A DNA stretch of 64,000 bases from Blastocatellia bacterium (GTDB lineage Bacteria > Acidobacteriota > Blastocatellia > UBA7656), in NCBI GenBank assembly GCA_963832205.1, contig CAWHTK010000003.1, forward strand, positions 54,764 through 118,763, read 5' to 3'. This document shows positions 1 to 64,000 of this stretch, piece by piece (within the stretch, counting starts at the first letter, position 1; each line of letters starts with the position of its first letter). The translations under genes and the position numbers were made by a program. The notes beneath the pieces were generated by a model, which worked only from the letters and a program-made list of their open reading frames with translations, was not told the origin of the DNA and did no database searches.

Positions 1-987
1 GCCGAGATTGATGGCGATGAAAGCATACGACGTCGACCGATGAAGCGCGTGATTGAACCGCTGTCTAAAATGGGGGCCGAGATCAAGGCGAGAGAAGACA
101 ACTTCGCGCCGATCACCATAAGAGGCGGCTCGCTTGAGGCGATTGATTACCGGAGCCCGGTGGCGAGCGCGCAGGTGAAGACCGCGGTGTTGCTGGCCGG
201 GTTGTACGCCCGCGGGCGCACTACGCTGCACGAGCCTGCGCCGTCGCGCAATCACACTGAATTGATGCTCAAAGAATTCGGCGCGCCGGTCGAGTTGCTC
301 TCCGAACGCGACGTTGCCATCAGCAATTGCCGATCCCTGCGACCGGTCGACTACCGTGTGGCGGGGGACGTCTCGTCCGCGGCGTTTTTTATTGCGGGCG
401 CGGCCTCATTGCCCGGCTCGCGGTTGACGGTCAAGGATGTTTGCCTGAACCCGACGAGGACCGCATTCCTGCGAGTGCTGGAGATGCTCGGCGCGAGAAT
501 AGAACGCAGAAACCTTCGCGTCATGCACGGCGAGAGCATCGGCGACCTCTATGTTGAGCACGTCGGTTCATCCGGGAAACAGGGCGATCTTTTTTTGCGC
601 GGCGAGATCATCGCAAACATTATTGACGAGATACCGATTCTTGCCGTCGCGGCCACGCAATACGACGGCGCGTTCGAGGTCAGGGAAGCCAGGGAGCTAC
701 GTTTTAAGGAGAGCGACCGCATTCACACGGTCGTCGAAGCAATCAAATCGCTCGGCGGGCGCGCCGAAGAGTTTGATGATGGATTCAGGATAGAAGGCCC
801 GCAAAAGCTCGAAGGCGGGCGCGTCTCGACCGAAGGCGATCACCGCATAGCGATGGCTTTTAGTATCGCGGGGCTGTTGGCCGAAGGAGAGACTGAGATA
901 CTGGATGCCGATGCGGCGGCCGTCTCTTTCCCCGAATTCTACGACGTGCTCAGACGACTCGCGGGTGACGACAGGATCCACGGATGA
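1..987 (+). CDS. aroA: EPSP synthase (3-phosphoshikimate 1-carboxyvinyltransferase), 5'-truncated by the window edge
   Basis: Frame is open from base 1 (GDESIRRRPMKRV). EPSPS motifs ASAQVK, DEIP, ELRFKESDR and DHRIAMAF. Overlaps aroK. Confidence 0.97.
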   Translation, partial: AEIDGDESIRRRPMKRVIEPLSKMGAEIKAREDNFAPITIRGGSLEAIDYRSPVASAQVKTAVLLAGLYARGRTTLHEPAPSRNHTELMLKEFGAPVELLSERDVAISNCRSLRPVDYRVAGDVSSAAFFIAGAASLPGSRLTVKDVCLNPTRTAFLRVLEMLGARIERRNLRVMHGESIGDLYVEHVGSSGKQGDLFLRGEIIANIIDEIPILAVAATQYDGAFEVREARELRFKESDRIHTVVEAIKSLGGRAEEFDDGFRIEGPQKLEGGRVSTEGDHRIAMAFSIAGLLAEGETEILDADAAAVSFPEFYDVLRRLAGDDRIHG

Positions 988-1553
988 AGACTGAATCGCC
1001 GGTCACGGAGAGGTCGCGGATAATCTTCCTCGTCGGATTCATGGGGGCGGGGAAGACGACCGTCGGGCGGGCGCTGGCCGAAAAACTCTCTTGCCGATTC
1101 ACGGATCTTGACGAGATGATCGAATCCCGCGCGGGCATGGCGGTGCGGGATATTTTCGAGAAGCTTGGAGAGTCCGAATTCCGCCGCGTCGAAAGCGATT
1201 TGATAGCATCGCTCGGCAACAACGAAAGCGCGGTAGTCGCGCTCGGAGGCGGCGCATTCGCTTTTGAGAATAACCGAAAGATTGTGCGCGAGCTTGGAGT
1301 ATCTATATGGCTAGAGTGCCCGCTTGAAATCTGTCTCGAAAGAACGGGTCGAGATGAAAAGCGCCCGCTGCTTGGTTCACACGGGGAAATGTCGACGCTT
1401 CTCGAATCACGGCGAGGGTCATACGAAGAATCCGATTACCGTGTTGACTCGGGCAGCCGCGCGCCCGGCGAGATAGCGGATGAGATAATAGATCTACTCG
1501 ATTCGTTGTGCCCTGCATCGCGGCTCGACCAGCACCGATTTAAAGGACGATAA
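984..1553 (+). CDS. aroK: Shikimate kinase
   Basis: Walker A GFMGAGKTT, DLD, GESEFRRVE, LGGG and RPLL motifs. ATGA coupling to aroA. Confidence 0.96.
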   Translation: MKTESPVTERSRIIFLVGFMGAGKTTVGRALAEKLSCRFTDLDEMIESRAGMAVRDIFEKLGESEFRRVESDLIASLGNNESAVVALGGGAFAFENNRKIVRELGVSIWLECPLEICLERTGRDEKRPLLGSHGEMSTLLESRRGSYEESDYRVDSGSRAPGEIADEIIDLLDSLCPASRLDQHRFKGR

Positions 1554-3209
1554 CCTGACAAGGCCGGGTTTCGCGCGCGGCGGTTTTGAGATGAACTTTC
1601 GCTGTGTGTAGTGGACCGCCGCCTTCGATTCACTTTTCGCCTGCGAATAGAAGGCGGCAAGCTCGGCCGCTTCGACGATTGTGCGCATCGGTATTTCGCC
1701 GCGGGCGGGGTTGCGCACGACGACGTGCGAGCCGGGATAATCGGCCGCGTGAAGCCATAGATCCGAAGGCCGCGCCAGTTTGAATGTCATCTGGTCGTTT
1801 TCGCGGTCGTTACGGCCGACAAAGATTTCATAACCGTCGCTTGAGATAAATTTTCTTCCGATTGCGGGCAAGCTCGACGCCGCGCCTTTTGCGCCCTTCG
1901 CCCGGCCGGCGATGCCGGGAATCTTTAAAAGTCGCGCGGCCTGTTCTCGGACCTCCGCAATCCGGCGGCGTTCGGGTTCCGATTCGAGCCTGGCAATCAA
2001 AGAGCGAAGGGCCGCGATATCTTTTTGAACAGCCGCTTCTCGAAGGGCGATTGTTGCCTTTGCGCGCCTCGCCTTCTGGTAAAGCGAAAAGTATTCGGCG
2101 GCCGCTTCTTTTAGCGACCTGCCCGCCGGAATCTCTATAGAGATAGTTTGCTGATCGGGGTCGTAGTAATCAATCAGGGTTACATTCACCCCGTCCTGTC
2201 GCGCGGTCGACAGGTTTGCAAGTAGCAGGTCTCCGTATCGCTTAAAATGATCGGGGTCATCGAACCGGTCGCGGTCAGCTTCAATCGCCTTCGAAGCCTT
2301 CTCTTTTTTGCGAAGCTCCTGCAAGAGCGCGTGCCGGGCCGCGTTAAACTCGCCTCGCAGATTATCAGCCATTCTCTTGGCGCGATAAAACTCGTCTGCC
2401 GCCTCAGAGAGCGTCTCGAACTCGTACCGATTAAGCCCGCGCCCTGCCACCAGTTCTATGTGGGACAGAATCATATCCGGCTTCTCATCGTTTATTCGCT
2501 CCCCGACCTCTTCCAGCGTCTGTCGAGAATAGAGTACCGGCGTCGGCGGCTTCTTCAGATCAGTCAGCAATGAAGCAATCGCGTCACGAGGCGACATCCC
2601 TTTTGACCGGAGCAAGAACTCTGTCTTCATCAGGGGGCTGAAAACGGAGCCGGGGCCGAACGCCTCGGCTAGCACATCTTCAATCGTGGCGGAGACGGCA
2701 ATACGAGAAACAATCGCTTCAAGCCATTCCTGCTCGCTTTCGTGAGCAGTCTCTTGACGAGTCATCGTGTCAGGTCGCGCGGCAAGCGAGCCTAAGAGGT
2801 TGCCGTTACCGTCGAGCAGGTATGCGTTCGACGAACGGCCGGTGAGCTTGAGCCTTAGCAGGATTCCTACGCGGCTCCCGCTTGAGTCGTACTGTTCAAA
2901 GCCAAGATTGATTATCCTCTCGAGCGGTTCTTTCGATAAGGAGACAAGTTTCGCGCCTGACAGGTGTTTGCGAAGCAGTTGGCCAAACGAATGCGTAGCG
3001 CTTTGATCGGTCTTGCTGCCAGAAGCGTTCTTCCTGGAAAGGTGCAGCGCGGGGCTCGCCGGGCTGAGCGAGGCGTGAAGCAGCCGGCTATCCGCGAGTC
3101 TGAAATCGATCAATATAGATTGCCCGGAAAGAAAAAGCCTCGCGACGACCTGCCCCAGTATATCCTCGCCGATCTCCCGCACCATGGCTGAGAGGAAAAA
3201 GTTATCCAT
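1494..3209 (-). CDS. rqcH: NFACT/Rqc2 (FbpA) family ribosome quality-control protein
   Basis: N-terminal NFACT-like region (ERIINLGF..LTGRSSN), coiled coil, and C-terminal NFACT-R motifs VGRNDREND and WLHAADYPGSHVV. Confidence 0.9.
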   Translation of the reverse strand: MDNFFLSAMVREIGEDILGQVVARLFLSGQSILIDFRLADSRLLHASLSPASPALHLSRKNASGSKTDQSATHSFGQLLRKHLSGAKLVSLSKEPLERIINLGFEQYDSSGSRVGILLRLKLTGRSSNAYLLDGNGNLLGSLAARPDTMTRQETAHESEQEWLEAIVSRIAVSATIEDVLAEAFGPGSVFSPLMKTEFLLRSKGMSPRDAIASLLTDLKKPPTPVLYSRQTLEEVGERINDEKPDMILSHIELVAGRGLNRYEFETLSEAADEFYRAKRMADNLRGEFNAARHALLQELRKKEKASKAIEADRDRFDDPDHFKRYGDLLLANLSTARQDGVNVTLIDYYDPDQQTISIEIPAGRSLKEAAAEYFSLYQKARRAKATIALREAAVQKDIAALRSLIARLESEPERRRIAEVREQAARLLKIPGIAGRAKGAKGAASSLPAIGRKFISSDGYEIFVGRNDRENDQMTFKLARPSDLWLHAADYPGSHVVVRNPARGEIPMRTIVEAAELAAFYSQAKSESKAAVHYTQRKFISKPPRAKPGLVRLSSFKSVLVEPRCRAQRIE

Positions 3210-3281
3210 ACGCTAAATGAGAAGGCCGGTCATAGTGAAAATCAACCGGCCTCAAATATCGACATGAATTATAGCGAGAAG

Positions 3282-4544
3282 CTAGAAGTCTCTTGCCACC
3301 TGCGTACCGGAAATCAGGTCGTGCAGACCCCTGCGCTTGTGGTGGATGACGGCGATGAAGAACCCCAGGAGCAGAGGCGCAAAGGCGATGACATAGCCAA
3401 GGCTGCGCAGGATAATCTGTCCGGGAGATGGCTGCTCGAAGGTAAATGCGTTGACGACGCGCGTGTTTGTAAACATCATCCCGAACGTTTTACCGCCGAG
3501 TGATTGCGTCAGGACCAGGTATAGAAAGGCGATCATTACGACCATCGTGCCCGCGGCAAACTGCGTGTGCGGGGCGGAAAAATCGCCGTTCATAAACTCG
3601 ATCACAGCAAGAAACGGTGCGGCGCTCACCGATATGGCGATGAAGTCCGTCAGGTTTAAGATAGCGTGTATAACGATGGAAGGGCTTTCGTTTCGAGCGA
3701 ACTCGGCGTTCAACTCCTTATCAACTTTACGGATTTCGGCCTCAAGGTAATCGCGCGGCTCAATCTCGTCGGGTATAAATCTGGCGGATGCGACATGGTC
3801 TTCCGCTTCAACAAAAGATGTCAACTTTGCCTCCGCCTGAAGCGGGGAAGTCGGTTTATAGGCTTGCGTGGGCTCGACAACCTCGGTCGATTGCCGCGGC
3901 GATTCCAGCAGATCGGCGATGGGGTCAAGCTCGGCCGTGCGACGCGGTGAGAGATCGACTTCGGGCGTCAACTGTCGCGCCGTGGCTTCGCGATCAAGCC
4001 CCAGAGAAGCCGTCGGCCGCTGAGCGGGCCGGACAGGCTCTATCTTTGGAAGCGCGGCGCGGTGGGCATTCTCTGTCGCCCGGCGCACGCGGGTCAGCGC
4101 CTTTTCAACGATGGCATTATTCGTGGCGGGCCGCTGGTGTGACGGCTGTTGTTCCCTGGCAGGCGACTTCGACGCCATTACCTGCGCGGTTTCGCGAGCG
4201 GGTTGAGAATGACGACGGGCTGTCACTTCGCCGCCTTCGCCGTTTAATGCTGTATGCGGTCTTTCCGCGACCGTGGTCCTCAGATCGGCAGCCGGCGCGT
4301 CGTCGGCAGTACCGGGCCCGCTGCGCCGGGCGCGCACTTCACGGACCTTCGCGTTTAGCTCGCGCCGCCAGGCCGGGAGCGTGCTCTCGGCAGGTTCCGG
4401 CTGCTTTACCGTGCGCGGCTTCCTGGGGAATTCAATTAATCGTGATTCTGTCGATCGAAACCTTCTGATATCTGATAAACGATGACACCTGGGACAGCGG
4501 GAAATGGTATCAGGAAAGTCGTGGCCGCACCCCTGACATTTCAT
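3282..4544 (-). CDS. RDD-family membrane protein with N-terminal zinc ribbon and long low-complexity linker
   Basis: CxxC-x10-CxxC at the N-terminus. C-terminal TM helices with GKTFG and RRGLHDLISGT. Confidence 0.85.
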   Translation of the reverse strand: MKCQGCGHDFPDTISRCPRCHRLSDIRRFRSTESRLIEFPRKPRTVKQPEPAESTLPAWRRELNAKVREVRARRSGPGTADDAPAADLRTTVAERPHTALNGEGGEVTARRHSQPARETAQVMASKSPAREQQPSHQRPATNNAIVEKALTRVRRATENAHRAALPKIEPVRPAQRPTASLGLDREATARQLTPEVDLSPRRTAELDPIADLLESPRQSTEVVEPTQAYKPTSPLQAEAKLTSFVEAEDHVASARFIPDEIEPRDYLEAEIRKVDKELNAEFARNESPSIVIHAILNLTDFIAISVSAAPFLAVIEFMNGDFSAPHTQFAAGTMVVMIAFLYLVLTQSLGGKTFGMMFTNTRVVNAFTFEQPSPGQIILRSLGYVIAFAPLLLGFFIAVIHHKRRGLHDLISGTQVARDF

Positions 4545-4711
4545 TGTAGAAGCACCTCTTCATTTTGGGGGCATCCTGGCGATCAGGGCCGCATAGTACC
4601 AGAATGTAAACTTTCTGGTCAACCCAAATGTTGCGCTAGCGAAACTTTCCAGCACAACATATACGGCAGCATGGACACATGAGTGATGGTTGAGGAGAGC
4701 GCCGGCGTTAT

Positions 4712-4754
4712 CAAAAAGGAAAGCGTGGGCCCTCAAGAAGAGGGCCCACGCTTT
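4712..4754 (-). terminator. Intrinsic terminator downstream of recA
   Basis: 15-bp perfect inverted repeat aaagcgtgggccctc/gagggcccacgcttt (4720-4754), followed on the minus strand by a T-rich run. Confidence 0.8.
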
Positions 4755-4776
4755 GGAAAGTTGATCTAGAGATTTG

Positions 4777-5853
4777 CTACTCCTTGGGAGCGGCCTTTCG
4801 CGACGAGCCTGTGGTAGCCGCCGGGGCGCTCGATTCGGGTTCTTCGTCCGACGCGCTGGGCAGCCCGAGCGCATTGCGGACTTCTGCTTCAATCCTTGAA
4901 GCGATCTCTCGCTCCTGAAGAAGCAGGTTCTTGGTATTCTCGCGTCCTTGAGCCAGCCGCTCGCCCTTGAAGCTAAACCACGCGCCGCTCTTATCTACGA
5001 TCTTGTGCTCGACGGCCAGGTCCAGCATGTCGCCTTCCTTAGAGATGCCCTTGCCGTACATGATGTCAAACTCGGACTCCCTGAACGGCGGGGCGACTTT
5101 GTTTTTGACTACCTTGACCCTTGTCCGGTTGCCGACCACCGTGTCCCCGTCTTTTATGGAGCTGGTCCGGCGAATGTCGAGTCTGACCGATGAATAGAAC
5201 TTAAGCGCCCGGCCGCCGGTCGTCGTCTCCGGGCTGCCGAACATAACGCCAATCTTCTCGCGAATCTGGTTGATGAAAAGCAGGCAGGTGTTCGAGCGCG
5301 CGACCACGGCGGTCAGCTTTCTGAGCGCCTGAGACATCAAGCGCGCCTGCAATCCGGGGAGCGAATCGCCCATATCGCCGTCCAGCTCCGCGCGGGGAAC
5401 GAGCGCCGCAACGGAATCGATGACAACGATATCGACGCCGCCCGATCTGACGAGCGCTTCGGCGATTTCGAGCGCCTGCTCGCCGGAATCCGGCTGAGAA
5501 ATAAAGAGGTCGTTAACATTAACGCCGAGCTTTTCGGCGTACTGCGCGTCGAGGGCGTGCTCGGCGTCTATATAGGCCGCAACACCTCCATTCTTTTGCG
5601 CTTGCGACACGATATGCAGGGCAAGCGTTGTTTTGCCCCCCGATTCCGGCCCGTAAATCTCGACGATTCGGCCGCGCGGGACGCCGCCGATCCCGATTGC
5701 TGCGTCAAGGCTCAGGCAGGAGGTCGAGATGGCCGGCACATCCACAACCTTCTTCTCCCCCAGCCGCATAATCGAGCCTTTACCAAACTGTTTTTCGATT
5801 CCCGCGATAGCTATGTCAATAGCGCGGTTTCGCTCGTTGCGTTCGTCTGCCAT
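4777..5853 (-). CDS. recA: Recombinase RecA
   Basis: [46 protein letters not shown] and KNKVAPPF motifs. Confidence 0.99.
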
Positions 5854-6294
5854 GTTTTTAGTGGTACTTCCTTTCTCTTAAGGGTGGTTTTAAAGGCAAA
5901 TTATACCACACCGAACTTGATGCACCTAAACGATTTCTAGGCGATGGCCGAAAGAAAAAGGGCCCCGGAACATGTCCTTTAACCCATTACTCTCCGGGTT
6001 GTAATTAGCAAGCATTAATCGCGTGAAAAATGCCTGTCGCCCAGGATTCCGCGGTCTCCACTTTCTCGCGCGATGAGACATTGACTACCAATCGCCCCCT
6101 CCGCTAAATGAAGGCTGCTTCAACGATCTGACCTGCCTGATTTGCATCAAAGTAGAACAGGGCGAGGTGAATCTATATAGAACAAGTAAGGTTACAACCC
6201 GGTCTCTATCCGGCCGCTGAGGAACTTGTACCTTTTGAAGGGGTCGAACGCGAGTTCAGGGGGCAAAACCGTCGGGAAGAATAGAGGCAACCCA

Positions 6295-6311
6295 TTGGCA
6301 TATGAGTTGCA
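6295..6311 (+). promoter_or_regulatory. sigma54 (RpoN) -24/-12 promoter
   Basis: TTGGCAT-ATGAG-TTGCA matches TGGCAC-N5-TTGCW with correct spacing. Intergenic, upstream of the 6505 ORF. Confidence 0.7.
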
Positions 6312-6504
6312 CAAATGAATAGTTGAAAAGGTGGTTGAAGGGTTAGAAGTACAGGGTGACGCCCGCCGGAGCGGGGCTAAAAAGTTCTTGAAACAAAAGG
6401 TCGAGAGGGGCGTTAAAAGGGGGGAAATGCCGTGCAGGATTCTGTGGGGCATACATTCTAAGGATGACAGAAAGACTCTAGGCTGTGACAAAGGGTGGAA
6501 GAAA

Positions 6505-6882
6505 ATGGCGAAGAACATAAACACAAGAAGCATTCAGAGTAGAACACAAACAAGCAGACCAGGGCGGGTAGAGATGGATCCCAACGAGCTGAAGAACACC
6601 GTTCGGGATGGACTGGTTTCAATGACAATGGCAGAGCGCGAGGAGTTTATACAGGCACTTGGGGCAGAGCTTAAGCGCATAAGCATCAACATGCGGGCGT
6701 ATCTGGTGCCCCTCGGAATTCCTGCCCGGAGCCCGGAAGATTTGACCCCCACCGAGGTGGGTCATTTGATAAGGTTCCTGAAGATAAATGTTCCCCAGGC
6801 GATGTCGGTTGTTGGACGAGTCATGTCGCGCTACGGCGTATTTGCTGAGAAGTCGGCTCACGGTGACCGCCTCGCCGCCTAA
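6505..6882 (+). CDS. Hypothetical protein (~125 aa)
   Basis: Globular-looking part of ORF 6331..6882; ATG at 6505 chosen as start. Followed by a terminator-like hairpin. Confidence 0.7.
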   Translation: MAKNINTRSIQSRTQTSRPGRVEMDPNELKNTVRDGLVSMTMAEREEFIQALGAELKRISINMRAYLVPLGIPARSPEDLTPTEVGHLIRFLKINVPQAMSVVGRVMSRYGVFAEKSAHGDRLAA

Positions 6883-6908
6883 AGTCCGGAAAAACTTTAA
6901 CGCAGAAC

Positions 6909-6943
6909 AGATGCCCGCTCGACACTCTGTCGGGCGGGCATCT
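6909..6943 (+). terminator. Terminator-like hairpin
   Basis: agatgcccgctcgaca-ctc-tgtcgggcgggcatct, a 16-bp stem with one G-U pair. Confidence 0.65.
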
Positions 6944-7065
6944 CCGCTTATGCCGGTTTCAAATCCTCCGGCGCGCCACGCAACGTAGCGACATTCTTTT
7001 ACTACACTTTATGTCTATCTTGCGAACAGCCGCGCGCTAAAACGCCCGCATTCGTCGTCTCACCC

Positions 7066-7082
7066 CTGGCATTTCGATTGCT
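7066..7082 (+). promoter_or_regulatory. sigma54 -24/-12 promoter upstream of treT
   Basis: CTGGCAT-TTCGA-TTGCT, about 105 bp upstream of the start codon. Confidence 0.75.
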
Positions 7083-7187
7083 ATTCTTACGCTTTGCGGC
7101 CAATTCGAAGCAAGTAACCTTGAGCCGGGCCGCTCATAAGGATGTGCGAAAGGCTCGGCTCTCCAATCTAAGACAAGGAAGATAAAC

Positions 7188-8456
7188 ATGCTACAAACTG
7201 TAGAGGTTCAGCCAAAAAACTTAAGGGACTATGAGTCTGTAGTTGGGGCCGATGTCATCGAACAGATACGCGAAGCCGCGCGGCCACTCAAAGGGGCGCG
7301 CGTGGTTCATATCAACGCCACTTCTTATGGAGGCGGGGTCGCCGAAATCCTTCAAACCCTCGTCCCGCTGATGAATGACGTAGGACTGAAGGCGGAGTGG
7401 CAGGTAATCGTCGGCGAAAACGAGTTCTTCGTCGTGACAAAGTCGTTTCACAACGCGCTGCAGGGCCATTCAATCGAGCTCACCGACGATGTAAAGGACA
7501 TATTCCTTCGAAACAACGAGACAAACGCAAAGCTCTTTGAAGGCGAGTACGATTACGTGATCGTCCACGACCCGCAGCCCGCGGCCTTGCTTCATTACCA
7601 CGGCCGTGAAGGCGGCAAAAACTGGATCTGGCGCTGTCACATAGATACTTCAACACCCTACCTGCCGGTCAGGGACTTTCTAAAGCCTTACCTTCTGGAG
7701 TATGACGCCGCTATCTACACGCTTCACGATTATGTCGGGAGCGGAATGACCTTTCCCAAAGTATATCTGATTCCACCTTCTATCGATCCGCTCGCCGAAA
7801 AGAACCGGCCGATGGAACCCGAGGAGGCGAAGCGAATCATCGGACGGTTCGGGATCGATACATCCCGGCCATTGCTCGTACAGGTATCACGATTTGATCC
7901 GTGGAAAGACCCGCTCGGAGTCATCGATGCCTACAAGCAAGTCAAGGAGCACCTGCCCGAGGTGCAGCTGGCACTGGTCGGTTCCATGGCGACGGACGAC
8001 CCCGAAGGCATGGTCTATTACGCTAAGACCCTGAGACGGGCGGGCGAAGACTTCGACATCCACGTACTCTCGAACCTCGACGGAGTTCATAATCGCGAGG
8101 TCAATGCATTCCAGGCCGCCTGCGACGTGCTTATACAGAAATCGACCCGCGAAGGCTTCGGCCTGGTCGTCACCGAAGGTTTATGGAAAGGCAAGCCGGT
8201 GATAGGCGGAAAAGTCGGCGGCATTCCGTTGCAGGTCATCGACGGCGAAACCGGGTTTCTGGTAACGGACTCGGAGGGGTGCGCGAGGTCTAGCCTCTTC
8301 CTACTCCAGCACCCTGAGCGCGCGAAAGAGATGGGCGAGCGCGCCCGCGAGCACGTGCGAAAGCACTTTCTTTCAACGCGTCACCTTATGGATTACCTGA
8401 ACATGTTCAACGAGCTGGCCGGCCAGCAGCGCGAAAGCACCGCGTCGGGAAAGTAG
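7188..8456 (+). CDS. treT: GT4 glycosyltransferase, trehalose synthase (TreT-type)
   Basis: NATSYGGGVAEIL, HDPQP, WRCHID, SRFDPWKD and REGFGLVVTE motifs. RBS aaggaag. Confidence 0.85.
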   Translation: MLQTVEVQPKNLRDYESVVGADVIEQIREAARPLKGARVVHINATSYGGGVAEILQTLVPLMNDVGLKAEWQVIVGENEFFVVTKSFHNALQGHSIELTDDVKDIFLRNNETNAKLFEGEYDYVIVHDPQPAALLHYHGREGGKNWIWRCHIDTSTPYLPVRDFLKPYLLEYDAAIYTLHDYVGSGMTFPKVYLIPPSIDPLAEKNRPMEPEEAKRIIGRFGIDTSRPLLVQVSRFDPWKDPLGVIDAYKQVKEHLPEVQLALVGSMATDDPEGMVYYAKTLRRAGEDFDIHVLSNLDGVHNREVNAFQAACDVLIQKSTREGFGLVVTEGLWKGKPVIGGKVGGIPLQVIDGETGFLVTDSEGCARSSLFLLQHPERAKEMGERAREHVRKHFLSTRHLMDYLNMFNELAGQQRESTASGK

Positions 8457-8593
8457 TAGAGGTCGAATCATAAAATGCCGCCTGTCGGTCTGCGGATGGT
8501 CAGTCGTAGAGCAGCCCGGACAGGCGGCATTTTACCCCGTGAATGCCCCCCTTCCTAAACCGTTTCCCGGTACTGTAGAATTCCCCTGAAAAG

Positions 8594-11500
8594 ATGAAGA
8601 GTCTCATTTCGCATATCGTCTCAGTCCTTATTGTGTCGTCGGCGCTTGCTTCTGGTCATTCCGTTGCTGCCCAGAGTCCGGCATCCGGTAGCAAGTCGTC
8701 CAACGATGCGCTTGCCAGGGCGCGCGAGCTGCACTCATTAATAAGTTCCTCCGACGCCGATAAGCTTTCGAAGATCAAGAAGGGGCTGTCGGATGAGAGC
8801 TGGTACGTGCGGGGCGAAACGGCCAGGGTTTTGGGGAGTCTTGCCGTCGCGGATTCCGCCCATTTACTTCTCCCGCTTCTTGAAGACCAGCACTGGTATG
8901 TTCGAGAGTGCGCGATGGAGGCCCTTTCGGCCCTTGGTTTCAGGGGCGCGGCCGACTCAATCAAGCCGCTACTTTCGTCGACGGACCCTTACGTTCGCGC
9001 GCGCGCGGCTTCTACGCTTGGCGCTCTCAAACAGGAGGGCGCTGCTTCGTCGCTGATAAGAATGCTTGCGGACGAAGACGACCACGTACGGCGCAGCGCG
9101 GCGCTCGCGCTCGGCGTATTAAGAGAATCGAGCGCGAGCGCCGCGCTTATCCCCCTGTTAAAAGATGCCGATCCGGGCGTGCGCCGCAGCGCCGTCGTAT
9201 CGCTCGGTCTTATAGGAGACCGGCGGGCGGCCGACGCGGTACTTGCGGCCGCACGAGAGGGCGAGGGAGTCTCCTGGGAATATGCAGCAGCGCTTTACAG
9301 ACTCGGCAACAGGGATTATTACCAGCCGATTGTTGACGCGCTCAAAAGCGAGTACGGCGATCATCGCAAGGGCGCGTTTGAATCGCTCGTCGGTCTTGGT
9401 GAAGCCCGCGCTCTGCCTTCGCTTCTTGACGCCTCAAAAGTTAATGCGGGAAATGGCCGAGCCGACGGCGAATCGTTGTCACTTAGATTGATGCTCGCGC
9501 GAAACCTCTCCCGGTTTACCGGCAACCCGGCGCGCGAGGCGGCGTTGACTCTTATCGACGATCCGTCGCAAGAGGTGAGAGCGGCGGCGGCGGAATCGTT
9601 GAAGCGATTGGGCGGGGTCGATGATGCAAGCGCTGGCGGGAGAGAGATCGAAATAATAATCGCTGCTCTCTCGAAAGAAAAACACCCGGCTGTGGCCGAT
9701 GCTTTCATCGAGGTTCTTGCGCTTTATGATTCCGCCAGAGTGGCCGACGCTCTACTCTCCACAACGCGTGGCAAACCAGTCTCCAACGAGAATCTGAGCA
9801 AGGCGCTTGAAGCGGTGCGGATCACGCCGGAACGAATGATCACCAGTCTAAAGACCGGCACGCCAAAGGAGCGTTCGGTCGCGGCGTATCGACTAGGCCA
9901 GCTCGGCGACGCGGTAGCGGTTGACCCGCTGGTCGCGTCGCTGTCGGGCGACCTGGACCCCGCGGTCAAATTGAACGCCGCAAAGTCGCTAGGGCTTCTT
10001 AAAGACAAGCGCGCGGTCGAAGCGCTGATAATTCTCTCCGCGTCGAAAGATGGTGATTTGAGAGTAGCGGCGGTTGAGTCGCTGGGATCGATTGCGGATC
10101 ATTCCGCATCCGACGCGCTGTTTGCGGCGGCGAGAGACGAACGCGCGGACGTGAGAGATGCCGCGTTAAAGGCGCTCGCCAGAATAGGCGTCTCCGCCGA
10201 TAGGCTTACGGCGGACCTTGCAAGTAATAAGTGGCAGGTACGGGTGGCCGCCGCGTCGATGCTTGGGCGGCTGGGCGATAGCGGCTCGGTGCCCGCTCTA
10301 ATAGGCGCATTGCGCGATGAAGATAGCAGGGTGCGAATCGAGACTGCCCGCAGCCTCGGTAGATTTGGTGACGGCCGGGCGGTAAGCGGGCTTATCGGTC
10401 TGCTTGAAGACGCAAACTCGGAGGTGCGCGTTGAAGCAACGCTTGCGCTTGGGCAATTAAAAGATAGCCGGGTGCTTCCGGCGCTTGCGAGATTGTTAAA
10501 CGAACGCGACATGCGAGTCAGCTTTGCCGCGGCCGAGTCACTCGCGAGATTGGAGGACGCGCGCGCCCTCGGCCTGCTCATCGATCAATTAAAGAGCCCC
10601 GATTGGAGGGTCCGCTCGCGTTCGACACAGGTTCTGGCTCGCGTCGTAACCGACCGGCCTCTCGACCAGACAATAAAACCACTTGCCTCGTGCCTCGCGG
10701 ATAAGGACCCGGTTGTGAGGTATTATGCGTCAGAGGCGCTCATCGCGATGGCCGACAGGTCCGTGCCGGCGGTGATCGAATTCTTGAAAAGTCCGCGTGA
10801 AAGCGAGCGCCAGCGGGCCGCGCGCGTCCTCTGGCGAATTGGCGCTCCGGCCGTAGAGCCCTTGATTGCTGTCGTCCACGACAGCGGCATGGCTTCGGAG
10901 ACACGCGCTTCGGCCGCCCATGCGCTCGGCGTGATTGCCGATAAGAGGGCGACAAAGCCTTTGCTCGCGCTGCTGAGAGACGAACGATATTTCGTCCGGC
11001 AGCAAGCCGCCTGGGCGCTCGGCCAGATGGGCGAATCCGCGGTCGTCAACGTGGTTGAGATGGCCCGTTCATCAGCGCCGGCGACGAGAGAGGCCGCCAT
11101 AGAAGCGCTCGGCAACATCAGGTCTTCCGGCTCCATCGATGCGCTGATAGCCGCGTTGTCGGACCAGAATCAGAATGTCCGCGCCGCCGCGGTCAAAGCG
11201 CTCGGCGAGACCGGCGACCGCCGGGCGGTATCTTATCTGGTATCAATCCTGCGAGATGATTCGACCTCGCTTCGGTCCCAGGCATCGACCGCGCTTGCCC
11301 GTCTGGGAAAGGTGGCATTGCCGGCGCTTGTCGCCGCGCTTGACGACAGTAAGCCCGCCGTCCGCCAGTTCGCGGCCGAGGCGCTAGGGAAACACGGGCG
11401 AACGGGAAGCGGTCGATCCGCTCGTCCGTTTTGTGAAGGCCAATTCCGCCGCCGGACGGCCCGAAGCCATCGAAGCGCTCGGAAAGCTCGGCGACCCCGC

Positions 11501-11795
11501 GGCGGTCGAGGCTATTCTTGGCGCAATGCGCGGCGGGTCGGTGGCCGTAAGAAAGAAAGCGATTGGCGCGCTGTCGCGGATTGCGGACCTTCGGGCGATT
11601 GACGCGCTGGTCGGCTCGCTCGCCGATCCGAACGAGGAGGTTCGTCAGGCGGCTGCTTCCGGGCTCGGAGAGATGGGCGACGCCAGGGTTCTACCCAGGC
11701 TGGAGGATGTCGCGGACAAGGACGCAAGCCCGGATGTCCGCGCCGCCGCCGTCCAGGCCGTTGAAAGAATAAGGCTCAGGGCCAAGAGGCCCTGA
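8594..11795 (+). CDS. Large HEAT/PBS-lyase repeat protein with N-terminal signal peptide (one frameshift near 11390)
   Basis: More than 20 LxDxxxxVRxxAAxALGxL repeats. They continue in ORF 11433..11795 after a frame change. Hydrophobic N-terminus ending VAA-Q. Confidence 0.88.
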
Positions 11796-11839
11796 TGGTC
11801 TCATAATCTTTAAGGCCACGTATTCTCGCTGAAGCTATT

Positions 11840-12375
11840 ATGGTAAAACTCATATCGAAACATCTGATCTTATTTTTGGTCCTGGCGTGGCTGACCGGGT
11901 GTGGTGGAGGCAATGCCTCGGAGACCGGACCCGCCGCCACACCCAACTCGAATAACGCGGAACCCGCTCAGGCCCAGAACCCGTCAAACGAAAATCGCAA
12001 TGCGGGGACCGCGCCTGTTGGCAAACGAATAGCGGGTTTATATACTCTCGGCGAGGTCCATAAAGGCGGCGTCGTCACGATGATCACCCCCGAGCTAAAG
12101 ACCGTACTTGGACTGACGCCGGACGGGAGCTACGTGCGGATAGCCACGAAGGGCGGGCAGATGTACCGTCGCGATTCGGGAGTCATATAGCATCGAAGAG
12201 CCGGATAAACTTGTGCTGGTGATTCAGACGTTCGACGGAAAAAGGGGTACATAATCCCCCGACCAGAAAGCCGCTCTCATTTACGCTTTCGGAAGACGGC
12301 AACGAACTCAGGTTGAGAAACGAGGATGGGAGCATAGGCGTATTCCGCAGGAACCAGGAAGCAGTCAAGAAGTGA
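11840..12375 (+). CDS. Putative lipoprotein (frameshifted)
   Basis: Lipobox LTGC after a hydrophobic stretch, then a P/N/A-rich tether. Plausible beta-rich sequence continues in other frames to TGA at 12375. Confidence 0.65.
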
Positions 12376-12550
12376 CCGCGATCATCGTATTACATTTTAA
12401 TTCGCGTCGCGCGTAGAATGGATTTAGACTTTGCGACAAGGTGAGGTTGGGGTATTATTTCGAATAGCCGTCGATCCCCTCAAGTGCGAGGTGGGGAGTT
12501 GGTTGTAATCTGATGCTCGATAGCCGTATCGTTTACCGGGAGATTTAGAA

Positions 12551-13012
12551 ATGCGCGCCTATGATAGTATAAAGGCGGAGCGAGGGCGCGAAGCCACTTT
12601 AGAGACACCCGATTTCCTGGATCAGGCCCGTCAGTTACTTTCCAGAAACATTCCCGTAGAACTAAGAATGAGCGGCAGCAGCATGCGTCCGACTATCGAG
12701 GACGGGGATGTTATCACCATAGAACCGATCAGCGACGCGCCGGTAAAACAGGGCGACATTGTCCTGTACCATAGCCGCTTCGACACGGCGGTCATCCACC
12801 GCGTTGTCCGAATGGAGCGCACGCAGACAGAGCGCTCGGTATTGACTCGCGGCGACGCCTCCGCGCAAAACGACGTTCCGGTCCCGATTCATCGCGTGCT
12901 CGGGCGCGTAAAACTGATCGAGCGCGCCGGCGAGCAGATAAAAATGGTCCGCCCAAAAAAGAGCCTGATCAACCAGTTCTCCGTCTGGCTCCAGCGATTC
13001 AAATTCTGGTAA
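12551..13012 (+). CDS. S24/S26-family peptidase (signal peptidase I-like)
   Basis: GSSMRPTIEDGD, GDIV, IHRVV and TRGD boxes. Confidence 0.85.
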   Translation: MRAYDSIKAERGREATLETPDFLDQARQLLSRNIPVELRMSGSSMRPTIEDGDVITIEPISDAPVKQGDIVLYHSRFDTAVIHRVVRMERTQTERSVLTRGDASAQNDVPVPIHRVLGRVKLIERAGEQIKMVRPKKSLINQFSVWLQRFKFW

Positions 13013-13017
13013 TCGAT

Positions 13018-13892
13018 CTAAACCAGACCCGCGATTATCAGGGCGATCAGATACCGCCCCGAGCGCAATTCTATAACCCACGAAAAGGTAAGTCGTATGC
13101 CGCTGGAGAAACCTCAGCAGGAATGCGATTGAGGCATAGCCGGAGACCGCCGCGGCGAGCGCCGCAATGATGATCTGGGCCCACCCAATCTGTATAGCCG
13201 CGCCCGCCGACTCTTGAACAGCGCGCACGGCCTCGGGCAGCTCAAGCAGGCCGCTTGCGGCAATCGCGGGGATTGAGAGAAGAAACGAGAACCTTGCAGC
13301 GGCCTCGCGGTTCAACCCGGCGAAGAGCCCGCCTGTGATCGTGGTCCCCGACCGGGAAGAGCCCGGGATAAGGGCAAAGACCTGGGCGACGCCGACCGTT
13401 ATCGCGTCCGAAACCCGCAGGTCTTCCATACCTCTTTTCTGTCGCCCCGTCACCTCTGCGATGGTCAGGATGATCGCGAGCCCGATCAAGCTGCCGGCGA
13501 TTACTCGCAGGTCCTTCGTGAGCGAGCCCTCAATTACGTCCTTCAGTAGCAGCCCGACGATCGCGATCGGTATTGTGCCGATGATGATGAGCCAGCCTAA
13601 TTTCGCGTAGCTTTGTTGCTCTCCGGTCAAGGCGTCTTTTTTGTAAGTATGCGAGGTTGGAAGAGACGAAACCGGTGATGATCTTTATGATGTCCGTCCA
13701 AAAAAAGGCGATCACGGCGACAAGGGTGCCGAGTTGAATGACGGCGATAAACGCGGTCCACTGTTGCGGGTTATTGGGGTCGATGAGGCCGAAAGCCCTG
13801 CCGGCAATTGTCAGGTGCGCCGTGCTGCTTATGGGGATGAACTCGGTAAGGCCCTGAATGATCCCGAGGAGTACCGCCTGAAGAATTGACAT
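13018..13892 (-). CDS. uppP: Undecaprenyl-diphosphatase (frameshifted near 13630 and 13050)
   Basis: QGLTEFIPISSTAHL, IQLGT, LIPGSSRSGTTI, AARFSFLLSIP and YRI motifs split across ORFs 13530..13892 and 12662..13630. Confidence 0.93.
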
Positions 13893-13981
13893 TATTGAGT
13901 GAGTCTCCCATGCTTTCAGTTTTCGGCAGGCGAACGATAGTATAGAGCGTCACCGCGAGTGTCAACAGCGAGGGTAAACCG

Positions 13982-14179
13982 ATGAGCGATACTGAAAAGA
14001 GGGGATTAAAGATATTCCTTGAGTTCTGGTTGTTAATCGGGCTGCTAGCCGGGTTCAACTTCTACATGTATTACCGCAGCGGCCGGACAATGTTCCTGGC
14101 GGTCGCGATACTCTGTGTAGCGGGGTTCGTAGGCTGGGCACTTTTTTACCTCCTGTATGTGCGCAGGGCGGGGAAGTGA
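13982..14179 (+). CDS. Small two-TM membrane protein
   Basis: 65 aa with two hydrophobic helices. RBS-like gaggg upstream. Confidence 0.6.
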   Translation: MSDTEKRGLKIFLEFWLLIGLLAGFNFYMYYRSGRTMFLAVAILCVAGFVGWALFYLLYVRRAGK

Positions 14180-14201
14180 CGCGTGAAAATCGAGAGCGAA
14201 G

Positions 14202-14231
14202 TTGACAGTTTTGGAAGCGATTGTTTAAGAT
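14202..14231 (+). promoter_or_regulatory. sigma70-type promoter of tRNA-Phe
   Basis: TTGACA-N18-TAAGAT about 40 bp upstream of the tRNA. Confidence 0.6.
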
Positions 14232-14269
14232 GACATCTTGACTTTGAGAGGTAGAAAGTCAACCGTAGT

Positions 14270-14345
<76 letters not shown>

Positions 14346-14434
14346 AAATTCCCCAATAAACTGCACTCTTTTAGCCATCCGCAAAGGATGGCTTTCCTAT
14401 CTACTTACACCTCAACTTACACCAAGGCCCGCCT

Positions 14435-14686
14435 ATGAACGTCTCGTTAAACCGCGCAACTATCAACGCCTTTGTTGACGCTTTTGGTGAAGACTCCGCG
14501 GACTGGCAGAACCACTACCTCAGAGTCGAGACAGAGAAAATGCGTGTTGCCGGAAAGAGCGTTACCGCACTCTACCTGATCCCTGAAGGCTACGAGAAGA
14601 TGGATGACGAGAACGGTTACGCAATCATCGTTAAAGAGGGAACTGCGGCATCCTCCGGTGAAGAACTAGAAGACACTCAATTCTAA
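14435..14686 (+). CDS. Phage-like hypothetical protein, possibly a fragment of an ssDNA-binding protein
   Basis: LNRATINAFVDAFGEDSADW core and an acidic tail ending in Phe (EELEDTQF). TAATG coupling to the next ORF. Confidence 0.55.
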   Translation: MNVSLNRATINAFVDAFGEDSADWQNHYLRVETEKMRVAGKSVTALYLIPEGYEKMDDENGYAIIVKEGTAASSGEELEDTQF

Positions 14687-15012
14687 TGACCCTCAGAGAA
14701 AAGGTACTACAACTACAAAAGGAGGTAGGCAATGCCAAGACGCTACAGCCCGAGCGTGCGGCTGAAATCCTGGTAGAGCTTACCTCCTTACTGGGAGTAG
14801 TGAACGATGAAATCAGGAAACGAGACGTAGAGTACAACGTCAAACTTCTTGAGTGTTTCGAGAAGGAGGAGAAAGCAAACCGGGCAAAGATACTGGCCAA
14901 GACTTCACCGGAGTATGTAGCCAAACGAGAGGCTAGAGACACACGAGAACTGATGATCGAACTTATAAGGTCGCTTAAATACTTCCTCAAAGCCGAGCGT
15001 TACGATCCCTAG
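14686..15012 (+). CDS. Phage-like helical hypothetical protein
   Basis: 108-aa charged coiled-coil protein, translationally coupled to the upstream ORF. Confidence 0.6.
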   Translation: MTLREKVLQLQKEVGNAKTLQPERAAEILVELTSLLGVVNDEIRKRDVEYNVKLLECFEKEEKANRAKILAKTSPEYVAKREARDTRELMIELIRSLKYFLKAERYDP

Positions 15013-15016
15013 CTTG

Positions 15017-15226
15017 TCACTCCCGGCCCAAACAACCTTCTATGCACGCATCGTAGTTGTTATCGCAAAGCAATGCATGGTGATTATTGCCACCTGCGCT
15101 TCTCAAACATTGAACATATTGCTGCTGGCACGCCTGAGCACAGGATTGAGATTGAGTTGGCGATTCAGCGGCAAACAGGAGCGCACCAGTAAGCAGCATA
15201 AGCAATCCGATTCTTAGACGTTGCAT
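15017..15226 (-). CDS. Small secreted six-cysteine protein
   Basis: RBS aggaggt. Signal peptide MQRLRIGLLMLLTGALLFAA. Mature region CX3CX6C-X13-CX6CX3C. Confidence 0.7.
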   Translation of the reverse strand: MQRLRIGLLMLLTGALLFAAESPTQSQSCAQACQQQYVQCLRSAGGNNHHALLCDNNYDACIEGCLGRE

Positions 15227-15295
15227 ATAATACGTACCTCCTGGCCGCAAATTCTAACACAGCCCAGTCGAGAACCATCTACTAGCTAGACGTAG

Positions 15296-15596
15296 CTATT
15301 CAAATTCGACATATGCGCCCTTTTCAAATCTTAGGTCATCCTTCGCTGCCCCCCTAATTGTATCCTGTAAAAACCTACTAATGTTTGGGCTTAACCTTTT
15401 AGCCAATTCGTCCATAACGGATATGATCTGAAGGTCCTGTGCCAAACTCGGTTCTACAGCAAATTTTGCATATACAGGATCAGGGTCAAGCTTAATGTCA
15501 ATCTTCGGCAGTGAAAGAGGCTCACATTCATTCTCCTACTTTGGCTCGGCGGCGGCTGGTGGCTGGGTCGTTTACCCGACAAAGTTTCACAATCAT
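15296..15596 (-). pseudogene. Frameshifted hypothetical protein (~100 aa)
   Basis: RBS aaaggag then ATG. Protein-like segments in shifting frames (PKIDIKLDPDPVYAKFAVEPSLAQDLQIISVMDELAKK ... RFEKGAYVEFE*). Confidence 0.4.
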
Positions 15597-15785
15597 AATA
15601 TTTCTCCTTTGTAATAATAACCTCATCTATACAGACGCAGTTATGCCGAATAACTTTTGCAGATGTTAAGTGGTTGACATTCCACGAAGGCGAGGAGTGT
15701 CTGGTGATACTGAACTTTTTGAATACAGCAGTTCAGAAACACGTCTCTAACCACCTCTAAAACAGTTGTCCATCCCTCTTTTGCA

Positions 15786-15802
15786 TTGGCACCCTACTTG
15801 CA
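15786..15802 (+). promoter_or_regulatory. sigma54 -24/-12 promoter of the microviridin-type precursor
   Basis: TTGGCAC-CCTAC-TTGCA is a full consensus match, 48 bp upstream of the ATG at 15851. Confidence 0.8.
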
Positions 15803-15850
15803 TATTTATGTTATTGAAATCGCAATGATGCGGTGGATAAGGAGGTTAAT

Positions 15851-16036
15851 ATGAGTACCCAAAATAAAACACCGGACAAGGAGCAGCCATTCTTTGCTAG
15901 ATACCTAGAGGGACAAATGTTCCCTGACGTGAAAACAGGCATCAAAGCCGGTCACACATCCCAAAAATCCTCTGATAATGATGAGGTCCCTACGACCCTG
16001 AAGTTCCCTTCAGATTCTGAGGATGCAGGACGGTAG
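15851..16036 (+). CDS. Microviridin/marinostatin-family (graspetide) RiPP precursor peptide, 61 aa
   Basis: RBS aaggagg. Leader motif PFFARYL (canonical PFFARFL) and C-terminal core TLKFPSDSED (canonical TxKYPSDxEE). Confidence 0.9.
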   Translation: MSTQNKTPDKEQPFFARYLEGQMFPDVKTGIKAGHTSQKSSDNDEVPTTLKFPSDSEDAGR

Positions 16037-16052
16037 CTAACAAAACTTAGAT

Positions 16053-16072
16053 AGGGGGGAGTATTCCCCCCT
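16053..16072 (+). terminator. Hairpin after the precursor gene
   Basis: agggggga-gtat-tcccccct inverted repeat. Confidence 0.5.
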
Positions 16073-16162
16073 TACTCCCTATCACCCTACCACCAATTTG
16101 TCAAAAAGTAATTGACACTACATTAAGAACACATACTATCTTTGCCGCAAGGAGGAAAAATT

Positions 16163-16356
16163 ATGAGAAACGAAAAACGAGCTACCAAATTATACATTAG
16201 ATTCATATGAGGGACAGGAATTTCCTCAAGCTAGTGAAGACAAATGGTAAAGGCCGGAGGGAGCAACAACTCATCATCGACCCCTAGATAATCGAGTGGG
16301 AAGACCCTTGAAGTACTCCGATGTGATGAGGGAATCTACGGTCAAGGATAGGCTGA
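16163..16356 (+). pseudogene. Second, indel-corrupted microviridin-type precursor paralogue
   Basis: RBS aaggagg then ATG. Collinear fragments RF..EGQEFPQ, VKTN, KAGG and LKYSD..DEG in shifting frames. 3' end approximate. Confidence 0.65.
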
Positions 16357-17127
16357 ACATAAAGACTAAAGGGAAGGCGCGGAGGCCGTCAAAATGGCGG
16401 CGCTTCCTAATATCCCTCAATGAATGACGAGCTTATAAGGGAAAAAACTATCCTTCCGATGGATGATGAAGGAGTCTAGGACAGCGCAAAAAGAAAGCCG
16501 ACAACTGAGGTTTCTTTCAGCACGTCATGTGTAAAATACAGGAATTGGAGTGACAGCATTTGCGTGAGCAGATCAGAATAGTAAATATTGGCGATTAGCG
16601 CGACTGAGGTTATCAATATACACAACTAAGGTCTTTTGCCCCAGCACCAGTTTGCTAAAAAGAAAAGGAGAGAAAGTATATGTCTAGAAGAGGTTAAGCA
16701 AGTAAAGGCAAGAATACAGGGAAGGGAGGTGGACACAGCATTGAATGATTCACGATGAAGAGTCACTTCTTGACTATGGAACAAAGACTCAAGAAGTACT
16801 CTACTACTCATTAGCAAGCTGAACATCATTGTGCTAATATGAGCTCAAGAATGGTAGCAGGAAATAATTGACATTGCTGTGAAGCAGATATTATCTTTGC
16901 GCCCTGGAGGTAACAAAATGGATACAGAAAGCAAAAAGCGAAGAAGCCTGATTAAAGAAAAGATTAAGGTTGGGATGCTTTGGGGGAATACACTGCTAAG
17001 TTCAGATGGGTGGCACTTTATACAAGTCTCATGGAGCTTAGAAGAGCGAATCGAAAATTCAGATTTTGCTGCAATTACTGATGAGAGCAGCGAAGATAAA
17101 TGTCTCTGGAGGAGAAGGAGATCAACG

Positions 17128-18441
17128 ATGATTGAGTTACTAACTCAATAATTCAAGAGCTTCACTTGCGAAAGGCCAGAGTGGTCTCTGTTGATAATCA
17201 TTGGGTGTGGGGCGATTCAGGCTGGGTTTTGAGCCCCTCCACCATCTCCTTAGGCGGATTGAGCCTGATCATCGGAACGAATGCCAGTGGAAAGAGCAAC
17301 ATTCGTAGAAGGACTACGATTCATCCAAGGAATTTAGCGAAGCGAGAAAGGCAATTCATTTGCTAGATTTCTTGAAGGCAGGAGTTTCCCAATATAGGAA
17401 AGGAATAGTAAAAGGCGGACTGAGTGCGGTAACTCACAAGTGGCACCTCTGAAACAAGTTAGTATTGTCGTGCGGACCAAACTAGCTAATGAAGAAGGGG
17501 GAGGCAAAGAGAACTACACTATCACTGTAAAAGTGGGAGACAAAGCGCGAGCTCACAAGATCATTTATGAGTAACTTAAACGGACGAGACGAGATAAAGA
17601 ATAATTAAGATGAAAAGACCGCTCGGGCCTGGACAGGTAGATGTGTACATTAGAAGAAAGACTGCGATAAAGACTCTCGGCCCTGCCTTGACCTGACGAA
17701 GAGACCAGCCTGCTATTACACAACTTCAAGATCATCGCGAGTGTTTAGAGGACGTCCGAAAGGACTGCAGGGCCTTTCTCCGTACCATCTCTTCCGTCCG
17801 GTCCTCAATCTCGACCGCGATACGATTGGGCGACCAGCGATACCTGGTCAGACCACCTAGGCGATAAGGACGAGTATCTTCATCAGTGCTCAAACAGTTT
17901 GTGACGATGCTTCGGCATAGGATTTGCTTATCGAATGTATAAGGGAACTGACTCCGCTAGACGTAGCGGACTTGAACGTCCCAGAGGTTAGCTATAGGGC
18001 AGAGCCAACGCAGTTGGTCGAACAGGTCCGACGCGATTATCTGCCTAAAGAGTGAGCGTATGGCACGCACAGGTAAACAGGCTTTTGACGATTCTGTTCT
18101 AGGAACCAACCCTGCTCGATGCTACTTCTTCGGAAGAAATCGAAAACGGGATTCATCACAAGCGCGCAAACCTACTGATGAACATGTGGCAGACGTCACT
18201 GGCAGTGGGGACATACAGATTGTAGGTACCACGCAACCGTCCGCGTTGGTAAAATATCTGGATGAGCAATGCTGAAGGAAGAATCGCTAGCTATCGGCTG
18301 GGCCAGTTAGGTCAGAAAATCCGCACCTTCAGATATTAAGGCTCTATCGCAGATCCAGTTAGGAACTCGTGCTGGTGACCTCTTGGGTTCAGGGTGGTTT
18401 GAAGATGTAGTGGCGTTTCTTGATGCAGAGAATGTGCAATG
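17128..18441 (+). pseudogene. ABC/AAA_21-type ATPase, heavily corrupted
   Basis: RBS aaggag. NFKSF-like start, Walker A IGTNASGKSNI (17271), Walker B FF-EEIENGIH (~18126-18157), H-loop-like QIVGTT. Many indels and stops; 3' end approximate. Confidence 0.75.
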
Positions 18442-19008
18442 AGCTTCAACGTGTTGGTTATTACAGAAGACTTCACGAAGGATGAACAGATTTTTAAGCC
18501 GTTAGCGGAGCATATCTTCAAGATTGAGGTAGAAGTGCAAAGGTACCGGTGTGCAGGAATGAATGCTTACAAGGTAAACAAACAGCGTTGAATATAGGCG
18601 CACTCCGAGAAGTAATAGCACTTTACAGATGGTACACCTTTTTGTTCTCTTTGTGGATAGAGACGGAATAGCCGGGCGTAAGCAGCGGACTGATGAGATC
18701 GAGGAAGCACTCTCTAATGAAGTGAAGCAAGAGCGAGCTTTCGGGCCGAAGTCGCCTGGCAGAAATAGCGGTTTTTATTCTCGCTGGATTGAATTCCCAC
18801 CGATTGGAGATGGAAAGATATACGCGCAGACGACAATGTCAAAGACACTTTCTTCAAGCAACTTGTCAGGATACCGTGGAACGCTAGGCTCCGAATGAGG
18901 GAAGCAGAGAGACTGATGACAATCTAGTTCTAACTGGCAGCGAATTAAGTCGCGTTGTCCTGTAGCGGTATTGACACTTATTTCGAACGATTGAATACGC
19001 TGAATAGT
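18439..19008 (+). pseudogene. TOPRIM-like partner of the ATPase, corrupted
   Basis: MSFNVLVITEDFTKDEQIFKPL (acidic residue after the first strand) and LFVLFVDRDG (DxD). 3' end approximate. Confidence 0.6.
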
Positions 19009-19192
19009 AGGAGAAAGTGCCCTATAGAGGAGCTTATCCAGTAAACAGAATTATGACAGGGTCTGGTGTGTCAAGGGACTGAACCAGGATAACTTAAACG
19101 TGCCCGCGCTAAGAAATTTGGTGGTTCCGCAAAGCTTAACACTTGAGGGAAATAGCTGCACATTGCTAAGATGCATATGCGAAACCAGCTGT

Positions 19193-19234
19193 AAAATCCG
19201 CGTGTCGGCGGTTCGATTCCGTCCCTGGCCACCA
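19193..19234 (+). repeat. attR-like duplication of the tRNA-Phe 3' end
   Basis: aaaatccgcgtgtcggcggttcgattccgtccctggccacca, identical to 14304-14345. Confidence 0.95.
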
Positions 19235-19355
19235 TATCAAATTCAGAATCTACGGATTTTAGTGCTATCAGCATTCCAACGCCAATAATCTCACACGGCC
19301 ACGCGCCTCTGTCTAGATATTTCAGGCTCTCAGACACTTCATATTTTCAAGAAAG

Positions 19356-19900
19356 TTATGGGAATAAATAATCAACCGGAATGGACCATCCAGGCACAGC
19401 TTGGCCGGCATCCGCAGTTTCACCGCGATGGAAAACAGTTGGATTTTCCGTGTCGTTGACATGGTAGGCTCTGATTACATCGGGACTCTGCATATCCACA
19501 TCCCAGATACATCGTGTCCCAGCCGCAAAATAGTCACGACGCTTTTCGGCCATCTCTCGCTCGGCTATTGGCCCATAATCGCCTTCGCTTCTTACTTCAA
19601 CCGCAAAGACCGGCGCACCTTCTAAGAATTTCATGCCTGTGGGCTGTCCGGTGTGCCAGGCCGCATCCGGGCTGAATGATTGCCGGTTGGGAAGATTGAC
19701 TCTGAAGCCAACATTGTCACCTATAGCGTGGCCGCTTTGTGTTCCTGCTCGGGTGTGATCAAGCTAAAGAGAATTCGTGATGCTGCATAGCCGGGCAAAT
19801 ATCCAGTCGGCGGCATCTGTTTAATCTCTCCGTTGACAAGCTCTGCCTTGCCCCTGACGCGATACAAATCTTCGATGGTTGCTTTGTGCGTCGTGGTCAT
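19356..19900 (-). CDS. Uma2-family (PD-(D/E)XK) endonuclease-like protein, frameshifted near 19760
   Basis: KAELVNGEI, FSPDAAW, APVFAVEVRS and KRRDYFAAG motifs. Confidence 0.85.
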
Positions 19901-19984
19901 AGCGGACTCATCATATCACAAATGCCAGGCTACGATCTGTGTGGCGTGTCGGTAAGACATCAAGTGCGGACAGGTCTTATGATC

Positions 19985-30143: not shown

Positions 30144-33100
30144 ATGAGCAACACAAAGCAGCTCGCGAAACTCTTCGCGGGTTCCGTGACCCCAATCGAT
30201 ACCATAAAACGAGAGCGCGGGCGTGACTTCGGTTTTTACGCGCTGCGGCTATTCGCTCTGTTTAACATCGGCTTTATAGCATTTCAGTTAACGGGCCTCA
30301 TCCTTCGGGCTCAGAAATATCGAATTGATCGACAGGCTCTTTCTCAACCCGCCGCAGACCGCGATTACACTTTCAAAAGAGGCGCTGATGCTGACCCTCG
30401 CGCTCATCGCCGCATTCAATAAAGATGTGCGCCGCCCAACCCTCGCGGTCCTGGCCGCGGGCCATGTGATAGCCGTCGGCGCGCAGCTCTGGCTTTATAT
30501 CGCATACGCGCCGAATCCGCTCTTTCCGGGCGACCGCGAATTCCTGCTTACGGGCATCATAAGCGACGCCGTCGTCATTCTGCTCTCGGTGATCCTGATG
30601 CTGCTGAGCCCGCGGAGAAAAGACGAGAAGAGCAGCCCGGATGATCTGGAGCTGCGCTCGCCCGCCTCGACAGTCTATAAGTACGCGCTGTTTGTCGCGG
30701 GCGCGCTGGGCCTTCTTTACGCGGTTGCGATCACGCTTCTGAGAATGCTTGCCCCCTCACAATCGGCTCTGGGGGCCATTTTCGGGGGACCGGACCCGCT
30801 AATCGCAAACTCGATCACCAGGTACGGCGCGCTCGCGATCATATTCTTCTTCGCGGGCGCGAAGGCATCGCTCAGAAGATTCTTGATTCCACCCGCGCTC
30901 ATCTCGCTTTTAATCAGCGCCGTATCAACGTCGCTCTTCGCGGTCTTCGGCTTCACGGGCGTCACAACGCGCGCCGGGTCGATATATTACGCCGGGCGGT
31001 TTATGTGGGCCCAGGCGATTCTTGACGGGGGCCTCTTCGCGGCGATTGTCCTGCTTCGCCGCATGCAGTATCAGGTCGATTATCAGATCACATCGCTTAG
31101 CCCATCCTCGGCCGAATGCGTCATGGCCTCGCACGACGCGCTCAGAGAGGCGGGGCAGAACCCCGCGACCTCTTCGCGCGAAGTGCTTCACCGCCTCGAC
31201 GAGCACATCGCGGGGATTCGCGGCCGCCGTCGCGGGCTGCTCGCCTTTCCATTCTGGCTTCTCGAACAGGTCTTCCCGATCATCACCGGGTTGCGTCCTC
31301 CGTTCTCGACGCAGTCGCGCGGTGAGCGCCGCTGGATGCTGAGGCGATATGTCATCTGCCCGCCCTTTGAGAGATCGATATTCGTGTTGCCTTTCCTGGC
31401 GAATTTCATGGCTCAGATAGGAGACGTTGTCCACTCTTTGATGTCCATGGTCTATTTTTCGTCACCCGCGGGCCACAGCCAGGTCGGGTATGTATTGCCT
31501 GATGCGAGGGCGCGGCTCCGGGCGGAATATCGTCACAACCCGGCCGCCGGAGGGCGCACTGGCAGGCCCGCTCCCTACGAGCATTGATGACCCGGCAGGG
31601 AAGAAGCCGCTGTCGGATCCCGCCATTGCCCGCACGCTCATCGCGCCCGCGGTTGCGATGCCGAGTAATCCAGGAAAGAACCCCGCCGAGCTGCCCGATG
31701 AGGTCAACTACTGCATCATCGGTTCGGGCGCGGCCGGCGCGGTCATGGCCTACAGGCTGGCGAAGGCGGTCGGCGAAAAGAATTCAATCTGCGTGCTTGA
31801 GAGAGGGGCATACAATAGCCCGTCCCTCGATTTTTCGGATGACGAGCTTCGAATGATCCGCACGCTTTATTCCGAAGGCGGGCTCCAGATGTCACGGACA
31901 TTCGATTTCACGGTCTTACAGGGAGAGACGGTCGGGGGCTCGACCGTTATCAATAACGCGATATGCATTCGCATGCCTGAAGTAACGAAGCGAGAGTGGG
32001 CGGGGTACGGAATCAGCCTCGACTCGCTTGAGTTGAATTATGACCGCGTACAGGGCGAGATAAAGATTGCGCGGCTCGACCCTAACGCGGTGAACCATAA
32101 AGTAGAGTCGCTCTTTTCGCGCGGCGTCTCGGGATATAACGAGAGGTTCGGGGCGGCGGGCGAGCTTTCGCGGGCGGAGGTGCTTTCAGGAAATTTTCTC
32201 AATTGTGTCGGGTGCGGCCTGTGCAACATCGGGTGCAGGCGCATGCGAAAACTCTCGGCGCTCGAAACATACCTTCCGTGGGCCAGGTCACTCGGGGTCG
32301 AAATATACTCGAACATCGACGCGATAAAGTGCGAAACCGAGCCCGGCGGGAGAGGCGCAAAAAGAGTCTCTTCGGTACTTGTCAGGCGACAGGGCGGCGA
32401 GACTCAAAGGATTCGGATACGGAAGGCGGCAATCGTGGCGGCGGGGGCCATCGCTTCGAGCCGTTTCTTGATGCGAAGCGAGCTTGGCGGGGAAGGAGTC
32501 GGCAGGCATCTGTCGTGTAATTATGCGCTCCCGACGCTCGTCGAGTTCGACGACACGGTCGATGCCTTTGACGGGCTACAGATAACCATGTTTGCCGCGC
32601 CCGAATCTTTTGAGGCGATCTTCGAGACAACCTACAACGCGCCGGGCGCATACTCTATCGCGCTGCCGCTTCACTTCAATGAGCATGCGAAGATGATGGG
32701 CGCATACCGAAACGGAGTGAATTTCGGCGCGCTTGTCGGCAGCGACCGCTGCGGGGAGGTTAAGAAAAACAGAGACATTATGTTCGGCAGGGCAATCGAT
32801 TGGCGGCCGACATCAAACGACGTTGGCAGGATACAGCGCGCGCTTACAACACTGGTCAGGATGGCACAAGAGGCGGGCGGGAATCGGATTATTCTGCCCA
32901 CGCGCCCGGCACTGGTTATTCCCCTGAAGGGAGGCGACGTGGACGGCGTGCTCGAAGGAATAACGAGACTGCTCACCGATAACAAGAGTTTTAACTTCGT
33001 AACCGCGCACCCGCAGGGGGGCAATATGATGGCCGGCCCGGATCATAAAGACCGCGTGGTCGACACGGATTTCCGCGTGCGAGACACCGAAAACCTTTTT

Positions 33101-33208
33101 GTCTGCGACGCGAGCCTGTTCCCCTCCGGGGCAAGAGTGAACCCCCAATGGACAATTATGGCGCTGGCATCACTCGCATCCGAAAGCGTAGCAAACAGGT
33201 TTGGCTGA
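30144..33208 (+). CDS. GMC-family oxidoreductase with N-terminal polytopic membrane domain (frameshifts near 30330 and 31530)
   Basis: IIGSGAAG, VGGSTVINN, CVGCGLCNIGC, HPQGG and DASLFP..VNP motifs. Upstream TM-rich ORFs overlap in other frames. Confidence 0.8.
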
Positions 33209-33233
33209 TTCTTTCCGACGGGAGGGATAAGAG

Positions 33234-34217
33234 GTGATACTACGGGCCGACCTTCACACACACCCGCTGCTGAACAGGTACTTCATGGGTCGCAACCCCG
33301 CGAGACAGCACAGACGGCCTCCATTCTTCATGCCTATATTCAACTACCTCGATTATCCACGGGCACACGCCGCGCCCGTGAACCTGCTGCTTTCGGTCAT
33401 ATACGTGCTGCCGCTCCCCTGGGTGAAGGGCATCGATCAAGTCGAGCGATTGATTCTGCAAGCGAACAGCGAGGCGAATCTCGGCCAGACACCCGTCAGC
33501 GTCGTCAGGTCCGCCGCGGAAGCCCGCCGCGCCGCCGAGGATAACCGGCTTGCGCTCATGTACGCCGTCGAGGGCGGGCACGTCCTCGGCAACGATCTCG
33601 CCAATATCGACCGTCTAGCGATCCACGGCGTTCGCTACCTGACGCTGGTCCATTTTATCCATAACCGGATTGGCGGAGCGGCCGCCGTGCCTTTCGGCGG
33701 GCGGCGCGGCATGACGAAGTTCGGCCGCATGGTTGTGCGAAGGATGTACGAGCGCGGCATCGTGGCCGACCTTTCGCATTGCACCGAGCCTACTTTCTGG
33801 GCGGCGATAGACGAGGCCGGCGGGCCGGTCATCGCCAGCCACTCGGGCGCGCGCGAGTTCGCGCTGAAGGACAGGAACCTCAGCGCGGAACAGGTCAAGG
33901 CTATAGCGAAGACCGGCGGCCTCGTCGGGGTCATATTCTGCCCGTTCTACCTGCGCGCCTGGCGCATCAGGGGAACGCTTGACGATGTTATGCTCAACGT
34001 ATCCTATTTTGCGGACCTCGTCGGGCCAGAGCACGTTTGCCTCGGCTCCGATCTTGACGGAGGCCTCTGGCCGCCGAGCGACATTCGAGACATCAGGGAT
34101 TACGACCGAATATATGAGGCGCTGTTGCGTAGAGGTTTCAGCGACTCCGACGCCGGTCTCATCATGGGTGAAAACCTGCTGAATATGTACGAGCGATTCG
34201 ATAACCCGGCCAGGTAA
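33234..34217 (+). CDS. Membrane dipeptidase (peptidase M19) family
   Basis: DLHTH, VEG, DLSH, IASHS, RNL and GSDLDG motifs. Confidence 0.9.
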   Translation: MILRADLHTHPLLNRYFMGRNPARQHRRPPFFMPIFNYLDYPRAHAAPVNLLLSVIYVLPLPWVKGIDQVERLILQANSEANLGQTPVSVVRSAAEARRAAEDNRLALMYAVEGGHVLGNDLANIDRLAIHGVRYLTLVHFIHNRIGGAAAVPFGGRRGMTKFGRMVVRRMYERGIVADLSHCTEPTFWAAIDEAGGPVIASHSGAREFALKDRNLSAEQVKAIAKTGGLVGVIFCPFYLRAWRIRGTLDDVMLNVSYFADLVGPEHVCLGSDLDGGLWPPSDIRDIRDYDRIYEALLRRGFSDSDAGLIMGENLLNMYERFDNPAR

Positions 34218-34309
34218 AATCACATCAACTCAATCAAGCATTACGCGGGCTATTGCCTTAGGCGGGCCCGCTCCACATAATAGCGGCTTATCAATCAGAG
34301 AATGGAGCC

Positions 34310-35821
34310 TTGATGATCGCTAAAGACACGGACAGGGCGGGCGAGCGAGTTGACGCGCCGAAAGGGGCGGGGCCGGCGGGCCGCGCCGGAATATGGAAGG
34401 TCATAGCTGCTTCGGCTGTCGGCACAATGATCGAATGGTACGACTTTTATATATTCGGAAGCCTCGCGACGGTCATAAGCCCGCTCTTTTATCCGAGAGG
34501 CGATGAGACGCTCGCGCTCATCGCTTACCTGTTGACCTTCGCAGTCGGGTTCGTGGTGCGTCCTTTCGGCGCGCTCTTTTTTGGGAGGGTGGGCGACCTC
34601 GTCGGCCGAAAATACGCCTTCCTCGTGACGTTGCTGATTATGGGCGGAGCGACCGCGCTTATAGGTTTTCTACCGACATATGAAACGATAGGCATGGCGG
34701 CGCCGATCATTCTGCTCTTTATACGAGTCCTTCAGGGGCTCGCGCTCGGAGGCGAGTACGGCGGCGCGGCAGTCTATGTGGCAGAGCATGTGCCGGACGA
34801 GCGGCGCGGGTTCTATACGAGCTTTATACAGATCACCGCGACGCTCGGACTCTTTCTCTCGCTCGCCGTAATCCTAATTGTGCAGAACGCGATGACCAGG
34901 GAGAGCTTCGGCGCGTGGGGCTGGCGCATTCCGTTTCTCATATCGATCTTTCTCGTAGGCATATCGCTATACATACGGCTGCGCATGAAAGAGTCGCCGA
35001 TCTTTCAGCATATCAAGGGGGCGGGGATGACTTCGGCGAAGCCGCTGAAGGAAGCGTTCACCCAGTGGGATAACCTGAAGCGCGTTCTTATATCTTTGTT
35101 CGGCGCGACGGCGGGGCAGGGAGTCGTCTGGTACACCGGCCAGTTCTATGCGCTCTTTTACCTCCAAACGATATTGAACGTAAACCCGACGTCGGCCAAT
35201 TACATCGTTGCCGTGGCGCTCTTGCTGGGGATGCCTTTCTTCATTCTGTTCGGCGCGCTATCGGACCGCATCGGCCGCAAGCGGATCATGATGGCCGGGT
35301 GCGCGCTTGCCGCCATCTCCTATATACCGATATACAGGCTCATGCAGGCAGCCGCGGGATCGGAAGTCGTCAGCGCAATCTCGCAGAAGAACCCGGTCAC
35401 GGGCGCAATAAGCCTGATACCCCAAACGATGACCGGCGGCGAGCTAAGACCGGCGGCCGAGGTTTTGCCCTTCACAGGGTTCGCGCACCTTATGACCGAG
35501 CCGATCGCCTGGATGCTCATCGGGCTGGTGTTCGTGCAGGTGCTGTTTGTGACGATGGTTTATGGCCCGATTGCGGCATATCTCGTAGAAGCATTTCCCG
35601 CGAAGATACGCTACACGGCGTTGTCGCTCCCCTATCACATAGGGAACGGCGTATTCGGCGGACTTTTGCCGCTGATAGGGCTCTGGGTCGTGGCCCAGAC
35701 CGGGAATATCTATGCGGGGCTGTACTACCCGATAGCCGTTGCCGCGCTTACTTTCGTCATCGGTTCGGCGCTCTTGAAAGAGACGAGGCACGTCCAGATA
35801 TGGGACGAGGTCCAGAAGTGA
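34310..35821 (+). CDS. MFS metabolite:H+ symporter (MHS family)
   Basis: GTMIEWYDF, GDLVGRK, GGEYGGA, WGWRIPF and SDRIGRK motifs. Confidence 0.93.
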   Translation: MMIAKDTDRAGERVDAPKGAGPAGRAGIWKVIAASAVGTMIEWYDFYIFGSLATVISPLFYPRGDETLALIAYLLTFAVGFVVRPFGALFFGRVGDLVGRKYAFLVTLLIMGGATALIGFLPTYETIGMAAPIILLFIRVLQGLALGGEYGGAAVYVAEHVPDERRGFYTSFIQITATLGLFLSLAVILIVQNAMTRESFGAWGWRIPFLISIFLVGISLYIRLRMKESPIFQHIKGAGMTSAKPLKEAFTQWDNLKRVLISLFGATAGQGVVWYTGQFYALFYLQTILNVNPTSANYIVAVALLLGMPFFILFGALSDRIGRKRIMMAGCALAAISYIPIYRLMQAAAGSEVVSAISQKNPVTGAISLIPQTMTGGELRPAAEVLPFTGFAHLMTEPIAWMLIGLVFVQVLFVTMVYGPIAAYLVEAFPAKIRYTALSLPYHIGNGVFGGLLPLIGLWVVAQTGNIYAGLYYPIAVAALTFVIGSALLKETRHVQIWDEVQK

Positions 35822-35894
35822 AGGCCCGGGTTTAGGCATAATCCCCGTGCAATCTTTTTGGGCTTGCGTCGGCGGGGCCATGTGTCGTAAATAT

Positions 35895-35912
35895 TGAATG
35901 AACCATCATTCA
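35895..35912. promoter_or_regulatory. Palindromic operator resembling the Bacillus FadR (YsiA) box
   Basis: TGAATGA-acca-TCATTCA, 19 bp upstream of the TetR start codon. Confidence 0.8.
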
Positions 35913-35931
35913 TTTTTATTTAAGGACCTCA

Positions 35932-36555
35932 ATGGCATCGGTAAAGAAGGCGAAGGCGACTCAGGCGAGAGAGAAGGCGAACGGCAAGTACGAGGCTATA
36001 CTTCGCGCGGCGATAAAGGTCTTTGCGCGCAGCGGGTTCTTTAACTCGAAGGTCGCCGACGTGGCAAGCGCGGCGGGCGTGGCCGACGGCACGGTCTATT
36101 TATATTTTAAGAACAAGGACGACATACTCGTCTCGATCTTCAACCACGTCATGGACGAGGCGCTGACGAACGGGCGCTCGCGGCTCGAAGAGGTGCGCGA
36201 GCCGATTGATAAGCTCAAGCGAATTGTTCACGCGCATCTCGACCGCCTGGGGCGGGACCGCGACCTCGCGGTCGTCTTTCAGGTCGAGCTTCGCTCCTCG
36301 ACAAAGTTCATGGAGCAGTTTTCGGCGACGAAGGTGACCGAATATCTCGATATGATCGGCGGCGTCATCGAAGAAGGGCAGCGGAAGGGCGTCTTCAGGA
36401 AAGGGCTCAATACGAAGATCGTCGCGAAGATACTTTTTGGCGCGCTCGACGAGATGGCCACCAACTGGGTGCTGAGCGGCCGCAAGTACGGGCTTGTATC
36501 GATGGCCGACCCGGTCATCGATGTTTTACTCCACGGGGTCGCGGCGGGCGATTGA
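35932..36555 (+). CDS. fadR: TetR-family fatty-acid degradation repressor (Bacillus FadR/YsiA-like)
   Basis: TetR HTH (AGVADGTVYLYFKNKDDIL) and YsiA-like C-terminus (VFQVELR, LFGALDEMATNW). First gene of the beta-oxidation cluster. Confidence 0.85.
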   Translation: MASVKKAKATQAREKANGKYEAILRAAIKVFARSGFFNSKVADVASAAGVADGTVYLYFKNKDDILVSIFNHVMDEALTNGRSRLEEVREPIDKLKRIVHAHLDRLGRDRDLAVVFQVELRSSTKFMEQFSATKVTEYLDMIGGVIEEGQRKGVFRKGLNTKIVAKILFGALDEMATNWVLSGRKYGLVSMADPVIDVLLHGVAAGD

Positions 36556-36586
36556 CCCTCGGGAGTTTTCTCATAAGAAGGGCAAA

Positions 36587-38415
36587 ATGGCGACAGATCC
36601 TCGGACATTAAACGAGCTTTTTAACTCGGCCGTCGAGCGGTACCGCGACGACGAGTTCTTGCGCTTCAAATCCTCGGGCGAATGGCGCTCGCTGACTTAC
36701 GGCGAAGTCGCGCGGAGGGTCCGAGAACTTGCGATGGGGCTGGTCGAGCTTGGCATCGAGGCCGGCGACAGGGTCGCCATCTGGTGCGAGAATCGGCCCG
36801 AATGGAACCTGGCCGACCTTGCCGCGCTCGCAATCGGCGCCGTAGACGTGCCCATCTATACGACGCAGGCGCTTTCGCAAGTCGAGTACATAATCTCGGA
36901 TTCGCGCGCGCGCGCGATCTTCGTCTCCGGTCCATTCCTTGAAAAAGCCCTTTCGCTAAAAGAGAGGGTGCCCACGCTTGAGCACGTAATACTTTTTGAC
37001 GAAAACAGCGCGGCCGTCGAAGCCGGGCTCGCGCTGCCGGCGGAAGAGATATCGACCCGAGGCCGGGCGCTTTTCGGGCAGCGCCCGGAGCTTTATGAAA
37101 AGCTCTGGCGCGGGGTGAGCGAAGAAGACCTGGCCACGCTCCTCTATACGTCGGGCACGACCGGCGAGCCCAAGGGCGTGATGCTGACGCACAAGAACCT
37201 GACGGCGAACGCGCTAAACAGCACGCGCTGGCTTGAGCTTCACAAGCGACGTGAAACGGCCTTGACCTACCTGCCGTTCACGCACGTATTCGAACGCGCG
37301 GTCTGGTACATATACGCCTACAACGGGACAAAGATCGCCTACGCGGAGAGCATCGAGGCCGTGGCGCAGAACCTCAAAGAGGTGCGGCCGACCGTGATGA
37401 CTAGCGTCCCGCGCATGTTCGAAAAGATTTACGCGCGGATACTTGAGCGCGGGCTCGGGGCGGGCTTTCCGAAGAGGCAATTATTCCTCTGGTCGCTCGA
37501 CGTAGGGAGGCGCTGGGCTGAGATGAAAGACCGCGGATTGGAGCCCGGGCGCGGCGCTTTCATTAAAGCAAAAGATCGCGGACAAGCTGGTCTTCAGCAA
37601 ATGGCGCGAGGCCGTCGGCGGCAACGTCCGCATCTTTATATCCGGCGGAGCGCCGCTCGCCCCGGAACTCGACTACCTGTTCGGCGCGGCCGGGCTCAAG
37701 ATTCTGCAAGGATACGGACTGACGGAGACGAGCCCTTCGGTCTCGTGCAACACCGAGGCTCGGAACCGCGTGGGGACCGTCGGCCAGGTGATGGATAACG
37801 TCGAGGTGAAGGTCGAAGAAGACGGCGAGATACTCATCAAAGGCGACACCGTGATGAAGGGCTACTACAACCGCCCGGATGCGAACGAAGAGGCATTCAC
37901 CGAGGACGGGTGGTTTCGCACGGGCGACATCGGGCACCTTGACGCGGACGGCTTCCTGGTCATAACCGACCGCAAGAAAGACCTGATAAAGACGAGCGGC
38001 GGCAAGTATATTGCGCCGCAGCAGCGTGGAGAGCTTTATAAAGTCGAGCAGGTTCGTCTCGCAGGTGGTAGTCATAGGCAACGCGAAGAAGTTCGCGGCG
38101 GCGCTTATCTACCCGAACATCGAGCTGGTCAAGAGCTATGCCGAGATGAAGGGGATTTCTTACACGGACGAGTCGGAGCTGCTGAAACATCCGCGGATAA
38201 TCGATCTCATCGAGCGCCAGGTGGATAAGCACACGGCCGAGCTTGCCCGGTTTGAAAAGGTCAAGAAAGTAGCGCTTATCGACCGGGAGATGACGGTCGA
38301 TTCCGGAGAGCTGACGCCCACGCTCAAGCCTCGCCGAAGTTTTATAGAGAAGAAATACGCCGCGGTGATAGACGCGCTTTATAAGGAAGAGCCGTCGAAG
38401 GCGGCGGTCGTTTAA
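36587..38415 (+). CDS. Long-chain fatty-acid-CoA ligase (frameshifts near 37555 and 38020)
   Basis: YTSGTTGEPKG, GYGLTET (alternate frame), GWFRTGDIG, DRKKDLIKTSGGK and ELTPTLK motifs. Confidence 0.92.
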
Positions 38416-38438
38416 CAGAAAGATTCGGAGGAAGAAAA

Positions 38439-40847
38439 GTGAGTTATAAGATCGAGAAGGTCGCGGTGCTCGGGGCGGGGACCATGGGCGCGCAGATTGC
38501 CGCGCACCTTGCTAACGCCGGCGTCGAGGTGTTGTTGCTCGACGTTGCGGCGGCGGAGCCGACCGGGCAGGAGCGCGCGCGCGGGCTGACGCCTGAAAGC
38601 CCGCAGGTACGCAACCGCATTGTGAACGCGGGGCTCGAGGCTGCCAAAAAGATCAAGCCCGCGGCCTTCTATTCGCAACGGCTCGCGGGGCTGGTCAGGA
38701 CGGGGAATTTTGAAGACGATCTCGCAAAGGTTTCCGGGGTCGACTGGATAATAGAAGCGATTGTCGAAAAGCTCGAGGTCAAGCGCGACCTGTTCGCCCG
38801 AATAGAGAAGCATAGGAAACCGGGGACTATAGTCAGCTCGAACACTTCGGGCATATCCATCGCGAGCATGGCAGAGGGGCTCGGCGACGATTTCCGTCAT
38901 CATTTTCTCGGCACGCACTTTTTTAACCCGCCGCGATACTTGAAGCTTCTTGAGATCATACCGACCGCCGATACTCTGCCCGAAGTCAAAGAGTTTATCG
39001 CCGACTTTTGCGACCGCCGCCTTGGCAAGGGGATAGTCTTTGCGAAGGACACGCCGAATTTTATCGCGAATCGAATAGCCACATTCAGCTCGCTAAACAC
39101 CATAAAGGTCATGACCGAAGGCGGCTACAGCATAGAAGAGGTTGACGCGATAACCGGGCCGCTCATCGGCCGGCCGAAATCCGCCTCCTTCCGCACGACC
39201 GACATAGTGGGCCTCGACACGGCGCTGTACGTGGCCGACAACCTCTACAATGCGGTGCCGGATGACGAAAAGCGTGACGTGCTGGTCGCGCCCGATTTCC
39301 TCAGAGAGATGGTCAAGCGCGGCTGGATCGGCAACAAGGCCGGCCAGGGTTTTTACAAAAAGCAGCGGGGTGAAGGCGGCAAGACGGAGTACTGGGCGCT
39401 CGATTACGTAGAGATGGAGCACAAACCGGCTCAGAAGGTGCGCATCCCGTCGGTCGATGCCGCGAAGTCAATCGAAGACACCGCCGAGCGTATCAGGACA
39501 TTGATCTACGGCAAGGACCGCGTCGGCGAGTTTTTGTGGAAGACTATTAGCCAGAACCTTGTGTATGCGGCCAACCGCGTGCCCGAGATAGCCGACGACA
39601 TAGTGAGCATCGACAACGCGGTGAAATGGGGATTCAACCACGAGTTCGGCACGTTCGAGCTATGGGACATAATCGGCGTCGAAAAATCTGTCGCCAGGAT
39701 GCGAGAGGAAGGGACTGAGCTGCCGCCGCTTGTCGAGAAGTTGCTGTCGTCGGGCAAGAAGAGTTTTTATGAGAAGCGCGAAGGGCGCACTTACTACTTC
39801 GATCAAAACGCGGGGCGAGTACAAAGAAGCTAGAACAGCCGCGCGGCGTCATCATTCTCAAATCGATAAAGGAGCAGACGCGGGTCGTGAAGAAGAACGC
39901 CGCGGCGTCGCTCATCGACATCGGCGACGGCGTGGCCTGCCTTGAATTCCACTCGAAGATGAACGCGATAGGCGGCGACACGATCTCGATGATGAACTAC
40001 TCGGTCAAAGAGGTCGGCGAGAATTTCGAGGCGCTGGTGATCGGCAACCAGTCGGAGAACTTCTCGGTCGGGGCCAACATCATGATGCTGCTGCTCGGGA
40101 TTCAAGAGGGCGAATGGGACGAGATCGCCATGTCGGTTCGCCAGTTTCAAAACGCCAACATGAATCTACGATACTCGGCAAAGCCGGTGGTCGTGGCGGT
40201 CCACGGGATGGCGCTCGGCGGGGGCTGCGAAGTGACTATGCACGGCGACCGCGCGCGGGCCGCGGCCGAATCTTACATAGGACTGGTCGAGGTGGGGGTC
40301 GGACTGATCCCCGGCGGCGGCGGCGTAAAAGAGATGGTCCTGCGCGCGGTAGAAGACGCGCTTCCCGACGAAGACCTCTTCCCTCGAATAAAGAAAGTAT
40401 CGGAGGCGCTTGCCACGGCGAAGGTATCCACTTCGGCGGTCGAGGCGCGAGAGATCGGCTTTTTGCGGGAGACGGACCATATCACCATGAATCGCGACCG
40501 GCTCATAGAAGATGCGAAGCAGACGGCGCTCGCTATAGTTCGCGAGGGGTACGCGCAGCCGCGGCCGCGGACCGACATCCCCGTGCTCGGCGAGCCGGCG
40601 CTTTCCACAATCAAGCTCGCGGTTCATATGATGGTGCGCGGGGGATATCATAAGCGAGTACGACGCGCACGTTGCGTCAAAGCTCGCGCACATAATCACC
40701 GGCGGCGATCTGTCGCGACGGACGCTAGTATCGGAGCAGTACCTGCTCGACCTGGAGCGTGAGGCTTTTGTCAGCCTGTGCGGGGAGCGAAAGACGCAGG
40801 AGCGCATACAGCACATGCTCAAGACCGGCAAGCCGCTCAGGAATTAG
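38439..40847 (+). CDS. fadN: 3-hydroxyacyl-CoA dehydrogenase/enoyl-CoA hydratase (frameshifts near 39810-39835 and 40650)
   Basis: [20 protein letters not shown], crotonase ALGGGCE and GLVEVGVG. Ends KTGKPLRN*. Confidence 0.92.
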
Positions 40848-40919
40848 CCGCGGCAATCAATATGTTTTAATCAGGTCACCGAAGCCCGAAGGGGCTGAGG
40901 TTAGAACGGAGATACGCGA

Positions 40920-42098
40920 ATGAAAGATGCAGTAATCGTTTCAGCGCTAAGGTCGGCGGTCGGCAAAGCTCCGCGCGGGACGTTAAAGGACACAAGGCCC
41001 GACGACATGGCGGCGACCGTGATAAAGGCGGCAATCGACAGCGTGCCGGGGTTAGAGGCCGCGATGGTCGAGGACGTGATTTTAGGTTGCGCGATGCCCG
41101 AGGCTGAACAGGGGATGAACGTCGCGAGGCAGGCGAGCTGGCTCGCGGGCATACCCGAGCAAGCGAGCGCGGTGACGATAAACCGGTTCTGCTCTTCGGG
41201 GCTCCAGGCGATTGCGTTTGCGGCCGAGCGCATCATGTGCGGGTGGAGCGACTGTATAGTTGCGGGCGGGACCGAGACGATGAGTCTTGTGCCGATGGGC
41301 GGCAACAAGATCGTGCCGAACCCGAAACTGGTTGACACCTGGCCCGATTTTTATCTGAACATGGGTCTGACGGCCGAAAACCTCGCGCGCAAGTACGACA
41401 TATCGCGTGAGGCCGCCGACGAGTTTTCTTTAAGGTCTCATCAGAAGGCGACGGCCGCGATCAGCGAGGGCAAGTTTAAGGACGAGGTCGTCCCGCTCAC
41501 GGTTCGCACGGTCGAGCTGGACGCGAAGGGCAAGCGAGCCGTCAAGGAGAGCGTCTTTGATACGGACGAGGGGCCGCGCCCTGATACGTCGATGGAAGGG
41601 CTTTTAAAACTCAGACCGGCGTTTCACGCGCGAGGGACCGTGACTGCGGGCAATTCCTCACAGATGTCGGACGGCGCGGCGGCGGCGGTAGTGATGTCCG
41701 CGGACCGCGCGAAGGAACTCGGGATCAAGCCGCTTGCAAGGCTTGTCGCCTATGCGACGGCCGGTGTATCGCCCGATCACATGGGCATCGGCCCGGTCGC
41801 GGCAATACCAAAGGCGCTGAAGATCGCGGGGCTCAGCCTTGATCAGATCGACCTGATCGAGCTGAATGAGGCATTCGCGGCCCAGGCGCTCTCGGTTATC
41901 AAAGAGCTGGGCATCGATCAGGACAGACTCAACGTAAACGGAGGGGCTGTGGCCCTCGGTCACCCGCTCGGCTGCACCGGCGCGAAGCTGACGGCGACGA
42001 TACTAAGCGAGATGCGACGGCGCAGCGCGCGTTACGGGATGGTCACGATGTGCGTCGGCGGCGGGATGGGCGCGGCCGGCATATTCGAGCTTTTATAA
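40920..42098 (+). CDS. fadA: Acetyl-CoA C-acyltransferase (thiolase)
   Basis: NRFCSSG, NEAF, GHPLG and CVGGG motifs. Confidence 0.96.
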
Positions 42099-42134
42099 CG
42101 ACATAAGAATGACGCTTAGAAAAGGAGATCGACG

Positions 42135-43919
42135 ATGACAAGCATAGCGGAAAAGAAAAAGGTGCTCCGGGGCGGAAGCTTCCTTTTCGAGGAACACGAT
42201 CCAAAGGAGGTATTCACTCCCGACGACCTGAGCGACGAGCACAGGATGATCGCGCAGACGGCGGCTGAATTCACCGAGAAAGAAGTGTTGCCGCTCGACG
42301 CGGAGATAGAATCTAAGGATTACAACCTGACGCGCGAGCTGCTCAGGAAGGCCGGAGAGCTAGGGCTCATATCGATTGACATACCCGAGCGATTCGGCGG
42401 CGCGGGGCTGGACCTGCTCAGCTCGCTCGTGGCGTCGGAGAACATGTCGGGCCAGGCCTCTTTTTCCGGCTCGCTGGGCGCGCATACGACGATCGGCACT
42501 CTACCCATAGTCTATTTCGGCACCGAGGAGCAGAAGAAGAAATATCTGCCGAAACTGGCGACGGCCGAGTGGGTAGGCGCTTACGCGCTGACGGAATCCG
42601 GGTCCGGGTCGGACGCGCTCGGCGCGAAGACGAAGGCCACGTTGAGCGAGGACGGGACGCACTACACGCTCAACGGCCAGAAGATGTGGATCACGAACGC
42701 GGGGTTTGCCGACATATTCATCGTATTCGCCAAAGTTGACGGCGATAAGTTCACCGCGTTTATCGTGGAGCGGACGTTCCCCGGCGTTTCGGTCGCGCCC
42801 GAAGAGCACAAGATGGGCCTGCACGGGTCGTCGACCTGCGCGGTCAATCTGGACAACGCGCAGATTCCGGCCGAAAACGTCCTGGGCGAAATCGGCAAAG
42901 GCCATAAGATCGCCTTCAATATTTTGAACATCGGCCGCCTCAAGCTCGGCGTCGGCGCGATAACCGGGTCGAAGCGACTCGTCTCGATCGCGACCGAATA
43001 CGCCAAACAGCGGCACCAGTTCGGCGTCCCCATCGCGTCATTCGGGTTGATCAAGCACAAGCTGGCCGAGATGGCCATCCGCGCCTACGTTGCCGACTGC
43101 ATGACTTACCGCACGGTAGGCATGATCGAAGAGGCGCTCAAGACCGTTGACCGCGACGCGCCCGAACAGGTGCTCAAGGCGATTGAGGATTACGCCGTCG
43201 AGTGCTCGATCATCAAGGTGGCCGGGAGCGAAACGCTCGATTACGTCTCGGACGAGGCGGTCCAGGTCTTCGGCGGCAACGGCTATTCGAAGGATTACCC
43301 GGTCGAGCGCGCATACCGCGACGCGCGAATAAGCCGCATCTATGAAGGCACGAACGAGATCAACCGGTTGATCATGTCGGGCCAGATACTGAGGCGTTCG
43401 GCTAAGGGCGAGCTGCCGCTCTTTGCTGCCGCCAAACAGCTCATGGACGAGATGCTTTCTCCGTCGATGCCCGAGGAGCCGGGTGACGAGGTCTTCGCGC
43501 AGGAGCGCGTGGCGCTCTCGAACGCGAAAAAGGCTCTGGTGGCCGTTTTGGGGCTCGCGGCCCAAAAGTATCGCGACAAGGTGCAGGACCAGCAGGAGGT
43601 GCTCGCCGCCGGTAGCGACATCATCATGGAGATATTCGGCATGGAGAGCGCGATACTGCGGACCGAGAAGCAGGTCGGCCTCAGAGGCGAGGGAGCGTCG
43701 GAGATTCACATCGCGGCGACCCGGACGTTCGTCAGCGACTCGATACAGCGCGTCGAGCATCATGCCAAGACCGCTCTCGCCGCCATGACCGAAGGCGACG
43801 AGCTGAGGACCATGCTCGCCGTGCTCCGCCGTTACATGAAGGTCACCCCCTACAACACGATCGAGGCGCGGAGGCGAATAGCCGACTCGATAATCGAAGC
43901 CGGGCGGTATAACCTTTAG
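42135..43919 (+). CDS. fadE: Acyl-CoA dehydrogenase (Bacillus FadE-like)
   Basis: ALTESGSGSD, KMWITN, HKMG and RIYEGTNEI motifs. 594 aa, in the fadNAE context. Confidence 0.92.
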   Translation: MTSIAEKKKVLRGGSFLFEEHDPKEVFTPDDLSDEHRMIAQTAAEFTEKEVLPLDAEIESKDYNLTRELLRKAGELGLISIDIPERFGGAGLDLLSSLVASENMSGQASFSGSLGAHTTIGTLPIVYFGTEEQKKKYLPKLATAEWVGAYALTESGSGSDALGAKTKATLSEDGTHYTLNGQKMWITNAGFADIFIVFAKVDGDKFTAFIVERTFPGVSVAPEEHKMGLHGSSTCAVNLDNAQIPAENVLGEIGKGHKIAFNILNIGRLKLGVGAITGSKRLVSIATEYAKQRHQFGVPIASFGLIKHKLAEMAIRAYVADCMTYRTVGMIEEALKTVDRDAPEQVLKAIEDYAVECSIIKVAGSETLDYVSDEAVQVFGGNGYSKDYPVERAYRDARISRIYEGTNEINRLIMSGQILRRSAKGELPLFAAAKQLMDEMLSPSMPEEPGDEVFAQERVALSNAKKALVAVLGLAAQKYRDKVQDQQEVLAAGSDIIMEIFGMESAILRTEKQVGLRGEGASEIHIAATRTFVSDSIQRVEHHAKTALAAMTEGDELRTMLAVLRRYMKVTPYNTIEARRRIADSIIEAGRYNL

Positions 43920-43936
43920 GGAAAGGGCCAGGGGCA

Positions 43937-44053
43937 GTGAAGAGGTGAAGGGGCTACACAGAGAAGGGGTGATAGGGTGATCTTTTGAGATATGCTATTT
44001 CAAATTTCAAATACCAAATCACTGACAATCCCGACACCCTTTCACCTCTTCAC
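43937..44053. repeat. Intergenic inverted-repeat (REP/MITE-like) element
   Basis: 13-bp terminal inverted repeat gtgaagaggtgaa/ttcacctcttcac enclosing short tandem motifs (gggtga x2, tttcaaa x2). Confidence 0.5.
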
Positions 44054-44072
44054 CGTTTCATCATAGCTACAA

Positions 44073-45017
44073 ATGCGCATTCACCGTATAAGTGTCCCGA
44101 CTCCATTTTACGTAGGGCCTGTAAATGTCTATCTGATCGAGGAAGACCCGCTCACGCTCGTCGACGCCGGGCCGCGCGACGACGCGGCGATAGAGGCTTT
44201 GAGGGCGGGGCTCGCCCGGCTCGGCTATAAATTCTCCGACATCAAGCGGATCATCATCACACACGCGCACGCGGACCATTACGGGCTCGCGAGGGTGATA
44301 GTTGAAGAGTCTGGCGCCGTGCCCTATATACACGAGTGGGACGCGCCGGCGGTTTCGGACGCGACAGATTACACCGCCTACCGCCGCATCCTCGCTCAAG
44401 CGGGCGTACCTCGCGAAACGATAGAACGCATGGAGGCGGGCTATGAGCGGTTCAAAGGGTATGCTTTTCCGCTCGACCGTGTCGAGGTCTTGCGCGACGA
44501 GCAGGAGATACTGTTCGAGAAAGAGAGCCTCAGCGTTGTACACACGCCCGGACACACGCCGGGGTCGATATGCCTCGTCAGGAAGAGCAACCGAACGGTA
44601 TTCGCCTCTGACACGGTGCTGAAGAATATAACCCCGAACCCTGTGCTGAGCCCCGACCCGGTGGATGAGGAACGCAGGTTTCAATCTCTCGGCGAATACC
44701 TCGTGTCGCTTGCGCGGATTCGCGGGCTCAGCCCGACGGTCCTCAAGGGCGGCCACGGCGACGACGTGGAAGATTTCGACGAGCATTTCAACCGCCTCTA
44801 CCGATTTACGATGGAACGGCAGACGAAGCTAATATCGATGCTGCCCGGCGAAGGGGCCACGGCCTGGGATGCGTCGCTAAAGCTCTTCCCGGATGCGAAA
44901 AGCTATCACCGATTTCTTGCGCTCTCTGAAACGGTCGCGCACCTCGATTATGCCGCTTCCGAAGGCCGCCTCGTGTTAGAGAAAAGGGACGGCAAGGACA
45001 CCTACCTGAGAGTTTGA
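44073..45017 (+). CDS. MBL-fold metallo-hydrolase
   Basis: THAHADH, HTPGHT and GHG motifs, with a C-terminal winged-helix-like tail. Confidence 0.9.
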   Translation: MRIHRISVPTPFYVGPVNVYLIEEDPLTLVDAGPRDDAAIEALRAGLARLGYKFSDIKRIIITHAHADHYGLARVIVEESGAVPYIHEWDAPAVSDATDYTAYRRILAQAGVPRETIERMEAGYERFKGYAFPLDRVEVLRDEQEILFEKESLSVVHTPGHTPGSICLVRKSNRTVFASDTVLKNITPNPVLSPDPVDEERRFQSLGEYLVSLARIRGLSPTVLKGGHGDDVEDFDEHFNRLYRFTMERQTKLISMLPGEGATAWDASLKLFPDAKSYHRFLALSETVAHLDYAASEGRLVLEKRDGKDTYLRV

Positions 45018-45096
45018 TCTCTTGTAGCATTTACCTCAGCCGAGACTCCTATTCCGCCTTGTTTTCGCTGACGGGCGTTCATATAATCGCCCCCTG

Positions 45097-46662
45097 ATGA
45101 GCCTTATCCCATCATATTTCAATCTCTACGACTATTTCCTCGGCGATGCGCTTATAACATCCCGCGCCAACTTCACCGCTATAGAGTTCCGCGGCGGCCG
45201 TATAACTTACGGCGAGCTCAAAAGGGAAGTGGACTTCTGGACCGAGCAGATCGCGGGTTGCGGTATCGGCCAGGGCGACAGGGTAGCGATACTTCTGTTT
45301 GACTCCCCGGAATGGATTGCCTGTTTTCTTGCGACCATCTCGATCGGCGCGGTGTCGGTGCCGATAAATACTTACCTGACCCCGGAGGAAGTGAGCTACA
45401 TACTGGCGGATTCGGGGGCGCGACTCGTGATCGCGGAGGACGACCTGGAGTGGAAGATCGAGACGGACGACGAGCGGCTGCCGCAGGGGTTTTCGATGCT
45501 TGTCGTCGACAGCGTCGCGCGCCATTATCTTGACCCGAAGGATGAGATCGCCCCTCGCCCGCCGCTCGCGGCAACGACCAGGGAGACGCCGGCCTTCCTG
45601 CTCTACACGTCGGGCAGCACCGGGACGCCCAAGGGAGCCCTGCACAGGCACGGCGCGGTCCCGCAGACGGTTGAATCTTATTCAAAGAATATTCTGCGCT
45701 TGACCGAGCGGGACCGCGTCTATTCTTCCTCGCGCCTCTTTTTCGCTTACGGGCTCGGCAACAGCCTCTCATTCCCGCTCGAAGCGGGCGCGACCGTCAT
45801 ACTCGACAGCGAGCGGCCCACGGCGGAGCGGTTGTCCAAGATATTCGAGGAGCAATCCCCGACCGTCTTTTTCGGGGTGCCGGCTGTTTACCGGATGCTG
45901 CTGGACATTCGCCGCGCGGGCGCGCGTATAGACCTTTCCTCCTTGCGGCTGTGCGTCTCGGCGGGCGAGGCGCTGCCCGAAAACATCTTCGCGGACTGGG
46001 CGCGCCAGTACGGACTCCAGATACTCGACGGGATCGGCTCGACCGAGATGCTACACATATTCATCTCGAACAGGGAGCGCGAGGCCAGGGCCGGGTCGAG
46101 CGGCAGGATTGTGGAAGGATATAATGCGCGGCTCCTGGACGACCAGGGAGCGGAGGTCTCGGGGGCGGGGGTGGGCCACCTCTTCGTTCGCGGCGACAGT
46201 TCGACTCTTGGCTACTGGAATCTTTCGGAGCTTACGGCGAGGACGCTAAGTGACGGATGGGTGCGCACGGGCGACATATACCGCAGGTGCGAGGACGATT
46301 TTTATTATCACGTGGGGCGCTCGGACGACTGCTTCAAGGTGCGCGGCATGTGGGTTTCTCCCATAGAGGTCGAGACGGCCCTGCTGGCGCACGACGCGGT
46401 CACGGAGGCGGCCGTGGTCGAGGCATTTGACGAAAAGGGGCTGGCAACCGCGCGCGCCTATGTCGTCATCCGAACAGATGAGGCCAGCGAGGCGCTCAAG
46501 GAAGAACTGCGGAATCTTGTGGGTTCGCGGCTCCCCTCATACAAAGTACCGTCGCAGATAGAATTCATAGAAGAGATGCCTCGGACCTCCACCGGCAAAA
46601 TTCAGCGGTACAGGCTAAGGGCCGGCAGCCGCGAGCGCGCAACGGGAGAATCGGATGGTTGA
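45097..46662 (+). CDS. Benzoate-CoA ligase family protein
   Basis: YTSGSTGTPKG, LFFAYGLGN, DGIGSTE and TSTGKIQR motifs. Confidence 0.9.
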   Translation: MSLIPSYFNLYDYFLGDALITSRANFTAIEFRGGRITYGELKREVDFWTEQIAGCGIGQGDRVAILLFDSPEWIACFLATISIGAVSVPINTYLTPEEVSYILADSGARLVIAEDDLEWKIETDDERLPQGFSMLVVDSVARHYLDPKDEIAPRPPLAATTRETPAFLLYTSGSTGTPKGALHRHGAVPQTVESYSKNILRLTERDRVYSSSRLFFAYGLGNSLSFPLEAGATVILDSERPTAERLSKIFEEQSPTVFFGVPAVYRMLLDIRRAGARIDLSSLRLCVSAGEALPENIFADWARQYGLQILDGIGSTEMLHIFISNREREARAGSSGRIVEGYNARLLDDQGAEVSGAGVGHLFVRGDSSTLGYWNLSELTARTLSDGWVRTGDIYRRCEDDFYYHVGRSDDCFKVRGMWVSPIEVETALLAHDAVTEAAVVEAFDEKGLATARAYVVIRTDEASEALKEELRNLVGSRLPSYKVPSQIEFIEEMPRTSTGKIQRYRLRAGSRERATGESDG

Positions 46663-47638
46663 CAAAAAGAGGCTCGTTTTATTGCTGACCGCACTTGCGT
46701 CACTTGTGTCTATAAACGTGGTCGCGATGGCCCAGCAGGGGTGGTCGCAAGCGCAGACCATAAGGTTCGGCAACGGCAAGGCTGAGATAAATGCCGTTTT
46801 CTTCAGCGGCGAAGAGATCTGGATTGCGGGCGCGGGCGGGTACATGGCGCGCTCGTACGATGACGGTAGGACTTTTCAGCAGATAAACTCCGGCGTCAAC
46901 GACGGGCTCAACGACGTATATGCGCGCGGGCGGCGCGTGTGGATAGTCGGCGATTCGGGCGTGATCTTGAGAAGCACGGACGGCGGAAGAAGCTTTTTAA
47001 AGCATTACTATACTTCGCGCGATAAACCGGGGAGCGACCCCGCGGGCGCGGCCGGGGCCGTCGATTTATACTCCGTGCTTTTCACCGACGCGGATTATGG
47101 CTGGATCGTGGGCGATAACGGGCTGGTGCTGGCGACGACGGACGGAGGCGCATCCTGGCGCGAGCAGCGGACCGGGACCGACTCTCAGTTGTTCCATCTC
47201 AGTTTTCATAAAGACAGGGGCTGGATAGTGGGCACGGGCGGGGTCGTGCTACACACATACGACGGGGGGCGGAACTGGTACCCACAGCGATCCGGCGTGA
47301 CCGAGGATTTGAATCGCGTGCTCTTCGCCACGGACGAGGTGGGGGTAATCACCGGCGACAACGGAACACTGCTGAGGACAGAGAACGGCGGCGCCACCTG
47401 GGAGCGCGTTCGGCTCGGGTTTAATGAGCCGCTTTTCGGCATAAGCTTTATCGACAAGAAGACCGGTTGGGTCGTCGGCTATAGCGGCCGGATCATACGC
47501 ACATACGACGGAGGCCGCAACTGGGTCGAGCAGGACAGCTCGACCGGCACGGACCTGTTTTCAGTCTCCTTCTACAAGAACCGGGGTTATGCCATCGGCC
47601 GCGACGGGGTGATCATGAAGTATTTCGAGAGAAGGTGA
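46655..47638 (+). CDS. YCF48/BNR-repeat beta-propeller secreted protein
   Basis: Signal peptide and repeated GWIVG..G.IL.T.DGG..W motifs. Confidence 0.9.
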   Translation: MVDKKRLVLLLTALASLVSINVVAMAQQGWSQAQTIRFGNGKAEINAVFFSGEEIWIAGAGGYMARSYDDGRTFQQINSGVNDGLNDVYARGRRVWIVGDSGVILRSTDGGRSFLKHYYTSRDKPGSDPAGAAGAVDLYSVLFTDADYGWIVGDNGLVLATTDGGASWREQRTGTDSQLFHLSFHKDRGWIVGTGGVVLHTYDGGRNWYPQRSGVTEDLNRVLFATDEVGVITGDNGTLLRTENGGATWERVRLGFNEPLFGISFIDKKTGWVVGYSGRIIRTYDGGRNWVEQDSSTGTDLFSVSFYKNRGYAIGRDGVIMKYFERR

Positions 47639-47660
47639 GAGACGAAAGCGTTGGAGAAAT

Positions 47661-47693
47661 AAAAAAGGGGTTAGCCCGCGGGCTAACCCCTTT
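47661..47693. terminator. Bidirectional intrinsic terminator
   Basis: aaaggggttagccc-gc-gggctaaccccttt between convergent genes. Confidence 0.8.
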
Positions 47694-47714
47694 CGCGTTA
47701 TGGGTGAGCACCCG

Positions 47715-50517
47715 TTATTGGAAATCGCGCACGCCCTGAGAATCAAAGGTCGTGTCCTGAACCAGCGTGTCGCCCACGCGGCGGACGCGGATCGTAGTGA
47801 CGCCGCAGATCGGGTTCGTCACGCGAAGCACACGTCTCGCCCCATCGGGCAGGAACTGGCTGAGCGATTGACCGTTTATATTGCCCTTGGCTTCGAGCTT
47901 ACGCCCGTTGCTCTTGATCCTGACGTTTGAGAACGCGAAGAACTGCGTCCCCGCTTCATCGGCCGACAGCTCGACGGAGACGCCGGTCAGGAATCGGACC
48001 TCTGTGCCGCCCGCGGGCGTCGTGACCTCCATCTTGATCTTCTTCACCGAGCTGTTGAGATCAAGCTCCGAGACGTCGATCGTCGGCCCAGGCCCAGCGA
48101 TAGTGAAGACCGCGTTGCTGGTGTCGGTCGATGTGGCATTCGACAGGCTCGTCGCGCGGATGACTACCTGCGCCGTGCTTGTGCATATGCTCGGCACGGT
48201 CCAGGCAAACGTCCTGATGTTGGCCGCGAGCGCGGGGCCGGTCGGGTTGACCGGGGTAATGTTTGTGAAGGTCTGGCCGTTGTTGGTGGTGAGGAACAGA
48301 TCGAATCCGCGCACTTGCGCTTCGAGCGCCTGCGGCACGGTCCAGGTAATGTTAAAGACCTGGCCGAACCTTAATGTTTCGCCGCCGTTCGGAGCAGTCA
48401 AGACTACGGCGACGCCGACATCGCTTATCGCGAAGTTCGCGTTGCTATCATCCTGCGCGCTGCCGCCCGCGTTATCGAAGGCGATCACGCGGATACGGGC
48501 GGTCGTCGTGTTGAGCCCGGTCTCTACGTTCCAGAGGAACGACCGCGCGGTGCCCACGACGCTGGGAGCGATGATGCGGTCGAAGCTCGTCCCTCCGTTT
48601 GTCGATAGCAAGATGGTGAAGTGGTCGAGCGTGGCGTTGCCTTCGGGATCAGATGCGGTCCAGGTGATCTCGAAAGTTGTTCCACCCTGTACGACCTCAT
48701 CGCCGTTGGGGTCGGTGACGGTCACGGTCGGGTTTGTATTTATAGGTGGGATCGAGTCCGGGTCCGCAAGGATAACGTATGCCTTCCCGGCGTCGGTTCT
48801 CGTCCCCCCGCCGGGGACCGCGACATCGACAAAGGGTGCGCTGACGATCAGGTCGCGGCCAAGATTGTTATCAAGGTCCGCGGTTGCGATTGCCCAGCCG
48901 AATTCATCTCCGGCGGCCTCGCCGTTTATACGTATGTCGTCCTGATTCACTTCCAGAAGGAACGCCGGCTGGCTGAGAAGTCTCGCGCCGCCGAAGACCG
49001 CCGAGACATAACCCTGATTCGAATCGCCGCCGGGCGCGCCGACGATCACGTCCGCAATCGTATCGTTGTTAACGTCGAGATTAAATCGACCGGCATGGAC
49101 GCTCGAACCGAGATGGTCGCCGGCTGCCGCGCCAAAGATGGTCGCGGTGGCGTTTGCAAGCGATATATCGATTGAAGTCTGGTCGTCTATAGTCGGGCCG
49201 CCCGCGAATACATATGCCTCGCCGGAGCCTGCCCGCGCGTCGCCGAGTCCGTCGGCATCGGGCGCGCCGATCACCAGGTCGACTACCGCGTCGCCCGTCA
49301 CGTCGCCCACCGATACGGCCGCGCCCGCATGATCAATGGCCGACGTGCCGAATAAGGTGACCAGTTGTGTCGCGGTAGCGGTCGTCGTATCTATCACGCG
49401 CGTCGCCTGCCCCGCGGGAGGATCGAGATTCGCGCCTCCGAATACTATGTGGACCGCGCCTGCCGCCGCGCGCGGGGTGACGCCGGGAGTCGTCGTCTCG
49501 GGCGCGCCGATAACCAGGTCGGGCGAGGAGCCGGCATTGACATCTCCTATGGCAAGCGCGCTCCCAAGCCGTTGTCCGGCCGCGCCGAAGACAATGACGT
49601 TGGGCGGCGTGGTGGCCGATGCAACGTCGATGACCTTAGTGGTGGCCGCGGCGTTAGCGAAGGTCGCGCCGCCCGAGAGGACGAAAGCCGCGCCCGCGTT
49701 GTTGCGCGGGTTTGCAGCGTCCGGCCCGTCGTTTTCGGGCGCGCCGATCATAACGTCGATTGTCGTGTTGGGACTAAATATGTCGCCGGTTGCTATGCTG
49801 CTTCCGAAGCGGTCGCCTGAGCGCTGACCTATAACGAGCACGTTGGCCGCGTTGGCGGTCGCCAGGTCGACAATCCTCGGGGTGAGAGTCGTCCCGCCAA
49901 AGAGGACGAAGACCGCGCCGACATCAGGGCGGGCGGGGTTTGGCGTGGCGGCGGGGGCGTCAAACCCCGGCGCGCCGATCAGCAAATCATCCGCGCCGTC
50001 GTTGTTGACATCACCCGCGGCCACGGCGAAGCCTATGTTGTCATCCGCCGCGCCGCCGAAGATTTTGATTTCGGGTTGGAGCAGGGCAGTGAGGTTTGTA
50101 TCGAATACGCTCGGCAGCACAAAATTCTGCCGGCCGAATATTATATAGACCGCGCCCGCGTTACCGCGAACAGGCTGTGCTTGAGGCGTAAAGTCCGCAT
50201 CAGGCGCTCCGATGGCGATGTCCTGGATTCCATCGTCGTTGAAATCGCCGGTCGCAAGAGCCTTCGCCCGTCGGAAAAGTGCCAAAAGTATTGGGCGAGC
50301 CGTTGCCGCCCAGGTGGTCGTTGCTTGCGGCGCCCAAAACCTGAATCGCAGCCGAATTCGGTGTTGCGCCGAGGTCAATATTAACAATGGTCTTAGCCGT
50401 GAAGTCATCGGCGGAGACCCTTATAGCGATCAAAATCAATGCAAACGAAAGCAAGAGACTGAGCTTTGTTAGTCTCGACGGTGCTCGGCCCGCGAGAGTT
50501 GAGCGGAAATGCTTCAT
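47715..50517 (-). CDS. Secreted FG-GAP/integrin-alpha-repeat protein with C-terminal Ig-like domains (frameshift near 50280)
   Basis: About seven G.A.A.GD.N.DG..D..IGAP repeats and two PNG.E...G....ITW domains. Signal peptide in ORF 50200..50517. Confidence 0.88.
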
Positions 50518-50842
50518 TGCTTGCTATTAACCCCCTTCTTTATCTATTGGTCCGTTCAAGTTGGCTATTTTAACACCAGGGCGCGGACCAGGACAATGAA
50601 ATTTCTACTGTGTCACCGGTGTACTCATCGAAGCTGAAATAACTGGAAATAAGTTGTTGACTCATAAATCGAATTCTGATATTTTCCGACCCTTGTGAGG
50701 CGCCTGAAATATGGAAGGCGAGAATTCTGGTAAAAAGGGGCCTCATGGATCGGACCAGCTTGAAGCATCGCGAGCGATAACCTTTCTTGATGTACGGGTA
50801 AGCCCCAGCTCTTCTTTGCTGAAACATTCAAAGGCCGGGTAA

Positions 50843-53800
50843 ATGTATCAACCTCTTTATGTCCGCCCGATAGCAGTTGACGAGAGAGACGCGCTCGAGC
50901 GCCACCGGTGTTCGGCCAACAAGGAGGAGTCGTGTCGGGCATCGGTCATACTGTTGTCGTCGGAAGGAAAATCCGCGCCCGAGATCAGCAAGCTGCTCGG
51001 CTCTCACCCCTCGAACATAAAAAAATGGATAAGGCGATTCAACACCGAGGGGCTCTCCGGGATAGCGGTAAAGAAGCGCGGGCCGCAGGGAGGTCCGCGG
51101 CCGAAATTTACTATTGAGCAGATAGACTCGATACTGAGCCTTGCCGAGAAGGATCCCGTCCGAGATCGGCTACAGGTTTAAGGAGTGGACGCCGCAAAAG
51201 CTGGCTACGGTGGCGATCGAGCGAGGGATAGTCGAGCGGATAAGTCATGTCACAGTCCGCCAGATACTGAAGCGGCACGAAGCCCTGGGACCGGCCCTGG
51301 GAGCGGGTTTGCGGGCGACGGATGGTCGCGGTGACGCGGGCGGGCCGGCCGCGGGGCCGCGGACGGAACTCAACCTCGGCGAAGCGGCGCTGGCGCAATC
51401 ACACTATGACGTGGCGGTCTCGCACTTCTACGCCGCGCTCGAAGAGAAGTCTCTTTCGGTCGAGGAGGAGGCGAGAGTCAGGGTGCTGCTCAGCAAGGGG
51501 CTCGAAGAGCTGAGCAAGTATGAAGAGGCATACGCGGCCATCTCGCTCTACGAAGACTCGAGGACGGTTGCGCTGCTCGGGCTGCGCTCGCGCGCGAGGG
51601 TGCGGCTGAGGCTCGGCTGGGTCGATTGTTTCCAGGGCAAACACCCGAAGGCCATCGCGTCGTTGAACGAGGCCAAGCGACTATTCCTCGAACTCGGGGA
51701 CGAGCTTGGGATGAGCGAGGCGCACTATGCGCTCGGCCGGACCTACATAGAGCTGAACGAGTTCAGGATCGCGCGCGACCATCTGGTTGCCGCCGTCAAC
51801 GCGCAGAAGACGGTACGCGACCGCGAGCTTCTGGCGCTCGTCTATCAACGGCTCGGCACGGTCGATTTCGGGGAAGGCGCTTTTTCCAGTTCAAAGGAGT
51901 TTTACCTTAAAGCGCTCGAGCTTGCGGAAGGGTCGGCGAACACAAACCTGATAGGCGGCATACTTGTAAACCTCGGAACAATGCTTTTCGGCGGCGCGCT
52001 TTCCGACAAGCAGGAAGCGATCAAGTATCTTCAGCGCGGGATAAGCTCCCTGGAGAAGGGCGGGCACAAGGATTTTCTCGTTCAGGGTTATAACAACCTC
52101 GGCGACACGCTCCGCTATTCCGGGCTCTGGGAAGAAGCGGTCCTGAATTTAAACAAGGCCATCGAGACTGCCCACCAGTTCTCTCTGGCGAACCACGAAG
52201 CGATAGCGAGGACGACGCTCGCCGAGATACTGTGCGCGAGGGGCAGCTACGAAGAGGCCGAGCGGCAGCTATCGACGAGCCTGGACCTGATCGACGGGCA
52301 GGGAGACAAATGGCTCGAGAGCAATATCCTGAGAATACTGGCGACGGTCTATAAAGCAACCGGGCGGATCGATGCGGCCCTCAAGACTCTAAGGCAGACG
52401 CTTCAGCTCTCCACTTCGATAGGCGACCTGTACGGTGTGACTCTGGCAATGGTAGGGCTGGCCGAGGTACACGTATCGCAGGGGGGGCACGACCAGGCGC
52501 GCGAGTACCTGGAGCTTGCGCAAGGGCGGCTCAAGGAGGAGATGTACCTGCCCGTGTCGGGGCTGATCCAGAGACTGGTAGGCCAGCTTGAGGCGGCGCG
52601 CGGGCGGCTCGCGGAAGCGAAGCAGCATATTGCGCAGAGCATATCAATCTTTACGACGACCGATATCCCGTACGATCTGGCGAAGAGCTACTACGAGATG
52701 GGCCTGCTTCTGAGGAAGGCGCGCGACCTGAGCGGGTTCGAGGCGAACCTGATAAAAGCCAAGAAGATATTCGAACAACTCGGCGCGGAGCCCGACCTCG
52801 AGCAGATTCGCAACGCGTTATCCTCTGTGGCGCAGGCCGAGCAGTCGGCGCAGGTGCTAAAGGTCAACCCGCAGAACGACGTGTTGCTCATGCAGAGATT
52901 GATTGAAGCGTCGGCTTCGCGCGAGCTTTTGCTCAGGGAACTTGCGGCGGTAGTCTGCGAGAATTTTCCGGTGGAGCAGGTGGCGATATGCAGGGTTGAG
53001 GACACGGGCAGGGCCGAGCCGCTTGTCGTTCAGGGGATCAACCGGATTGAAGCCGAGAGGCTATGCGCGCGCAACGAGTTCTCAGTAACGGAGAGCGTAA
53101 GCCCCGCGGCGGAAGGCTACACTATCAGGATCGGGGAAGACGCGCGGCACCCGATAATCATCTATGTAAAGACCGAAAGCCTTCCGGACCTTGGGAGGCT
53201 GCAGCCGCTATTAAAACAGGCGGAGCTGGGGCTTGAAACCTGTCAGCTTCGGGCGGCGGCCAGGGGCGGGACGGCGAGAAACGTCGAGCAGCGGATTCAA
53301 ACGATAATGCCCGGGATTTATCGTCGCGAGCCCTTCGATGTTTGACGTCATAGAAAAGATTTACAAGATTCGCACGAGCGACGTGACGGTATTGATCACG
53401 GGCGAATCGGGGACGGGGAAAGAGCTGGTTGCGAGACACATCCACGCGCAATCGGCGAGGGCGAGGGCGATCTTCCTCCCCTTTAATTGCACCGCGACAC
53501 CGAAGGATATAATTGACAGCCAGCTATTCGGGCACCGCCGCGGGTCATTCACGGGAGCAACGGCGAATTATCCCGGCATAATAAAGGCGGCCGAGGGCGG
53601 GACGCTCTTTTCTCGACGAGATTGGCGACCTGTCGCTCGAAGTTCAGCCGAAGCTTATGCGCTTTTTGCAAGAGGGAGAGATACAGCCTATCGGGGAGAC
53701 GAAGCCCTTACGAGTAGACGTGCGGATACTTGCCGCGACGAATACGGACCTGGAGAGGGCGGTCGAGGATGGCCGTTTTCGCGAGGACCTTTTTCACAGG

Positions 53801-64000: not shown

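Follow-up and report, generated by a model that had tools for sequence, protein, structure and literature searches.

How does a gene for a microviridin-type peptide come to lie in an acidobacterial genome, at a locus that encodes none of the ATP-grasp ligases (MvdC and MvdD) by which such peptides are matured, and is its product likely to be matured there? The gene, denoted here P0001, belongs to a soil bacterium of the class Blastocatellia and lies in the window, that is, the whole stretch of 64,000 nucleotides that was analyzed (C3:54764-118763 of the assembly). An earlier note on this DNA had described it as an orphan, sigma54-driven precursor with an atypical internal motif and a possible second core, the maturation of which would have to occur in trans.

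The precursor and its two cores

The gene is preceded by a ribosome-binding site and followed by a hairpin, and the encoded peptide consists of a leader, a linker and two core segments. The nearest homologue, with 65% amino-acid identity, is encoded at the locus G019:C85 of another Blastocatellia genus. The features of the gene are the following.

15839..15845 (+): ribosome-binding site AAGGAGG, 5 nt before the ATG, kept in G019:C85
15851..16036 (+): precursor gene P0001, 61 amino acids plus stop, ATG at 15851, TAG at 16034-16036
15887..15907 (+): recognition box of the leader, PFFARYL (residues 13-19); in alignments A1 and A4, the conservation of these columns is complete or reaches at least 90%
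15929..15952 (+): linker VKTGIKAG, residues 27-34, kept in relatives
15956..15985 (+): core 1, TSQKSSDNDE, residues 36-45, degenerate (alignments A1 and A4)
15995..16024 (+): core 2, TLKFPSDSED, residues 49-58, canonical, fitting TxKxPSDx(D/E)(D/E)
16053..16072 (+): 8-bp G/C hairpin past the stop codon, without a U-tail (-16.3 kcal/mol, z -2.28)

The protein (MSTQNKTPDKEQPFFARYLEGQMFPDVKTGIKAGHTSQKSSDNDEVPTTLKFPSDSEDAGR) exceeds the curated cut-offs of two family profiles, namely Pfam PF12559 (Inhibitor_I10; E 1.7e-12, 47.8 bits, cut-off 21) and NCBIfam NF033738 (microvirid_RiPP, a model for the 'microviridin/marinostatin family tricyclic proteinase inhibitor'; 4e-13, 49.9 bits, cut-off 26). 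The assignment of the peptide to the microviridin family in the earlier note, which had named Inhibitor_I10 as a suitable check, is borne out by these scores, and all four motifs quoted there (PFFARYL, VKTGIKAG, TSQKSSDNDE and TLKFPSDSED) are present in the peptide. The accessible part of PMC12848669 gives the leader motif of the family as PFFxRFx and the core as TxKxPSDx(D/E)(D/E), with rings connecting positions 1-7, 6-9 and 3-10; the general ring chemistry of graspetides is covered in PMC8939145, the accessible part of which also names marinostatin as a type of family member. The leader PFFARYL of P0001 corresponds to the PFFxRFx-type family motif, and core 2 (T49-D58) matches the published consensus at all defined positions. 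Judged by these sequence features, P0001 belongs to the microviridin/marinostatin class (group 1) of graspetides as a genuine precursor with two cores. The hairpin at 16053-16072 is a possible terminator candidate; a simple terminator scan made no call at this position, and the counterpart of the hairpin in G019 is weaker.

For comparison, three sets of relatives were used: ten precursors from genomes of the same class (alignment A1), 28 metagenomic homologues (alignment A4), and 116 precursors, all distinct, that were collected at 79 loci in named genomes. All three sets share a common architecture in which the leader box PFFAR[YF]LEGQ is followed by one to five cores; outside the cyanobacteria, leader and cores are separated in many lineages by a VKTxxKAG-type linker. 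Against this background, several traits of P0001 that had been singled out as atypical lose that status. A VKTxxKAG-like linker is found in 66 of the 116 distinct precursors from the 79 related loci, and in an alignment of 29 homologues, V27, K28, K32 and G34 each show 90% conservation or more. Position 4 of the core, at which the replacement of Tyr by Phe had been pointed out, is occupied by Tyr in 179 and by Phe in 46 of the 238 strict cores. The same cores end in D-E (117), E-D (74), D-D (34) or E-E (13), and both the Phe and the E-D ending of core 2, with its terminal Asp, fall inside the published consensus. Linker, Phe and terminal Asp are thus shared with many relatives and ordinary for the family. 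As for the possible second core, the upstream core-like segment does exist and, from its place in the alignments, corresponds to the usual first-core position of the family, but it is no oddity: at least two strict cores are present in 89 of the 116 precursors.

Core 1 is in register with the relatives at T1, S6, D7, D9 and E10 (A1 and A4) and misses the consensus at K3 and P5, with Gln at the Lys position, the Lys shifted by one, and Ser at the Pro position. The segment K-[FY]-P-S-D is retained by 28 of the 28 homologues in A4, whereas core 1 of P0001 has K-S-S-D, and relative to the DNA of G019:C85, P0001 shows a 3-nt in-frame gap at the K-F-P-S-D codons of this core. The deviation was considered as a typical assembly error, and this explanation was provisionally set aside: the known errors of the assembly are single-base insertions, whereas the gap in core 1 spans 3 nt and is in frame. 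We therefore lean towards a real deletion in core 1, as the pattern of the gap suggests. Degenerate first cores are found also in precursors that adjoin ligases, one in G019:C122 and one at a planctomycete locus (L042), and a degenerate first core may be tolerated as a spacer.

Promoters and the cassette array

Two elements upstream of P0001 bear on its transcription.

15707..15762 (+): conserved upstream block (alignment A2 with G019:C85)
15786..15804 (+): sigma54-type promoter, TGGCAC (-24) and TTGCA (-12), GG-to-GC spacing 12

The motif TGGCAC-N5-TTGCA (15787-15802), located 49 nt ahead of the ATG, has the GG-to-GC spacing of 12 that is the classical sigma54 geometry. This is the single site of its kind in the 64-kb window, against 0.02 expected, and 2 of 100 shuffles contained a match; in the genome as a whole, 13 strict sites were detected, compared with 0-4 for scrambled or mis-spaced controls. 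The host rpoN gene is located at C10:21167-22678, in pieces that are 79-100% identical to the protein of G001, a genome of the same genus; relative to G001, the gene is broken by about ten single-base insertions, which are local indel errors. Matches to PF00158 (20 stretches) represent about 18 activator genes in the genome, two of which lie in the window, 37-42 kb from the precursor; no activator gene was found inside the low-GC islet that contains P0001.

In alignment A2, which spans the promoter, the gene and the downstream hairpin region, the sigma54 element of G019:C85 is identical to that of P0001 bar one spacer base. The two loci agree at 109 of 129 positions in the upstream 150 nt and at 125 of 165 coding positions, with about 38% identity at synonymous sites; the better conservation of the upstream DNA compared with the coding DNA argues that the regulatory region of P0001 is functional, and the block at 15707-15762 may be an activator-binding region. 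Among the 79 related loci, the sigma54 element is shared only with the G019:C85 copy. The exact promoter (TTGGCACCCTNCTTGCAT) was found at 77 sites in metagenome contigs, none of which has a precursor within 400 nt downstream. A pattern scan of viral contigs gave 58 matches, which included no relatives. With one sharing locus and no metagenomic precursor, the link between sigma54 and these precursors therefore rests on two sequences. In line with the earlier note, the sigma54-type element of P0001 is canonical, and it is kept in the closest homologue; from the element, we infer that transcription of P0001 is sigma54-dependent.

The G019:C85 locus resembles that of P0001 in other respects as well. 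It also lacks a ligase, the MvdC/MvdD pair of G019 being located on a different contig, and the precursor is followed 3', as here, by a sigma70-like promoter module and then by a second precursor. Altogether, G019 has 11 PF12559 matches over 7 contigs and a single MvdC/MvdD pair. A comparison of 52 codons between P0001 and G019:C85 gave a dN/dS ratio of 0.13, at a dS close to saturation; taken together with the conserved upstream DNA and sigma54 element, this ratio suggests that the cassette was functional until recently. One related Blastocatellia locus encodes the same peptide as G019, a genome of the same family as the one analyzed here.

Around P0001, additional promoter modules and precursor-like sequences were identified.

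15668..15704 (+): degenerate sigma70-like promoter module, TTGACA at 15674-15679, -10 mutated (alignment A5)
16112..16340 (+): sigma70-like module (16112-16139) and decayed precursor paralogue 2 (repeat family D2)
16868..17151 (+): sigma70-like module (16868-16897) and diverged small ORF 3 (16918-17151)
17338..17452 (+): fourth precursor remnant with a FARFLEG-type leader box (repeat family D3)

The sigma70-like module has the form TTGACA-16/18-TAxxxT and is present in three copies in the islet, as well as upstream of bona fide precursors of G019 and G016. The copy at 15668-15704, which sits upstream of the sigma54 region, aligns with the upstream regions of G019 precursors (blastn, 87-89% identity). 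Paralogue 2 starts with an ATG at 16163, and its frame is broken at 16208, with leader-, linker- and core-like remnants in other frames; ORF 3 (16918-17151) has no recognizable leader box; and in the fourth remnant, which matches the DNA of the G019:C46 precursor in blastn, the leader box is followed by a linker-like stretch in another frame. P0001 is one unit in an array of self-contained promoter-precursor cassettes, of which one is intact and three are decayed. Given the local indel errors in the assembly, part of this seeming decay may be artefactual.

The islet in the tRNA-Phe gene

The array is part of an islet that is delimited by direct repeats of the 3' half of a tRNA gene.

14270..14345 (+): tRNA-Phe (GAA), integration target (ARAGORN; Rfam RF00005, 72 bits)
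14304..14345 (no strand): left 42-nt direct repeat (tRNA-Phe 3' half), attL-like (repeat family D1)
14346..19192 (no strand): low-GC islet body, 4,847 bp, between the 42-nt repeats
14435..15250 (no strand): left module, with an 83-aa ORF at 14435-14686 (+) and a 108-aa ORF at 14686-15012 (+)
15017-15250 (-): 77-aa Cys-rich ORF of the left module, convergent, with a signal-peptide-like N-terminus
19193..19234 (no strand): right 42-nt direct repeat, attR-like (repeat family D1)

The two repeats are 100% identical, with a start-to-start spacing of 4889, and ARAGORN found no tRNA gene at the right repeat (19193-19234). The GC content is 45.8% in the islet, 55-58% in its flanks and 58.7% in the genome as a whole, and stop-free stretches of at least 150 aa account for 0-29% of the islet, compared with 78-100% of the remaining window. 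The islet is present once in the assembly. Eight matches to the integrase family PF00589 were detected genome-wide, none of them within the islet (C3:69109-73955). No convincing Pfam family was found among ten stop-to-stop ORFs of 16918-19050, and a search of PHROGs and Pfam with four left-hand ORFs of the islet returned only phrog_15091 (E 0.029). In the left module, the 83-aa and 108-aa ORFs overlap; the pair formed by the 108-aa gene and the Cys-rich gene recurs in G013, a genome that has no precursor, where it is found at the end of a contig in a tract of low GC content; the 108-aa protein is 84% identical. In an empty-site comparison with G001, the contig of the latter stops 90 nt past tRNA-Phe, and the right flank is on a separate contig.

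The perfect 42-nt repeats, beyond which the contig resumes host-like sequence, are the signature of site-specific integration and not of a chimeric join; judging from this arrangement, the precursor cassette was most likely acquired horizontally by this genome, on a tRNA-Phe islet. The islet appears to be decaying, given the deviant core 1, the broken or diverged state of the three units nearby and the failure to detect an integrase. The intact ORF, ribosome-binding site, promoter and core 2, along with the identity of the 42-nt repeats, fit a recent and possibly still useful acquisition better than a relic.

Two further orphan precursors of G019 lie in low-GC tracts downstream of tRNA genes, at a distance of 0.6 kb from tRNA-Arg in one case and of 4 kb from tRNA-Lys in the other. 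No exact repeats of the tRNA-Arg or tRNA-Lys 3' end of at least 14 nt were found beside these two orphans. The placement of these genes hints that location next to tRNA genes is a general habit of the precursors.

Ligases and the fate of the precursor

No MvdC/MvdD-type ATP-grasp gene is encoded within the 64 kb, in agreement with the earlier note, and the genome-wide search proposed there gave the same outcome: neither the profiles TIGR04184 and TIGR04185 nor tblastn with the G019 MvdC and MvdD detected this pair in the 4.27-Mb, 72%-complete assembly. This assembly comprises 27 contigs with 0.5% contamination, and genomes of the same family span 5.5-8.6 Mb; outside the islet, contig C3 is densely covered by long open frames around the locus. 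The sole weak match to the two profiles is an ATP-grasp gene at C17:89925-90818, with about 88.7-90 bits for TIGR04184 (MvdD; cut-off 475) and about 82.4-84 bits for TIGR04185 (MvdC; cut-off 425). This gene scores best on TIGR04187 (155 bits, cut-off 350) and is the only one retrieved by tblastn, with 30-34% identity over the C-terminal two thirds. Among solved structures, the closest to it is 7drm (8.7e-22), followed by 5ig9 (9e-17), which is identified as MdnC in the accessible part of PMC12848669; from its best-scoring profile and with 7drm ahead of MdnC, the C17 gene is therefore assigned to another group of graspetide-type ligases. It has a host-like GC content and lies on a contig other than that of P0001, and no precursor was seen near it.

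The sampled genomes of the class provide a measure of how exceptional this situation is. PF12559 matches are present in 13 of the 301 genomes, and in 12 of the 12 other precursor-bearing ones, MvdD (at least 450 bits) is encoded with MvdC alongside; the genome analyzed here, at 72% completeness, is the only carrier without detectable ligases, and a ligase-less carrier would therefore be exceptional. The same-genus genome G001, which is 98% complete, has neither a precursor nor MvdC/MvdD. Across the 79 related loci, ligases are encoded within the fetched flanks in 64, whereas no ligase was found in the flanks of the other 15, nine of which are full-length (about 10 kb).

Our preferred reading, to which we give a probability of about 0.55, is that the P0001 cassette is carried here as cargo without ligases. 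It was most likely acquired by horizontal transfer, most probably unaccompanied by ligases, and is therefore likely to be an intact-looking but currently unmatured gene on a decaying islet; maturation of P0001 would most likely require ligases supplied in trans and probably does not take place in this bacterium. A less likely alternative is that P0001 is fully functional here, with an MvdC/MvdD operon in the quarter of the genome that is missing from the assembly and with maturation in trans, as would have to be the case for the dispersed cassettes of G019. The low completeness of the assembly leaves room for such an operon, the ligases accompany precursors in all 12 other carriers of the class sample, and precursors distant from ligases are common in G019 and G016; the intact ORF, ribosome-binding site and core 2, the purifying selection on the peptide and the strong conservation of the promoter point in the same direction. 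Against this stand the failure of both profile and tblastn searches to recover even a fragment of the ligases in 4.27 Mb, the lack of the entire system in the nearly complete G001, the origin of the gene on a foreign islet that carries no ligase, and the decay of the neighbouring copies and of core 1.

It seems highly improbable that the C17 ATP-grasp enzyme matures P0001 instead. This is the only RiPP-type ATP-grasp found in the assembly, and its nearest solved relatives, 7drm and 5ig9, are graspetide ligases, but its scores fall far under all the curated cut-offs (350, 475 and 425), its similarity to the Blastocatellia MvdC and MvdD is low and confined to the C-terminal two thirds, and it resides, with a host-like GC content, on a separate contig; moreover, leader sequences follow the phylogeny of the ligases, according to the accessible part of PMC8939145. 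We give just as little credit to the view that the islet is an assembly artefact in which DNA of another community member was joined at the conserved tRNA-Phe gene. The metagenome-type assembly with its local indel errors, and the deviating GC content and ORF-poor character of the islet, are compatible with such a join, whereas the entry and exit through identical 42-nt tRNA halves, followed by host-like sequence, and the single copy of the islet in the assembly speak against it.

By analogy with known systems, the sigma54 holoenzyme together with an enhancer-binding activator would transcribe P0001 from 15786-15804; the PFFARYLEGQ leader helix would dock on ATP-grasp ligases of the MvdC/MvdD type; core 2 would be caged by two esters, T49-D55 and S54-E57, together with the amide K51-D58; and proteolysis would then free a serine-protease inhibitor. 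Core 1, which lacks the Lys and Pro positions, could form at most two ester rings or might act as a spacer only. Leu50, which we take to occupy the specificity position of core 2, would presumably favour elastase-like targets. In G019, the single MvdC/MvdD pair and the dispersal of the cassettes are observed, and the pair would serve these cassettes in trans.

P0001 resembles class-1 microviridin precursors with one or several cores (MdnA/MvdE, with the ligases MvdC/MvdD, equivalent to MdnB/MdnC) in its matches to the family profiles, the PFFxRFx leader, core 2 and the presence of several cores. It differs from these systems in that no ligase was found at the locus or elsewhere in the assembled DNA, as well as in its host, an acidobacterium (Blastocatellia), its sigma54-type promoter and its degenerate core 1; in addition, the VKTxxKAG linker of P0001 contrasts with the acidic, GG-containing linker of the cyanobacterial loci among the relatives compared. 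Marinostatin-type members of the family are bicyclic, with ester rings only. Core 1 resembles this type in that it keeps the ester-forming T36, S41, D42 and D44 without a Lys at position 3, and would therefore yield at most an ester-only bicycle; it differs from this type in that the Pro and the aromatic residue are missing as well, and no such variant was found among the 28 homologues. Prochlorosins are a case of dispersed precursors that are served by one maturase. The organization of G019 is similar, with many scattered precursor genes, the leaders and promoters of which are conserved whereas the cores vary, and with a single enzyme pair, but belongs to another RiPP class with other chemistry, and the cassettes lie in low-GC tracts beside tRNA genes; unlike the prochlorosin case, the enzyme pair was not found in the genome analyzed here, at 72% completeness.

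The peptide family, multi-core precursors and precursors located apart from ligases are already known in kind; new here are the acidobacterial host, the compact promoter-precursor cassettes, the placement on a tRNA-Phe islet and the conserved sigma54-type promoter. A literature survey at the level of titles found no link of microviridins to sigma54, the papers listed for this pair being cyanobacterial genome or review papers, no acidobacterial precursors, and nothing productive on orphan or island-borne precursors; the supplementary tables of PMC8939145 and PMC12848669 may list acidobacterial loci.

A broader scenario, which we regard as speculative and unlikely to hold in full, is that Blastocatellia keep a mobile library of self-contained promoter-precursor cassettes for multi-core microviridins, the members of which would multiply within genomes, cross genera on integrase-less tRNA-side islets and be served in trans by one MvdC/MvdD pair, with at least one lineage rewired to sigma54. 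If so, an enhancer-binding sensor would time the production of one particular inhibitor, and the window would represent a cassette array landing in a genus without the system.

Microviridins have been studied as protease-inhibitor scaffolds, mostly from cyanobacteria, and the present findings leave the picture of how the family works unchanged. They show that the family is established in soil Acidobacteria, in a two-core form with the conserved VKTxxKAG linker, and that precursor genes there can be remote from the ligase genes, in compact cassettes that have promoters of their own and can travel on tRNA-targeted islets. For genome mining, this means that ligase-first searches miss such precursors, whereas precursor-first searches flag 'clusters' that have no enzymes. 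The sigma54 link, if confirmed, would provide a simple handle on the signal that switches production on.

Other genes of the islet and the window

The left end of the islet, the low-GC body that carries the precursor gene, encodes a 108-aa protein of unknown function. A small cysteine-rich ORF, whose N-terminus resembles a signal peptide, lies tail to tail with the gene for this 108-aa protein. Another genome, G013, has the same pair near the end of a contig, within a low-GC tract, and lacks a microviridin precursor; the 108-aa proteins of the islet and G013 are 84% identical. A pentapeptide-repeat protein is encoded just beyond the right end of the islet. Two genes for sigma54 enhancer-binding activators lie 37-42 kb away from the precursor, with no link between them and the precursor.

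window 14435-15250: islet left-end gene pair (G013 counterpart, L192:9736-10320)
window 19988-21184, minus strand: pentapeptide-repeat protein, 399 aa
window 53320-53821: activator gene 1 (PF00158), split by a frame break
window 58148-58651: activator gene 2 (PF00158)

Microviridin precursors and clusters in other Blastocatellia

The same-family genome G019 contains 11 matches to the precursor family Inhibitor_I10 across 7 contigs, compared with a single MvdC/MvdD pair (loci L026, L027, L028, L029, L030 and L019). Several of these precursors are preceded by a nearly invariant promoter module of approximately 45 nt (TTGACA ... TATCTT ... AGGAGG), whereas the peptides themselves differ. Two further ligase-distant precursors of G019 reside, like that of the window, in low-GC tracts downstream of tRNA genes; no exact direct repeats of at least 14 nt were found at these two loci. 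The canonical Blastocatellia cluster, as read in G016, comprises a pair of ABC transporters, a pair of two-core precursors, the ligases MvdC and MvdD, and a PAS hybrid histidine kinase/response regulator.

L033, at about 5000: G019 ligase-distant precursor (tRNA-Arg at 4293-4367)
L041, at about 4991: G019 ligase-distant precursor (tRNA-Lys at 880-953)
L032 (G016:C2:847225-857380): canonical microviridin cluster

Assembly quality and the ATP-grasp locus of the source genome

In the source assembly, G000, rpoN is interrupted by about 10 single-base insertions relative to a same-genus genome, to which its pieces show 79-100% protein identity. These breaks look like a local assembly error rather than a pseudogene, and insertion errors of this kind may have lowered the completeness estimate of the assembly.

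G000:C10:21100-22750 (loci L004-L007): rpoN
G000:C17:89925-91615 (L001:1474-3164), minus strand: graspetide-type ATP-grasp and overlapping ORF

The C17 ATP-grasp is a 297-aa graspetide-type protein with 7drm as its closest solved relative; its score on TIGR04187, 155 bits, falls short of the 350-bit cut-off. The ATP-grasp gene overlaps by 4 nt a 266-aa ORF without a family match, and no precursor was seen nearby in the ORF list for C17:86000-95000. This locus may represent an uncharacterized graspetide system.
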